Below are positions 1 through 64,000 of a stretch of DNA of 64,000 nucleotides, in pieces. Below the pieces are notes generated by a model. That model had not been told where the DNA came from. It saw only the letters and a program-made list of their open reading frames with translations, and ran no database searches. The translations under genes were made by a program, and so were the position numbers. The stretch spans positions 1,184,001-1,248,000 of the forward strand of contig CBDAOB010000005.1 in assembly GCA_965197905.1 (NCBI GenBank), given 5' to 3'. This stretch comes from Candidatus Latescibacterota bacterium (GTDB lineage: Bacteria; Latescibacterota; UBA2968; UBA8231). Each line of letters starts with the position of its first letter. Position 1 is the first letter of the stretch.

Positions 1-2
1 AG

Positions 3-668
3 CTGGCGGAGCAGGGCACCATCTTCCTGGACGAAATAGGTGACGTGCCGCTGGAAACCCAGGTGAGACTACTGCGCGTCCTGCAGGAAAAGCAGTTCGA
101 GCGGGTCGGCGGCGAACAAACGCTGAGTGCCGATGTGCGCGTCGTTGCGGCAACCAATCGCGAGTTGAGGAAGATGGTTGAGGAGGGTTCCTTCAGAGAG
201 GATCTCTTTTATCGGCTGGAAGTCATTCCCTTTGTTCTGCCTCCCCTGCGCGAACGCAAGGAGGATATTCCGGCACTTGTGCGACATTTCATGAGCAAGA
301 AATGTGGGGAAATGAACGTACCCCTCAAACGTCTAACAGAGGAAGCGATGAACGGCCTGATCCACTATATGTGGCCGGGGAACGTGAGGGAGCTGGAGAA
401 CGTCATAGAACGCACGATCGTGCTCTCCGACGACGTCGAGATCGGGCTGCACGGCTTGCCACTGGCGTTCGACTCGTCTGATCATAGTGGGGACGCATTG
501 CCCGACGCTGCAATCCCGCTCAACAAGACCCTGGATGACATGGAGCGGAAGTTGATCGAACGGGCGATGCAGGAAGCGAGCCAGGTCAAGACCCGCGCCG
601 CCGAACTGCTTGGCATAAAGACGAGCGCTTTGTATTACAAATTGGAGAAGTACGGACTGGTACAATGA
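3..668 (+). CDS. Sigma54-dependent transcriptional activator (AAA+ bEBP with Fis-type HTH), 5'-truncated by the window
   Basis: Frame is open from the window start: GTIFLDEIGD (Walker B), QVRLLRVLQE, RVVAATNREL, FREDLFYRL, WPGNVRELEN, and C-terminal AAELLGI..SALYYKLEKYG. Confidence 0.95.
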   Translation: MAEQGTIFLDEIGDVPLETQVRLLRVLQEKQFERVGGEQTLSADVRVVAATNRELRKMVEEGSFREDLFYRLEVIPFVLPPLRERKEDIPALVRHFMSKKCGEMNVPLKRLTEEAMNGLIHYMWPGNVRELENVIERTIVLSDDVEIGLHGLPLAFDSSDHSGDALPDAAIPLNKTLDDMERKLIERAMQEASQVKTRAAELLGIKTSALYYKLEKYGLVQ

Positions 669-1639
669 AGAAGAATCGAACGGCTGTTCTTGGGTTGCTA
701 ATTGTCGCCTGGTCGCTCGGGCCGGCGGTGGCCGACCAGATGGAGATTGGCGCTCTGAAGATCGACGCGGAGAGGATGCGCGTTCTCCAGGGAGCGTTAG
801 AGCTAGAACGCGCCGAACTCCGGCTACAGGCCGACAGTCTGTCAGCTCGCATTGACAGTCTGAAAGCGACCGGATCGAGTTCCGATCTGTTGGGCGACGC
901 GCTGCGGTCGTCGCTGGTGCTCGAGCAGGGACTGATGGCCCTGGGCCAGCGGCTGGAAGGGTTACATTCAAGGCAGCGGCAGGTCAGACAGCAACTGCGC
1001 ACCGCGTACGATTGGGAGATCGGAGCGTTGATTCGGCAACTCTCCCAAACCCCCGATCGCGGCCTGCTGCAGCAGCTGATCATCTACCAGGAAGCCCGCG
1101 AGGCACTTGGCGACGACGTGGAAGCTTCCCTCCGCTATGGCGAGCAGCTCGATGTCACGTCCGACGATGGGCCCGACGAAATCAGGCAGAAGGCAGGGCT
1201 CATGGAAGACATGGCCGAGCGGCTCAACAGCGAGGCAGTGGCCGTTGCTAGACGTCTGCGCCGGCTGCAGGAGGAGTTTCGCCTGCAAGCACGGGTACAA
1301 GCATTCACGAATCAGATGAATCTGTTCGACGAAGATCTGCCGGAGGGAAGGGTACTTTTGGCGGTCGACGGCGTCGCCCCCACTGAGGGCGCCGAAGTGT
1401 CGCTGGATGCCTCAGAGCGCAGCGGGTCGGTCGAAACTGCTGCGGTAGTAGCGCGGCGGGAGGTGGCGTTCGGCGATCGCGGAATTCCGTCGGTAGATAT
1501 TTCAGTGGACGATTTGCAGCTGGAAATTCGCAAACTCAAAACCCGGCAACAGGAGCTAAGGCAGCTAGAGGCGCTGGCGCGGGATCGGGCACGGACATTT
1601 CGCACCTACCTCGATCAGCTTTTGACGGGGGCAGAGTAA
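665..1639 (+). CDS. Secreted coiled-coil hypothetical protein
   Basis: Signal peptide MKKNRTAVLGLLIVAWSLGPAVA; several heptad-rich helices; overlaps the activator stop codon. Confidence 0.75.
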   Translation: MKKNRTAVLGLLIVAWSLGPAVADQMEIGALKIDAERMRVLQGALELERAELRLQADSLSARIDSLKATGSSSDLLGDALRSSLVLEQGLMALGQRLEGLHSRQRQVRQQLRTAYDWEIGALIRQLSQTPDRGLLQQLIIYQEAREALGDDVEASLRYGEQLDVTSDDGPDEIRQKAGLMEDMAERLNSEAVAVARRLRRLQEEFRLQARVQAFTNQMNLFDEDLPEGRVLLAVDGVAPTEGAEVSLDASERSGSVETAAVVARREVAFGDRGIPSVDISVDDLQLEIRKLKTRQQELRQLEALARDRARTFRTYLDQLLTGAE

Positions 1640-2703
1640 TGCCAAGGTTGCCGCTTCTTCCGGTAGCTCTGGGGCTTCTGTGCTGGAGCCAACCCGCGTC
1701 CAGCTTCGGCTTGCGCGCAACGGTCGGATTGGAGTATGACGACAATCCGTTCGAGGCCGTCGGTCCCCGACGTGCCGGTTGGTTGAATCGGCTCTACGTT
1801 TCGGCGTCGGAAACTCTGCTGGAGCGACCGAATACAGTGCTGCAGATCAGGCATCAATGGGGCATGAAGCGGTACTGGCGAGCCGAGGATGCGACTGGGG
1901 ACAACGGGGATGTAATGGCCAATCAACTTTATCTCGATGGGTCGCATCAAGTCCATCCGCGGGCGGACCTCTTTTTCGGCACACAACTCAAATCCAAGAG
2001 CGTGCAGCGGGTTTCCAGCGAGGAAGCGTATCTGCGGGCGGGGATACGCGTCGGTCTCAACGCAACGATCGCGCCCGGAATATCGACCAGCGCACGCTAC
2101 CGGCGCGGGGGCGACGATGCCCGGGACGCCGCACTCTCTGATGTTTCGTTGCACGAGGTGGGGTGGGAGACACGCTACGGTCCCACGCGAAAGCTTAGAG
2201 CCAACGTCGGGATAAACCGTCGGTGGCTCGATTACAACCGTCGGGCTATAGCCAGAGATGAATCTGGCGTGTTGCTGGCAACCCCCGTGGACCAGGAGGA
2301 TCGCACGACCGAGCTAAGGGTGGGGCTGCAGCTCTATCGAGGAGCGCTGATGCGGGCACGATACGCTTTCATCGACAACCACTCCAACAGCGCGGGATAC
2401 GGTTATGCATCCCATCGACTCAATTTCTTGGTCGCTCGCAGCTTGGGTCGCGGTTTCGACGGTCAGATATTCTTCACCACCCAGCTTCGCCGCTACGACG
2501 AAGCACGCGCCGAACCGATTCCCAATTTTTCGACGGCAGAGGAGGAATACGAACAATCGGTCATTTCCGTCAGATTGTTTGGGCGGCTGACCGATCGCTA
2601 CGGACTCTCTCTGCAGTACAAACGCTCGCGCAATGGGAGTCTGGCGGACGACGACTCCTATCGGAAAAATGTCTACGCCGTCGGGTTAGACATCAACATC
2701 TGA
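1639..2703 (+). CDS. Putative outer-membrane beta-barrel protein
   Basis: Signal peptide, [10 protein letters not shown]-terminal strand, alternating aromatic/hydrophobic strands, terminal [14 protein letters not shown] coupling to the upstream gene. Confidence 0.7.
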
Positions 2704-3081
2704 TCCGCGAACCTTCTTGGGGTCGGCGAGCCGGTCGGGGATGCCGCGGTGGATTTCCATTGCCGTGCCATGGGCCGCGCCGAACGCCTCCTTCAGGAAT
2801 TCGTAGGCGGGCCACGGGTCGATTTCGCTACCGCACGTGAAGAGATCGACGGCCGCGAAGCCGTGCTCCGGCCAGGTATGGACCGCGAGGTGGCTCTCCT
2901 GGATGGCCACGATTCCCGACACACCGCACGGTTTGAAGGGGTGAAACGATGCCTCCACCACGGTCGCGCCCGCCCCTACCGCCGCCTGTTTCATGCTTTC
3001 CTCGATGAACTTCAAGTCGTCCAGCAGAGCGGCATCGCACTCGTATAGATCTACGAGAATGTGGCGTCCGAGGCTATTCAT
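2686..3081 (-). CDS. speD: S-adenosylmethionine decarboxylase proenzyme
   Basis: [19 protein letters not shown]...[11 protein letters not shown] (self-cleavage site), AAVDLFTCG; start re-set to ATG 3081. Confidence 0.93.
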
Positions 3082-4249
3082 CGCCGGCCCTCGTAAGTCG
3101 TAAGAGCGCGATCTCGGCGGGTGCTCCCACGCGCAATGGAGGCCCCCAATATCCAGCACCGCGGTTTACGTAGATCCAGCACGAGCCGCGTCGGTAGATC
3201 CCTGCCAAATACGGTTGTTGCAGTTTCACGAACAGCTGCCACGGGATGAACTGTCCTCCGTGGGTGTGGCCGGACAGTTGTAAATCGATGCCGAGGCCCT
3301 CCGCACCGATCGCAGTCTTTGGCTGGTGAGCAAGCAGGATTCGAAGATCGGCCGCGGGGGCTCCAGAAACCGCCCCTGCCGGATCCGAGACATGCCCTGC
3401 CGCAATCTCCCCCGCACCGTCGTCGGTGACCCCGACCAGCAAAATCCGGCCATCTCCACGTTCGATAAGTACGTGCTCATTGATCAGCGTGCGAAATCCA
3501 AGACTCTCGATCACCGTCAGCCAGTCATCGACCCCGCTGTAGTACTCGTGATTCCCGGTCACGAAGAACGATCCATGTGCCGCCCGCAGACCGGCCAGCG
3601 GCTGAACATGAGAAGCCAACCGGGCGACCGAACCGTCTGCCAGGTCACCGGTGAAGGCGATGAGGTCGGGTTCGGTCGCCCTCACGGATTCAACGATTTT
3701 CCGTACGAAGCTCGCCTTTATCGTGGGGCCCACATGGAGGTCTGAGATTTGGGCGATCCGGAATCCCACCAGCGCTTCGGGCAGATGGGGCAGCGGTACG
3801 TCTATCTGCGCAACCCGCGGTCTTCTTCGCGCCTGATAAAACCCGTGCGCAAACATCAAGATGGCAACGACCATGACGGCAGGATTGGAGCTGCTTGCTC
3901 GAAACACGTCAGTCTCCGCCGTTACATCGGGGCTCGCGCTGGCAAGCTTCACGATCAGAATCGCAGCATCCCACGCTAACCACGCGAGGTCTCGACTGAG
4001 CAGCAGCAGAAAAGTGAGAACGAAAAACCCCATCGACACGTACGTTAACCAGCAGAACTGGTCATGCCATCGTTTGCCTTGAAGGGTCCGGCGGAACAGG
4101 AGGGTGATTGGTGGCAGCAGGCCGAAACAGAGAACCGCTAAACTCGCGGATAGACGGAGGGTGGACGTGAGTTCCAGGGGGGAGATCAGGCGCCACCCCG
4201 CATAACCATAGACGATGCCAATGAGAGTGAGGAACAGGACGAGAAACAT
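3074..4249 (-). CDS. Membrane-anchored metallophosphoesterase (YkuE-like)
   Basis: N-terminal TM helices; [29 protein letters not shown] motifs. Confidence 0.92.
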
Positions 4250-4400
4250 GATTCGGGTCAGCCGGGAAACCTATCATAGGGGAAGCGTCACCAGCCGGCA
4301 AGGCTCAGAAATCTGATGGCCACTCCCGATAACTGAGAGTAAATGGCGTCTGCAGCCGCACGGGCACGGCTCGTAGACAGAAACCTCGGCACTTTCGCGG

Positions 4401-4417
4401 TTGGCACAGCCATTGCA
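4401..4417 (+). promoter_or_regulatory. Sigma54 (-24/-12) promoter
   Basis: TTGGCACAGCCATTGCA matches TGGCAC-N5-TTGCA, about 45 nt upstream of the SIMPL gene start. Confidence 0.8.
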
Positions 4418-4460
4418 ATAAGACTGAGAAAGACAACGCTTTAACGTGGGAGGAAGAAAA

Positions 4461-5165
4461 ATGAAAACCTACATCGCGATAGTTCCGTTGGCAGCTCTCT
4501 TGGGTTGGGGCTGCGAGAACAGGGATACAATCGTTTCCTCATCCGACACGCGAGAGCAGATTCGCGTGGTCGGCACCGCCACCGTGGAGGCATCACCGGA
4601 TATGGCCGAGGTGCAGCTTGGCGTCCAGACCTTCGCTGTGTCCGTGGATCAGGCGGTCGCCGAAAACAATCGACTCACCGATTCAGTACTGAGCGCCCTG
4701 AAAGGGGAAGGAATAGACGACAGCGATCTGCGCACCTCCGCGTTCAGCGTTTTTCCTCAGCGCGACTACAAACGCGAGGGGGAGGCGCAGATTACCGGTT
4801 ATTGGGCGAACAACACGGTGACGGTTACCGTCATGGAGATCGATCGCACTGGCTTTCTGTTGCAGGCCGCGTTGGACGCCGGGGCGAACCGCTCCTTCGG
4901 CCTGTTCTTCTATCTTTTAGACCCGGCACCGGTAGAACAGCAGGCGCGTATGCTTGCCGTCGAAGATGCACGCCGCCGCGCCTGCGATCTTGCTTCGGCA
5001 GCGGGGGTCACCCTCGGTAGGCTGCTAACTATTAACGAGTCGAGATTCGCGGGCGGCCCCGTCTACGCACGGGCGGAAGCTGATCAGGGGCAGGTGGTGC
5101 CGATAGAACCGGGCGACTTGGAGATCCAGGCCCGTGTGGAAGCGGCGTATAAAATAATCGAGTAG
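4461..5165 (+). CDS. SIMPL/DUF541 family lipoprotein
   Basis: Lipobox-like LLGWGC; IRVVGTATVEASPDMA, AVEDARRRA..LA.AAGV.LG, PIEPG motifs; GGAGG RBS before ATG 4461. Confidence 0.88.
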   Translation: MKTYIAIVPLAALLGWGCENRDTIVSSSDTREQIRVVGTATVEASPDMAEVQLGVQTFAVSVDQAVAENNRLTDSVLSALKGEGIDDSDLRTSAFSVFPQRDYKREGEAQITGYWANNTVTVTVMEIDRTGFLLQAALDAGANRSFGLFFYLLDPAPVEQQARMLAVEDARRRACDLASAAGVTLGRLLTINESRFAGGPVYARAEADQGQVVPIEPGDLEIQARVEAAYKIIE

Positions 5166-5195
5166 AGGGCCGTCGGCTTGGGATGCGCTAAGATC

Positions 5196-5384
5196 TCACA
5201 CGTATTCGACGATGTCGGTGGGCAGGCACTTCAAATCGCGGCACATATTTGACAAGGTATACGGGTCAAGATCGTCGGCACCGTGTTCCAAGGTCTTTTT
5301 TATATGTTGGTAGGTGGTCAGGTTAATTGAAGGTTTACGCTCTTCCAACAGCTGTTCGATTATCTCCCTCTTGAAACGGATCAT
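5196..5384 (-). CDS. Small Cro/C1-like HTH protein (YozG-like C-terminus)
   Basis: TLSNMCRDLKCLPTDIVEY resembles the TL.KLC..L.C.PGD..EY motif; AAAGGA RBS; has its own sigma70 promoter. Confidence 0.7.
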   Translation of the reverse strand: MIRFKREIIEQLLEERKPSINLTTYQHIKKTLEHGADDLDPYTLSNMCRDLKCLPTDIVEYV

Positions 5385-5422
5385 GCAGCAAGTCCTTTGA
5401 CTCGATGTGCGGCGCTTAGCCT

Positions 5423-5451
5423 ATTATATCAATATCCGATGTGGTCGTCAA
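5423..5451 (-). promoter_or_regulatory. Sigma70 promoter for the small HTH gene
   Basis: Minus strand TTGACG-17nt-TATAAT. Confidence 0.8.
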
Positions 5452-5496
5452 AAGCGGCACCTGAGCCAGGGATCTGTTTTTTCATAGTTTAGCGCG

Positions 5497-6275
5497 ATGG
5501 AGGTGATAGCTTTCGCACCCAAAAGGTCCAGGCGTCCAGCCGCATGGATCCTTGCCCTATTGTACCTGCCACTTCCTTTGATTTTACTGCAGGAACTGCT
5601 CGGTCAGGAGTTCCTTTGCTCCGGGCACAATCCTCCCAAGCAACTTCCGGGCGCCAACGCCAAGATAGCCGGCACGGTTCCGTCGCCAGCGACAGGCCGG
5701 GTTCATGCGATCGTGATGTCGACCTGGTGACCTTCGACAACTACGGGGCGGATGTTGTGCCCAACTCCGGTGCATCGCCTGGGGCTTCTCGTGGTGAAAC
5801 CGCATTCACCTTCGAGGCGAATCACGCCCCCAGTGATAGACTTCGGGCTTGGAAACGCTGGAGCAATCGACAGTTTGCGTATCCGGTGGCCAGATGGTGC
5901 GCTGACGGAGCGCGCTGGCCTAGGGGTCAATCAGAGGGTCCGACAACAACATCCCGCAGGCGCGACGCTGGTGGGGGAAGAGTTGGATGTTTTGCCGCTG
6001 GTGTTCGAGTTGGCACCGAAACTATCCGAATTCCTCAACAGTCAGACCTCGATTCGGTACCAGATCGGGGAGACGGACTTGGTTCGACTGGCTGTTTACA
6101 ATCTAGCCGGGCAAAGATCAAGCTTCTGGTAAACGAGGAACAGCCGCCCAACAACTATCAAGTAGGGTGGAATGGCACGGATGACTACGGTCGAGAAGCG
6201 GGGAGCGGCGTGTACTTCTACGAGCTGCAGACGAGCAAACGGTCAACCACTGGCCGCATGGTTCTGGTGAAATAG
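5497..6275 (+). pseudogene. Collapsed FG-GAP/ASPIC-UnbV plus FlgD-Ig secreted-protein remnant
   Basis: Fragments spread over three frames: signal-like start, DRDVDLVT, FGLGNAGAIDSLRIRWPDG (ASPIC), broken NYPN.FN, IRYQ..VRLAVYNLAGQ, WNGTDDYGREAGSGVYFY...RMVLVK. Confidence 0.75.
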
Positions 6276-6296
6276 AAGCCGTTGGAAACTCGCCCA

Positions 6297-8996
6297 TTAC
6301 CACGAGGCGCACACTCCCAGCTGAGCATGCGTCTGTTGCCGGCTGACATCTCCAATGCGAATCCCCTTGTCGCCATTGTTGATACACGCATAGTTCATCC
6401 GCCCCACCTTGGAATCGGTCAGCTCCACGCTGTTGATCAATAGCTTCTCTTTGATGACGAGTTGGATCACCACCATGTCGAAGAGTGCTTCTACCACGGT
6501 CCGTCGTCTCACACGCATTTCGGTGGTTTGGTGTTTCTGTGCGTATCCTTTGACCACCACCCGTTGTTGGCTGTAATTCTTGCCCCGTGTCTCGGGCAAC
6601 GCCTCGCAGCTCACGATCGCCCAATCCAGGCGGGGAACCTCCTTGACGAAGAAGGGTTCCGCTTTGTATTTGATCACCTGGGGTACGTTCTCAAAAATCT
6701 GTGGGTGGGAACGTAACAAGGTTACAACCGAATTCAGGTTGGCCTTGCCATCCTTGACGAACCTCGGTAAGCGCGGAACGAGAGCATATGCGATGCGCGA
6801 GCTTTCGGCATTCTGCAGCAACGTCTTTATGCAAGGTTCCTGAAGCTTCTGTTTCCAACGCTTGTCCAATGCGGATCGATCGTCGGGAACGACCGTGATC
6901 CCGAGATACTTCTCCAGGTCTTCGAGGGATACCTGGTAGGTCAACGCATCTAGAATCTCATCCTCGATCTCGTCGTCTTCCTCGACCTGCTGCTCCTTCT
7001 CCCTTGCCTGCATCTGTGCCAGGCGTTGGCGTTTCCGTTGCTCGAGCTCTTCCTTGGCCTTTGCCATGCGTTCCTTGGCGGAAAGCTCTTTGCCTTCACG
7101 GGCAGCGGCGGGTTTGACGCCGCGTTTCTTTTCTTCCTTCTCAGCTTCCTTCGCCAACACACCTTTTTTGCCGCGCTTCTTTTTCTCCTTGCCCTCCACC
7201 GGTGTGAATCCCGGTGTTTCCCCAACCTCGTGTCCTTGGGTCGGGGTGAATCCGGGTGTTTCTTCGACCTCGTGTCCCTTGGTCGGTGTGAAACCGGCCG
7301 TTTCCTCGACTTCGTGTCCCTTGGTCGGTGTGAATCCAGGTGTTTCCTCTACCTCGTGCCCTTCGGTGGGTGTGAACCCGGCCGTTTCCTCGACTTCGTG
7401 TCCCTTGGTCGGTGTGAATCCGGGTGTTTCTTCTACCTCGTGCCCTTGAGTCGGTGTGAATCCGGCAGTTTCCTCGGCCTCGTGCCCTTCGGTGGGTGTA
7501 AACCCGGGCGTTTCTTCTACCTCGTGCCCCTTCGTGGGTGTGAATCCGGCTGTCTCTTCGACTTCGTGCCCTTCAGCGGGTGTGAACCCGGGTGTTTCCT
7601 CAACCTCGTGCCCTTCAGTGAGTGTGAATCCCGGTGTTTCTTCTACCTTGTGCCCTTCAGTGGGTGTGAACCCGGGTGTTTCGTCAACCTCGTGCCCTTC
7701 AGTGGGTGTGAACCCGGGTGTTTCGTCAACCTCGTGCCCTTCAGTGGGTGTGAATCCGGCAGTTTCTTCGACTTCGTGCCCTTCGGTGGGTGTGAATCCA
7801 GGCGTTTCGTCAACCTCGTGCCCTTCGGTGGGTGTGAACCCGGGTGTTTCGTCAACCTCGTGCCCTTCAGTGGGTGTGAACCCGGGTGTTTTGTCAACCT
7901 CGTGGCCTTCGGTGGGTGTGAACCCGGGTGTTTCGTCAACCTCGTGCCCTTCGGTGGGTGTGAACCCGGGTGTTTCGTCAACCTCGTGCCCTTCAGTGGG
8001 TGTGAACCCGGGTGTTTCCTCAACCTCGTCCCCTTCAGTGGGTGTGAATCCGGGAGTCTCCTCAACCTCGTGCCCTTCGGTAGGTGTGAATCCTGGTGTT
8101 TCCTCGGTGTCATGGCCCTGGGTCGGATCGAATCCTGGAGTTCCCTCTTCCCCATCCAGGTCGAAGTCTTCGCTCTCGGGGGAACCCCCTGCCGTCTCTC
8201 CTTCATCCGCCGCCTCGCCCGGCTTGCCATGACCAGAGTAGATATCCTGATTGAACAGAACCCCAGCCTCTTCATCTTCCTCCGCCACCTCCGCCGCATC
8301 TTCATCCGTATCGACTGCCGCTCCGTTGCCGTCGGCGGCAGGTATGTTACCGTTCGCACCTTTTCCAGATTTTCTCTTTTTCGAGCCCTTCTCTTGCTCA
8401 CTCCCGGCAGCCTCGTCCCCATCGTCGTCGCCGAAGAGCCCCTCCTCCGCGTCACCTAACTCGCCTCGGTCCACGTCCTCGGGGTATTCGGCCTCCTCGT
8501 CATTCTCCATATCCTCCGAATCGGAATCGAAGAGTCCGTCGCCGGCCTCATGGTCTTCCTCCTCTTCTTCGTCCTCTTCCACCTCATCGTCATCGTGGAG
8601 GATATCCCGGTCTTCGTCGCCAAAAAACTCTTCGGCGTCCTCTGCGGACAATTCGACATCCTCGAACAGCCCACCCATGTCGCCACCGTCGCCATTGCCA
8701 CCTGCGGCGTCTGCCAAATCGGCCATACTATCCCCGAAGCCCGGTTCGGAAGCGGTGCTTTCCCGATCCACCTCGTGGCCATTTGCTTCCAGCAGACTGG
8801 CGATTTCCTCCGCAAGATCGGGTGCGACTCGGGGTCGCGCGACGATGAGTGATTCGACGGCTTTGTCGTCCGGGCTTTGCGAGTTTTCGTGCAGGGACTC
8901 CACCAACTGGCGAGCATAAACCTCGATGAGGAAGTTCTTTTCTTCCTCTCGAATTCGATTCTCGATCTGCGCGATCTTCTTCGTATTCTTGCTCAC
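6297..8996 (-). CDS. Large acidic low-complexity protein with about 23 x 14-aa repeats and a conserved unknown C-terminal domain
   Basis: Long uninterrupted ORF; likely GTG start 8996 (SKNTKKIAQ); D/E-rich region, repeat array, K-rich/coiled-coil linker, globular C-terminus. Confidence 0.85.
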   Translation of the reverse strand: MSKNTKKIAQIENRIREEEKNFLIEVYARQLVESLHENSQSPDDKAVESLIVARPRVAPDLAEEIASLLEANGHEVDRESTASEPGFGDSMADLADAAGGNGDGGDMGGLFEDVELSAEDAEEFFGDEDRDILHDDDEVEEDEEEEEDHEAGDGLFDSDSEDMENDEEAEYPEDVDRGELGDAEEGLFGDDDGDEAAGSEQEKGSKKRKSGKGANGNIPAADGNGAAVDTDEDAAEVAEEDEEAGVLFNQDIYSGHGKPGEAADEGETAGGSPESEDFDLDGEEGTPGFDPTQGHDTEETPGFTPTEGHEVEETPGFTPTEGDEVEETPGFTPTEGHEVDETPGFTPTEGHEVDETPGFTPTEGHEVDKTPGFTPTEGHEVDETPGFTPTEGHEVDETPGFTPTEGHEVEETAGFTPTEGHEVDETPGFTPTEGHEVDETPGFTPTEGHKVEETPGFTLTEGHEVEETPGFTPAEGHEVEETAGFTPTKGHEVEETPGFTPTEGHEAEETAGFTPTQGHEVEETPGFTPTKGHEVEETAGFTPTEGHEVEETPGFTPTKGHEVEETAGFTPTKGHEVEETPGFTPTQGHEVGETPGFTPVEGKEKKKRGKKGVLAKEAEKEEKKRGVKPAAAREGKELSAKERMAKAKEELEQRKRQRLAQMQAREKEQQVEEDDEIEDEILDALTYQVSLEDLEKYLGITVVPDDRSALDKRWKQKLQEPCIKTLLQNAESSRIAYALVPRLPRFVKDGKANLNSVVTLLRSHPQIFENVPQVIKYKAEPFFVKEVPRLDWAIVSCEALPETRGKNYSQQRVVVKGYAQKHQTTEMRVRRRTVVEALFDMVVIQLVIKEKLLINSVELTDSKVGRMNYACINNGDKGIRIGDVSRQQTHAQLGVCASW
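7190..8150 (-). repeat. Intragenic 42-bp tandem repeat, about 23 copies, encoding ETPGFTPTEGHEV(E/D)
   Basis: Unit tcgtcaacctcgtgcccttcagtgggtgtgaacccgggtgtt repeated head-to-tail in frame, with many synonymous differences between copies. Confidence 0.97.
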
Positions 8997-9019
8997 CGTG
9001 TCGGTTCCAAGGTGTAGGT

Positions 9020-10150
9020 TCAGGTAAGCGAAAGGGTGGGATGAACCCCAGGCCACAGGCGCCGTTTAGCGCTCCAATGTGGGATTCCGGCCTTTCCGTG
9101 TATGGTGATCTTTCGCCCTCGCTGCACCGTGTAGACCAGACGCCCGGCCCCGTTTCTGCGGCCCCCGTAGCTGTTCGAGGTCAGACAATTGCAGTTTCGG
9201 GCGAAGATGTTCTCCTCGAGCGCTTCGCCACAAATGACGCGGTCGTAGATATCCTCTGCAACCGACTTCTGGCGCGCATTCTCGATCTCGACACCCAAAT
9301 CCTTGGCGAAGTTCCGCAATTTGCTTTCAGGCTTTCGCAGGGTGCAGTTTATGTACTCGGTCTCACAGAGAACCCAATGAGGTCTGCCGATCGGTTCCGA
9401 ATAGAAATCCTTATTCTCAAACCAGTTCGGTTTTTTGCGCCGTTTGTAGAAGTAGGTGGGGAAAAGCTCGCGAATATTGGCGATATTGCAGGGAATCGGG
9501 TTGTCATCTGCATCCCCGATAAAGGGATTGCGAAAAATCAACACCGAGGTCGCGAACAACTTCTGCAGGGCCGGAATGTCATTGGTTTCCGCGGCCTCGA
9601 TGGTGCCTGGTAGAAGGAGCAGCCGCTCAACCAGCGAATCCAACTCCTCCCGGAACTTAGCCACGTCGTCCTCGTCGAAATTGTACCCTAGGATGCTTTC
9701 GTGTTGTTCCAAAGAAATGAATCGATCCATAAACAGCCACCTTGCACGCTCGCCCGGGGAGATCGCTTGCAGCTCCGGTTCAGGCCCCGCGGGTGTGGAT
9801 TGCCGCCTCGCTCGCTTCTTCCGTTTGACCCGTGCCGCAGGAGCGTCTTCGAGCTCTTCCGCCAGTCCGGCTTCAACGGACAGCTCGGCATCAGTGCCGA
9901 GTGCGGCTTCCGCGGCCAACGACCCAATGCCCGAATTGGAGAGATCTCCATCGTCTGCATGTCCATTCGAGTTTCCATGCTTCAGATCAAACAGCTGATC
10001 CACATACGGCTTGGAATGCTGAGCTAGGGCGAAGGCGAGATCTCGATCTTCCAATCGCGGCATTTGGCCGTTTTCGAGATCTAGAATGGCCTGTGAGAGA
10101 GAGGTGGGATCCATCGAAACCCTATCGGTCAATAGTGAGGCTACCGACAT
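9020..10150 (-). CDS. Hypothetical protein; C-terminal domain paralogous to 6297-8996
   Basis: 376-aa ORF; shares collinear motif blocks with the downstream gene (see findings). Confidence 0.8.
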   Translation of the reverse strand: MSVASLLTDRVSMDPTSLSQAILDLENGQMPRLEDRDLAFALAQHSKPYVDQLFDLKHGNSNGHADDGDLSNSGIGSLAAEAALGTDAELSVEAGLAEELEDAPAARVKRKKRARRQSTPAGPEPELQAISPGERARWLFMDRFISLEQHESILGYNFDEDDVAKFREELDSLVERLLLLPGTIEAAETNDIPALQKLFATSVLIFRNPFIGDADDNPIPCNIANIRELFPTYFYKRRKKPNWFENKDFYSEPIGRPHWVLCETEYINCTLRKPESKLRNFAKDLGVEIENARQKSVAEDIYDRVICGEALEENIFARNCNCLTSNSYGGRRNGAGRLVYTVQRGRKITIHGKAGIPHWSAKRRLWPGVHPTLSLT

Positions 10151-10319
10151 AATAAAGATTGGCTATAGCGTGAAAAACGTTTGTCCGACTACGTCATATT
10201 TATCGGTTTTTGAGGTTGCCAAATGCAGTATGGGAATCAATTTTAAATTATCCATTGAAAATTGTTAAGTCAAGGTATGAATTGAGGTTGGCACTCGTTT
10301 GATTGCTTGAGGGAGCACA

Positions 10320-10463
10320 TTGTTTGGCGAACACTTGAATCGGCCCCGGCGGCCCAAATACGAACCGATCCTACTGCTTCTAATCGCGGTCGCCGTGGCG
10401 GCGTTTACTACCTTCGGTTACATGCTGATCAGAATGTTTTGGGCTGCAGCTCCCGCTCCGTAG
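10320..10463 (+). CDS. Putative 47-aa single-pass membrane protein (not in the ORF track)
   Basis: TTG start after GAGGGAG: (M)FGEHLNRPRRPKYEPILLLLIAVAVAAFTTFGYMLIRMFWAAAPAP*; basic residues precede a hydrophobic helix. Confidence 0.5.
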   Translation: MFGEHLNRPRRPKYEPILLLLIAVAVAAFTTFGYMLIRMFWAAAPAP

Positions 10464-10579
10464 TGGATCTTAGGTTGCGGAGCTGATTCTCTTGACAGGG
10501 TTTCGGCGCGCCCTCTTTCTTTGCTGAGGCGCCGGAAAGCGGGTCAATTCGCTGCGCACAACTTGAGATTCCAAGGAGG

Positions 10580-11269
10580 TTGATCCCCATGTTTCGGTCG
10601 TTAAGGCGTATCGTCCTCGCCGTTGGCATGGTCGTCTGTTTTACCTTCGCCGTCGTTCTTGCCGCCAAGGCAAGAGATCGAGACGGCAGCGTCGTCGTGA
10701 AATCCAGCGTCGAGAATTTTCGCGATGCCCCGAATGGGAAGCGTCTCGGCACCCTCCTCGAGAACGTAGAGATCGAGCGAATCAGTCAGGAAGGTAAGTG
10801 GGTGCGTTTCCGGGTCGAAGGGTGGATCTGGGGGCCGTCGCTCGAGGGTTGGAAGATGGAAACCGAAACGGCAGAGACCGACGATCCACCTCCGAGGATG
10901 CCGTTACAAGATAATCTCCCACGACTGAAACGTTTCGTGAACGACAAGCATGGCCTCTTTTACGGCGTCAGTATGGATGAAGATCTGGATCGGCTGGTGG
11001 TCAGGTTTCGGGTTCGCGATCTCGAGCGGGAGGCTCTCGAACGCCGGCAGATGGCCGTGCAGGCAGGCGTGCTCGACATTCTGGACGGTAAGATCGAATT
11101 CACCACCATCCGCATAGAGACCAACCGGCCGGACGGGTCGGGTGAGGTCGGGGCGGAGATCGCCGAGACCTCCGTTTCCCATGTTCGCCAGCTTGCCGAC
11201 GGAACGGCTGAGAGTTGGAAGGTACATACGCGAATCTCCTCCGATGGAGGCGAGACCTGGAATGAATGA
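10580..11269 (+). CDS. Secreted hypothetical protein with SH3-like N-terminal domain
   Basis: AAGGAGG RBS; signal peptide; NFRDAPNGKRLGTL...GKWVRFRVEGWIW resembles the SH3b pattern. Confidence 0.7.
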   Translation: MIPMFRSLRRIVLAVGMVVCFTFAVVLAAKARDRDGSVVVKSSVENFRDAPNGKRLGTLLENVEIERISQEGKWVRFRVEGWIWGPSLEGWKMETETAETDDPPPRMPLQDNLPRLKRFVNDKHGLFYGVSMDEDLDRLVVRFRVRDLEREALERRQMAVQAGVLDILDGKIEFTTIRIETNRPDGSGEVGAEIAETSVSHVRQLADGTAESWKVHTRISSDGGETWNE

Positions 11270-11286
11270 ATCGGCAATGATCGGCG

Positions 11287-12525
11287 GTGGAGGACCTGGT
11301 CGGTGCGGTCAATAAGGAACGGATTCGACTGCTGGACCTTTTAGCGTTGAAATCGCAACTCGACCAAATGATGCAGGTCGAGTCGTGGCGCGCCGGCGAC
11401 TTCCGTCACAAGATGCGAATCGCTCTCAAGGAGCAAGATCGCTGGTCCTCCGGCTGGAAGCTGCTTGCGGACAAGATCACCCTCAGTCGTACCTCTTGGC
11501 TGCTTCCAGGTCTCCGCGAATCGATGGCGGCGGCGCATCCCCTCCCCGCGCTGCCGCCCAGTTTTACCATCGCCGCCACCGACGGATCGCAGATATTCCC
11601 CGATCGGCACGAAATATCCTCCTGTTTCCTCATAAATATCGGGTACGTCCTGCTGCACTACGGGCGTGGCGAGAGGCCCCTACTGAACAGCAAACCGATG
11701 TTGTTCTACAGAGAGGAGGATCTGTATCAGAATTGGGGTGGTCGCAAGGTCCTGGCCAACAGGGAGACGGTGGCTTTCAAACGGGGAATGTTGGAGCTTA
11801 CCGAGCTTGCCGATCTCGCCCTGGCTGCCGTCGACGAAGGGTATTTTCCGGTGGCGGCTGCAGACGGCACCCTGATTCTCTGGAATCTGGAGGGAAAACC
11901 AAAGGATGTTCGCGCCGCGGCGCTGAAATCCCTTGCCAATTCCTGGGATCGACTTCGCCACAATCGGGTTCCGATCGCCGGATATATCAGTGAATCTGGT
12001 AGTCAAGAGTTAATAAACGCCCTTCGCGTCGGACTTTGTCCTCTGGACGCGCCTGACTGCGATCGTTGTCCGTGGCAGGAGGGTGGTGATCTGCGAATAG
12101 AGGGGGAGGGGATCCCCTGCGCCACCATAGATGGGTTACGCGACGCCGCCCTGCTGCGTCGACTGCTCGAACCTGGCCAGAGGACGGGAGTTTTTGTGAG
12201 CTCCTCAAAGATTCTGGCCGAGTATGGCGAGCACCGGGTCTGCTTCTTCTATCTTCACGTGGGAACCGAAGTGGCGCGGGTGGAGATACCTTTATGGGTG
12301 GCAGAAGATGCCCAGATGCTGGATCAGGTACACGCTATTCTCTTCGATCAGGCACAGAAGGGTCAGGGGTATCCCGTGGTGTTGGCGGAAGCTCACGAAC
12401 GGGCTGTGGTTCGAGGGGGTGATCGCGAGGCCTTCTATGGTTTCCTGCGCCAGCATTTGGTCAAACACGACATTGGCGCAGCGATCTCCAGCAAGAACCT
12501 GCGCAAGCGTGTGGCGAGAGTCTGA
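11287..12525 (+). CDS. nurA: NurA family nuclease
   Basis: ATDGSQI.PDRHE, DGTLILW, ARVEIP.W, GYPVVLAEAHERAV. Confidence 0.9.
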   Translation: MEDLVGAVNKERIRLLDLLALKSQLDQMMQVESWRAGDFRHKMRIALKEQDRWSSGWKLLADKITLSRTSWLLPGLRESMAAAHPLPALPPSFTIAATDGSQIFPDRHEISSCFLINIGYVLLHYGRGERPLLNSKPMLFYREEDLYQNWGGRKVLANRETVAFKRGMLELTELADLALAAVDEGYFPVAAADGTLILWNLEGKPKDVRAAALKSLANSWDRLRHNRVPIAGYISESGSQELINALRVGLCPLDAPDCDRCPWQEGGDLRIEGEGIPCATIDGLRDAALLRRLLEPGQRTGVFVSSSKILAEYGEHRVCFFYLHVGTEVARVEIPLWVAEDAQMLDQVHAILFDQAQKGQGYPVVLAEAHERAVVRGGDREAFYGFLRQHLVKHDIGAAISSKNLRKRVARV

Positions 12526-12551
12526 TTCAACCGCAACAAGGATGGAAAGGG

Positions 12552-13211
12552 ATGATCAAACCTAATTCGCCACGGCCGCTGGACCGGTTCAAACACAGCG
12601 CCGATTTGTCTGTGGGGCCAACCCCATCCCGCCACGGAGAGCTGGGTGAGGTCATAGAGAGTTCGACAACCGAGCTCGTGGCGGAAGCGCGAACCCTCCA
12701 CGGAGCGCCCCCGTTCGGCTCGTTCGTGACCATCGCTTCCGAGTATAACGTTGTCGGCATTGTTTCCGGTGCGACAACGAAATCCGCCGAACCTAATCGG
12801 CGGCCTGTTGCGTTCGGCAAAACAGAGCAGGAGCTGCGGCTTGAGCAGCCGCAGATCTTCGAGCTGCTTCGCACCGAGTTCAGCGTGCTTCTAGTCGGTC
12901 ATCTGGTGGACGGGGAACCGGTCCGCTACCTGCCGCCCCAGCCGGCGCGCATTCACAGCTTCGTACATGGCTGCAACGATAGGATTGTTCAGGACTTCAC
13001 CCGAACCGACGACTACCTGCGCTGTATCCTCGGTTCTGGCCATCTGCCGGCAGACCAGCTCATCCCGGCAGCCTTGCGAACCGCACACAAAGCTAACGGC
13101 TCTTCTCCCGAATACCTGGTACGGGCAGGAAAGGAGCTGGCACGCCTACTGCACGACGATTACGATCGTCTCGGGGCCATTCTCCGGCGCGTCGGGGAAG
13201 AGTTGCCTTGA
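12552..13211 (+). CDS. HAS-barrel domain protein
   Basis: GEVIESST, PPFGSFV, LPPQPARIH, DDYDRL; lies between nurA and herA. Confidence 0.8.
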   Translation: MIKPNSPRPLDRFKHSADLSVGPTPSRHGELGEVIESSTTELVAEARTLHGAPPFGSFVTIASEYNVVGIVSGATTKSAEPNRRPVAFGKTEQELRLEQPQIFELLRTEFSVLLVGHLVDGEPVRYLPPQPARIHSFVHGCNDRIVQDFTRTDDYLRCILGSGHLPADQLIPAALRTAHKANGSSPEYLVRAGKELARLLHDDYDRLGAILRRVGEELP

Positions 13212-14881
13212 ACAACGGAGCCAAAAAAACGTCCGACCGTCGCCTCGGGGTATTGACCCGGGGTTCGCTGGTGGAGGGGGTCGAAATGAAACTCGATCCG
13301 GTGCGCAACGTGGAAGACCTCAAGGCGGGTAAATTCGTGGTCATCGACGGCGACAAGCATGAGTTCTTCAGCATGGTTACGGATATGCGTATCGAGGCCG
13401 CCAGCGAGGAGGTGTTGCTGCATCCCCCTTCGCGCGAGGATCGCCTCATGCGTCAGGTCCTCAGCGGTACCAGCACCTACAACATAGTGTCTCTGCGGCC
13501 GATGCTGATGATGCCGAAATCTGGAACCGGATTCCTTGAGGAGCCTAGGCCCGTCAAAGCGATTCCGAGCCACTTCTCCAACGTGCTGGAGGCTCACGAG
13601 GAGGACGTGGCCCGCATCTTCGGCCGCGAAGGGGATGGTGAGCAGCGCCATTTCAGTCTGGGAAGCCCTCTAGATATGGATACCCCCGTATGTATCGACA
13701 TGGTTCGGTTCGCGGAGCGGAGCAACGGGATCTTCGGCAAGACCGGGACTGGCAAGTCGTTTTTGACGCGGCTGGCATTGTGCGGGTTGATCCACTACGA
13801 GCGCGCCGTCAATCTGATCTTCGATATGCACAATGAGTACGGATTCAAAGCGATGAAGGAGACCGCGGGGTCCAATGCCACCTTCGTGAAGGGGTTGAAG
13901 CAGCTATTCGGTCAACGCGTCGCTATCTTTTCGCTCGACCCCGAATCGACTCGAGCCCGAGGGGTGCAGCCCGATTTCGAGGTCTACATCTCTTACGACC
14001 AGATCGCTGTTGAAGACATCGCTCCGCTGCAGGATGAACTAAAGTTAAATCCAACCGCCGTGGAATCGGCGTATCTGGTACATGCACTTTACAAGGACAG
14101 GTGGCTGCGCACACTCTTGAGTCTCGAGGGTCCCGAGGTCGAGGAGTTCGCCAACGAAATCGGTGCTCATCCCGGTTCGCTCGTCGCCCTACATCGCAAG
14201 CTGAAGCGGCTCGAGAGCTTTCCGTTCATGGTATCGAAACTGCGGGATGGCGACGTGGTGGATCGCATCATGGAGTATCTCGATCGGGGCATCAACGTCG
14301 TGCTCGAATTCGGTCAGCAGACCAACATGCTCTGTTACCTCCTCGTCGCGAACATCATTTCGCGTCGAATCCACGAGATGTACGTCAAGAAGAGCGAGCG
14401 CTTCTACGCCACTCAGCGCCCGGAGGATCAACCCAGGCAGTTGATGATAACCATCGAGGAAGCCCACAAGTTCCTCAACAGCTCGGCCGCCAAGCAGACC
14501 ATCTTTGGGGTGATCGCTCGGGAGATGCGCAAGTACTACGTATCCCTGTTGATTGTCGACCAGCGTCCGTCGGGCATCGACGATGAGGTGTTGTCCCAGA
14601 TTGGCACTCGAGTTACCGCATTGTTGAACGATGAGAAGGATATACAAGCGGTGCTTACAGGAGTAAGTGGTACCGATGGATTGCGAAGCGTTCTAGCCAG
14701 TCTCGACTCCAAGCAGCAAGCCCTGGTGATCGGGCACGCGGTCCCAATGCCGGTGGTCATCAAGACGCGGGAGTACGGCCCCGAATTCTATCGCGCGATG
14801 GGTGTGGATGACACCAAATCGGCCGTGGCGAAACGCCGCAAGGTCGCCGACGACACAGTGGCTCTCTATGGCGACACTTAG
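13208..14881 (+). CDS. herA: HerA family ATPase
   Basis: Walker A GKTGTGKS, FDMHNEYG, Walker B ITIEEAHKF, REMRKY, DQRPSGID. Confidence 0.92.
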   Translation: MNNGAKKTSDRRLGVLTRGSLVEGVEMKLDPVRNVEDLKAGKFVVIDGDKHEFFSMVTDMRIEAASEEVLLHPPSREDRLMRQVLSGTSTYNIVSLRPMLMMPKSGTGFLEEPRPVKAIPSHFSNVLEAHEEDVARIFGREGDGEQRHFSLGSPLDMDTPVCIDMVRFAERSNGIFGKTGTGKSFLTRLALCGLIHYERAVNLIFDMHNEYGFKAMKETAGSNATFVKGLKQLFGQRVAIFSLDPESTRARGVQPDFEVYISYDQIAVEDIAPLQDELKLNPTAVESAYLVHALYKDRWLRTLLSLEGPEVEEFANEIGAHPGSLVALHRKLKRLESFPFMVSKLRDGDVVDRIMEYLDRGINVVLEFGQQTNMLCYLLVANIISRRIHEMYVKKSERFYATQRPEDQPRQLMITIEEAHKFLNSSAAKQTIFGVIAREMRKYYVSLLIVDQRPSGIDDEVLSQIGTRVTALLNDEKDIQAVLTGVSGTDGLRSVLASLDSKQQALVIGHAVPMPVVIKTREYGPEFYRAMGVDDTKSAVAKRRKVADDTVALYGDT

Positions 14882-15044
14882 CAGCCCGCGGCAAAAAGCC
14901 ATTCGGGCTGCGGCCGGCTCTTGCGGCCGACCTCTGCGTTGTGCTCGATCGCCGCATCTCTCTGATGCGTCTCACTCGCACGCCGTGATCTCGGCCGCAG
15001 ATCCTCGGCCTCGCTGTTCAAAGCGCCTTTCACCGCGGGCTGCT
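14880..15044. mobile_element. MITE-like nested palindromic element (165 bp)
   Basis: Perfect 12-bp terminal inverted repeats AGCAGCCCGCGG / CCGCGGGCTGCT; inner inverted repeats TGCGGCCGA/TCGGCCGCA and CGCATC/GATGCG. Confidence 0.55.
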
Positions 15045-15046
15045 TC

Positions 15047-17515
15047 TTGAACGCCGCCGGTGAACGCCTTGCCGCGCGCTACTGGAGTTCGGCCCTTACT
15101 CTAATTCTCGTCGTCGCCCTGTTTCTTCGATGGCCGTTCCCCGAGCCCTCCTGGACCCACGTTGATGAATGGGTGCTGGTGGTTTTTCCCCTTGGGTTTT
15201 GGAGCGGCGATCTAAATCCTCATTTCTTCAACTACCCGACTTTTCATCTCTATCTCCTCTCCGCCATCTATTATCTCTACTATCTTCTTGCCGGAGAGTC
15301 GACGGCGACCCATTTCTTGACCTATCGCTATTTCGTTGACGACGCCGATCTCGTTGCCATTGCCCGCGGTGTCGGTTCCCTAATGTCGGCAGGCACCGTC
15401 GGGGCGTGCGCCTTCCTCGCTCGCCGCCTCTATGGTTCGATGGGTGGGCTGGTCGCTGCGTCATTCGCGGCGGTAATGCTACTGCCCGTTCGTTTCTCTC
15501 ACTTGGCGATTACCGACAATCCGGCGGTGCTCTGGATCACCCTTGCCTTGCTCTGGGCGGTACGGATGGTACAGGAGCGCGGCCGTTGGGATGCTGCGGT
15601 TGCGGGGGTATTTGTGGGACTTGCCACTGCCACCAAGTTTCCGTCGGCGCTTATCGCGGTCGCCGTTGTCGTGGCGGCGTTCATGATTAAACCCACCCTG
15701 CGCCAGCACCACCTCTGGGTGGCCGGAGCATCGGGTCTGGCGACCACCCTCCTCGTAACACCGTACGTCTTCTTGGACTGGAGTACGGCCTGGTCGTTCG
15801 TCGCCACCATGGGAAAGTTCCACATCTTTGCCAACGAGGCATCTCCAGACGAAGCGTCCCTGCTCTACCACGTGCGCCATAATCTGCGTTATGGCCTGGG
15901 TGTCGTGGGTTTGGTGTTTGCAGCTTGCGGCATGCTATGGCGATTCCGTCTCATGCGCCGGGAGGAGGTCGTCATCCTATCCGGAACGGTTCCTTTCCTC
16001 ATTCTACTTGCCTCGGCCGAGTCCGTATTCATGCGTTATCTACTACCTCTGGTGCCGATGCTCGCCCTGTTTGCCGTCAGGTTCCTGTCGCTTGTCCGGG
16101 TACCCGGGTCCATTCTCTCACTCTCGCTCCTCGCGCTGATCGCCGAACCCGCACATGCTTCCCTGCACACCAGATCGTTGTTGTCCAGCGCCGACACCCG
16201 CGAGCGAGCGGTCAGGTGGATAAAGGAGAACGCGCCCCAGTTCAGCTATTTGGTCAATATCCCCGCTTCGTTCGGAAACCTTCAGATTCCGGAACCGGGA
16301 CACGTTTACGTCCGTCAGAAACATTTCATCAAGAGTTTCGAGGTGGAAGAGTTGATGGATGCCTTTGCCTGGCTGAGCCAGCAGCCGAATCTGGGTCCCA
16401 TGTTTCTCGCCCTCAACACCCAAGCGGTGGCCGAAGACCTGGCCGTTGATTGGAAGACGGCAAAAGGAACGGCCCTGGTTCTGCAGTACGAGCACCCGAT
16501 CCTTCCGCGCCCAACCGATTCGGACCTTCGCGCGCGAGCTCTCGGCTCAAGCCGTTGGCTGGCCGAATTCTCTCCAGGTCGCACCGAAAATGCGCCATTC
16601 GATGTCGTTGATTGGCACTTTGTGCCGTTGGGAGACTTCCGCAACTCCAACAGCACGGGACCTGGAATCCGGATCGGAGAGATTCCGTTTGGACGAAACG
16701 TTGGAACGATCTACCAGAATCACTTCTTCGCCGCCATCCACGGAATTCTGAAAGCCAATGTCGCGATGCAACAGCAACAATGGGAGCGAGCCATAGAGAT
16801 CTATGACTCGGTGGACAAGCTGTCAGTGCCCCTGACCGAAGCACTCACGATGGATTACCTCTACGATTATTATTTCAATCTTGGATTGGCCCACCATCAC
16901 CTGGGCGAGTTCGATAAGGCCGTTGCCTATTGGGAGGAGAACGTGCGATTGCAGCCGCAGACTGCCAAGCCGTACAATAACCTGGCGGCGGCGCACTTTC
17001 GCCTGGGAGACGTGGTGCGGGCGGCGGAGGTCTGGGAACAGGCGATTTCACTTGAGCCGGACTATCCCGAGGCGCATTTCAATCTTGGAAATGCTCTGTT
17101 CAACCAGCAGCAGTACGGTCGCGCGGCAGAAGCGTGGACGCGGGCGATACAACTGAAGCCGGATTATGGACAAGCCCATTACGGCCTCGGGAATATCAGC
17201 TACGAGCTGGGAGAGTGGGATCGGGCCCTGTCAGCATACGAGACCGCCCTTCAGTTCTCTCCGAACGAGGCCAATATCCACTACAATGTGGCGCAGGTCC
17301 ATCTGCGTCGCAGCCGATTGGAGGCGGCCGTCGAGTCGTTCGAGCGAGTTGTGGAACTACTGCCCGACGACGCCGAGGCGCTGTTGGAGCTGGGGAAACT
17401 GCATGCGCATTTGGGGAAATCCGAGGATGCCAGGAAGAGCTTTGAGCGGGTGTTGACCGTGGCCCCGAACCATCCCCAAGCGGAAGAGATCAGGGGCGCG
17501 CTGGGGGCGTTATGA
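15047..17515 (+). CDS. GT-C (ArnT/PMT-like) membrane glycosyltransferase with C-terminal TPRs
   Basis: HVDE, LNPHFFNYPT, GLATATKFP, many TM helices; about 7 TPRs (YFNLG, AHFNLGN, AHYGLGN). Confidence 0.88.
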   Translation: MNAAGERLAARYWSSALTLILVVALFLRWPFPEPSWTHVDEWVLVVFPLGFWSGDLNPHFFNYPTFHLYLLSAIYYLYYLLAGESTATHFLTYRYFVDDADLVAIARGVGSLMSAGTVGACAFLARRLYGSMGGLVAASFAAVMLLPVRFSHLAITDNPAVLWITLALLWAVRMVQERGRWDAAVAGVFVGLATATKFPSALIAVAVVVAAFMIKPTLRQHHLWVAGASGLATTLLVTPYVFLDWSTAWSFVATMGKFHIFANEASPDEASLLYHVRHNLRYGLGVVGLVFAACGMLWRFRLMRREEVVILSGTVPFLILLASAESVFMRYLLPLVPMLALFAVRFLSLVRVPGSILSLSLLALIAEPAHASLHTRSLLSSADTRERAVRWIKENAPQFSYLVNIPASFGNLQIPEPGHVYVRQKHFIKSFEVEELMDAFAWLSQQPNLGPMFLALNTQAVAEDLAVDWKTAKGTALVLQYEHPILPRPTDSDLRARALGSSRWLAEFSPGRTENAPFDVVDWHFVPLGDFRNSNSTGPGIRIGEIPFGRNVGTIYQNHFFAAIHGILKANVAMQQQQWERAIEIYDSVDKLSVPLTEALTMDYLYDYYFNLGLAHHHLGEFDKAVAYWEENVRLQPQTAKPYNNLAAAHFRLGDVVRAAEVWEQAISLEPDYPEAHFNLGNALFNQQQYGRAAEAWTRAIQLKPDYGQAHYGLGNISYELGEWDRALSAYETALQFSPNEANIHYNVAQVHLRRSRLEAAVESFERVVELLPDDAEALLELGKLHAHLGKSEDARKSFERVLTVAPNHPQAEEIRGALGAL

Positions 17516-18529
17516 GCGCATTGGGCTACAACCGCACCGTTTATGACCGGAGCCCGATTTGAGAATGGCTAGGGCGACGCGCAGCGCCGTAATACCGTCG
17601 TTTCCCGTGACCAGCGGTTTCTCGTTGCGCTCGAAACAGCGGACCACATGTTTAAGCTGGTCCACAAACATATCGTTTCTGACAAAGGTGTAGACACGGG
17701 TCTTGCCATGGGCCGTTTGAAGTGTGAACGCCCCTTTGCGATCCGGATCGAAATTCCTTGGCGGCTCGGGTGCCGTCATTCCGAACTGCAGAGAACCCTT
17801 GGGTCCAACAATGTCGTTCAACCCCGCCGATCGCGTTCCGAACGGCAATCCCCAGGTCCAAACGAGCGTATGTTGATCGCCGGAGCGAAAATTGATAACC
17901 GCAGAGGCGGTATCCGCACCGACACTCGTGGGGTCAAATTGCAGCGCAGAAGCCTGAACGGATTCCCCGGGTCCGAACATCTGAAGGGCGAAATCGTAAT
18001 TGTGCACCGCACCGTCCATCAACGGCCCGCCCCCCTTGGTCCCATCTCGGAACCATGGGTGTTCCGGTCGGCCGTTGGTGACAAATCTCCACATCACCGG
18101 TCGCCCAACCGCCCCGGAGCGGACGACCTTCATCAATTTTCCCCACTCCGTGTCAAAGCGGCGGACAAAACCGACCGTCAGCCGCACCCCCGACCGGGCG
18201 CAGACATCCACCATACGCGTGGCGTCGCGGAGATTCAGGGCGATCGGTTTTTCGCAAAACACGTGCTTCCCTGCCCGCGCGGCAGCAACGACCGGAGGGG
18301 CGTGTTGAAAGGTTGGGGTGCAGACCCAGACGGCGTCGAGACCGTCGAGTTTGAGCAGATCGCGGAAGTCGGTGAAATGCAGTGGGACACCGAAATCAGC
18401 CGCAAAACTGGCGGCGGAAGCGGGTAGGATGTCAGCGACCGCCTGGATCTTTGCGTTTCTTAGTTGGACCATGCGTACTGCATGGTGGCGGGCGATGCCC
18501 CCCGCGCCGATAAACCCCACGTTCAACAC
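17510..18529 (-). CDS. Gfo/Idh/MocA family oxidoreductase
   Basis: GFIGAGGIA, GKHVFCEKP, GFVRRF, GGGPLMDGAVH; AGGAGG RBS before GTG 18529. Confidence 0.92.
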   Translation of the reverse strand: MLNVGFIGAGGIARHHAVRMVQLRNAKIQAVADILPASAASFAADFGVPLHFTDFRDLLKLDGLDAVWVCTPTFQHAPPVVAAARAGKHVFCEKPIALNLRDATRMVDVCARSGVRLTVGFVRRFDTEWGKLMKVVRSGAVGRPVMWRFVTNGRPEHPWFRDGTKGGGPLMDGAVHNYDFALQMFGPGESVQASALQFDPTSVGADTASAVINFRSGDQHTLVWTWGLPFGTRSAGLNDIVGPKGSLQFGMTAPEPPRNFDPDRKGAFTLQTAHGKTRVYTFVRNDMFVDQLKHVVRCFERNEKPLVTGNDGITALRVALAILKSGSGHKRCGCSPMRS

Positions 18530-18595
18530 AGGACCACCTCCTATCAATGGCGCTGAATATAGATCCCCCACCCCCCCGGCTCAATCAGTTGAGCG

Positions 18596-19375
18596 ATGAT
18601 CTACAACTCCCTATCTGAGTTTACGGTCCCATTCCTGACCCCCCTCGGTATCTGCTTCTTTATCTGGATAGCCGGTCTGGGGTTCCACTTCACGGGTTAC
18701 CGTTTTCGGGGCAAATGCTGCGCTGTCGGAGGCATTCTCCTGCTGCTGGCATTCAGCAGTCCCGCTCTTGGAGGGGCGCTGTTGGCGACACTTGAAGACG
18801 ACTACCCATTGATCGCGCCGGCAGCGTGCCAGGAAGCAGATGCCGTCGTCGTTCTCGGAGGTGTGACCGCTCCGCCGGTGCCGCCGCGTGAAGCCATCGA
18901 TGTGGGCGAGGGGTTCGACCGCCTGCTTCACGGGATGCGATTGCTGCGTTTAGGGAAGGCGCCGATTCTCGTGCTCAGTGGCGGAGGGTCGACCGAACAG
19001 GCGGGCATGAAGATCAGCGAGGCGTCTCGTCTCTACCAGTTGGCGCTGGAATACGGAGAGGAACCGAGGTCGCTCCTGTTGGAGGAGCGTTCCAACAATA
19101 CCCATGAAAACGCCCGTTTCACGAGCGAGCTGCTCAAAAGCAGGGGGCTGAGCACGATTCTCCTGGTGACCTCGGCGTGGCATATGCCTCGTGCCGCTGC
19201 CGCGTTCGAGAAGCAGGGGCTCAATACGATCGCCGCGCCAACCGACCTGCGCGCCATCGACGAACCGAGCCTCATACGGAACCTCATGCCGGGCATCAGT
19301 GGACTGGAGTATTCGACGATCGCCCTCAGGGAGTACTGCGGTCTGGCGATTTATTGGGTCCGGCGTTGGATCTAG
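18596..19375 (+). CDS. YdcF/DUF218 (ElyC-like) envelope protein
   Basis: VVLGG, SGG, EERSNNTHENA, LVTSAWHMPRA. Confidence 0.9.
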   Translation: MIYNSLSEFTVPFLTPLGICFFIWIAGLGFHFTGYRFRGKCCAVGGILLLLAFSSPALGGALLATLEDDYPLIAPAACQEADAVVVLGGVTAPPVPPREAIDVGEGFDRLLHGMRLLRLGKAPILVLSGGGSTEQAGMKISEASRLYQLALEYGEEPRSLLLEERSNNTHENARFTSELLKSRGLSTILLVTSAWHMPRAAAAFEKQGLNTIAAPTDLRAIDEPSLIRNLMPGISGLEYSTIALREYCGLAIYWVRRWI

Positions 19376-19380
19376 CGCGA

Positions 19381-19830
19381 CTAGAAAGAATCCTCTAGGT
19401 GAGGTTGGCCGCCCTGGGCGAATGACTGGGCGATTTCGTCGCAGCGCTCGTTGTCAGGATCTCCGGCGTGCCCGCGGGTGTACTCCCAAACCACGTTGGG
19501 ACTATTCATAAGATCCAGCTCTTTCCACAAGTCCTGATTCAGCACTGGTTTCTTCGAGGCAGTAAGCCACCCCCGGCGCTTCCAGTTATGTATCCACTCC
19601 GTGATGCCCTTGCGCACGTATTCACTGTCGGTTGTCATGGTTATGGCTTCAGCGTCGGGGACTGCCTTCAAACCCTCGAGAGCCGCCTGCAGTTCCATTC
19701 TGTTGTTGGTCGTGTCGGGCACGTGGCCACCCAACTCGCGCACTCGTCCGTCGGGTGCAATCAATCGCGCGGCCCATCCCCCCGGACCCGGATTGCCCGA
19801 ACATGCCCCGTCGCTGTAGACCCTCAACAA
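19381..19830 (-). CDS. rnhA: Ribonuclease HI
   Basis: YSDGACSGNPGPGGW, TTNNRMEL, TDSEYV, GHAG.PDNERCD. Confidence 0.97.
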   Translation of the reverse strand: MLRVYSDGACSGNPGPGGWAARLIAPDGRVRELGGHVPDTTNNRMELQAALEGLKAVPDAEAITMTTDSEYVRKGITEWIHNWKRRGWLTASKKPVLNQDLWKELDLMNSPNVVWEYTRGHAGDPDNERCDEIAQSFAQGGQPHLEDSF

Positions 19831-20079
19831 TTCCGATCTCGCCTCATGCTTCTAGGTCGCCGGCTGCGACCGATCAAAGGTAACAGCTCGCTGGTTTGAG
19901 CGTCAAACCGTGTTTGCCGGCTGAGCAAAACAGAGCGTGATCTTGAGATCGATATGGAGGGCTCGTATCTTGTCATAAGCCATAATGTTCAACCGGCGCG
20001 CGACCCCCTCGGCGATGCTCGATCGGTGCCATGAGGCGGAGGACATTTTGCAACCTAGACACTTTAGAAGCGAGGTTTG

Positions 20080-21489
20080 ATGGCCGCTGACATCTCGAAA
20101 TTCGACGTCGTCATAGTCGGAAGTGGGCCTGGTGGATACACCGCAGCGATTCGAGCGGGACAGTTGGGTTTGAAGGTTGCCCTTGTCGAGCAGGAAAAGA
20201 AGCTGGGCGGCGTCTGTTTGAATTGGGGCTGTATTCCCACAAAGGCTTTGCTGAAGCAGGCCGAGGTTTTCCAACTGGTGAAGCGGGCGGAGAAGTTCGG
20301 CATCGAAGTCGGCAAGGTGAGTGCCAACTGGGATAAGATCATCGCGCGCAGCCGGGACGTGGCGAACGGCTTGGCGAACGGTGTCGCCTTCTTGATGAAG
20401 AAGAACAAGGTACAGGTTTTGTTGGGAAAGGGGAGAATTGCTCCGTCGAAGAAGGTTGAGATTTGGAACGAAAAAGACGAGCTGACGGAGGTTGTGGAGG
20501 CAGCGAATATTATCATCGCCACCGGAAGCAAACCTAAATCCATACCGGGTGTAGAGATCGATGGTTCAACGGTGCTCAGCAGCAAAGAGAGTATGGTGTT
20601 GGAGTCCAAACCGAAGTCGCTATTGATTGTCGGCGCCGGCGCTATAGGGATCGAATTTGCCTACTTCTACAACACCTTCGGCACCGAGGTAACGGTGCTC
20701 GAGGCTCTGCCACAGGTGCTGCCGCGGGAGGATACCGAGGTCGCCGAGCTTCTGGCGCGCAGCCTCGAGCAGCAGGGGATCCGCATCGAGGTGGGCGCCA
20801 AGGTCGGGTCGATCAGGGTCGACAAAGGGGGTGCCGAGGTTGCCTTCGTTGGATCCGCGGGAGCTGAGAAAAAGAAGGTGGAAAAGGTTTTGATGGCAGT
20901 AGGTGTTGCAGGTTATACGGAGGGACTTGGTCTGGAGGCGCTCGGCGTGAGCATGAAGGGCGGCGACGTGCAGGTAAACGGTCGCATGCAAGCGAATATC
21001 GGCGGAATCTATGCCATCGGCGATGTGGTAGGTCCGCCACAGCTGGCGCACATGGCTTCCGCCGAGGGTGTTGCTGCCGCCGAGTTCATTGCCGGCAAGG
21101 AGAGACCAGAGATCGATAGATCCTTCATTCCCAGCTGCGTCTACTGCCAGCCGCAGGTTGCCAGCGTCGGACTTTCGGAAGAGCAGGCAACGGCAGCAGG
21201 GCACGAGGTAAAAGTCGGCCGCTTCCCGTTCGCGGCCAGCGGCAAGGCCCAGGCCACCGGCGAAGCGGAAGGATTGGTCAAACTGGTGTTTGGCGCCCAG
21301 TACGGCGAGGTGCTGGGTGCCTCCATCATCGGGTCGGAGGCGACGGAGCTGGTGGCCGAGATCGGCTTGGCGGGCCAGTTGGAGGCTACCTACGAGGAGA
21401 TATTAAGTACGGTCCACGCCCATCCCACCCTCTCGGAAGCGGTGATGGAAGCAGCCGGCGAGGCCTACGGAGAGGCGGTTAACATCTGA
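20080..21489 (+). CDS. lpdA: Dihydrolipoyl dehydrogenase
   Basis: GSGPGGYTAA, GGVCLNWGCIPTK, GAGAIGIE, HAHPTLSE. Confidence 0.96.
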   Translation: MAADISKFDVVIVGSGPGGYTAAIRAGQLGLKVALVEQEKKLGGVCLNWGCIPTKALLKQAEVFQLVKRAEKFGIEVGKVSANWDKIIARSRDVANGLANGVAFLMKKNKVQVLLGKGRIAPSKKVEIWNEKDELTEVVEAANIIIATGSKPKSIPGVEIDGSTVLSSKESMVLESKPKSLLIVGAGAIGIEFAYFYNTFGTEVTVLEALPQVLPREDTEVAELLARSLEQQGIRIEVGAKVGSIRVDKGGAEVAFVGSAGAEKKKVEKVLMAVGVAGYTEGLGLEALGVSMKGGDVQVNGRMQANIGGIYAIGDVVGPPQLAHMASAEGVAAAEFIAGKERPEIDRSFIPSCVYCQPQVASVGLSEEQATAAGHEVKVGRFPFAASGKAQATGEAEGLVKLVFGAQYGEVLGASIIGSEATELVAEIGLAGQLEATYEEILSTVHAHPTLSEAVMEAAGEAYGEAVNI

Positions 21490-22049
21490 TGGAGCACCAT
21501 GTTGATTACCGCGTCCAATTGTCGGCCGCCCTCGAGGCGTTGGATCTTACAACGGTATCCCGGATTCGCGGGCTTCTGGCTCAGGCGCGTGAGGACGGGC
21601 GGCAAGTGTTTCTGTGCGGCAACGGCGGCAGCGCCGCCACGGCTAGCCACATGGCCAACGATCTGGGCAAAGGTGCCAGCTGCGGTAAGGACAAGCGCTT
21701 CAAGGTGATCGCCTTGACCGACAACCTTTCCTGGATAACCGCACTGGCCAACGATATCAGCTACGAGTCGATCTTTTCCGAACAACTGAGGAACCAGGGT
21801 GGTCCCGATGACGTACTGATAGCCATAAGCGGCTCGGGCAACAGCCAGAACGTGCTGAACGCCGTCGCGGCTGCCCGCGAGCTCGGTATGAAGACTGTCG
21901 GTTTGATTGGCTTCGGCGGCGGCAAGCTGGCCGCCGCGGTCGACTTACCGCTCGTAGTCGAGAGCCACCATATGGGTCGCGTAGAGGATCTCCACATGGT
22001 CGTGCTGCATATGATTTGTTACCACTTCATGGAAGCGGCGGCATCGTAA
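21489..22049 (+). CDS. gmhA: SIS-domain phosphoheptose isomerase
   Basis: CGNGGSAATASH, TALAND..YE.IF..QL, ISGSGNS, EDLH. Confidence 0.8.
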   Translation: MEHHVDYRVQLSAALEALDLTTVSRIRGLLAQAREDGRQVFLCGNGGSAATASHMANDLGKGASCGKDKRFKVIALTDNLSWITALANDISYESIFSEQLRNQGGPDDVLIAISGSGNSQNVLNAVAAARELGMKTVGLIGFGGGKLAAAVDLPLVVESHHMGRVEDLHMVVLHMICYHFMEAAAS

Positions 22050-22206
22050 TCTCCCACTCGCTTCCGCACTGACGGGGCTTCCGACGACGAGTCCCTAGGA
22101 GGTGGGGTTCATCCCGACGATCACAAAACGCACATCCCCGATCCACTTGCCGAATTTGGCCAGGCGGTGGTACCTTTGAGAAAAGGCAAAAAAGGGAGTT
22201 TGTGCG

Positions 22207-23187
22207 ATGAAAATTCGACCTCTAGCTTTCGTTGCGGCAACGATGTTCCTTTCCAGTTGCGGCACCGAAGATACCCCGGCTCCCACCGAGAGCCAGAACT
22301 CCGGGCCGCAAAACGCGCAGAATCTCCAGGTGGCAAGGATTGGGGACGGAGAGATCTGGCTCCAATGGCAGGGACCGGATAGTGGGACTCAGTACGTCAT
22401 CTATCGGGCCGAAAACGACGGAGTCGTCGTGGCTCTCGATTCAACCTTCGACACCAGCTATCGAGATCTTGGTCTCAGCTACGAGGTGGAGTACAGCTAT
22501 TACGTCATAGCGATGTTGGATGAAGGTGAGGAGGGGATTCCCACCAATCTGGTCAGTGGCCAACCGTTCAACAACCTGTCGCCGCAGGCGCCGAACGCGC
22601 TCCGAGCGACGGCCCACAACATCTCGATCATAGGTCGGCTGGATATCGTTCTGGACTGGGGGTTGAGTGCCGAATCAGATCTTTCGTTCTACCGCTTGTA
22701 TCGATCGATCGAACCTGATTTTACGCCGGGTCCGGCCAATCTGCTCAGTGTCGTATCCGAACCCCGCTTCGTAGATGAGGACGTGAACGTGGGAACCGTC
22801 TACTACTACCGAGTTACCGCAGTGGATCGCGGAGGCAAGGAGAGCGCGAGTTCGCGACTGGTCAGCGATGTGGCCCTGGATGAACCCCGCCCCGTCAACC
22901 CGGTAGGAGGCACCCTTGCCCCGGTGGTGCCGGTCTTTCACTGGCGCCCGGTAGGGGACGCCTCTTTTTATCGTGTGATCGTCACCTCGTCTCCTACCAG
23001 CGGCGAGCTTTCCGACATGCCGTTGGCAAGCGATACCACCGCAGTGTTCGTCGGTCGCAGCCTCGCTTCCGGCGAAAAGCTGAAACTGGCACAAGGGTCC
23101 GTGTATTACTGGAAGGTAGTGGCCAGTACCAAGGATAGTGGTGTTGAAAACTCCGTCAGCGCCATCGAAAGCTTCAAGATTAGATAG
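22207..23187 (+). CDS. Fibronectin type III repeat lipoprotein
   Basis: Lipobox FLSSC; YVIYR, YSYYVIA, YYYRVTAVD..GKES, YYWKV. Confidence 0.85.
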   Translation: MKIRPLAFVAATMFLSSCGTEDTPAPTESQNSGPQNAQNLQVARIGDGEIWLQWQGPDSGTQYVIYRAENDGVVVALDSTFDTSYRDLGLSYEVEYSYYVIAMLDEGEEGIPTNLVSGQPFNNLSPQAPNALRATAHNISIIGRLDIVLDWGLSAESDLSFYRLYRSIEPDFTPGPANLLSVVSEPRFVDEDVNVGTVYYYRVTAVDRGGKESASSRLVSDVALDEPRPVNPVGGTLAPVVPVFHWRPVGDASFYRVIVTSSPTSGELSDMPLASDTTAVFVGRSLASGEKLKLAQGSVYYWKVVASTKDSGVENSVSAIESFKIR

Positions 23188-24499
23188 CTCCCAGATCGAT
23201 CCCGGTGCGCTGGAGATCGTGCGGACCTTGCGCGCGGGCGGTCATCAGGCGCTGCTCGCTGGCGGCTGCGTGCGCGACTGGCTCATGGGTCGCAAAGCAG
23301 TCGACTGGGATATCGCCACCGACGCCGACCCCGAAATCGTCAGGCAGTACTTCGATCGAACGATCGAGGTTGGCAAACAGTTCGGCGTCGTCTTGGTGGT
23401 GCTGGAGCAGGGCAGGTACGAAGTGGCGCGATTCCGTCGGGACGGACGTTACCTCGACGGCCGTCATCCGGAGGGGGTCGAATTTGGCGAGGTCCATGAA
23501 GATGCCTCCCGGCGCGACTTCACTATCAACGGTTTGCTCTACGATCCCATCGAGAAGAGGCTGTTGGATCACGTCGGCGGCCAGAAAGACATTGAGCGTC
23601 GGTTGGTGCGATCTATCGGAGATCCGTCGGACCGATTGAGCGAAGACCACCTGCGCATGCTGAGGGCGGTACGCTTTGCGGCGAGACTAGGGTTTGATAT
23701 CCACGCCGACACGTTCGTTGCAATTCGCGAGAAGGCTTCGGAGATCACTCGAATCAGCGGTGAACGCGTCCGGGATGAGTTGACCGCAATCCTCACGGGA
23801 GAAAATCCGGGCCGCGGCCTTCTGCTGCTACTTCAATGCGGATTACTGCAGGAGGTGCTTCCAGAAGTAGCGGCGATGGACGGAGTTGCGCAACCTCCCG
23901 AATACCATCCTGAAGGGGACGTATTCACCCATGTCAGACTGATGTTGGATCTCGCGGAAGAGCCGGACTCGGCTCTGGCCTGGGGAATCTTGTTGCACGA
24001 CGTCGGCAAGCCGGCAACCTTCGCTGTCTCCGATCGGATTCGCTTTAGCGGTCACGACGCAGTAGGGGCCCGAATGGCGGCAGATATCTGCACGCGGATG
24101 CGGATGTCGAGCGCCGAGAGTCACCGCATCGTGGACCTGGTCGCCCAACATATGCGTATTGGCACGGTCAAACAGATGAGAGAGAGCAAGCTCAAGCGCC
24201 TGTTGCGCGAACCGTTCTTTTCCACCCTTCTCGAACTGCACCGTCTGGACTGTCTGGCCAGTCACCGCAAACTCGATCTGTTCGAGTTTTGCCGTCAGCT
24301 ACTGCGTACGCTTCCGGAGGAGAAGCTGAAGCCAGAAGCACTGCTGACTGGCGATGGTTTGATCGCCATGGGATACGATCCGGGTCCTGTGTTCAAGGTG
24401 ATTCTGAACCGCGTGGAAGAAGAGCAGCTGGAGGGCCGAATATCGACCCCGGTAGAAGCCGAGCAGTTCGTGCGCAGTGAATTCCCCGCGGGGGGTTGA
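23138..24499 (+). CDS. cca: CCA tRNA nucleotidyltransferase with HD domain (start uncertain)
   Basis: GGCVRD, DWDIAT, RRDFTINGL, EDHLRMLRAVRF, YHPEGDVFTH, LLHDVGK. Confidence 0.88.
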   Translation: MVLKTPSAPSKASRLDSSQIDPGALEIVRTLRAGGHQALLAGGCVRDWLMGRKAVDWDIATDADPEIVRQYFDRTIEVGKQFGVVLVVLEQGRYEVARFRRDGRYLDGRHPEGVEFGEVHEDASRRDFTINGLLYDPIEKRLLDHVGGQKDIERRLVRSIGDPSDRLSEDHLRMLRAVRFAARLGFDIHADTFVAIREKASEITRISGERVRDELTAILTGENPGRGLLLLLQCGLLQEVLPEVAAMDGVAQPPEYHPEGDVFTHVRLMLDLAEEPDSALAWGILLHDVGKPATFAVSDRIRFSGHDAVGARMAADICTRMRMSSAESHRIVDLVAQHMRIGTVKQMRESKLKRLLREPFFSTLLELHRLDCLASHRKLDLFEFCRQLLRTLPEEKLKPEALLTGDGLIAMGYDPGPVFKVILNRVEEEQLEGRISTPVEAEQFVRSEFPAGG

Positions 24500-24508
24500 A
24501 GGAGGCCG

Positions 24509-25594
24509 TCAGCGGGGCGAGCGCCCTTCGAGCTCTCGCACATACGCGAGCAAAATCTCTGCGGTTATCAGGTGCCCGCGCACCGAAAGGTGTCCGGCGG
24601 GCGTCATGTTGTACAAAGGTTCGCCGGAGACCGTCAGGAACTGCGGTAGTAGATCCACATGAGGAATTGCGAGCTCCCTCAGGATCTCGGAAAGAACTCT
24701 GTTCGGTCGGTGGCGCTCCTCTTCGCTCGCAAACGTTTTGTAGACCTGATCTTTGTCCGGGATTAGCACCACCACGGCATCGAGCCGATGGGCGCGGAAG
24801 AATCGCCGGAAGCGATCGAAAGCGCGGCGGGTCGGTTCGAGCAACTCTTCGGTGTAGAAATCCGCAGCATACAGGCGCGGCGGACTCGAGTGCCCCAGGT
24901 TGTACTCCCATCGCAACAGGAGCGATCGTAGCCGCAATAATACCGCGGATAACAAGCGGCTGCTGTAGACGAGGTTTCGTAGCCACTCTCCACCGGCACT
25001 GGTTTCCAGGCGTATGCGTCCCGTCTCGTCAATTGCCAGGTACTCACGCTCAGGGAGATTGTCGGTGAAATCGTTGCCGACAAAGAAACACAGAAAAACC
25101 TGATCGATAGAGCCGGTCCGATGGTTCTCGACGAAGTCCCGCAATGAGGCGATTTCTTGGAACGTCGAGTAGCTGCCCACGCCCAGGTTCACGACCTCCC
25201 GATCCATGGTTTTTCCCAGGAGAAAAGGAAAGGTGTCCTTGGCGTTCTCCTCGTTTCCGAAGGTGTAGGAGTCGCCGCAAAAGACAAATCGATCCTTCCC
25301 GGCGTATTCGAGAAAGTCGTACTGCAGGGGAATCCTGCGACCCTTCGTGTCGGTGCGGATATATACCACCTTGCCATTCCAGAAGGTCGCTCGACGAAGA
25401 TCCGGTTTTAAACCTATGCCGCAGCACCCCTTGGTCGCGTAGATGTCCAGGGTCGCGGTTATCTGAATGTTCCCGGCAGGGATGAGCAGGCGTAGTACCA
25501 ACTCCCCAATCGTGAAGGCTGCGCCCAATCCAGCTATCAAGAGAATGGCGGGGACGCCGAACCGAAGCAGGGGGGATGTAGACGAGGATCTCAC
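24509..25594 (-). CDS. Membrane-anchored SGNH/GDSL-like hydrolase or acyltransferase
   Basis: GELVLRL anchor, GDSYTFG, NLGVGSYS, GNDF, GHLS..GH. Confidence 0.8.
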   Translation of the reverse strand: MRSSSTSPLLRFGVPAILLIAGLGAAFTIGELVLRLLIPAGNIQITATLDIYATKGCCGIGLKPDLRRATFWNGKVVYIRTDTKGRRIPLQYDFLEYAGKDRFVFCGDSYTFGNEENAKDTFPFLLGKTMDREVVNLGVGSYSTFQEIASLRDFVENHRTGSIDQVFLCFFVGNDFTDNLPEREYLAIDETGRIRLETSAGGEWLRNLVYSSRLLSAVLLRLRSLLLRWEYNLGHSSPPRLYAADFYTEELLEPTRRAFDRFRRFFRAHRLDAVVVLIPDKDQVYKTFASEEERHRPNRVLSEILRELAIPHVDLLPQFLTVSGEPLYNMTPAGHLSVRGHLITAEILLAYVRELEGRSPR

Positions 25595-25681
25595 CTGGAC
25601 CGTTGATCTTGGCTAGAGCGGGTAATAGATTCGAGTGGCCATCTGAAAAGATAAGCAGGTGGAAGGCGGAAACGTAATCTC

Positions 25682-27166
25682 ATGAGGGGAACGGCGGCAA
25701 GGCGATTGAGTCAGCGACCGAATATACTCTGGCTGTGCACGGACCAGCAGCGCTACGACACGATCGGTGCTTTGGGAAACCCGTATGTTTCGACTCCCAA
25801 CATCGACCGCCTCGTACAGGAAGGCATGGCTTTCGAACGTGCCTACTGCCAGAGCCCCATCTGTACCCCCAGCAGAGTCAGTTTTCTCACCGGCATGTAC
25901 GCCAGTGCGATTCACGTCAATGGCAATGGTGCAGAAGCGATGCCCGCCGGCCATCCTCCACTTGTGACTAAACTGCTGGCGAATGCAGGATACGATTGCG
26001 GGTTGATCGGCAAGTTGCATCTCAGCAGCGCCTGGGGACGTACGGAAGTGAGGACTGACGATGGGTACAGATACTGGGAGTATAGCCACGCTCCGCGGGA
26101 TGACTGGCCCATCGGCCACCGGTACGCCGATTGGGTGCGTTCGAAAGGCGAGATTCTAGGTGATCTTATCAAAGATCCCGAAGGGGTCCCAGCTGAGCTG
26201 CATCAGACGACCTGGTGTGCCGAGAAGACGATGGAATTCATTGGCCAGGAACGCTCGGGGCCATGGGCTGCCAGCGTGAACATGTATTATCCGCATCCGT
26301 ACTTCAATCCGCCGGAAACCTATCGCGATCAGTTCGAACCCTCCGACATGCCGGCGCCTCTGTTCCGCGAATCGGATCTGCTGCAACAAGAAAAGTTGGC
26401 GGGGGTCGATTTCCAGTCACTCGGCCGGCGCCCGGAGGAACTGGACATGGAGTCGCCAGTGCTTCCGAAACCGCCAGAACTCGACGTCTGGCCCGCCGAT
26501 TCAATCGCCGTCAGGCGGGATGCGCAGACCTTGAAAGCCGCCTATTACGCTATGATAAAGCTGGTGGACGACCAGGTCGGCCGGATTCTGAATTACCTTA
26601 TCGAGACCCGACAACGCGAGAACACCCTGGTTGTGTTTAACAGCGACCATGGCGAGATGTTGGGCGACCACGGATTGATCCAGAAGGGATGCCGATTTTA
26701 CGAAGGGCTGGTCAGAGTGCCGTTGATTTTTTCATGGCCCGGCCATGTCCAGGAGGGTGTGTGCTCCAATGCTCTGGTGGAACTGACTGACAAGGCTCCC
26801 ACCTTCCTCGATTTGGCCGGAGCGGGGATTCCCGAACGGATGCACGGCAGATCCCTGGTGCCTCTTCTGATAGGGGAGAACAGTTCCGATTACCACAGAG
26901 ACTTCGTGCGTTGCGAATATTACGATGCCCTCGAAGAGCCCGATCACAGCTTTGCCACAATGTTTCGCGACGAACGTCACAAACTCGTCCTTTATCATGG
27001 GCATGGTCTTGGAGAACTCTACGATCTGGAAGAGGACCCGAACGAATTCGAAAACATGTGGGACGAACCGGAAGCGCAGCCGTTGAAGCTGGAGCTGATG
27101 CAACGCAGCTTCGACGAGTCGGTGCTGCATATGGATAGAGGGCCACGTCGCCTGGGCATGATGTGA
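25682..27166 (+). CDS. Sulfatase (Cys-type, formylglycine-dependent)
   Basis: RPNIL..TDQQR, CTPSR, GKLHL, SDHGEMLGDHG. Confidence 0.93.
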   Translation: MRGTAARRLSQRPNILWLCTDQQRYDTIGALGNPYVSTPNIDRLVQEGMAFERAYCQSPICTPSRVSFLTGMYASAIHVNGNGAEAMPAGHPPLVTKLLANAGYDCGLIGKLHLSSAWGRTEVRTDDGYRYWEYSHAPRDDWPIGHRYADWVRSKGEILGDLIKDPEGVPAELHQTTWCAEKTMEFIGQERSGPWAASVNMYYPHPYFNPPETYRDQFEPSDMPAPLFRESDLLQQEKLAGVDFQSLGRRPEELDMESPVLPKPPELDVWPADSIAVRRDAQTLKAAYYAMIKLVDDQVGRILNYLIETRQRENTLVVFNSDHGEMLGDHGLIQKGCRFYEGLVRVPLIFSWPGHVQEGVCSNALVELTDKAPTFLDLAGAGIPERMHGRSLVPLLIGENSSDYHRDFVRCEYYDALEEPDHSFATMFRDERHKLVLYHGHGLGELYDLEEDPNEFENMWDEPEAQPLKLELMQRSFDESVLHMDRGPRRLGMM

Positions 27167-27211
27167 CATGCCCGAAGTCCAGCGCAGCAGCGTTCACCAG
27201 CCAGAGATGCC

Positions 27212-28048
27212 GTGACAGCCATTGCCACCCTCAGTGAAACCGCCGAACATCGAGTCTGGCGGTTCCAGGGCTCTAACAGACAAGAGCGAGACGATCTCGT
27301 GACTGTCGAAGAGCCTCTGGAAATTCGCCTCGACGGCGAGGCGCTGGCGGTGGTCATGCGAACCCCGAAGCACGACTTCGAGCTAGCCGCCGGATTCGTA
27401 TTCACGGAAGGGATCGTTCAACATGTATCCGACCTGGGCACCGTTTCGTACTGTCCCCAGGCACAGCCACCCAACCTCCAGAATGTGGTCGACGTCCGGT
27501 TGGCCAGCGGTGTCGAGGTCGACACTACGAAGGTAAAGCGAAATTTCTATGCCACGTCCAGCTGCGGCGTTTGCGGCAAAGCAAGTATCGACGCCATTCG
27601 CACCAACGCTCCGGCAATCGAGGCTGATTTCCAGATCCCGGCTGCTGCCTTGTACGGGCTTCAGGAACGCTTTCGAGAATCACAGAAGGTATTCGAGAAA
27701 ACGGGGTCCCTTCACGCTGCCGCGCTGTTCGACCCCAGCGGAGATCTCCTCATCGTCCGAGAGGACGTAGGCCGCCACAATGCAGTAGACAAGCTTGTCG
27801 GATTTTATGTTTTGCAGGGCAAGGATCTGCCTGAGGAGGTGATCTTAATGGTTAGCGGCCGCACTAGTTTCGAAATCGTTCAAAAGGCGCTTATGGCCGG
27901 AATCCCCGTGGTCGCGGGCGTGTCGGCTCCGTCAAGCCTGGCGATCCAGATGGCGGGTGAAGCCAATATGACATTGATAGGTTTCTTGAGAGGAAATGAA
28001 TTCAACCTGTACTCGGGCCCGCAACGCATCTCGACGAAAGGAACGTGA
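27212..28048 (+). CDS. fdhD: Formate dehydrogenase accessory sulfurtransferase
   Basis: EEPLEI, MRTP, SSCGVCGK, EDVGRHNAVDK, SGRTSFE. Confidence 0.96.
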   Translation: MTAIATLSETAEHRVWRFQGSNRQERDDLVTVEEPLEIRLDGEALAVVMRTPKHDFELAAGFVFTEGIVQHVSDLGTVSYCPQAQPPNLQNVVDVRLASGVEVDTTKVKRNFYATSSCGVCGKASIDAIRTNAPAIEADFQIPAAALYGLQERFRESQKVFEKTGSLHAAALFDPSGDLLIVREDVGRHNAVDKLVGFYVLQGKDLPEEVILMVSGRTSFEIVQKALMAGIPVVAGVSAPSSLAIQMAGEANMTLIGFLRGNEFNLYSGPQRISTKGT

Positions 28049-28917
28049 TGGCCAAGAAAAAATCCCCAGCCAGACCGAAGTTGCACCTCTGCGCCGCTGC
28101 GTGGACACTCACCGGTTATCCCTCTCCCAAGAAGGAGTGGTCAGTAGATACGAAGGTAAAACGCGCTGCCGAGGCCGGATTCGATGCGATCAGCGGCGCG
28201 GCCAACGAGGAGTGGGTGAAGGCGGCACGGAAATACGGGTTGGGATACGTGGGTGGTGTCGATGTCGGCCGCGAAGGCGAAGCGGAACGCAAGCTGGGAC
28301 TATTCCAGAAGCTCGGCGTAGTTCACGTAAACATTCAGCTCTGCGATCATGACACCGAAACCAAAGATGCCGTAAAGGTCGCTCGCAAGGTGATGCAGGT
28401 CGGCGATGCACTCGATCTCAAGCCGGCTATCGAGGTGCACCGCGATACCTGCACCGAAACCCCGGAAAAGGCGTTTGCCCTCGCCACCGCCTACGAGAAG
28501 CGATACAAGAGCAAACTCAATATGAACTTCGACCATTCCCATCCGGCGATTATCAAACAGGTGCGGCCCCCGGACTTCTGGAAGCGACTCTCTGGCCGGC
28601 TCGATATCCTTCGGAGAGGCGAGCTCATGCACCTGCGTCCGTTTACAGGCAGTCATTGCCAAACGCCCATCACCAACGGTCGCGGCCAGCTGGACGGCGA
28701 TTTTGTCACATGGCGGGACAATTTTTGCCGGCCGTTGCTTGAAGCGTGGCTGAAGGGAGCCGGATCGGGTAGGGACCTCTTCGCCGTAGTCGAGCTGGGT
28801 CCCAAGGGTTCCGGATACGGCCTTGAAATCTTTCCAGACATCTGGAAGGATGCCATTGTCGCGCGCGGCGAGATCGAACGGATCTGGCGCAACCTGCTGC
28901 GCAAGCGGAGGCGATAA
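28045..28917 (+). CDS. Xylose-isomerase-like TIM-barrel protein
   Basis: EAGFDAI, IEVHRDT..ETPE, FDHSH, ELGP..GY. Confidence 0.7.
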   Translation: MMAKKKSPARPKLHLCAAAWTLTGYPSPKKEWSVDTKVKRAAEAGFDAISGAANEEWVKAARKYGLGYVGGVDVGREGEAERKLGLFQKLGVVHVNIQLCDHDTETKDAVKVARKVMQVGDALDLKPAIEVHRDTCTETPEKAFALATAYEKRYKSKLNMNFDHSHPAIIKQVRPPDFWKRLSGRLDILRRGELMHLRPFTGSHCQTPITNGRGQLDGDFVTWRDNFCRPLLEAWLKGAGSGRDLFAVVELGPKGSGYGLEIFPDIWKDAIVARGEIERIWRNLLRKRRR

Positions 28918-28961
28918 CCGGAGTTCAAAAGCACGAATCATAGACCGCCACAGGTCCAATC

Positions 28962-30269
28962 ATGGTCCAGCTGGTAATTGAGGGGCCAACTGCGCTCCAC
29001 GGCGAGATAGCGGTGTCCGGTGCCAAGAATTCCGTCAGTAAGCTGTTGACGGCATCGATGTTGAGCGCCGACACCTGCTCATTCGACAATGTGCCGAACA
29101 TCGGCGATACCTCTGTTACCCGCGAGATGGCGGAGTCTCTGGGTGCCCGTATCGAAGCTGCCTCGGGCCACTTGGAGATAACCACCCCGGCTATGAGCAA
29201 CGCCGAGGTGCCCGAGGGTCTCGCCAAACGAAATCGGCTTTCGGTCATGATGCTGGCGCCGTTGCTGCACCGCTGCGGAAGGGCGGTCGTGCCCGCGGCA
29301 GGAGGCGACAAGATCGGTGCCCGCCCGGTTGACTTCCACCTGGACGCCTATCGCAAGATGGGAGCTCGGATCGACGACAACGGCCAGGTTTACGTGGCCG
29401 CTGCGGACGAACTAACGGGTGCCGATCTGACCCTGCCCTACCCGAGTGTTACCGCTACCGAGAACATCCTGATGGCCGCCACCCTCGCCCGCGGCACCAC
29501 CTACATTCGCAATGCCGCAATCGAACCGGAGGTGCTTGACCTGGCCATGTTTTTGCAGAAGATGGGGGCCATCATCGATTACACCGTCGATCGCACCTTC
29601 GCCATCGAGGGCGTTTCTCGGCTGACCGGAGCGACCCATCACATCATGCCCGATCGCCTGGTGAGCGCTTCTCTGGGTACAGCAGCGGTCGCCTCCGGCG
29701 GAGACGTCTTTGTTCGTGGGGCGAGGCAGGAGGACCTGCTGACCTTTCTGAACACCCTGCGGCGTGTAGGTGGTCAATACGAGGTGGACAGTCAAGGCAT
29801 CCGTTTCTATCGCAGCGGAGCGTTGCGTTCCATCGCGCTGGAAACGACGGTGCATCCGGGGTTCATGACCGATTGGCAGCCCGCGTTCGCCATACTGCTG
29901 ACGCAGGCGTCGGGCATGTCGGTCATTCACGAGACGGTGTTCGAGGATCGCTTCGTTTACGTGACCGACCTTAGCAAGATGGGCGCCGACATGGAGCTGT
30001 ACGAGACCTGTCTTGGCAACAGCTACTGTCGCTTCAATACGCGAGGAAACAAACACAGCGCCGTCATCAAAGGGCCCACACGCCTCAAGGCGGGCGAGAT
30101 CGAGATTCCAGACGTGCGCGCCGGCTTTTCCCACCTCATTGCAGCCATCATCGCCGAGGGACGATCGACCGTACGAGGGATCGAGGAGCTAGACCGTGGC
30201 TACGAGCAGATAGATGTGGGTCTCGAGCGGTTGGGTGCACGAATCCGGCGCGAATGCAAACAGGAGTGA
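28962..30269 (+). CDS. murA: UDP-N-acetylglucosamine 1-carboxyvinyltransferase
   Basis: SGAKNS, GGDKIGARPVDFH, SVTATEN, NAAIEPEV, PGFMTDWQ, LDRGYE. Confidence 0.95.
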   Translation: MVQLVIEGPTALHGEIAVSGAKNSVSKLLTASMLSADTCSFDNVPNIGDTSVTREMAESLGARIEAASGHLEITTPAMSNAEVPEGLAKRNRLSVMMLAPLLHRCGRAVVPAAGGDKIGARPVDFHLDAYRKMGARIDDNGQVYVAAADELTGADLTLPYPSVTATENILMAATLARGTTYIRNAAIEPEVLDLAMFLQKMGAIIDYTVDRTFAIEGVSRLTGATHHIMPDRLVSASLGTAAVASGGDVFVRGARQEDLLTFLNTLRRVGGQYEVDSQGIRFYRSGALRSIALETTVHPGFMTDWQPAFAILLTQASGMSVIHETVFEDRFVYVTDLSKMGADMELYETCLGNSYCRFNTRGNKHSAVIKGPTRLKAGEIEIPDVRAGFSHLIAAIIAEGRSTVRGIEELDRGYEQIDVGLERLGARIRRECKQE

Positions 30270-30327
30270 TCGCCGGGCACGACAAAGCGTGGTCGCCACG
30301 AGCCCTAGTCCTCACTCCTGCGAGCGG

Positions 30328-30976
30328 TTATTGTCGGAGCGGATTTTTCGGAAAGTAAGTCACCCGCGGCGGATCCGTAGTCGTGCTCACCCGTTGATCG
30401 ATCATGCTGCGCAGGCTCTCTTTAGCATCACCAAGGAGCGCCTCCCCGTGGCCGGGGAGCAAGTTTCTAAAATCGACATCGAGCAGGTGATCCAGCGTTT
30501 CCCACGGCTGGGGATGTCCCGTGGGATGTCCACCCAGGGCGAGGTCATCTGGAGCCCATTTCGCCGTTGTGCCGAGTGCATCGCCCACCACCAGGGTGCC
30601 TCCATGACAGGGCGCCAACAGTACCTGCTCTCCTCGAGTCAGCCCCGGCACACCGATAGCTCTCAAGCCCAAAGGTAGCTCCGCTCCATCGCCGAAGGTC
30701 TGGAACGACTCCAGGGTTCTATCATGCAGGTGTCTTCAGCGGGCACCAAGACTGAGCGCCGGTCCGCTTTGCGAAGAGATGCGCCTGGCGTTCGTGCCAG
30801 CCCACGGTAAGCACGATGGCAACGACGTCGTCGGCTGCGGTGATGTCATCCAAGCCAAACGCCTCCATCCGATCTATAAGTACGCTGCCACCTGGAAAAC
30901 GCAGCCAGTAGGACTCGAGGGACCATTGGGGCTAGACGACGCTCCAGGTGAATATTCCAGGCAGGACCTCATGCAT
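30328..30976 (-). pseudogene. Disrupted metallo-beta-lactamase-fold gene
   Basis: AGGAGG RBS, then MHEVLPGIFTWSVV* (TAG 30932-30934), VLID, GWHER, two frameshifts near 30755 and 30715, then VVGDAL and LLPGHG. Confidence 0.75.
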
Positions 30977-30988
30977 GATGCTAGCCTC

Positions 30989-31459
30989 CTAAGCGGAAAA
31001 ATCACCTATCTGGGGCTTGGCGACTTGCAGATAATCTGCCACAGCCATAATGACGGAGTCGGTAAGAGAACCGGCGTTGAAGGCAATGGTGTGGTTGTCG
31101 ACGACAGACCGGTCCACGTGAAGCTCGAACGGGGTTATGGGAGGGCCGAACGGTGGCACGGATCCGGGAACAAGATCAGCAAGCTCGAACAGCTCTTCCC
31201 TGGTGGCAAAGCGGAGTTTCTTAGCCTGAAATCGCTTCTTGATCGATACCGAGTCTACCTTCAGTGCCGCGCTCACAATGAAAAGCTTGAATTCGGTGCC
31301 AACCTTCATGACGATCGCCTTGCCGCCGATCTCGAGGTTTTCTCCCCGCGCCGCCGCCGCTGCTTCGGAGGTGTCAGTTGGTTCGTGATGAACCTCGCGG
31401 TATGACACAGACCGCTCGTCCAAGAGCAGCCGTATCGCCGTGAGAGTGTCAGCGCTCAA
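30989..31459 (-). CDS. YbaK/ProX family aminoacyl-tRNA deacylase
   Basis: HHEPT.TSE.AAAARG, GKAIVMK, RFATREEL, PGSVPPFG, AFNAG. Confidence 0.88.
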   Translation of the reverse strand: MSADTLTAIRLLLDERSVSYREVHHEPTDTSEAAAAARGENLEIGGKAIVMKVGTEFKLFIVSAALKVDSVSIKKRFQAKKLRFATREELFELADLVPGSVPPFGPPITPFELHVDRSVVDNHTIAFNAGSLTDSVIMAVADYLQVAKPQIGDFSA

Positions 31460-32347
31460 CGGGAAACAGGCTCGATTCCAACTCGGGCAACGGCATCGAG
31501 CACTGCCGAGCGCTGTTCCTCGGCGAGGGGGAGTCGTGGAGGCCTCGGGTTGCCGCAATCAACACCCAAACGCCAGCTCAACACTGCCTTCTCCACTCGG
31601 GGATTGCCATATTTCCGCACCAGGTCGACGATTTCCGAAGCGTGCTCCTGAGCCTTGGCAGCCCTGTCAGAGTCCTTGTCCCGCACGGCATTCCCAAACC
31701 TCGAGCCAGAGCTCCGGGGCCATGCATAACGGACCGTCGATACAACCAACCGCACCTAGTGCCATTGCCGGCACCATCATCTGTCCGCTCCCCATAAAAC
31801 AGATGAATCCCGCTCTGGCGAATTCTCTGAGGTGGTAGAGATTGTGCGACGAGTGTTTTAACCCGATCAGCTCGGGGACCCTGTCACGAGCCTTCGAAAC
31901 GAATTCAGGAGTCACTGTGAAACCGGTGCACTCCGGCAGGTTGTAGGCAAAAAACGGGAGGGAAGCGGCACCCGCCACCAGGCGGAAATGCTCGATCGCC
32001 TCGTCCTCGCTGGGTGGATAGAAGAATGGTGGCACGCAGCAGATGGCGTCGACACCAAGTCTCGCCGCAACGGTCGCCATCTTTACGGCGCGCGCAGTCG
32101 TGGGCGCCCCTACGTGCATAATGACCTTGGATCGTCCCTTCACCTGACCCACCGCAACTTCCGCGATGCGGCCATTCTCTTCGTCGCTCAGCAGGACGCT
32201 CTCGCCGGTGCCTCCCGCCATCCACATTCCGTGAACACCGGACTTCACGTTGAATTCGATGACGCGGCGGAGCGCTTCCTCGTCCAGATCGCCTCCACGA
32301 TCCATCGGCGTGATCAGCGCCGGTACGACTCCCTCGAATTCACTCAT
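31456..32347 (-). CDS. DHDPS/NAL-family aldolase with one frameshift near 31692
   Basis: GVVPALITP, GGTGES, YNLP, GLKHS; the C-terminus (KAVL...G.PRPPRLPL) continues in ORF 31456-31755. Confidence 0.82.
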
Positions 32348-32380
32348 TAGCCTCCTCAATCTTGACGATACCCGATCTCA

Positions 32381-33931
32381 TCAAGCTTTCCCTCGACCAA
32401 TGGTGCGGCCCGGCAGATTGCCGGTAATCTCGCCCTCCCGCTTTACCCATCTACCGTTGACCATGACATCGTCGACCCCCACGGCCGGCAGCTTGGGTTC
32501 GGTCCAGGTGGCGCGCGCTTCCACGGTGTCAGGGTCGAAGACGACGATGTCTGCCGCCGCTTTCTCGGCGAGTCTGCCGCGGTCGGTCAGTCCGAAACGT
32601 TCCGCCGGGAAGCCACTCATCTTGTAGATCGCATCTTCCAGTGATACCGCGCGCCGCTCGCGCACGAACTGGCCGAGCAATTGGGCAAAACATCCAAAAC
32701 CACGAGGATGCGGATGAGGCACATCGTAGATGCCGTCGCTGGCAAGCATCATCCGGGGGTGAGCCACGGTCTGGGCGGTTGTGGCCCTGTTTTCATCATC
32801 GGGGGTTTGCCAGGGGAAGATAAACGTCCCGACACCCTCCAGTATGAGATCGAAAAGAAGGTCTTCGCACGAACGACCGCAGCTGTCGGCTGCCTCGCCG
32901 AGTGTCGATCCTGCGAAACGACCTGAAGCTGTGTAGCCGATTATCTGAGATCCCTTTCTGACTCCGAGCTTCTCGCTCAAGTGGGGTGTGCATTCAATGC
33001 GTGCCTTGGGATCCTGCAACCGTTTTAGCACTTCCTCCGGACTACCAGCCTGATACGACATCGGCAAGAGCATGACCCCATGGGTCATGCCGGCCGGATA
33101 GAGGTAGGATTCGAAGGTTAGATCAATGCCCTCGCGTTCGACCCGCTCGAGTTTCTCCAGGCTCTCTTCGTCGACCCGTTCGTGAGACACATGGACCGGT
33201 ATGCCGGAGGCCTGCGAGAGCTCGATGATCTCGTCCCAGGCACCAGTGCGCCCGTAATCCTGATAGCGCAGATGGGCGGCGTACACGCCTCCGTAGGATG
33301 CAGCGATCTTGCAAAGTTCCACGAGCTCTTCGAAGGTCGCGTTGGCACTGGGTTGGTAGTCCAGTCCGAGATTGAGAGCGGTTGCTCCAGCTTCCATCCA
33401 CGACCGCGTGCTGATGCGCATCGTTTCCAGTTCCGCTTCGTCGGCGGCTCGCGGTTCCCATCCCATCGCCGCGAGGCGCACGGCGCAGTGGGGAACTTGA
33501 GGGGCGACGTTCGCGGGGGAAGTCCCATTGAAAAGGTCCAAGTATTCTTGAGGCGAGGAACATGGGGGTGGGGGAGGTTGATCGCCGTAGGCGAAGTTGG
33601 TGTAGTACCACATTTCGCCGGCCAGCTTTTCTGGCAAAGGGCCCCAACCAAATCCGTCGGGAGCCAGCAGATGGGTGGTAATGCCTTGATGAGTCCCGGT
33701 GAACTGGTCGCGACCTCCGACCAGGGTCCGCTCAGAGTGGACATGCACATCGATGAATCCGGGGCAGACGATCCGCTTCTCGGCGTCAATTACGGTGTCG
33801 CTTTGTGCGTCCGCCAGGTCTCCGATGGCGGCGATTCGCTCTCCTTTGACGCCAATATCGGCCGTCTTGCTCTTGCATGTCTTCGATCCATCTACAACGG
33901 TTCCGCCTTTGATGATGCTGTCAAAATTCAT
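32381..33931 (-). CDS. N-acyl-D-amino-acid deacylase-like amidohydrolase
   Basis: PGFIDVHVHS, YAAHLR, HVSH, ASDG, HPRGFG, ADIVVFDP. Confidence 0.88.
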   Translation of the reverse strand: MNFDSIIKGGTVVDGSKTCKSKTADIGVKGERIAAIGDLADAQSDTVIDAEKRIVCPGFIDVHVHSERTLVGGRDQFTGTHQGITTHLLAPDGFGWGPLPEKLAGEMWYYTNFAYGDQPPPPPCSSPQEYLDLFNGTSPANVAPQVPHCAVRLAAMGWEPRAADEAELETMRISTRSWMEAGATALNLGLDYQPSANATFEELVELCKIAASYGGVYAAHLRYQDYGRTGAWDEIIELSQASGIPVHVSHERVDEESLEKLERVEREGIDLTFESYLYPAGMTHGVMLLPMSYQAGSPEEVLKRLQDPKARIECTPHLSEKLGVRKGSQIIGYTASGRFAGSTLGEAADSCGRSCEDLLFDLILEGVGTFIFPWQTPDDENRATTAQTVAHPRMMLASDGIYDVPHPHPRGFGCFAQLLGQFVRERRAVSLEDAIYKMSGFPAERFGLTDRGRLAEKAAADIVVFDPDTVEARATWTEPKLPAVGVDDVMVNGRWVKREGEITGNLPGRTIGRGKA

Positions 33932-34019
33932 AATCCGTCCTATCGGGCCCTGAACAGGTGTCTACGTGGATCTGGTGCTACGTCTCGTTCGCAATCTCGG
34001 GTAATCGGTACGCAGGCGG

Positions 34020-34817
34020 TTAATCAAACGCCTGTCGTTGCCGCAAGTCGTCGCCCAAAGGCACGGGGCGAAACTGGTGTTCTATGGTGCGGTCCAGCAC
34101 GGGGTCGTGCAGCCGCACGAGAAACGAGTCACCTACGCCCATGGCGGTTTCTGCCGGAAGGCCGAGCTGCGCCACTTCAGTTTCGACGGACTCCCGAAAC
34201 GAGCTGCAGCCGCAATAGAGAACCATCGGATCTTGAAGTTCCCCGATCTCCTGCATGGACAGGAGAAAGTCGAGGGGCACCAGTTCGGAGACCTCGCTGT
34301 CCTGGAGCGCGACCTGGTGTTGACCGAAAACGACATGACTGTAAACCCGCAACTCATCCCAATGGTCGCGAACCTCTTCATACGGCCAGGCGTCGCGCGC
34401 CACCGGGTGAGGGCACATCTGCTTCGGTTTGTCGGGAAAAAGGGGATCCAGCTCCCGATCACACTGATCGCTGCCAACTGTGATGTAGATCTCGCTGCCG
34501 TCGCGCACGGCGACGACCTCGGTTTCTCCGCCGGTCATCGACCCCTGGACTTCGAACTCCGGCTCCTGGGTCAGGAGATAACGTCCCAAGCGGAAAACAG
34601 ACGGGTTAGAGGTCGTGGCCATGGTGAGTCGGCCGTCTCGTTTCAGTTGTTCATCCAGCTCGGCGCGAGTCGCCTCCACATCGCGCGCGCAGAAACGCGC
34701 TCCCGCTACTGAGCCGAGTTCAAGAGAGCGTCGGATCGCTCCATTTCGAGTGTGTATATTCAAGACTATGGATGGTACAAACATGAGCTGCTCCCAACTA
34801 GTTGGATGATGCGTCAC
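34020..34817 (-). CDS. DUF2848-like (FAH-fold) protein
   Basis: TGGETE, TVGSDQCDREL, KQMCPHPVA, WPYEEVRDHWDEL, LHDPVLDRTIEH. Confidence 0.7.
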   Translation of the reverse strand: MTHHPTSWEQLMFVPSIVLNIHTRNGAIRRSLELGSVAGARFCARDVEATRAELDEQLKRDGRLTMATTSNPSVFRLGRYLLTQEPEFEVQGSMTGGETEVVAVRDGSEIYITVGSDQCDRELDPLFPDKPKQMCPHPVARDAWPYEEVRDHWDELRVYSHVVFGQHQVALQDSEVSELVPLDFLLSMQEIGELQDPMVLYCGCSSFRESVETEVAQLGLPAETAMGVGDSFLVRLHDPVLDRTIEHQFRPVPLGDDLRQRQAFD

Positions 34818-37536
34818 TCGCAGACTCGAGGCGTACCGGACAGACCTTCAACTCCGCGGTGTAGGTAATCGGATCGTAGCCCGAACCGGTAAGCACATTG
34901 ACCGGCACGTCGCTAAAACTGAAACTGGCGAAGACCGTCCCTCGCGGGGATCGACTCGTCGCTTTCACCTTGATCGAAATTGAACCGCGGCGGCTCGTCA
35001 TACTGCACCAACCGCCATCCTCCAACCCGAGCGAGACGACATCTTTCGGATGCACCTCCAGCGTTTCTTCAGCAAGGAGATAGTCGATGCCCTGAGAGCG
35101 ACCGGTCTGGGTGCGCGTGTGATAGGATTGGAGGCGTCTACCGGTGGTGAGCCAGATCGGAAACTCGTCGTCGATGGACTCGGCCGGGTCGCGATACCCG
35201 ATCACCTTGAAGATACCTCTTCCGTTCTTGAACTCGTTCTCATGCAAAATGGGGGTGCCAGGATGGCCCTTGTGCGGTACCGGCCACTGATACTCACCGT
35301 TCTCTATCAGATTCCAATCGAGGCCGGCGTAGATCGGAGAAACACTGCAAAGCTCCTCGAACACCTCCCTGGGCGACTCGAAATCGAATCCTGAGAATCC
35401 CAGTCGACGGGCAATGGCCGCCACGATCCACCAGTCAGGTTTGGCTTCACCGGCAGGTTCCACGGCGCCCCTTAAGCGCTGGATGCGGCGTTCGGTATTC
35501 GTGCATGAGCCTTCGGTCTCACCCCACGCGGTGGCGGGGAACACGACATCTGCGAGCTCCGCCGTCTCCGTCATGAAGATGTCGATTACGACCAGATGCT
35601 CGAGGCTGCCTAGCGCATGCTCGCAGTGGCTCCGATCGGGGTCGGAGACCAGTGTGTTTTCGCCGTCTATCAGCATTGCATGGATCGTCTCCCCGCACTG
35701 CTCGAGCGCCTGGACCTTGGTGATGCCGTTCTCGCACTCGATCTCCTTCCCGTACAAGGATTTGAACTTCTTCTGGCTTTCCTGCAGGGTAACCGCCTGA
35801 AAACCGGGAAAGTTGGCCGGTACTGCGCCGCAGTCGCCAGCCCCCTGGATATTGTTCTGTCCACGCATCGGATTGATGCCCGCCCCCTCGATGCCGATGT
35901 TTCCCGTCATCAAAGCCAGATTGCAAAGGCTCTGCACGTTGTCCACGCCACAGATATGTTCGGTTATCCCCAGGGTGTAATAGATGGCACCTCTGTCGGC
36001 TGCGCCGTACCAAAGTGCCGCTGTTTCGATGTCGGCTGCTGGCACTCCAGTAATGGTCGAAGCCCATTCCGGTGAAAATGCCTTCACATGTTCGAGGAAC
36101 TGCTCCGCCCCGGCGGTGCGGCTCTCGATAAACCCTTCATCGGAAAGGCCTTCGCGCTGGATCACGTGAGCCATGCCCAAGAGCAGAGCAACGTCCGAAC
36201 CCACGCGTATAGGCAGATAGAGATCCGCCAGCTCCGCCAGGTGAATTCTTCTGGGATCGGCGACGACCATGCGGGCACCTTGTCTGAGCGCTTTTTTCAA
36301 GCGCGTCGCGGCTACCGGATGGCACTCGGTCATGTTTGTTCCGATGCAGAAAATCAGATCCGGTTTTTCCATGTCCACCAGCGGATTTGACATGGCCCCG
36401 CGCCCGATCGTGGCTGCCAGACCGGCAACCGTTGGGGCGTGTCAGGCACGGCTGCAGTTGTCAATCTGATGGGTGCCGAATCCGGCACGGATGAACTTTT
36501 GCATCACATAGGCCGCTTCGTTCGGAGCACGGCCGGATGCCACTCCGTATATGCCGTGGCGACCGTGTTTCTGAAAAGCCTGACGAAATCCCTCCGCCGC
36601 CTTGTCGAGGGCATCGTCCCAGCTTGCCGGCTTTAACGAACCGTCGGAATCGCGTAGGTAGGGTGTCGTGAGGCGATCCGGATGTTGCACGAAGTCGAAT
36701 GCGTACTGCCCCTTAACGCAGAGTGCGCCCTCGTTGGCGGGACCGTCCATGGCTGGATGAATACCGACGATTCGCTCCTCATCGGTCAGTATGTCCATTG
36801 AACATCCGACGCCGCAATACGGGCACACAGTCCGGGTCTTCTCCGGTTTCTGGACCGATGACGCCCGCATCGCTTTGCGGTCCCCCAAGGCACCTGTCGG
36901 ACAGGTCTGAACACATTGTCCGCAGAAGGTGCAGGCGGAGTCCTTGAGCTTGCCGTTGAACTCGGTGGAGATCTGGGTGTGGAATCCTCGGTTCATGATG
37001 TTGATGGCGTGGTCGCCCTCCTGTTCGGCGCAGACTCGCACGCAGCGGTAACAGGAGATACATTGATCGTAGTCGCGCAGGATGAACGGATTGTCATCCT
37101 CCTTGTTCGACGTGCCCGATTTCTCGCCCGCAAAGCGTCCACTTGCGGCGGAGTAGCGTTCGACCAGCACGGACAGCTCTTGCGAGGCGTATCCCCGTAG
37201 CGGTTCCACCTCCACGCGCGGATTCTCCGATGCCACCATCTCCAGCAATACTCGTCGGTGTTTTTCGACATCCGTGGAGGCGGTTTGCACGACCATGCCC
37301 GGTTCCGCCTGCGCAGTGCAGGAGGCAACCGGATTGCGGATCCCTTCGATTTCGACTACGCACAGTCGACAACTGCCGAACGGTTCAAGTCGGGGATCGT
37401 AGCAGAGGGTGGGAATCTGGCGGGCATGACGAGAAGCGACCTCGTAGATGGTTTCACCCGGCTCGAAGGTCACTTCTTTGCCGTCCAGCACCATGATATA
37501 CGTGGCGACGGTCGGTTCGGCGGTGACACTGCTCAT
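34798..37536 (-). CDS. fdhF: Selenocysteine-containing formate dehydrogenase alpha subunit (Mo/W-bisPGD, N-terminal Fe-S module), about 912 aa
   Basis: Two track ORFs join in frame through TGA 36444-36442 to give DNCSRA-U-HAPTVAGL; CPYCGVGC, LCVKG, RGQNNIQGA, LTTGRR. Confidence 0.93.
36412..36430 (-). promoter_or_regulatory. Bacterial SECIS hairpin
   Basis: GGUUGCC-GGUCU-GGCAGCC starting 11 nt after the UGA; closely resembles the E. coli fdhF SECIS. Confidence 0.88.
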
Positions 37537-37559
37537 GGAACGTGGCCTTTCTTCAGCGA

Positions 37560-39218
37560 TTATTTCAGATGATCCGCGACGCGTTCCGGAAAATACTTCA
37601 CCAGGCTTTCCGTTATGTTTGGCGCGGCCATGCCCAGGCCGCAGGCGCTGGTGGCCATCATGGTGCTCCCGATATCGCTCACTTCCTCCAACCATTCACG
37701 TTCGCTAACCGGACCGGCACTGCCATCCAGCCGTTCGGCAAGCCGTTTGGTGCCGATGCGACAAGGGAAGCATTTACCACACGATTCCTCGGCAAAGAAT
37801 TCCATCGCCTGCCTGGCGATCTCCACCATGTCGCGGCTGTCGTCGAAAACCATGATCCCCCCGGCTCCGAGAAACGAACCTTTGCTCTTGATGCTGGGCT
37901 CGTCGAGGGTAACCCGGAGATCGTCGCCGGCCAGGAACCCACCCGAAAGACCGGCCATGGTCACCGCTTGAATCGCGCGACCGGCTGGAGGACCGCCGGC
38001 CCAATCGTTTAGGAGGGTGTCGAGAGGCAGCCCCAAAGGCACCTCGTAGTTTCCAGGTCTATGGATATCTCCAGAGAGGCTCACCACCTTCGTGCCGGCA
38101 TGACCGTTGCGTCCAAGACTGCGATACCATTCGGCCCCATGTATGAAAATTGGCGGGACCGAAGCGAGGGTTTCGACGTTGTTGACCGCCGTCGGCAGGT
38201 TTTCGAACCCGTGGGTTACCGGGAAGGGAGGCCGGTTTCTAGGGAGGGGACGTTTGCTCTCCAGGCTGTTGAGCAGCGAGCCTTCCTCACCGCAGATGTA
38301 GGCGCCGGCGCCCCGCCTGAGGTTGACGTGGAAATCAAAGGTGCCCAGCGTTTGCTGTCCCAGGTAGCCGGCGCCCTCCGCTTCGAAAAGAGCCTTTTCC
38401 AAGACGGAGAAGGTTTCAGGATACTCGTAACGTAGATAGATGAAACCTCGTGTCGCCCCGGTTGCATACGCGGCGATCGCCATGCCTTCCAGGACCGCAT
38501 GGGGGTCGTAGTCCAGCAGGGCGCGATCCTTGAAGCAACCCGGTTCTCCCTCGTCGGCGTTGCAGACGATGGTTTTGGGAACTCCAGGTGCGGTGGCCAC
38601 AGCTTTCCATTTGACGCCCGTGGGAAATCCAGCGCCGCCCCGTCCAGCCAGTTTGCTCTCCGCAACCAATTCGAGTGTTTGGTCTGGGCTCATCTCACGC
38701 ACGGCACGCTCGAGTCCGCCGTAACCCCCCACCTGGCGGTAGCCTTCGAGGGAAGGTCGGTTCGGTTCGCGTATGCCGGCGAACACGCATTCTGCCGCGC
38801 CTCCGGGAGGCGGCGGCGGAAGCGGCGAGCTGCGTTCGGCAGCCGGCGTGCCGGGGGAGCCTGTCAGCACTCGATTTCCCAAGATGATCGGAATCGGATC
38901 GTCACAGCGTCCCGCACAGGGCATGGAGACGGCCCCTTTGGTTTGATGCAGCAGGGCGTCAGCGCCGTGCATTCTGCAGATCGGACCCGTGCAGACCCGA
39001 GCTTGGGCGTGGGCGCCTTCCTCGCGACCCAGATGGTGGTAAAAGGTCAGGGTTCCGAAGACTTCAGCGACCGGCAGGTTCAAAGCGCCCGCAATAGATT
39101 GTACTGCCGCGGCCGAGACGAAACTGTCTCGCTCACAAAAGGCGTGGAAGAGGGGAAGCAACGGAGCCGGCTCGTTGCGCCAACGCTGCAGAATCTGCTC
39201 GTCTGTGGTTGTGGTCAT
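37560..39218 (-). CDS. Fused NuoE/NuoF-like NAD(P)H-binding flavin subunit of formate dehydrogenase
   Basis: VCTGPIC...CAGRC (2Fe-2S); GRGGAGFPTG, CNADEGEPG, GAGAYICGEE, ESCGKCFPCR, CGLG. Confidence 0.92.
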   Translation of the reverse strand: MTTTTDEQILQRWRNEPAPLLPLFHAFCERDSFVSAAAVQSIAGALNLPVAEVFGTLTFYHHLGREEGAHAQARVCTGPICRMHGADALLHQTKGAVSMPCAGRCDDPIPIILGNRVLTGSPGTPAAERSSPLPPPPPGGAAECVFAGIREPNRPSLEGYRQVGGYGGLERAVREMSPDQTLELVAESKLAGRGGAGFPTGVKWKAVATAPGVPKTIVCNADEGEPGCFKDRALLDYDPHAVLEGMAIAAYATGATRGFIYLRYEYPETFSVLEKALFEAEGAGYLGQQTLGTFDFHVNLRRGAGAYICGEEGSLLNSLESKRPLPRNRPPFPVTHGFENLPTAVNNVETLASVPPIFIHGAEWYRSLGRNGHAGTKVVSLSGDIHRPGNYEVPLGLPLDTLLNDWAGGPPAGRAIQAVTMAGLSGGFLAGDDLRVTLDEPSIKSKGSFLGAGGIMVFDDSRDMVEIARQAMEFFAEESCGKCFPCRIGTKRLAERLDGSAGPVSEREWLEEVSDIGSTMMATSACGLGMAAPNITESLVKYFPERVADHLK

Positions 39219-39315
39219 GAATTTCCCGCGACATTCAAAGTCATGTAACGTAATATATATATACAGGGGGGTAAACGAAGGGAGACGGAGAGCTGCGAGA
39301 TTCGATATTACGCAC

Positions 39316-39377
39316 AAAAAAAGCGCGCTTCCTCTTTCCGGATTGCCTTGGAGACAATCCAGTCCGAAGAAGCGCGC
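39316..39377 (-). terminator. Long hairpin followed by U7 (intrinsic terminator)
   Basis: Minus strand GCGCGCTTCTTC-GGA-CTGGATTGTCT-CCA-AGGCAATCCGG-AAA-GAGGAAGCGCGC-TTTTTTT. Confidence 0.8.
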
Positions 39378-39400
39378 AAGCGGGTACCACTCAGAGACAT
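39316..39400 (-). ncRNA. Candidate sigma54-dependent small RNA or leader, about 85 nt
   Basis: Bounded by a consensus sigma54 promoter and the terminator; no family recognised. Confidence 0.5.
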
Positions 39401-39409
39401 CTTTCGTTT

Positions 39410-39425
39410 AGCAATAGACGTGCCA
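39410..39425 (-). promoter_or_regulatory. Sigma54 (-24/-12) promoter
   Basis: Minus strand TGGCACGTCTATTGCT matches TGGCACG-N4-TTGCW exactly. Confidence 0.82.
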
Positions 39426-39597
39426 CCATGGGCCGACCGCTGCGGAGTATCCATAAGTGGGGGTTTATACAAATGGTTACAGGTAACGAATAAGGAATGT
39501 TTCGGGCTATCGGATGACGCACACGGCGAAGATTTTTCTCCTGGAGCGGAAACCTTTCCGTCAGTGTCGTCTCTGCGTCCTAACTTAAGTCCACAGC

Positions 39598-39626
39598 TTG
39601 ACATAACAAATGTGTTTATCTATATT
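39598..39626 (+). promoter_or_regulatory. Sigma70 promoter
   Basis: TTGACA-17nt-TATATT upstream of the 100-aa ORF. Confidence 0.75.
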
Positions 39627-39696
39627 TCCCGGCGATTTTGGTCCCTGCCGCACACGCTCGGTTGTGATATCGGGGATTAAATAAAGAGGCGATCCA

Positions 39697-39999
39697 ATGG
39701 TCTGGACTATTCTCGGGCTGCTGTGCGTCATGGCTACGAAGTTTCTCACTGCGGTGAGACTGCGTGGCTTGAAGGCGAAACTTGAGGCTATCCAACCCGA
39801 AATTGACGAGGTGCGCTACAAGGTAGCAGAGGCCGAGGACAGCTACGATACCTTGAAGCTGAAGGTCGAGGAGAAGGAGAAGCTCCTCAACAACCTCAAA
39901 GATGTCGTCAGAAATCTTGAGGATAGTCTGAAACAGCCGGCAGAAGACCGGGAGTCCTACGAACGCGTCCAACTCATGGAAGCCGAAAGCGGCGCCTGA
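39697..39999 (+). CDS. Small membrane-anchored coiled-coil protein
   Basis: N-terminal hydrophobic helix plus coiled coil; GAGG RBS, own promoter and terminator. Confidence 0.8.
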   Translation: MVWTILGLLCVMATKFLTAVRLRGLKAKLEAIQPEIDEVRYKVAEAEDSYDTLKLKVEEKEKLLNNLKDVVRNLEDSLKQPAEDRESYERVQLMEAESGA

Positions 40000-40035
40000 G
40001 TTCCTTTCCGGGCATCGACCCACCCCACACATCTA

Positions 40036-40069
40036 CCTGTCTGCTACCGATGCGGGCGGGGTTTTTTTT
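40036..40069 (+). terminator. Intrinsic terminator
   Basis: CCTGTCTGC-loop-GCGGGCGGG followed by T8. Confidence 0.75.
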
Positions 40070-40080
40070 AGGATCCCCGA

Positions 40081-40836
40081 TTGGAGATTGACGACTCCAT
40101 AACCGCGAAGCGGCTGGCGGATTACAGGACGCACTACGAGGCCGACGCACAGGCCATCGACGATCCGCAGGCTCTGGGACCATCGCGTTACCATTCCGAG
40201 AAACGGCGTTTGGAAACCCTCGTTCGGGGGTTGCCATTAGAGGACGGGGTTCGAGTTCTCGACGTTGGTTGCGGCTCCGGATGGTTTGCCAAAGAATGTG
40301 CGGAAGTGGGAGCGAGGGTGTGGGCGACGGACCTGTCGCGCAGGGGAGTGAGAGGGGCGCGCGATCGCTACCCTACCGCGGGGCACTTTCAGGTTGGCGA
40401 CGTCTACGGTTTGGCGTTTGTCGATTCTTCGTTCGACATCGTGCTGCTTTCGGAGGTGCTGGAGCATTTGGAGGATCTGGACGGCGCCGTAGGGGAGGTT
40501 GCGCGCGTGTTGCGACCCGGGGGTCTGCTGCTGGTAAGCGTCCCCTATCGCGAAAAAATCGTTCGTCATCTGTGCATTCACTGCAACCAGTTCACGCCAG
40601 CCAATGCCCACCTACACAGCTTCGACGAACACAGTCTGGGCAACCGTCTACGCCGCTTCGGGCTCGAGCCAAAGAGACTGATCTTCCTCAACAACAAGCT
40701 GCTCGAATTGATCCGTTTTCCGTTGCGATCCGCACGGCTACCCCATGCACTTTGGCGATGCTTCGACCGCCTCTGCAATGCGGCCATCGGCAAGGCGGGG
40801 TTCTTGAGCATCCTGGCCGAGAAACCGGAACAATGA
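40081..40836 (+). CDS. Class I SAM-dependent methyltransferase
   Basis: VLDVGCGSG, FDIV..SEVLEH, RVLRPGG; CIHC motif. Confidence 0.9.
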   Translation: MEIDDSITAKRLADYRTHYEADAQAIDDPQALGPSRYHSEKRRLETLVRGLPLEDGVRVLDVGCGSGWFAKECAEVGARVWATDLSRRGVRGARDRYPTAGHFQVGDVYGLAFVDSSFDIVLLSEVLEHLEDLDGAVGEVARVLRPGGLLLVSVPYREKIVRHLCIHCNQFTPANAHLHSFDEHSLGNRLRRFGLEPKRLIFLNNKLLELIRFPLRSARLPHALWRCFDRLCNAAIGKAGFLSILAEKPEQ

Positions 40837-42326
40837 CATCAGGCGGGGTCACCAGGCGTGTAGCTACCGTTGCCGCCGGCAGGACCGCGAACGTTGTCAG
40901 CCTGGTTCTGGTCAATGCCATTCTCGCGCGTGGTTGGCCGATGGAACAGGTGGGGGTCGTCCTCACTCTCCTGGTACTGGTAAACTCCCTGCTGCCTCTG
41001 TTTCAGCTGGGTTTACCTACGAGTCTACTCTTCTTTTTCCCTCGAAAAAGCCATCAAGGTCAGCTAGAAATGACGCTGCAGACCGTGCTGCTTCTCGCCG
41101 TATCCGGTCTGGCCATCTCTCTCGCTCTCTATCTAGTCGGAACCCCTATTGCGCGTTTGCTCGGCGTCGCAGAGCCCAGCGGAATCCGGGGATATCTGTT
41201 GCCCTTTCTCCCTTTTGCTTTCGCTACGGTTGCCGGTGGATTCGCCGATGCGGTTCTAGTAGCAACAACCCGTACCCAATGGATGGCCGCACTTTCCATA
41301 GTGCATGCGTTGGTCTCGGTCATGGTCATCGGTGTTGCAGCGATCTACAGCCGGCCCCTCTCTGAGCTGTTGGCGCTCTTCTCCCTCGTGGCTGTGGCGA
41401 GGCTCGTCGTCGGCGTTGTGTTGGTCACGCGGGCAATGGACGGTCTCGAGGGCCGCTGGCGCCTGACCGCAACCGGTTTGTCGGCGTATCTCAAATACAC
41501 CATCGCCATCGGGTTGACAGACGCGATCGGAGGGTTGTCCCGCTTTGTCGACCGATACGTGGTGCTCTTCTTCTTCACGGCCACCACCTTCTCGCTCTAC
41601 CAGTTCGGAGCCCTGGAGGTCCCGGTAGGCATTCTGGTCACTGCCGTCGCCACGGTACTCGTTCCCGAAGTAAGCAAACGCTACGCCGATAGCCGCCAAG
41701 TTGAAATCGCCGAACTGTGGAAACATTCGGTGCGAAAGCTCGCCTTGATCGTGCTGCCCCTCTTCTGTTTCCTCTTTGTATTCTCCGGACCCCTCTTCGA
41801 ACTGTATTTACCGAACGAGTACGCCCGGAGTGAGTGGGTGTTCAGGATTTTCCTGGTGGCGCTGCCCCTCCGCTGCGCGACCTACAATGCTCTTCTAGTG
41901 GGTATGGGCAAAGCGACCTGGGCCATGTGGGGAAGCTTCTTGGACTTGGTGCTCAATCTCGCGTTCAGCGTTCTCATGGTAATATGGTTGCTCGAGAAAG
42001 CACCCCACTATGCCTTTATGGCACCAGCGGCGGCAACGGTTGTAGCCACGTTTGTGCAAGTTGCATTGCTCGTCGTCTCGATAGGTTGGCATTTGAAGTG
42101 GCCCTTTTTTGCGCTGCTCCCCTGGGGCCGCCTGGCCGGCGTGCTCGGGATCTCATGTGGCGCCGCCCTGCTCGCCTGGTTTGCGGCCGCGGGGGTTAGT
42201 ATGGCGATAATGAAGATGGTGGTCGGTGGTGTCGTATTTTCCGTGGCCCTGGCGTTCCTCTACGGAATCGTGCCGTCCATCAGGACGGAGCTGAAGCAAG
42301 TCTGGATGGGTATCCGTGCTCATTGA
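40833..42326 (+). CDS. Polysaccharide flippase (Wzx/MOP superfamily)
   Basis: About 14 TM helices; QLGLPTSLLFFFP, VDRYVV, VLVPEVS; ATG 40833 overlaps the upstream stop. Confidence 0.82.
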   Translation: MTSGGVTRRVATVAAGRTANVVSLVLVNAILARGWPMEQVGVVLTLLVLVNSLLPLFQLGLPTSLLFFFPRKSHQGQLEMTLQTVLLLAVSGLAISLALYLVGTPIARLLGVAEPSGIRGYLLPFLPFAFATVAGGFADAVLVATTRTQWMAALSIVHALVSVMVIGVAAIYSRPLSELLALFSLVAVARLVVGVVLVTRAMDGLEGRWRLTATGLSAYLKYTIAIGLTDAIGGLSRFVDRYVVLFFFTATTFSLYQFGALEVPVGILVTAVATVLVPEVSKRYADSRQVEIAELWKHSVRKLALIVLPLFCFLFVFSGPLFELYLPNEYARSEWVFRIFLVALPLRCATYNALLVGMGKATWAMWGSFLDLVLNLAFSVLMVIWLLEKAPHYAFMAPAAATVVATFVQVALLVVSIGWHLKWPFFALLPWGRLAGVLGISCGAALLAWFAAAGVSMAIMKMVVGGVVFSVALAFLYGIVPSIRTELKQVWMGIRAH

Positions 42327-44894
42327 CAGCGACTCAGTGGGAAGCAAGAAATGGGTCTACCTCGCCATCCTCTCGATTGTGGCTGCCGGATGCGTGACCT
42401 ATTCCAACTCTTTCCACAACAGCTTTCACTACGACGACGAACACTCGATCATCGAGAATCCGAACATTCGAAGCTTGACCAATATCCCGCAGTTTCTTGT
42501 CGATGCGGGCGCCTTTTCCGGATTGGACGAGGCCAGAATGTACCGTCCGCTATTGTTGGTCACACTCTCCCTCAACTACGCCTTCGGCGAATATGAGCCC
42601 CCCGGCTATCACCTGGTCAACCTGCTTTTCACATCTGCAACTCGGTTCTGCTCTGGGTTCTGGCTGCCCGGTTAGGGGCGGGACGGGGTGAGGCCCTCTT
42701 GGTGGCGCTGCTTTTCGTCGTTCATCCAATGGCTACGGAGCCGGTCAACTACATCAGCAGCCGTTCATCTCTTATGGCGGCGCTCTGCTGCTTGTTCGGA
42801 ATGGTTCTACTGACGCGACCCCATTCGCGGGGTATCGTATGGATCGCTTCGATTAGCGCATGGTATCTAGGGGGGTTGGCATCGAAGGCCGTGGCCACCA
42901 GCTTCCCGGTGATCGCTGCCGTCTATCTCTGGGGCCGTTCACGGTTGAGGTATTGGTACCTACCGGCAATACTCGTGGGCATCACCGTGGTCTATATGGT
43001 CGGCACCCGAGCGATCATCTCCAAAGCGATCTTCGAACCGGTACGCACGCTCGGCGTGCAGGCGGCGACGCAGGCGAAGGCCTTCGTGTTCTACATCTGG
43101 ACCGTCGTCATGCCGGTTCGCCAAAGCGTCGAGCCCCAGTTCGACATGGCAACCGATTGGCTCGAAACACCAGTCGTGACGGCGCTGGCGTTCGGCTTGA
43201 CCCTAATCCTGGTGGCTTGTCAAATGGCATCGCGCCACCGGATGATCCTGCCCACCGTCTGGTTTTTCGTCGCTCTGCTGCCGTCTTCGGCGATTCCCCT
43301 GAACGTCCTGGTGAACGAACATCGTCTCTACCTTTCCATGGCTGGCTTCGCGCTGATACTGGGAGTCCTTTTCTCGATGGGGCGACTCAAGGGTATCATC
43401 GTGCTGATCCTGCCGCTGTTGATGGCCCTGAGCGTCCAGCGCAACACGGTCTGGCGCGACGGGGAAACGCTTTGGGGGGACGCGGTTGCCAAAGGACCTG
43501 GCATGGCTCGTCCACACGTAAACCTGGGAAAAGCGTACATAGAGGCGGGCCGGTTTCGCGAGGCTATCGCCGAAAGCCGCCGGGCACTGGAGATCAATGC
43601 CGGGTTGCCGAGGGCGTATTACAATGTCGGTTGGGCGCATCACAGTCTAGAGGAGCTGGAACTCGCCGCTGCTCACTACAAGCGGGCTATCGAGCTAGAG
43701 CCGAAGTTGATTGAAGCATACAACAACCTGGGCAATGTGTATCAGGAACAGGGACGACCTGACAGAGCGTTCGCAACCTATTACAAAGCCCTGGAGTTTC
43801 GGCCGGTTCGGCAGATATATCATAATCTGGGCAATGCGTTTTTACGACACGGTGAGCCGGATTCTGCACGAATAGCCTTTGAGCAGGCGATTCAGCTCGA
43901 TCCCGACAGACAAGGTTCCAAGGAATCCTACAAGGGGCTGGCCAAGGCGCTTCGCGACGGAGAGCGTCACGAGTCGGCGTTGGCCACGTTGCTGAAAGCC
44001 CAGGCACTGTGGCCGCTGGAGCGCCCATTCAAGGTGCTCGAGGGTTCGGTCTATGCCGCCATGGGTGACGACGCGGCGGCCACCCGCGCCCTGATTGCCG
44101 CCGGTCTGGACACCGTGGAGGTTCAACTGAGCCTGGGGGACGAAGCGCGAAAACGAAGAGATTGGAAACGGGCGTTGGGGCACTATGAATTCGCTCTCGA
44201 TGCTGGTTCCAGGGATGCTCGAGTCTACAACGCCCGCGGCGAGGCTCTTTTTGCCACCGGCGATTTGGATGGGGCTCTGGAAGATTTCCGTACCGCCGCC
44301 CGAACCGATCCAGAGCTCGCTGCTGCCTACACCAACATCGGCCGCGTGCAGTTGGCCCGGGGCCGTGATGTCGAAGCGGCAGCAGCCCTGGAGCGTACCC
44401 TGGATTTCGAAACGGACAATCCGCGGGTTTTTGAGCTTCTTGGAAAAGCGTACGCATTGTCGGGCAAAACAGCTGCCGCGGTGGAGGTGTTTGGCCAGGC
44501 CATCGCTCTGGATCCTGAGTCACCCGACTCATACACCAACTTGGGTCTGCTGTACAACCAGTCGGGCGACGAACGACGGGCGGAGGAGATGTATCAAAAG
44601 GCGCTGGCTGTGGAGTCCGAACACGTTGCCGCCCTCTACAACCTGGGACCCCTTTCCCTGCAACAAGGTAAACTGACCGCTGCCATGGAGCTGCTGCGAA
44701 AGGTGGTGGCTGCTGACGATCGTCATGAGGACGCTTACATGAATCTTGCCGCTGCCCATATTCAGGTAGGGGACCGGGGTGGGGCGGTCGAGGCGCTCGA
44801 GCATTTCCTGGCACTGCACGGAACAGCCGACGAGTTGGGTGGCCGGATCGAGGTACAGCTGCACACCTTGAAATCGGGCATCGAGGCGGAATAG
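42316..44894 (+). CDS. TMTC-like GT-C membrane protein with many TPRs, one frameshift near 42626
   Basis: FHYDD..I..NP, YRPL, YHLVNLL / VHPMATEPVNYISSRS, NEHRLYL, RN.VW; TPR array; one T missing in CTTTTCAC. Confidence 0.85.
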
Positions 44895-44935
44895 CCGATT
44901 CCTCCTCCCCCAGCATGAGACAAGGAGGGGTTGAC

Positions 44936-45409
44936 ATGGATCTACCGAAAGCCATATCGACGCTACTGGAGCCGTTGTTTTCAGAGTACCCGCCCGACCG
45001 CGCGATGCAGCAGCTCGTTGTGCGCGAACCGGCGTCGGGTTTCTTGGGTTTGGTCGAGGGGCTTGTGAAAGAATCGGGAAATCAGTTGCCAACCCCATTG
45101 TACTCTGCTCTGTGGCTCTACGTGGATGACCTGAACCGCAGCCACACCATTTCCCAGGGCATACAAAGCGCCACAGGGTCTTTCTGGCACGGGATCATGC
45201 ACCGCAGGGAGGGCGACTTTTCCAACAGTCACTATTGGTTCAATAAGGTTGGAGAACATCCGGCGATGTCGCGGATCGATGGGTACGATGCCCACGATTT
45301 CATCGACGCGGTAGAATTGAATAGCGGCAGTCAATCTGCTGAGCTGGTAGCCCGCCAACAGGCTGAGTGGCAGGCGCTATTTTCGTGGTGCGCTGAGAAT
45401 CCGGAGTGA
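44936..45409 (+). CDS. Hypothetical protein with a conserved-looking His/Trp motif
   Basis: AGGAGG RBS; SHTISQ...FWHGIMHRREGDFSNSHYWF. Confidence 0.78.
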   Translation: MDLPKAISTLLEPLFSEYPPDRAMQQLVVREPASGFLGLVEGLVKESGNQLPTPLYSALWLYVDDLNRSHTISQGIQSATGSFWHGIMHRREGDFSNSHYWFNKVGEHPAMSRIDGYDAHDFIDAVELNSGSQSAELVARQQAEWQALFSWCAENPE

Positions 45410-45467
45410 GCAGATGCCGGGTTGCGATGGTTAGCGGGCACCTTCTATATTCTTGGATTTCCGCGGA

Positions 45468-46772
45468 GTGAGCACGTTGGCAGAGACTATAGGTGTGGGT
45501 CTCATTGGTCTTGGCACGGTTGGCACCGGGGTCGTCCATCTGCTGCTGCAGCGGTCGGAGAGCCACCGCCCGACGGATGTAGGGTTCTGCATACGCCGTG
45601 TAGCCGTACGCGACAGGACGAAATCGCGTGGGGTCGATCTCGACGCGGGGCTGCTGACAGAGGACCCCACGGCGGTCATTGATGACCCTTCTGTCGATCT
45701 CGTCGTCGAACTCTCCGGCGACGCGGAGGCCCGCTCCTGGATAGCACGGGCACTCGATCAGGGTAAGGATACGGTGACGGCCAACAAGGCCGTTGTTGCC
45801 GAATTCGGTGAGGAGCTCTTCGATCGCGCCCAAGCCAGTGGCGCCGATCTCATGTTCGAAGCGAGCGTCGCGGGTGGCATTCCGATCATTCGCTCGATGC
45901 GCTCGGGGTTGGCGGCCAATCGGGTGGAATCGATCCACGGAATCCTCAACGGCACCACCAACTACATTCTCACCCAAATGACCCGAGGCACCGGAGACTA
46001 TGGGGAGAGTCTGGAGTTGGCCAAGCAGAACGGCTTTGCAGAATCGGACCCGACCATGGATCTAAACGGCATGGATGCGGCGCAAAAACTAGCTATCCTG
46101 TGCCGCATTGCGTTTGGCACGAATGCCTCCGGATCCGAGATAGCGCGGTCGGGCATCGAAGGCATCAGCCGCGCCGATATCGAGTACGCCAGGGAGCTCG
46201 GCTACGTAATCAAGCTGCTCGCCATTGGCAAGCGGCGCGACGACCAGATCGAAGCCCGGGTGCATCCAGCCATGATTTCGCAGGATTCAGTGCTGGCCAA
46301 CATCCACGATGAGTACAACGGCATCGAGGTGGTTGGCAGCGCGGTGGGAACTCAGGTGTTCACCGGGAAGGGGGCTGGGCAGATGCCCACGGCAAGCGCT
46401 GTGGTGGCGGATATGATCGAGGTGGCCCAGCGCCGGAGTTCCGGAGCTCGTTCGGGTGTAGGTGATTTGCTTCCAGGGCGCGGCGCCTTGAGGCTGGCGG
46501 ACAGCGCGCAGATGGAATCGCGATTCTACCTGCGGCTAGTGGTGGCCGATCGACCCGGAGTGCTCGAGCTTATCGCCAAGATACTGGCCAGCCAACAAAT
46601 CAGCATCGCTTCGGTCTTGCAAAAGGAACGCGATCTGCAAGGCGGTGCCGTGCCGCTGATTATCGTGACCCACGAAGCCAGCGAAGCAGCCATGCAGAAC
46701 GGTCGGGAGGAGATGAATCGACTGAACGAGGTGCAGGAGGATGTACAGTTGATCCGCATCGAAGCGACATGA
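45468..46772 (+). CDS. hom: Homoserine dehydrogenase with ACT domain (start uncertain)
   Basis: GLGTVGTGV, VTANKA, FEASVAGGIP, GILNGTTNYIL, GAGQMPTASAV, DRPGVL. Confidence 0.96.
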   Translation: MSTLAETIGVGLIGLGTVGTGVVHLLLQRSESHRPTDVGFCIRRVAVRDRTKSRGVDLDAGLLTEDPTAVIDDPSVDLVVELSGDAEARSWIARALDQGKDTVTANKAVVAEFGEELFDRAQASGADLMFEASVAGGIPIIRSMRSGLAANRVESIHGILNGTTNYILTQMTRGTGDYGESLELAKQNGFAESDPTMDLNGMDAAQKLAILCRIAFGTNASGSEIARSGIEGISRADIEYARELGYVIKLLAIGKRRDDQIEARVHPAMISQDSVLANIHDEYNGIEVVGSAVGTQVFTGKGAGQMPTASAVVADMIEVAQRRSSGARSGVGDLLPGRGALRLADSAQMESRFYLRLVVADRPGVLELIAKILASQQISIASVLQKERDLQGGAVPLIIVTHEASEAAMQNGREEMNRLNEVQEDVQLIRIEAT

Positions 46773-47965
46773 AGTACGTAGTTATCGTTCCCGACGGCGC
46801 GGCTGATTACCCGGTCGCCGAGATCCAGGGTCGGACGCCCCTGGAGGCGGCCTCCCTGCCGAACACCGATCGCCTGGCTGCGGAAGGTTCGGGGGGGTTA
46901 GTGAAGGTGATCCCCGACGCTCGTCATGCCGGCAGCGACATCGGCAACCTCGAGCTTTTCGGGTACGACAGCTTGGTCGACTATACGGGCAGGGCTCCGC
47001 TCGAAGCTAAAAGCATGGGGATAGAGCTGGAAAAGGACGGGATAGCGTTCAGGTGCAATTTGATCAACCTGCGGGAGGAGGTTCTTCACGACTACAGTGC
47101 AGGGCACATCTCCACGCCCGAAGCAGACGAGCTGATTCAGCTTCTGAACCAGGAGTTGGGGAGCCGCCAGATTCGATTCTACACGGGGGTGGGGTACCGC
47201 CATTTAATGATCTACGAAGGCGGTCCGGAACACCTGGAGACTCATGCCCCTCACGATATCATGGGCAGGAAGATCGCCAACAATTTGCCTGCCGGCGGCG
47301 GCCAGGAATTGGTAAGGGATCTCATGGACAGAGGTGCAGACATTCTGTCTGGTGCCGCGGTCAATCGGAAACGCGAGTCAGCCGGAGAGCTGGCGGCGAA
47401 TGGCATCTGGCTGTGGGGTTCGGGTCGCGCACTGCAGCTGGAGAAGATGCACAGCAAATTCGGCATATCCGGTGCCGTCATCTCCGCTGTGGATTTGGTA
47501 CGCGGTATCGGACTTACTGCCGGATTGGAGATCGTGGACGTCCCGGGAATTACCGGTTACACCGATACCAACTACAAAGGTAAGAGCCAGTACGCCCTCG
47601 AAGCCTTGAGAAAATACGATCTCGTTTATGTGCACGTCGAGGCTCCGGACGAAGCGGGTCACAACGGCGACCTGGACGCCAAGATAGGCGCGCTGGAGGA
47701 TATAGATCGGCACGTCGTTGGGCCTCTGGCTGACGGGGTGGTCCAGCTAGGCGATTGTCGAATCCTGCTGTCGCCCGATCATCGGACGCCCCTCGAGCTC
47801 CGCACACACAGTCGGGAACCAGTACCGTTCCTTCTTTGGGGTACCGGGGTGTCGCCCGACGACATCCGTCGATACGATGAAAGAGAAGCGGAGCGGGGGT
47901 CACTTCAGGTCGAAGCCGGACACCGCTTGATGGAGTTGTTGGTCCGCGGAGCAACCAATGTCTGA
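46769..47965 (+). CDS. apgM: Cofactor-independent phosphoglycerate mutase family (ApgM-like; proposed homoserine kinase)
   Basis: PDGAAD, TPLE.A, GSD, GRAPLEA, HVEAPDEAGH, PDHRTP, H..EPVP. Confidence 0.85.
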   Translation: MKYVVIVPDGAADYPVAEIQGRTPLEAASLPNTDRLAAEGSGGLVKVIPDARHAGSDIGNLELFGYDSLVDYTGRAPLEAKSMGIELEKDGIAFRCNLINLREEVLHDYSAGHISTPEADELIQLLNQELGSRQIRFYTGVGYRHLMIYEGGPEHLETHAPHDIMGRKIANNLPAGGGQELVRDLMDRGADILSGAAVNRKRESAGELAANGIWLWGSGRALQLEKMHSKFGISGAVISAVDLVRGIGLTAGLEIVDVPGITGYTDTNYKGKSQYALEALRKYDLVYVHVEAPDEAGHNGDLDAKIGALEDIDRHVVGPLADGVVQLGDCRILLSPDHRTPLELRTHSREPVPFLLWGTGVSPDDIRRYDEREAERGSLQVEAGHRLMELLVRGATNV

Positions 47966-47991
47966 ACGAGCTACCAGCCGATGGTGACCGT

Positions 47992-49209
47992 ATGGCGTTG
48001 ATCGTTCAGAAATACGGCGGCACGTCGGTTGCGACTCCCGAGCTTATCCGCAGAGTGGCGGAACGTATCGTTGCTCGCAATAAGGCCGGCGACCGCATGG
48101 TGGTGGTTGTTTCCGCCATGGGCGACACGACCAACGAGCTCGAAGCGCTGGCGCGAAAGGTGACCCGACGTCCCTCCGACCGTGAGATGGATATGCTAAT
48201 GGCGTCCGGAGAGCGGATTTCAATGTCTCTTCTGTCGATGGCGGTAAATGATCTGGGGGTGGAAGCGGTATCTCTGACCGGCGGCCAAAGCGGAATTATT
48301 ACCGATACCGCCCATCGGAAAGCGCGGATTCTTGACATCAAGGTCGATCGCATGTTGGCGGAATTGGAAATGGGTCGGGTGCTGATCGTGGCCGGTTTCC
48401 AGGGCGTCACCACCGACGCCGAGGAAACGACCCTGGGCAGGGGAGGTTCGAACCTCACCGCCGTGGCTCTGGCTTACGCCCTGGGGGCAGACGTATGTGA
48501 GATGAATACCGACGTAGACGGCATCTATACGGCAGATCCCCGAGTCGTCCCTGACGCACGAAAGCTGGATCTCGTTACTCCGGAGGAGATGCTCGAGATG
48601 GCCGGTGCCGGAGCTCGCGTTTTGCAGTCGCGCTCCGTCGAATTCGCCGAAAAGTACGGGGTTACCATCGCTGTCCGTTCGAGTTTTAACGAAAACCCTG
48701 GAACGTTGATAAAGGAGACAAAAGAGATGGAGGAGGTACTGGTGCGGGGTGTCGCGCACGAGCTGGATGCCGCCAAGATTACGGTTCGGCACGTCACTGA
48801 CAGGCCGGGAATAGCGGCAAAGCTGTTCGGCTCGCTCGCGCAACGCCACGTCAACGTCGACATGATCATTCAGAATACCAGCGAGGCGGGTTCGACAGAT
48901 GTCTCCTTCACCGTGCAGAACGAGGACCTCGATAAAGCGTTGGACGTGTGTGCCGGCGTCCAGAAGGAACTGGGTGCCGAAGAGGTGGTTGCCGATTCCG
49001 ACATCGCCAAGGTGTCCGTGGTTGGAGTGGGGATGAAGAGCCATGCGGGGGTGGCGGCGAGCATGTTCGAAGCGCTGGCGACGGCAAACATTAACATTCA
49101 TATGATCAGCACCTCGGAGATCAAAATCTCCGTCGTGGTTCGTGAAGCCGACGCAGAGCCCGCCGTGCGTGTGTTGCACAACGCTTTTAAATTGGCTGAG
49201 GCGAGTTGA
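47992..49209 (+). CDS. lysC: Aspartate kinase
   Basis: VQKYGGTSV, VVSAMGDTT, AGFQG, TTLGRGGS, two ACT domains, STSEIKIS. Confidence 0.96.
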   Translation: MALIVQKYGGTSVATPELIRRVAERIVARNKAGDRMVVVVSAMGDTTNELEALARKVTRRPSDREMDMLMASGERISMSLLSMAVNDLGVEAVSLTGGQSGIITDTAHRKARILDIKVDRMLAELEMGRVLIVAGFQGVTTDAEETTLGRGGSNLTAVALAYALGADVCEMNTDVDGIYTADPRVVPDARKLDLVTPEEMLEMAGAGARVLQSRSVEFAEKYGVTIAVRSSFNENPGTLIKETKEMEEVLVRGVAHELDAAKITVRHVTDRPGIAAKLFGSLAQRHVNVDMIIQNTSEAGSTDVSFTVQNEDLDKALDVCAGVQKELGAEEVVADSDIAKVSVVGVGMKSHAGVAASMFEALATANINIHMISTSEIKISVVVREADAEPAVRVLHNAFKLAEAS

Positions 49210-49224
49210 TATCCGGAGGATCTA

Positions 49225-50256
49225 ATGGCAAGGCAATACAGAGTTGGGATAATGGGAGCCACAGGAGCGGTGGGGCAAGTAATGCTCGAGATTCTGAAGG
49301 AACGGCGTTTCCCACTCTCCGAGTTACGGTTGTTGGCTTCCCATAGATCGGCTGGACAGAGGGTCGAATTTTGCGGCCAGGAGTTGGTGGTGCAGGAGCT
49401 GGCGGTGGACTCGTTCGGAGGCCTCGACCTCGTCTTGGCCTCGGCGGGCGGCAAGCTGTCCAAGGAGTACAATCCACACGCCGTGAAGGCGGGGGCTGTG
49501 GTGGTGGATAACACCTCCGCGTTTCGGATGGATCCCGACGTGCCGCTGGTGGTGCCCGAAGTCAACGAGGCCGACCTCGCCGACCATAATGGCATTATCG
49601 CCAACCCTAACTGTTCCACGATTATCATGGTGGTCGCGATCTGGCCTCTTCATACAGTGGTTCCAGTCAGGCGCATGGTCGTATCCACCTATCAGGCGGT
49701 CAGTGGCGCCGGGGCGCGAGCGATGGACGAGCTCAGCGAGCAATTGCGGCAGGTTTTGGCCGGTGCTCCTGTAGAGCCGAAGGAATTTTCTCACCAGATC
49801 GCGCTGAATCTTTTTTCTCACGATTCGGACATCGGCCCTGAGGGATATTGTGAGGAGGAGATGAAGATGGTGAAGGAGACCCGCAAGATGTTCCATCGCG
49901 ATGATCTGAACATCACCGCGACGACCATACGCGTCCCGGTGATGCGGGCTCATTCCGAAGCGATCAATCTGGAATTTGAAATGCCGATGGAGGTCGAGGA
50001 AGCGCGATCCATCCTCGCTCGAGCACCTGGCGTGAAGATCGTTGATGATCGCGAAAGGAACTATTTCCCTATGCCGATCGAGGCCTCTGGCCAGGACGAG
50101 GTCTTGGTGGGGCGTATCCGGCAGGACATTTCCCAGGCCGACAACATGGGTCTCGATCTATGGGTCAGTGGCGATCAACTGCGGAAGGGTGCGGCGCTGA
50201 ACGCCGTTCAGATAGCTGAGCGGCTGGCGGATATGAAGGTGCTGCGGGCGGCGTAA
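49225..50256 (+). CDS. asd: Aspartate-semialdehyde dehydrogenase
   Basis: GATGAVG, IANPNCST, STYQAVSGAG, DQLRKGAALNAVQ. Confidence 0.97.
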   Translation: MARQYRVGIMGATGAVGQVMLEILKERRFPLSELRLLASHRSAGQRVEFCGQELVVQELAVDSFGGLDLVLASAGGKLSKEYNPHAVKAGAVVVDNTSAFRMDPDVPLVVPEVNEADLADHNGIIANPNCSTIIMVVAIWPLHTVVPVRRMVVSTYQAVSGAGARAMDELSEQLRQVLAGAPVEPKEFSHQIALNLFSHDSDIGPEGYCEEEMKMVKETRKMFHRDDLNITATTIRVPVMRAHSEAINLEFEMPMEVEEARSILARAPGVKIVDDRERNYFPMPIEASGQDEVLVGRIRQDISQADNMGLDLWVSGDQLRKGAALNAVQIAERLADMKVLRAA

Positions 50257-50287
50257 CGGGTCGGCTGGTGAGACGTGGAAGCTGAAT

Positions 50288-51430
50288 TCAGGGGAGGTCA
50301 CGCACACACACGTGATCGATAAATCGCTCGTAGAGATCCACCGCCTTGTGCAGCTGTTCTAGTAAAATCCACTCATCTGCGGTGTGGGCTTGCGCGATAT
50401 CGCCAGGACCCAGCACCACCAGTTGTGACATCTTCTTCACGTACGCCATTCCATCCGTTCCGTAAGACACCGTCCCCGCTTTGCGTTTCCCCGCCATTCT
50501 CAGGGCCGTCTGTACCAAGGGCGATTCCAGCGGAGTATAGAGCGGCAACCCGCCGCGGCGGATGCGGCATTTCAGTCCATTTTTTCGGGCACTGTCGGTG
50601 ATACGCCGGATTAGCGGTTCGGTATCGACTCCGGGCATGGGACGATAGAGAAGAAAACACTCGCTTCGTGCCGGATATATGTTGATGGCGACATTGTGGT
50701 CGTTGACGCTGATGTTCAGCTCGGAGTACGGCGGATCGAATTCCGGGTTGTAGTAGCGCTTGGACGTAAGCACCATCTTCCGAATCTTCAGGGCGTCACT
50801 CAGAAACGGAATCATCTTGAGGTTTGCGTTGACACCTTTGGTGGTGCTGGTATGAGCCGGCTTCCCCTTCGATGTCACCCAAGCCGAAAGACTGCCCTTG
50901 TGCGCGTGGACCACGCGCAGCATCGTCGGCTCGCATATGATTCCGTACCCTTCGGAGGCCTCCTTGAATAACCTCGAGTGCTGAACCACCTTCTTGGCGC
51001 CCGCCGCGTGGCGCTCTTCGTCACCCGTCACGATCAGATACAGCGGCGCCTTGAGATCTGCGGACTTGAAACGGGCAGCGGCGCAGAGGGTAGCGGCAAG
51101 CGGACCTTTCATGTCGCAAGAGCCACGTCCATACATTTTGTCGCCGGAGATCAATGCACGGTAGGGATCGCTGGTCCAGCCGTCCTCCATCGCTGCCGGA
51201 ACCGTATCGTCGTGACTCATGAGCGACAGGCCACCGGTGCCGTTGCCCAACTTCGCGATCATCGAAAGCTTCGGCGTCCCGAAGTCGTCCACATAAGGGA
51301 TCTCTTCGATCTCGAATCCCAGCTTGCTGGCGATTTCGATAACGTGCCGGGTGACTTCGACATTACTGGTGAGGCTGGGTGATTTGAATCCGACGAGATC
51401 TCGTGCGATTCGAATAACGTCCAGTTTCAC
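50288..51430 (-). CDS. M20 family deacylase (ArgE/DapE-like)
   Basis: SHDDTVP, GRGSCDMKG, DEE, CEPT, GPGDIAQAHTADE; AGGAGG RBS before GTG 51430. Confidence 0.88.
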   Translation of the reverse strand: MKLDVIRIARDLVGFKSPSLTSNVEVTRHVIEIASKLGFEIEEIPYVDDFGTPKLSMIAKLGNGTGGLSLMSHDDTVPAAMEDGWTSDPYRALISGDKMYGRGSCDMKGPLAATLCAAARFKSADLKAPLYLIVTGDEERHAAGAKKVVQHSRLFKEASEGYGIICEPTMLRVVHAHKGSLSAWVTSKGKPAHTSTTKGVNANLKMIPFLSDALKIRKMVLTSKRYYNPEFDPPYSELNISVNDHNVAINIYPARSECFLLYRPMPGVDTEPLIRRITDSARKNGLKCRIRRGGLPLYTPLESPLVQTALRMAGKRKAGTVSYGTDGMAYVKKMSQLVVLGPGDIAQAHTADEWILLEQLHKAVDLYERFIDHVCVRDLP

Positions 51431-51475
51431 ATGTCCTCCTTGCGAGGAAACGGCGAACAGACAGATGCAGAGGTG

Positions 51476-51521
51476 GTAAAACGGCGAGGGCCTGCTTCCC
51501 CACGGGTAAGCAGGCCCTCGC
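51476..51521 (-). terminator. Hairpin terminator after the DUF5069-like gene
   Basis: 14-bp inverted repeat GCGAGGGCCTGCTT/AAGCAGGCCCTCGC followed by CGTTTT on the minus strand. Confidence 0.7.
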
Positions 51522-51539
51522 AAACCTTGGACTTAATTC

Positions 51540-51977
51540 TCAGCCAGTGACGGCACCGTGAAATTCGGTCCAGTCTTCCAGGTTGTTAAGATTTACGGCG
51601 TCGAGGATCGAACCGTCGTCGCTGATGCCGGCGGCCGACAGGATTCCACCTCTGGTTCCGTCATCGTGATTATACCCTCTGATGGCGGAATTCGAGGCTT
51701 CGATCTCGCTGCTCGGAATGCTGCCACCACGCTGATCGAGGACCCACTTTTCGAACTGGGCGTAGGTAGGCAGGTTGTCTTTGATGTAGCTGATGGCGCT
51801 GTCGCGGTCGACCTTGAGGCCATCCAGCGCCATCTGATCGAATCCCTGTCCACACTCATCGTAGCTACTTTCCAGTTGGCCTTTGGCGCTCAACAGAACC
51901 TTCGACCACAATCGCGGCAGGTGGATAGCACCAAGCGGTCCTGAGAGATCCGAACTGATTAGGGGAATCTGTGCCAT
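51540..51977 (-). CDS. DUF5069-like protein
   Basis: GPLG..HLPRLW.K, GFDQM.L..L, PTY.QFE.WV, LNNLEDW..FH; AAAGGAGG RBS. Confidence 0.7.
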   Translation of the reverse strand: MAQIPLISSDLSGPLGAIHLPRLWSKVLLSAKGQLESSYDECGQGFDQMALDGLKVDRDSAISYIKDNLPTYAQFEKWVLDQRGGSIPSSEIEASNSAIRGYNHDDGTRGGILSAAGISDDGSILDAVNLNNLEDWTEFHGAVTG

Positions 51978-52040
51978 GATAGTCCTCCTTTAGGTGGGTT
52001 GGGCAGCACTAATCGCGCCGATATTTGATGTAGGGTTCGT

Positions 52041-52069
52041 ACTATAGCTTAGCTAGCGGTGCGTGTCAA
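52041..52069 (-). promoter_or_regulatory. Sigma70 promoter
   Basis: Minus strand TTGACA-17nt-TATAGT. Confidence 0.78.
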
Positions 52070-52079
52070 TCAAATCTCG

Positions 52080-53489
52080 TCATGAGCGGTCCGCACGCCT
52101 GGAGTGCCCTGCGAGCGAGCCCCAAGGGCCGTGTACTGCCAGGGTCATCCCCGGCCACTGAATGTTCACGAACAAGGTGGTCGCATCCGGGGAGAAAGTG
52201 GCTCCCGCGAACTCCGAATTGTTCATCGCATTGCGCGCAAACTTGTAGATGTTGCCTCCAGGAGTTACCCCAACCATGAACTGTTCCTCCGGGCCGTCCT
52301 CGCAAAGCAGCAGGTCGCCCCATGGCGATACCGCCAGGTTATCGGCGTTGTCCACCAAAGCGGAATCGTTCGGTTCGATGAAGAGTTCAAGGGTGCCCGG
52401 CTTCTCATCTTCTTCTGGGGAGCCCTCGTGGATGCTGGGTTCGTAGCGCCACACCTGCCCTTTTAGCGTCTTGCCCCCGCTAGTGCAGATAAAATACATC
52501 GCCCCATTACCATAAGCGATTCCTTCGCCCCGCGCGAAGCGGGCGGCCCCGTTGGCGAAACCCTGAAATCGGAGATCGTCGTCGGGTGCCTGCACGTTCT
52601 CGATGTCGATCCAGCGTACCGGTATTGTTGTGCCGGGCAAGACGTTCTGCGCCTCCCAATTTCTGGTGTCCAGGCTCTTCGCATCTCGTGTAGCGAGCGC
52701 CTGAAGTCTGCCGCCTTCGTGGAGAGCGCCTTGGCGGTGAGGAATAAAACGGTAGAAGAGACCATCGCCGCGATCCTCGGTTTCGTAGACGATCCCGGTA
52801 TTCGGATCCACCGCCACCGCTTCATGTACGAATCGGCCCATGGCTTTCAAGGGGTTGGGCGTGGTGACGCCACGCTCACCTGCGGGAACCTCAAAGTTGA
52901 ATCCGTGATCCTGCTCGAAGGTCTCTCCCGATCTTTGCGGCGTCTCCTCGCAGCTTATATAACTGTTCCAGGGGGTTGGGCCGCCGGCGCAATTGCGCAC
53001 GGTGCCGGCGAGGCTCAGATGGTGATGCTCGAGGCGGCGAGATCGCGTGTTGTAGGTCATGGTTGTGGTCCCGCCGAGACATGGCAGCGACCGGCGACCA
53101 CCGTCAAACAGGGCTTCCCAGGGACGGCCAGCCAAGAGTTCGTTGCTGTCGCCGAACGCTCCATTGCCCACCGATCCGGGGGTCAGCTCGTGGTTGCAAA
53201 TCAACATGGTGTTCTCGCCGGCTCCGGCAAAGGCGGCCATTCCATCCTGACCAGCCGGCACCAGCAGGCCGTCGTCCATCTGGCGCCCGGCTACCGAGAC
53301 AACGCTGTAATCGAAGCCCGGAAGCAGGTCGACCACACCGATGGGGTCGGGAACAGGATCGGGAAACGGCAGGTTCGGAACGGCCTGCGTGGCGCTGCAG
53401 TAACCCGCTTCAACGAGGTGGCGCAGGCCGAGAAATCCCATCGTCGCAGCAGTGGAGGTTTTGAGAAACTGGCGCCTCGCAAGACTCAT
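52080..53489 (-). CDS. phoX: PhoX/DUF839 alkaline phosphatase, Tat-exported
   Basis: RRQFLK Tat motif; DGMAAF, NHE, NCAGG.TPW...SCEE, GRFVHEA, EFAGATFSPD. Confidence 0.88.
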   Translation of the reverse strand: MSLARRQFLKTSTAATMGFLGLRHLVEAGYCSATQAVPNLPFPDPVPDPIGVVDLLPGFDYSVVSVAGRQMDDGLLVPAGQDGMAAFAGAGENTMLICNHELTPGSVGNGAFGDSNELLAGRPWEALFDGGRRSLPCLGGTTTMTYNTRSRRLEHHHLSLAGTVRNCAGGPTPWNSYISCEETPQRSGETFEQDHGFNFEVPAGERGVTTPNPLKAMGRFVHEAVAVDPNTGIVYETEDRGDGLFYRFIPHRQGALHEGGRLQALATRDAKSLDTRNWEAQNVLPGTTIPVRWIDIENVQAPDDDLRFQGFANGAARFARGEGIAYGNGAMYFICTSGGKTLKGQVWRYEPSIHEGSPEEDEKPGTLELFIEPNDSALVDNADNLAVSPWGDLLLCEDGPEEQFMVGVTPGGNIYKFARNAMNNSEFAGATFSPDATTLFVNIQWPGMTLAVHGPWGSLAGHSRRADRS

Positions 53490-53578
53490 CAGTAGACTTG
53501 CCTTTCTGTCGGGATTTAATGTCGACGGTGTTAAATCTAAACACAAAGGTGATGTCCAACCATCGCGGGGATCTGAGC

Positions 53579-55594
53579 ATGGAGGGTCTGCAAAGCCGTT
53601 TTGAAGATGTGGACAACGACGGGGACCGAGAGGTAGTGGTGCAGAATCGATGGATCCGCGTAGAGCTGCGCGTTCCCCAACATCTCGGATACTCGTTCTA
53701 CAAGCGGCGCTTCACCTGGGGAGGCAGGCTGCAATCCCTGGTCTACAGACCGACAGGAACCGAATACTTTCTCACCCGCATGATAGATTTGGAAGGCATC
53801 AACCCTTTCGGCCTTCCCGACGAGTTGTTCCAAAGCTTCGAGTTTGACGACTCAGACGGCGAAAAACGAATCTTGAAGATGGGCGTGGGCATCTTCCGCT
53901 CAAAGGTCGGCGAGGATGGTTTCGAACCGCTGCCGTGGAGCTGGTATCAGGAGGAGGACGGGGATGAGCTGGTTGTCGCCTTTCGCCAGGACGTACGCGA
54001 TATAGGTCCTTACAGCTACGTTTACGAAAAACGATACCGGTTTCGTCCGGATGCCGCCTGGTTCGCCATGGATGTGACCCTCGAGAACCGCGGATCCGGC
54101 ACCATCGCCACTTCCTGGGACATCCACTCCTTTCATAAAGCCGGAGTGCCACCGAACACGTCCTGGCTGGTTGCGCCGAAAAACTGCTGGTCCAGCTGCG
54201 GTACCAGCCGGGTTCGCACGACCCTCAAGGAAGCGAGTCCCATAATGGCCACTCCGGAGACTCGCGAGATGGTGTCCGATAGGATCGTTTGGGACACCGA
54301 CGGAACGCCCTGGTGGTACGCGCTGGGGCCGGGCGACGGAGACGAATTCTATCTGCTGCGGGCGCGCTTCGAACCGTATTGGGGCATGTTCTGGGCGGGC
54401 TACGACGCGTTTACGCCGCAGGGGATCAACAACGTCGAGGTTCCGGCTGGCGATCGCGCCACCTGGGGATTTGACGTGACGCTCGGAGTGGGCGGCCGAA
54501 ACTTTGTTGCCGCCGCCGAGGATTCTGGTGTGACGATTGACCTGGATAGAGGCTCAGCAACGGTCTCCGTCCACGTGGCCTCCGAGCGCCAGGGAAAGCT
54601 GAGCGTTCAAGTGGCCGACCAGAGTGGACGATTACTCGCTCGCGAGCGCAGCGACAGGGCGGCACCGGAACGTCCGTTGACGTTGGATATAGACCTTCCC
54701 GATGAAGAGGACTTCTGCCAATTCGCCGTTACCTATGAAACTCCCTCGAGAATGCCGCTGCAGGTGGAAGAGATCCTGCCCCTGGGCCCGTCCCGACCCA
54801 CCTCCCATTTGCCGTTCGACGCCAGTGGTACCCGCGTTTTCGTGGCCGTGAGCCACGAGCTCGATCATCCCGAAGCGGATGGCCGATACCTGTGGTGTCA
54901 CGGCACCCAATCTGGTTTCGACGTTGACTGGCAAGGTAGTGGGCAAAGGATCCCGAGCGATATGACAGAGGTAGGTGTCGTCTGTCTGGTCGGCGACGCC
55001 TGGCCACCGACGGCGATCGACCGGCTCGTGCGATGGATTGAGTCTGGAGGGGGTCTGCTGCTGTGCGCCCCGTTTGGTGATCTTGCCTCCGGGCTTGGGT
55101 CGATCCTGCCAATGGTGCCCCTGGCAGCGCAGGACTCCGCGTTGCCCAGCACCCACGTCGTCCAGGGCACCGGGATGCCGCGGTACTCCGAAGCGGAATG
55201 GCGGGCGACCGAGGTGGGCGGGGAACTTCAGTTCGAGCGCCGGATCCACTGGGGCATCGAAGAGGTTGCCCCGGTCGTTGGCTTGCAGGCGGGCACCCCG
55301 CACCTGGTGGCGCGGAACCTCATGCTGGAACCTGACGCCAAGGTTCGCATCGGCCATTGGCAAGTCTGCCAACCCGGCCCCGAGTGTATCGTGCCTTTGC
55401 GTTACACCGATCCGGCGGGTAGTCCCGCCGTAGGCCTGGGTCAGATTGGTCTAGGCCGGGTAGCGGTGGTGGCGAGTCGCCCGGCCTGGGGCTCGCACTA
55501 CCACAAGGTCGTCTGGGATGGATGGGGACAGTACCACCGGGCGTTCTTTGCCGGCCTCATGGGTTGGCTCGCAGGTGTTTGGGAGGAAACATGA
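53579..55594 (+). CDS. Hypothetical protein (mutarotase-like beta-rich N-terminus plus GATase-like C-terminal domain)
   Basis: Long ORF; WGGRLQSL, aromatic beta-rich N-half, WIESGGGLLL and G.GRVAV C-terminal pattern. Confidence 0.6.
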   Translation: MEGLQSRFEDVDNDGDREVVVQNRWIRVELRVPQHLGYSFYKRRFTWGGRLQSLVYRPTGTEYFLTRMIDLEGINPFGLPDELFQSFEFDDSDGEKRILKMGVGIFRSKVGEDGFEPLPWSWYQEEDGDELVVAFRQDVRDIGPYSYVYEKRYRFRPDAAWFAMDVTLENRGSGTIATSWDIHSFHKAGVPPNTSWLVAPKNCWSSCGTSRVRTTLKEASPIMATPETREMVSDRIVWDTDGTPWWYALGPGDGDEFYLLRARFEPYWGMFWAGYDAFTPQGINNVEVPAGDRATWGFDVTLGVGGRNFVAAAEDSGVTIDLDRGSATVSVHVASERQGKLSVQVADQSGRLLARERSDRAAPERPLTLDIDLPDEEDFCQFAVTYETPSRMPLQVEEILPLGPSRPTSHLPFDASGTRVFVAVSHELDHPEADGRYLWCHGTQSGFDVDWQGSGQRIPSDMTEVGVVCLVGDAWPPTAIDRLVRWIESGGGLLLCAPFGDLASGLGSILPMVPLAAQDSALPSTHVVQGTGMPRYSEAEWRATEVGGELQFERRIHWGIEEVAPVVGLQAGTPHLVARNLMLEPDAKVRIGHWQVCQPGPECIVPLRYTDPAGSPAVGLGQIGLGRVAVVASRPAWGSHYHKVVWDGWGQYHRAFFAGLMGWLAGVWEET

Positions 55595-56886
55595 TCCGCC
55601 GGCGACATGGACTGTTGCTTCTCGCCATGCTTGCGCTTCAGGCTTCCGCCGGCGCGGAGTCCGAGGCGAGATTCGAATCACTCGGAGACTCGCTGGAAAC
55701 CCTGCTGACCGACAACCTGATTCCGTTCTGGTATCCGGGCGTCGTCGATCTAGCCCGCGGCGGTTACAGATTGAACCACGACAGCAGCGGGCGTTACCTG
55801 GGGCCTGCGGCGAAGCAGATCGAGAGTCAGGCGGGGACCTTGTGGTTCTTTGCACGTCTCGCCCGAAGTCCTTTCGGCACCGAGCAGCATCTTGCCGCCG
55901 CCCGGCACGGGTTTGAGTTCCTTCGGGATCGCATGTGGGACCGCGAGTTCGGAGGTTTCTTCTGGGAAATCGATTCGACGGCCGCGGTTGCCAGCAAACC
56001 CCACAAAGAGATCGGGGCGCAAGCCAGGGCACTTAACGCACTGTCCCAGTTCATTATGGCCACCGCCGACTCCAACGCGTCGCAGCTTGCCTCAGCGCTG
56101 TTCCGGCGTTTGGAACAGCATGGTTACGATCGAATACACGGCGGGTATCGCGAATTCTTCCGACGCGATTGGGGCGCCATGCCAGACCAGATCAGGTCGT
56201 ATTCGGGGTTGCGAACTGACGACAGATCGCTGCGGACTCATCTCCAACTCACCGAAGCCTTCGCGGCCTATTATCAGGTGACGGCGGACGAGCTGGTCCG
56301 CGATAGACTGATAGAGTTGATCCTGATACAGATCAACGCCATGGGTGATTCAAGCCTTACCTACGATCAAACCTGGCGGCCGCGCTCTGATCCTGAGAAT
56401 CGGGTTCGCTCACCAGGTCATGACCTAGAAGCTATCTGGGTGGTCGCGGAGGCGTGCCGCGCGGCTGGTCTTCCTGTGTGTCCGTTCGTTCCCCGATTCT
56501 CTCGAGAAGTCAGCCACGCGATCGAACGCGGTTTCGATCGAACAGACGGGGGGTTCGTATCATTCGTGCCCGGTCGGGGCCAAACTGGACACAAGGTTTG
56601 GTGGCAACAGGCAGAGGGGTTGGTGGCCACGCTTTACCTCTACAATCTCACCGGCGAAGAGGATTATTTGAACGTCTTCGTGGGCACCCTTGGCTGGATT
56701 CTGAACGCTCAAGCGGATCGCCGACGCGGCGGGTGGCATGCGATAGTGGATCGGGAAGCAGCCCTTGAAGAGAAAAAGGCGAGTACCCGAAAAACGCCCT
56801 TCGAAACCGGCCGAGCCTTGTTTCGAACACTGGAGATCGTCGAGGTCCTAGGCCGGGATGGAACGCCAAGCGGCGCAAAACGGTGA
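55591..56886 (+). CDS. AGE/cellobiose 2-epimerase family protein with signal peptide
   Basis: LIPFW, MWDREFGGFFW, GGYREFF..DW, SPGHDLE, WWQQAEG. Confidence 0.82.
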   Translation: MIRRRHGLLLLAMLALQASAGAESEARFESLGDSLETLLTDNLIPFWYPGVVDLARGGYRLNHDSSGRYLGPAAKQIESQAGTLWFFARLARSPFGTEQHLAAARHGFEFLRDRMWDREFGGFFWEIDSTAAVASKPHKEIGAQARALNALSQFIMATADSNASQLASALFRRLEQHGYDRIHGGYREFFRRDWGAMPDQIRSYSGLRTDDRSLRTHLQLTEAFAAYYQVTADELVRDRLIELILIQINAMGDSSLTYDQTWRPRSDPENRVRSPGHDLEAIWVVAEACRAAGLPVCPFVPRFSREVSHAIERGFDRTDGGFVSFVPGRGQTGHKVWWQQAEGLVATLYLYNLTGEEDYLNVFVGTLGWILNAQADRRRGGWHAIVDREAALEEKKASTRKTPFETGRALFRTLEIVEVLGRDGTPSGAKR

Positions 56887-56947
56887 TTTTCGAGGCAATG
56901 TGACCGCATTCAGGCCCCGTGGCAAACCGCGCATAATCAATTTGCGA

Positions 56948-56977
56948 TTGACAGGTCCGGACTTTGTAAGTATTAAT
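56948..56977 (+). promoter_or_regulatory. Possible sigma70 promoter
   Basis: TTGACA then TATTAAT after 17 nt, in an AT-rich intergenic region. Confidence 0.55.
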
Positions 56978-57077
56978 TAATAATACACTAACGACGAAAC
57001 AACAGACATTCCTGCCGCGGAATTTTCACTTATTCAGAGCTCCCCGCGGTCGGCAAGCGCGACGGAAAGCACCCTAG

Positions 57078-58040
57078 ATGGCACCGCCAGCCAGCGATAG
57101 TCTAATCAAGGTAATAGGCAAGATTCCTCTTCTCAGGGGTCTGTCACCCACCCAGCTACGTTCGATCATCGGAATCTGCGAGCATCGAGTTTTGAACGAG
57201 GGGGAGCTGCTTTGCAAGGCAGATTCGGCCGCCGACGAGATGTACATCCTGGTCGCAGGCGAATGTGGCCTTGTGGGAACGGAAAGCGAGATCATCAAGG
57301 AGATTGCTCCGGTTTCGACGGTTGGAGATGCGTCGCTACTAACCGGCGTCGGGCACCCAGCTAACATCCGGGTGTCGAAGCAAAGCCATATCTTCGCCCT
57401 GACCAAGTTCCAGCTAGACCGAACGCTGAGGCGCGACCTGGATATGCAGGTCAAAATCTATCGGAACCTGAGCGAAACTCTGGCTTCCTCTATGGGAAAC
57501 GAGGAAACCCTGCTCGAGGTGAACAAGAAGGAGAAGGACCGGTACGAGGTGCGTATCGCTTCCCTCGAGCGCCAACTCGGGAATCACACCCGCAAGATCG
57601 ACCTGGTCTTGGAACTGCTCGGGTCGCGTGCGGAGATGTCGAAGGACGAGGTCGATCTATATCTGCAGGAAAGGTTGAAAGACCTCGTGCCGCGGATTCT
57701 CGTGGTGGACGACGAAGCGGATTTTCGGCGATTTGCCAAGGAGGCTCTCGACTCCTTCTCCGTTTTGGAGGCCCAGAGCGGGAAAGAGGCCCTTCAGATC
57801 GTGCGCGAGGAACAGTTCGATCTGGTCATCGCCGACATCCGAATGCCCGAGATGGACGGATACTCGTTGCTGGCCAATCTGCGTACCTATTCACCGAACC
57901 TGCGGGTCGTGGCTGTGTCGGGTTACCTAGGGACCGAGGAAATCAGCGATTATGAATTCAATGGGTTCATCGATAAACCGATGGGGCCAGAACGTCTTCA
58001 GGAGGTGGTCGAAGCAACCCTCAAGCAGAACTACAATTGA
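57078..58040 (+). CDS. cNMP-binding-like domain plus coiled coil plus receiver domain protein
   Basis: IPLLRGLS..QL, MYILVAGE (CAP-like); ILVVDDE, IADIRMPEMDG, SG, KP (REC). Confidence 0.85.
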   Translation: MAPPASDSLIKVIGKIPLLRGLSPTQLRSIIGICEHRVLNEGELLCKADSAADEMYILVAGECGLVGTESEIIKEIAPVSTVGDASLLTGVGHPANIRVSKQSHIFALTKFQLDRTLRRDLDMQVKIYRNLSETLASSMGNEETLLEVNKKEKDRYEVRIASLERQLGNHTRKIDLVLELLGSRAEMSKDEVDLYLQERLKDLVPRILVVDDEADFRRFAKEALDSFSVLEAQSGKEALQIVREEQFDLVIADIRMPEMDGYSLLANLRTYSPNLRVVAVSGYLGTEEISDYEFNGFIDKPMGPERLQEVVEATLKQNYN

Positions 58041-58118
58041 GGAAGGTAAGCGTACCTTCGATCAGGACTCCCAGAAGCCCCAACCACTGAGCTGTACTCA
58101 CAGCAACTCGATAGACAG

Positions 58119-60152
58119 ATGAAGTACCTGCTCACCGGAGGAGGTACGGGCGGTCACGTCTACCCGGCCCTGGCGCTCGCAGACGAGATCGCAGCTCGCC
58201 AACCTGCGGCCTCCTTCTTATACGTCGGCTTGGCAAGCAAGCTGGAAGCGTGGGTTGTCCCCAAGCGTGGATTCCCCATAAAGTTTGTGCGTTCTCGCTC
58301 CTGTCCCAGATCCACATCACCCTGGTCCTGGCTCGTCTTTTCTTTGACCCTGGCCGTCGGAATCCTACAGGCCTCCCTACTACTGCTGCGCTACAGGCCA
58401 CATCTGATCTTAAGCACGGGTGGCTACGTAAGTGCTCCGATAATGTTTGCGCACGGAATCCTCAAGAACATCGGCTGTTCACGCAGCAAGGTGTTTATCT
58501 TCGAGCCAAACGCCCATCCAGGGATGTTGAACCAGGCCGCCGGCAGGATGGCAGATCGAATTGGGGTCGCCTTTGAACAGGCGGGTCGATGGTTCGACAT
58601 GCGGCGGGTCGCAGTCGTCGGCTATCCCGTGCGGCGCGAGGTGTTGGCGTCGGATCGCGCGGTGGCCAGGAAGCGGTTTGGTATCCCACCGGAAGCGCCC
58701 GTCGTACTCGCATTTGGCGGATCGGGCGGGGCGCGGGCAATCAACGAAGCGGTGATCGATTCGCTGCCGCACCTTCTTTCCCGCCCCGAGCTCCATCTGA
58801 TACACATCACCGGTCAGTACAAAGGTGCAGACTATGACGCCGTGGCGGAAACGGCGGCGCGACTGGAGACTCTCTCTCTAGCTCCGAACCGCGCGGACAG
58901 ATACCACCGTTTCTCCTACATGGAAACGATTCAAGACGCCTATTCTGCCGCCGACCTGGCAATCTGCCGCGGCGGCATGGGCGCGCTTACCGAGATTGGC
59001 GTCTGCGGGTTGCCGTCCGTGATCATCCCATTGCCGTCCGCTGCTGAGGACCACCAGGCGATGAACGCGCGGGAGATGGAGAGAGCAAACGCGGCGCAGG
59101 TGATCTACGAAGAGGCATCGTGGCGCGAGGGCAAGATTTTCAGTCGTGTCGACGGCAAGCGCCTGGCGGCGAAAGTCACCGCACTGATAGACGACCGCGA
59201 GAAGCGCGTCGCCATGGGCAAGGCTGCTGCTACGCTGCCGCACAAGAACAGCCTCGATCTGATGCTTGCAGAGATCGAGAATCTCATTTTGGGGCGCCGG
59301 CCAGCACCTCTCACCTTAGAGTTTCCCGTTCGTGCGAAGTCGGTGCCTGAAGACCCCAATGCGCTGTTGCGCTGGGTGAGTCAGCGTATCGACGAAAGCA
59401 ATGACGTCAATGGCTTGGATCCGCGGGAATTGGCTTATCTGCGCCATCACGCGGACCGATTGTTGGTTTCCTCGGCATGGTACGAGACCCCGCTGGGCAG
59501 GCGGAATGTGGGGATCAAGCTGGTGGGCTACCTCCAGTATGTCGAGCATGTGCCGCTACTGCTGAGCATTCTGCAGGATCGAACCAGGGTTGGCCCGCTC
59601 AAGCGGCTGTTCGGAGGGGATTTTGTCCACGGTGGGTTCCTGCGGCGCAACGCCATCGAATTCGGGATTCGTAAGTTGGGTGTAGCGGACGAAACGGTAA
59701 AGGACGCGTTGATTCTCGCGTTGCGCGAGGATCCGTATTTTGAGGTGCGGGCTGTGGCGGCCAGAGCGCTGGGAGAGTTTATGGGCCCGTGCGTCGAGCT
59801 GGAAGAGCGCTTGGTCGAGGCGCTGGACGATCCCTATCCCGAAGTGGTCATCGAAGTGATTGGAGCCCTCGGCTCGATCGCTCGTCACGAGAAGGTCCTC
59901 GAGCACTTGCAAAGATTTTATTTGCACGACAGTTGGCAGATTAGACAGCGGGTAGTTGCTGTGCTCGCGCAGCTTCTCGAGCGCCGCCTCGTAGATCTAG
60001 ATGAGGTGGCGAAAAGCGCTGATCAAATTCTAATGACGTCCCCTTTCTTCAGTCCCCGTTTTCCCCTCAAACAGCAGCTGGACTCTCTATTCCAACAGCT
60101 TGAACGCGCTTCCGCGAGCCGGGAAAATCAACGGCACACTGCGGAACAGTGA
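58119..60152 (+). CDS. murG: MurG glycosyltransferase fused to a C-terminal HEAT-repeat domain
   Basis: GGGTGGHVYP, TGGYVS, EPNA.PG..N, GYPVR, FGGSGGA, HQAMNA; LREDPYFEVRAVAARALG, ALDDPYPEV. Confidence 0.9.
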   Translation: MKYLLTGGGTGGHVYPALALADEIAARQPAASFLYVGLASKLEAWVVPKRGFPIKFVRSRSCPRSTSPWSWLVFSLTLAVGILQASLLLLRYRPHLILSTGGYVSAPIMFAHGILKNIGCSRSKVFIFEPNAHPGMLNQAAGRMADRIGVAFEQAGRWFDMRRVAVVGYPVRREVLASDRAVARKRFGIPPEAPVVLAFGGSGGARAINEAVIDSLPHLLSRPELHLIHITGQYKGADYDAVAETAARLETLSLAPNRADRYHRFSYMETIQDAYSAADLAICRGGMGALTEIGVCGLPSVIIPLPSAAEDHQAMNAREMERANAAQVIYEEASWREGKIFSRVDGKRLAAKVTALIDDREKRVAMGKAAATLPHKNSLDLMLAEIENLILGRRPAPLTLEFPVRAKSVPEDPNALLRWVSQRIDESNDVNGLDPRELAYLRHHADRLLVSSAWYETPLGRRNVGIKLVGYLQYVEHVPLLLSILQDRTRVGPLKRLFGGDFVHGGFLRRNAIEFGIRKLGVADETVKDALILALREDPYFEVRAVAARALGEFMGPCVELEERLVEALDDPYPEVVIEVIGALGSIARHEKVLEHLQRFYLHDSWQIRQRVVAVLAQLLERRLVDLDEVAKSADQILMTSPFFSPRFPLKQQLDSLFQQLERASASRENQRHTAEQ

Positions 60153-61264
60153 CCGCTGTGATCTACTATCTAGGCACATACCTATACGACACGGTGGAAG
60201 CGCTCTCCTTCCTGCGCTTGCTCAACTCGATCAGTTTTCGAGCGATTGCCGGGGCGATTACGGCGTTGTTGTTTACCATTCTGTTTGGCGATCGCATCAT
60301 CCTCTATTTCTATCGTTCCGGCCAGCGCGACACCCCGCGAAATTACGCCAGCTTCTCTACCGAGGGGGACTCCGCCAAAACCTACGGCGGTGGACTTATC
60401 GTTACCGGCATACTTCTGAGCGTCATTTTGTGGACGAAGGTCCACACTACGTTCGTGCTGCTGTGTATCGGAGCGGTTCTGTGGTTCGCGGCCTTGGGTC
60501 TAATCGACGACAGATTGAAGGTGCGGCATGGCAGCAGCGATCGCGGTCTTTCGGAGGCGGCCAAGCTGGTCCTGCAGTCAGTCTACGGCCTCGCTTTTGG
60601 CCTGATCTATGTAATCGAGGAACTCTCGCCTTTGCCGACGGGCTTGGCAACGCAGTTGTATCTCCCATTCGTCAAGAATCCAATTGTCGATCTCTCCTGG
60701 GGATACGTCCCTTTCGTAATCTTCACAGTGATCGCGATTGCCAACTCGGTCAATATCGCGGACGGAATTGACGGTCTTGCGGTGGTGCCGGTGGCGTTCG
60801 CCATCGCGGTTTTCGGAGTTTTTGCCTACGTTGCGAGCCACGCAGAGATATCGGATTTCCTGATCTTTCCGTTCATGCCGGGCGTCGGGGAGGTGGCCAT
60901 TATCTGTTCTGTCGTGTTCGGGGCCTGTTTGGGATTTCTCTGGTTCAATTCCTACCCCGCCAATGTCATTATGGGCGATACCGGCTCGATGGCGCTCGGC
61001 GGGCTCCTCGGGACAGCCGCGGTTCTTGTCAAACAGGAGTTCCTGTTTCTCATCGTCGGGGGGATCTTTGTGGGGGAGGCGTTTTCCGTCCTGGTGCAAG
61101 AAAAAATCGGCATCAAATGGCTGGGCAGACGATTCTTCCAGCGGGCACCGATTCACCATCATTTCCAGTCTCGTGGTCTCGCCGATACCAAAATCGTTAT
61201 TCGGTTCTGGATCATCGCCGGCATCTTGGCGCTGTGCAGCCTGGCAACATTGAAGATTCGATAA
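60149..61264 (+). CDS. mraY: Phospho-N-acetylmuramoyl-pentapeptide transferase
   Basis: GLIDD, NSVNIADGIDGLA, GFLWFNSYPA...MGDTGS, APIHHHF, KIVIRFW. Confidence 0.93.
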   Translation: MTAVIYYLGTYLYDTVEALSFLRLLNSISFRAIAGAITALLFTILFGDRIILYFYRSGQRDTPRNYASFSTEGDSAKTYGGGLIVTGILLSVILWTKVHTTFVLLCIGAVLWFAALGLIDDRLKVRHGSSDRGLSEAAKLVLQSVYGLAFGLIYVIEELSPLPTGLATQLYLPFVKNPIVDLSWGYVPFVIFTVIAIANSVNIADGIDGLAVVPVAFAIAVFGVFAYVASHAEISDFLIFPFMPGVGEVAIICSVVFGACLGFLWFNSYPANVIMGDTGSMALGGLLGTAAVLVKQEFLFLIVGGIFVGEAFSVLVQEKIGIKWLGRRFFQRAPIHHHFQSRGLADTKIVIRFWIIAGILALCSLATLKIR

Positions 61265-61378
61265 ATACGTAGCTCCCCGCAGAATAGCTCAAGCAGATGC
61301 AATTCGACCGGCTCGATGGGTGCGCCCGCCCGTCAGGCCGGTGGCTAGGAAAGCGAATTTGATGTAGGCGGAGCTAGA

Positions 61379-61855
61379 TCAGAGAACGTTTAATCCGTAG
61401 ATACACAACAAGACGACCACGATACCCATGGTGACACTGATCCAAATCGGGATCGGAGCCGCCTTGTTTCCGTAATGTTCTACGGAATACCGGTTGTACT
61501 CCCGGGAGATCAGCATGTAGGCGGAGACAATCGAGCTGATAATCGCCACGATCAGGAATACAATGCCCATCTGTTCCGGTGCGAAGGTGCGGCTCAGGGT
61601 AAGCGCGTAGGAAATCACGTTCACCAGGAGTCCAAATTCGCGCGACACTAATCCGTAGATGACAATGCCGAGACTGAAGGAACTAATGGTGAGAGTGGCA
61701 AGACCACTCAGAATGGGTAGCTGGAAGAATGCGATCAGGACCAGACTGCCGATCAGAAGGTGAACCCACATCCCGGCGTAGGCATAGAAAAACGCCGGTC
61801 GCTCCAAAGAGGCTTGACCGACGAGATATTGGGAAAAGGTCGGGCGTTTGGTCAC
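61379..61855 (-). CDS. Hypothetical multi-pass membrane protein
   Basis: 158 aa with about 5 hydrophobic helices. Confidence 0.7.
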   Translation of the reverse strand: MTKRPTFSQYLVGQASLERPAFFYAYAGMWVHLLIGSLVLIAFFQLPILSGLATLTISSFSLGIVIYGLVSREFGLLVNVISYALTLSRTFAPEQMGIVFLIVAIISSIVSAYMLISREYNRYSVEHYGNKAAPIPIWISVTMGIVVVLLCIYGLNVL

Positions 61856-61959
61856 AAGCTCAACGTGTGTAGCAGGGCGCAGCAGGGGCGGGGAGGCCCT
61901 AAGATACTACATCGTCTCTGCGGCCGTCAAGCACTCGATCGAGTCGAGGCTACTCGACT

Positions 61960-62769
61960 CTAAGCGGCGTTGGCCAGAGGACACTCCGAAGTTTCCAACC
62001 CTTTGCCGATGGTGTCGCGTTCCAGGAAGCGCACCAGGTTATAGCAGCTTTCTTGTGGTTCGTTGAAGGAGACGGCGAGGGCGTACACCGGGCCGCGTCC
62101 ATCGGTTGTCTGCAACCGACAGTTGACGATGCGGGCTTCTATCGCCTCCAAACCGTAGCGAATATCACGTTCTGCTCCGTTAGAGAGGTTGGTACCTGCC
62201 ATCGACGGTCGGGTGAATCGACCACGTTTGGCCGTTCTGCGACGGACCGCCTGCTCCACGTACTCTTCAGGTGCGGACAGGGTGAGGCGCAACGATTTCG
62301 ATGCCGGGATCTGGCGCACGAACACCTGAGCGCCACCGCCACTGAGGTTGGTGACCACGGCCGGTTTCGAAAGTGTCACTCCCGGTCTCGCGGTTTCCTC
62401 CCACTCCGCCAACGCTTTAAGGGTTACAGCAACTCGATAGGAGCCGCGACGCTGGTGCCCGTCAATGGTTCGAGGTAGCTTCAGCAGCAACACGGGCACT
62501 CGATCATGCAATCGCCGGCGTCCGAATATTTCGCTGGAGAAGGAGTAGTCCTTAGGGCTCTTTGGCAACGCCCGGACGGTGACCGAGGCGCCCCGAGGGG
62601 GACTCAAATCGGCGGGGGCGTCAACGCACAAATACCCGTCGGAGCTCAGATCCTGAATGCGCCCCAGGTGCTGCGAGGCGGAGATTTCCGGATCGTCAAA
62701 AGAGAGCAGGAAACGTTCGCCAATCTTTAGGCCATCCGGAAGCCGGTGGCCATTCTGTGTCTTAGCCAT
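61960..62769 (-). CDS. YcgR-like PilZ-domain (flagellar brake) protein
   Basis: QRRGSYRV (RxxxR) and NLSGGG motifs after a PilZN-like region; AAGGAG RBS. Confidence 0.82.
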   Translation of the reverse strand: MAKTQNGHRLPDGLKIGERFLLSFDDPEISASQHLGRIQDLSSDGYLCVDAPADLSPPRGASVTVRALPKSPKDYSFSSEIFGRRRLHDRVPVLLLKLPRTIDGHQRRGSYRVAVTLKALAEWEETARPGVTLSKPAVVTNLSGGGAQVFVRQIPASKSLRLTLSAPEEYVEQAVRRRTAKRGRFTRPSMAGTNLSNGAERDIRYGLEAIEARIVNCRLQTTDGRGPVYALAVSFNEPQESCYNLVRFLERDTIGKGLETSECPLANAA

Positions 62770-62822
62770 GAGTGAATCTCCTTGACAAAAGTGATCACGT
62801 ATCAAAGTGATCGTATTACAAG

Positions 62823-62849
62823 AAATCGGCGGGTGCAGTCAAATCTTTA
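62823..62849 (-). promoter_or_regulatory. Sigma28 (FliA)-type promoter
   Basis: Minus strand TAAA-N15-GCCGATTT upstream of the PilZ gene. Confidence 0.7.
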
Positions 62850-62930
62850 GTAGTATTTCATACTACATGGTAAGAATTTTTTGCAAGCTGCATCTGGCCC
62901 CGCCTAAAATGTAACAAGTGAAGTAAGAAC

Positions 62931-64000
62931 ATGGTCTTAGAAGTTAACAGGAGACTCGACGAGGCGGTCTCAACGGTCAAAGGGGTAGGGGTAAGGAGGG
63001 CGAAGGTATTGGCCGAAACGGGTATCTATTCCGTCAGGGATCTGCTCTACTACGTTCCGCGACGGTACTTGGATCGCAGCGTCGTGCTGCCGATTGCACA
63101 ACTGCGAACGGACCGTGAGGTCACCATCATCGGGCGAGTTGCCTTGGTTCAATCGTCGTATGGTCCAGGGACTCGGCTGACACTTACCGTTGAAGACGAG
63201 AGCGGTTCGATCGAGTGTATTTGGTTTGCAGGTAGCAAATACCTGGCCAAGAATTTCGAGGAAGGTGACCATCTGGCACTCAGCGGCCAGGTCCGAATCT
63301 ATAAAGGGCGGCAGCAATTCACCCATCCGGACTACGAATTCGTCAGCCTTTCCGGGGAGCAGAGCTTTCTCCACACCTCTGGAATCGTGCCGCTCTACAG
63401 TACCAGCGCGGATCTCAAGGAACGCGGATTGCGAACCCGCACCTTCAGGCGGGTTATGGCTCAGGCGCTGGATCAGTATGGCGAGGCCGTGGTGGACACG
63501 TTAGATCCAGACGACCGCGCGGAGTTGGGGTTGCTGGATCTGAAAACGAGTCTGCGGTCGGTGCACTTTCCGAGCGATGCAGAATCGGCACAGCAGGCGC
63601 GCCAGCGCCTTGCGTTTGAAGAGCTGTACCAGCAACAGCTGCTGCTGGCGCGGGCCAGAGCCCGGCGCCGCGCCTCCCGCGACGGGATCTCTCTCGGTCT
63701 CAGGGACCTGGTCGACCGCTTCCTGGAGCAACTCCCGTTCTCGCCTACTGAAGCGCAGCGCGCGGCAGCGGAGGAGATCCTGAGCGACATGGAGGATTCC
63801 TACCAAATGTGCCGCCTGCTGCAGGGCGACGTGGGATCGGGAAAGACGCTGGTCGCGCTCTGCGCCATTCTGCAGGCTGTTGGCAGTGGTTTTCAGGCAG
63901 CACTGATGGCGCCCACCGAGATTCTCGCCACGCAGCATTACCATACGATAGTACAGCAGCTCAATCCGCTCGGAGTAAACGCCCTTCTCTTGGTGGGCAA
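62931..64000 (+). CDS. recG: ATP-dependent DNA helicase RecG, 3'-truncated by the window (absent from the ORF track)
   Basis: Manual translation: VKGVG..RA..L...GI.SV.DLLYYVPRRY.DR, ARQRLAFEEL, RLLQGDVGSGKT, MAPTEILA.QH. Confidence 0.95.
   Translation, partial: MVLEVNRRLDEAVSTVKGVGVRRAKVLAETGIYSVRDLLYYVPRRYLDRSVVLPIAQLRTDREVTIIGRVALVQSSYGPGTRLTLTVEDESGSIECIWFAGSKYLAKNFEEGDHLALSGQVRIYKGRQQFTHPDYEFVSLSGEQSFLHTSGIVPLYSTSADLKERGLRTRTFRRVMAQALDQYGEAVVDTLDPDDRAELGLLDLKTSLRSVHFPSDAESAQQARQRLAFEELYQQQLLLARARARRRASRDGISLGLRDLVDRFLEQLPFSPTEAQRAAAEEILSDMEDSYQMCRLLQGDVGSGKTLVALCAILQAVGSGFQAALMAPTEILATQHYHTIVQQLNPLGVNALLLVG

Follow-up and report, generated by a model that had tools for sequence, protein, structure and literature searches.

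Two pole organisers are among the described parallels to the genes reported here. Partners of HubP bind its acidic repeat region, according to the excerpted text of PMC8789113, and PopZ consists of a helix, an acidic disordered linker and an oligomerising end, as excerpts of PMC9512792 describe it. HubP also carries a LysM domain in the periplasm, a transmembrane helix and a TPR region at its C-terminus. The end of PopZ is helical and self-oligomerising, and PopZ is a single gene.

Another comparison concerns fold. Known proteins with a CLec/FGE fold serve as tips of adhesins, as targets of DGRs, in periplasmic rings or as enzymes, with TvpA (2y3c), PvdO (5hha), CarF (5aoh), SenA/EgtB, PorK (9mzu) and the C-terminal domain of Bd2740 (8oks) as named examples of the subclass. 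Enzymes of the FGE/EgtB type have a conserved catalytic cysteine pair or a metal-binding partner domain, and one adhesin layout puts the binding domain at the C-terminus, on a stalk whose length varies.

We analyzed a 64,000-nt stretch of a Candidatus Latescibacterota contig (the window) that carries two adjacent genes, B1 and A1. Like HubP/FimV (PMC8789113, in excerpt), A has a large acidic, repeat-rich and presumably cytoplasmic region and belongs to a polarly flagellated cell. By Pfam, NCBIfam and hydrophobicity, however, A and B contain no LysM domain, transmembrane helix or TPR end, and they finish in a predicted CLec domain. Like PopZ as excerpted in PMC9512792, they are predicted to be soluble and to combine an N-terminal helix, an acidic disordered linker and a folded C-terminal end. 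In the models, that end is a mixed alpha/beta domain rather than a helical one, and A and B form two paralogous pairs rather than one gene. We found no Pfam or NCBIfam PopZ match and no sequence relation between A/B and PopZ. The same excerpts give PopZ a linker of conserved length, whereas the A linker varies about threefold, which counts against the scaffold reading discussed below.

Results

B1 and A1 are co-oriented open reading frames at the place given by the original prediction, and both lie on the reverse strand (Table 1). The B1 start is most likely the ATG at 10114, not 10150, since the database copy (P0005) and most relatives share it. For A1, GTG 8996 is the most likely start, 23 nt past the end of B1 at 9020; the 919-aa version given by the ORF finder is too long because relatives start with MSKNKKK. 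Composition upholds the predicted layout of helical N-terminus, acidic stretch, basic patch and shared domain in both proteins, and the large acidic and repeat linker of A1 is real. The B1 model places helices at residues 3-14 and 24-45 and falls below pLDDT 50 over 51-97, and residues 95-110 are 50% K+R. An HMM of the A1 N-terminal domain matches the N-termini of A2 proteins from the second locus described below (E 7e-8 and 3e-5). Neither protein has a hydrophobic segment that could serve as a transmembrane helix: the highest 19-residue Kyte-Doolittle means are 1.37 (A1) and 0.93 (B1), compared to 2.81 for a membrane-anchored neighbour. The absence of an export signal was judged from the same hydrophobicity profiles.

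Table 1. Features of the B1-A1 locus (positions in the window)
Feature	Position	Strand	Description
Gene B1	9020..10114	-	364 aa; alternative start 10150
Gene A1	6297..8996	-	899 aa; GTG start
B1 N-terminal two-helix domain	9977..10114	-	aa 1-46; conserved in B1 and B2
B1 short acidic linker and basic patch	9785..9976	-	aa 47-110; predicted disordered
B1 C-terminal domain	9023..9781	-	helical lead-in and predicted CLec/FGE-type fold
A1 N-terminal helical domain	8763..8996	-	aa 1-78; conserved in A1, detectable in A2
A1 acidic linker	8148..8762	-	aa 79-283; 38% D+E; recurring LF[DEGN] motifs
A1 14-aa tandem repeat	7201..8105	-	42 nt x 21.5 copies; 23 T[PA]GF units
A1 basic patch and charged helix	6960..7187	-	aa 604-679; 32% K+R
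A1 C-terminal domain	6300..6959	-	aa 680-899; predicted CLec/FGE-type fold
Likely sigma-70-type promoter of B1-A1	10245..10273	-	TTGACT-17-TAATTT
Possible sigma-28 -10 box	10200..10207	-	ACCGATAA; no good -35 box; uncertain; score 9/12

By sequence comparison, B and A are paralogous proteins. Their C-termini are similar above chance in pairwise HHalign (97.4%, E 1e-11), rising to 98.4% (E 6e-15, 194 columns) with deeper alignments; BLASTP reports E 7e-5 for a 208-aa match at 23% identity. The original prediction had rested this relationship on six block pairs, of which the HHalign alignment recovers five and does not reach LGVCASW / PGVHPTL. Both models nevertheless bring their final residues to the same end of TvpA (A220 to 327, B363 to 329), so that G215 of A stands opposite G356 of B. 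The N-terminal helical domains of A and B have no detectable homology to each other (HHalign 0.2%).

The shared domain had been called unrecognised, and indeed Pfam and NCBIfam searches returned no family; all 58 relatives of B1 are without a Pfam domain. A Pam3_gp59 match (E 2e-5, below the cut-off) was dismissed as it falls on the A1 repeat. The domain models are confident (A: pLDDT 95.9, pTM 0.93; B: pLDDT >90 across most of the domain), and their structural matches support the earlier guess of a CLec/FGE fold. The best match for A is TvpA (Z 9.3, rmsd 3.4, 143 aligned); B aligns with CarF at Z 7.8 (rmsd 3.6, 136 aligned). Among the matches listed, the best 50 per search are all C-type-lectin-like folds for both models. 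The CLec core is matched structurally, with first and last strands paired, at Z-scores that are middling (B under 8) and Foldseek E-values of at least 0.077; Foldseek returned nothing at E <= 0.001 in PDB or viral models, and a sequence search of the PDB gave no match. We therefore predict from the models that the C-terminal domains of A and B belong to the FGE subclass of the CLec fold.

Several features set these proteins apart from solved CLec/FGE structures, with which they share only 6-13% identity. They have an extra helical lead-in, an N-terminal helical domain and an acidic linker; no export signal is seen, and the binding loop is conserved, not diversified. Across 41 A domains, P62, R63, W113, R153, D161, R201 and G215 (domain numbering) are invariant, and basic and aromatic residues are conserved in the last strands and loop. 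The B domain closes with a conserved K-x4-G-x4-PHW-x4-R-x-WPG stretch. There is no invariant cysteine pair among A domains; B has one nearly invariant cysteine, C257. No FGE-sulfatase or DinB match was found for either protein.

Language-model similarity gives leads only: the nearest clusters to A are unnamed single-domain proteins of about 200 aa from Minisyncoccota and Bacteroidota (0.95-0.96), followed at 0.90 by a cluster with 26% DUF5701 (PF18959), and those nearest to B score 0.87-0.90. Unlike A and B, the DUF5701 and unnamed cluster proteins are single-domain, with neither linker nor partner gene. Pfam finds no DUF5701 in the source genome (G000) at E <= 1, in the 41 A domains or in 54 B proteins.

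The source genome holds a second B-A pair (B2-A2) at another locus, and no paralogues beyond B1, A1, B2 and A2. Gene order is always B then A at both loci. Conserved adjacency, which the original prediction had put forward as a check, is borne out: B lies just upstream of 32 of 48 A-domain matches, and 15 of the other 16 are at contig ends. Conserved neighbours are an SH3-like gene, nurA and herA at locus 1 and hemE and korAB at locus 2. Among the Latescibacterota genomes compared, the pairs are restricted to one family (f1) and absent from 92 sister-family genomes, 31 of which have FlgI. A search of viral contigs, sensitive to close relatives only, found no A/B relative.

We scored co-occurrence with the flagellum in 76 genomes of the family. 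FliG is present in all 33 that have a near-full-length A or B member: the 31 genomes scored as having an intact pair, plus G109 and G148, with B only. None of the 38 FliG-negative genomes has such a member. Within the intact set, FlhA was found in 29 and FlgI in 28; the genomes in which they were missed are fragmented and 58-92% complete. Flagellated members have FlhF, which marks polar flagella. In an rpoB tree that includes 61 of these 76 genomes, the flagellum was lost 8 times, or 7 times should one weak node be collapsed, and every loss is paired with loss or decay of the B-A pairs. We also profiled five control families for loss pattern. Overall presence in the family was 19/76 for CheW, 49/76 for GGDEF and 68/76 for MreB, and all three fit worse than flagellar markers. 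MreB is retained in every FliG-negative genome, and GGDEF was lost in only 2 of the 8 flagellum-loss lineages.

The losses can be followed at the loci. In 5/5 FliG-negative genomes examined, B2-A2 is missing from an otherwise intact operon, with 20-175 nt between hemE and the 930-aa gene that precedes the pair elsewhere; at locus 1, the neighbour is likewise retained in 5/5. Remnants persist in G101, G147 and G158, and in G158 flagellar genes are fragmented as well as the pair. FliG-negative genomes are not reduced (3.8-7.9 Mb). The link is one-way: four flagellated genomes of the family are without a complete pair, and none occurs in the sister families that have flagella. B2-A2 is lost in all four (G095, G108, G109 and G148). 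G108 has no A/B match whatsoever, G109 has a shortened B1 that lacks its N-terminal domain and no A, and A1 is broken in G148; locus 1 of G095 cannot be judged.

Members of the phylum carry up to 19 FliG-domain genes per genome. A link to this FliG expansion itself was rejected, as sister families have 3-12 FliG-domain genes and no pair. A link to type IV pili was also set aside: PilM matches in the family are weak, partial and probably FtsA-like.

The A1 linker is variable. Complete A1 orthologues are 498 to 935 aa long and contain between 0 and 23 repeats, which makes it doubtful that linker length sets a fixed reach, as had been proposed. LF[DEGN] motifs are 27-fold enriched, with 27 in 7 linkers compared to a shuffle mean of 1.0 and maximum of 6.

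Upstream of B1, TTGAC occurs at 80-190 nt in 18/25 loci, compared to 9.9% of 2161 upstream regions in the source genome, and CCGATAA in 6/25, compared to a background of 1.6%. Two of the four flagellin genes score 11-12/12 for sigma-28. Metatranscriptomes gave one 175-nt contig (9903-10076) at depth 3.3 in a single run, too little to count; in three other runs, reads fall in each of the 30 bins of 8200-10300, and one of these runs may come from the source sample.

Discussion

We tentatively favour the reading that B-A pairs act in the cytoplasm as a scaffold that is accessory to the polar flagellar system and specific to this family. The scaffold of the original prediction is plausible, and it gains context from the second pair and the co-loss with the flagellum; it would be accessory because some flagellated relatives are without the pair. 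The differing N-terminal helical domains may join B to A. The loss in G109 of both the B N-terminal domain and A fits such a contact, in one lineage only. The conserved cationic-aromatic site of the CLec domain would bind peptide motifs of an acidic-aromatic kind; these could be LF[DE] and T[PA]GF in the A linkers, or could belong to proteins of the motor or of cell polarity. With many motifs and four binding paralogues, a multivalent mesh could form near the flagellated pole and position or tune the motor, much like HubP acidic repeats or PopZ. Counting against this reading, the solved CLec structures that match are mostly enzymes or proteins located outside the cell or in the periplasm, the sigma-28 signal upstream of B1 is partial, and the 31 sister-family genomes with FlgI have no pair.

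The genes also never adjoin flagellar genes, which speaks against a flagellar scaffold and suits a free-living role unrelated to the flagellum, such as an intracellular sensor or scaffold, with co-loss through a change of lifestyle. The sigma-70-like promoter of B1-A1, the housekeeping-looking operon with hemE that contains B2-A2 and the four flagellated genomes without a complete pair point the same way, and the pair losses would share whatever ecological cause removed the flagellum. Yet both loci are lost in all 8 lineages while their neighbours, MreB (38/38) and GGDEF (6/8 lineages) are retained, the pair and flagellar genes decay simultaneously in G158, and CheW, also motility-related, fits far worse (18 of the 31 intact-pair genomes); we consider this reading somewhat unlikely. 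One-way dependence on the flagellum and the missing signal peptide could also be explained if the N-terminal helices direct A and B through the flagellar type III channel; on the cell surface or bound to the filament, they would then work as lectins or adhesins carried by an acidic stalk rich in Thr and Pro. Adhesin tips (Bd2740, Lcl, intimin, Mtd, TvpA) are among the folds closest to theirs, and a C-terminal domain on a variable-length stalk resembles the adhesin layout. Export seems quite unlikely, however, given the A domain without a conserved cysteine pair, the conserved rather than diversified binding loop, a promoter mostly sigma-70-like where two of four flagellin genes score for sigma-28, and no linkage to export or filament genes.

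The CLec domains might instead sense a nucleotide messenger, for example c-di-GMP, and serve as a brake or clutch on the motor. Invariant R201 of A1, followed by D204 and R207, forms what we take to resemble an RxxD motif, B has a conserved K/R/W cluster, and all 31 intact-pair genomes have a GGDEF gene. But H replaces D204 in many A2 proteins, GGDEF is retained in 18 genomes without an intact pair, and no PilZ-like or other known receptor match was found, leaving this role very improbable. Roles as DGR variable proteins, FGE-type enzymes or NurA-HerA repair partners are suggested by the top fold matches (the DGR target TvpA and FGE-fold enzymes) and by nurA-herA adjoining locus 1 in many genomes, and are largely refuted. 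The four 3' ends have no template repeat in the source genome (best E 0.046, 41 nt), and the C-terminal loop is conserved across genera, its last-strand and loop residues being among the most conserved. A has no conserved FGE-type cysteine pair, and nurA-herA is divergently transcribed and retained where the pair is lost (G101, G128, G147, G158).

The accessory scaffold can be extended to a bolder proposal, which we regard as unlikely as it stands: that the four CLec-fold paralogues assemble by themselves into a compartment at the pole that serves the flagellar motor. Their CLec domains would read acidic-aromatic motifs on their partners' disordered linkers, repeat number would tune the mesh, and the compartment may select among scattered FliG paralogues. 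If true, PopZ and HubP would be joined by a third pole organiser of independent evolutionary origin, and the CLec fold would have been turned into an intracellular peptide reader. Among the papers listed in searches of an open-access library, we found no description of a soluble, tethered, two-pair CLec version lost with the flagellum. An unnamed protein family now has a predicted fold and a testable biological link, one that points to a motility architecture not described before, in a phylum without cultured members. Its repeated clean losses are natural knock-outs that whole genomes can be searched against to find further parts of the system.

The B1-A1 pair and its predicted fold

B1 and A1 are co-oriented, and their C-terminal ~200 residues are homologous by BLASTP (E 7e-5) and by two HHalign comparisons (97.4%; 98.4%, E 6e-15, over 194 columns), bearing out the original prediction of adjacent paralogues with a shared domain. 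The predicted layout is also seen in A1, in which a conserved helical start of 78 aa is followed by an acidic stretch (205 aa, D+E = 38%), a repeat of 14 aa (TRF counts 21.5 copies; 23 T[PA]GF units), a basic charged stretch and the C-terminal domain. In its structure model, B1 begins with two helices, followed by a short disordered linker and then the domain. HHalign finds no homology between the two N-terminal domains, and neither protein has a hydrophobic segment, in keeping with the predicted absence of a transmembrane helix. Complete A1 orthologues range from 498 to 935 aa and carry 0-23 repeats. Seven linkers contain 27 LF[DEGN] motifs outside the repeat, compared to 1.0 in shuffles (maximum 6 in 1000 shuffles).

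Coordinates of the B-A loci and other features (G000, source genome; C-numbers, its contigs; L-numbers, extracted loci)
Feature	Location	Strand	Description
B1	window 9020-10114	-	364 aa; start backed by relatives
A1	window 6297-8996	-	899 aa
Remnant downstream of A1	window 5489-6275		converging; apparently frameshifted; end is a FlgD/T9SS-type C-terminal domain (weak Pfam matches)
Divergent operon	window 10580-14881		membrane-anchored SH3-like protein, NurA, stand-alone HAS-barrel protein, HerA
B2-A2	C5:1510161-1513018		410 and 493 aa; tblastn, 27-29% identity
930-aa protein gene	L001:11021-13813		directly upstream of B2
Truncated B1	G109, L076:9938-10753		syntenic place in flagellated genome; N-terminal domain and linker missing, no A1 after
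FliG-domain genes (8)	C5:1997700, C3:590108, C3:760894, C5:314306, C3:987779, C2:412667, C4:753713, C5:1435007		scattered
flhA	C5:2476574-2478680		spans two frames
Flagellin-like genes (4)	C5:1990190-1994492 and C5:2453898
RpoB-like ORF	G000:C3:765313-771063		1917 aa; several RpoB-like stretches

Confident AlphaFold2 models of the A domain (pLDDT 95.9, pTM 0.93) and of B (pLDDT 83.3 overall) were compared with 48,161 PDB representatives. The best matches were TvpA (Z 9.3), PvdO (8.9), SenA (8.4) and CarF (8.2) for A, and CarF (7.8), Bd2740 (7.5) and TvpA (7.4) for B. Among the matches listed, all are C-type-lectin-like (CLec) folds, led by the FGE subclass. Because these agree for two separate models, both C-terminal domains likely adopt a CLec/FGE-type fold despite the middling Z values, and the loose initial guess of such a fold is supported. 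Predicted structure thus places the family in the CLec/FGE-fold superfamily.

At the sequence level, the family has no match in Pfam, NCBIfam or PDB. Among named families DUF5701 comes closest, though only in language-model features (0.90 and 0.87), and its Pfam model gives no match. The proteins thus fail the DUF5701 membership test, and they also fail those for FGE enzymes, HubP and PopZ.

CLec proteins bind ligands in the last two strands and loop. Conserved residues there include basic and aromatic ones: in A, R201 (invariant in 41 sequences), G199, R207 and G215 (domain numbering); in B, K335, G340, P345, W347, R352, W354 and P355, invariant in 26 B1 proteins.

A second pair and its distribution

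The source genome holds one further B and one further A, found by tblastn, which adjoin in the same B-A order; profile searches found no fifth member. The phylum is represented by 168 genomes. A is matched in 37 of these, every one from the family of the source genome (f1), and B in 35, all in f1 except for one weak partial match (E 1e-4). Database relatives are mostly Candidatus Latescibacterota, some carrying the label Gemmatimonadetes. The two genes do stay adjacent in relatives: among the 48 strong matches to the A domain, counted without weaker fragments, 32 are preceded by a same-strand B match no more than 5 kb upstream, and 15 of the remaining 16 sit at the end of a contig. We conclude that the B-A pair is a real feature.

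Both loci are syntenic across f1. B1-A1 (locus 1) diverges from the SH3-like gene, nurA and herA, and B2-A2 (locus 2) lies between the 930-aa gene and hemE. The SH3-like protein has no Pfam match over the cut-off. The 930-aa protein, which matches nothing in Pfam or NCBIfam, is encoded in 10/10 f1 genomes searched, flagellated or not.

Loss of the pairs with the flagellum

In the 76 f1 genomes, FliG occurs in 38, FlhA in 33 and FlgI in 33. FliG is present in all 31 genomes scored with an intact B or A domain, and also in G109 and G148, where B alone remains. No near-full-length member occurs in any of the 38 FliG-negative genomes. Since kin are not independent, we built an rpoB tree of 61 genomes, leaving out 11 FliG-negative genomes of group g12 by choice and G127, G152, G162 and G165, which had no usable rpoB. 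G155 and G158 were scored as flagellum lost because only decayed flagellar genes remain. The tree gives eight flagellum losses (seven on collapsing a node whose support is 0.125), and every one of the eight lineages either lacks the pairs or has them in broken form. Among controls, GGDEF was lost in two of the eight, MreB in 0/38 FliG-negative genomes, and CheW occurs in only 18 of the 31 genomes with an intact domain.

The loss is precise. In 5/5 FliG-negative genomes examined, B2-A2 is gone and the 930-aa gene abuts hemE; the locus-1 neighbour is retained in 5/5. Only the A1 tail remains in G101 and G147, and in G158 both loci retain remnants with internal deletions.

The dependence of the pairs on the flagellum is one-way. 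Five genomes were picked as exceptions. B2-A2 has been excised in flagellated G095, G108 and G109, and remnants persist in G148 and G149. G108 has no B/A match at all. At locus 1, G109 has a truncated B1, G148 retains B1 with a broken A1, and G095 stops at a contig edge; G149 (84% complete) lacks FlhA and FlgI too. In sister families, FlgI occurs in 31/92 genomes and the pair in none (also 0/5 in a search at E <= 1). B/A genes never adjoin flagellar operons. TTGAC lies upstream of B1 in 18/25 loci (9.9% background) and the sigma-28 -10 word CCGATAA in 6/25 related B1 loci (1.6% background); the CCGATAA-type site upstream of B1 in the window has no -35 box of the kind seen at two of the four flagellin genes.

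Some functional tie of the pairs to the flagellum is probable. Joint loss through a shared change of lifestyle is a real alternative because only five control families were profiled, and we give it a minority share of the probability. A still smaller share goes to a lectin exported through the flagellum, and a nucleotide receptor seems improbable. Least credible is a DGR target (a hypervariable CLec protein), an enzyme or a repair partner: no template repeat was found in the genome, so the proteins are not DGR targets, and the NurA-HerA operon, syntenic across f1, stays where the pair is lost.

Other motility genes

Six of the eight FliG-domain genes of the source genome encode closely similar full-length FliG (~345 aa), and none lies between fliF and fliH of the basal-body operon. 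Such genes number up to 19 per genome in f1 and 3-12 in sister families f3 and f4. Besides the two-frame flhA, the gene after flhF appears split; in G098, flgI is split and A1 breaks at ~aa 395. These may be assembly errors or early motility decay. Two of the flagellin-like genes are preceded by near-perfect sigma-28 sites and one by a sigma-54-like site. The RpoB-like ORF, near one fliG copy, is distinct from true rpoB and has counterparts in G098, G150 and G154; many genomes also carry another set of ORFs, about 1050 aa long, in which the RpoB-like stretches are short.

A possible scaffold

Flagellated f1 genomes contain FlhF, a marker of polar flagella, which suggests that the flagella of these bacteria are polar. 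We tentatively favor B/A as a cytoplasmic scaffold of the flagellar system, somewhat short of even odds. The scaffold originally predicted survives to this extent: the anatomy fits a multivalent cytoplasmic scaffold, with a conserved helical start, an acidic disordered linker dotted with aromatic motifs, a conserved cationic-aromatic pocket on a predicted binding fold, four paralogues and no visible export signal. B would join A through a putative contact between N-terminal domains, since G109 lost the B N-terminal domain together with A. The CLec domains might hold acidic-aromatic motifs of the linkers or, alternatively, those of motor or polarity proteins.

A literature search, made mostly on listings of open-access papers, found nothing on the family. 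The acidic repeats of HubP, rich in Asp and Glu, are where its partners bind (PMC8789113). In PopZ an acidic disordered region links a helix to an oligomerising end (PMC9512792), resembling the helical start and acidic linker of A1. PopZ linker length is conserved, whereas A1 orthologues vary from 498 to 935 aa. By analogy, B and A may work like HubP and PopZ.
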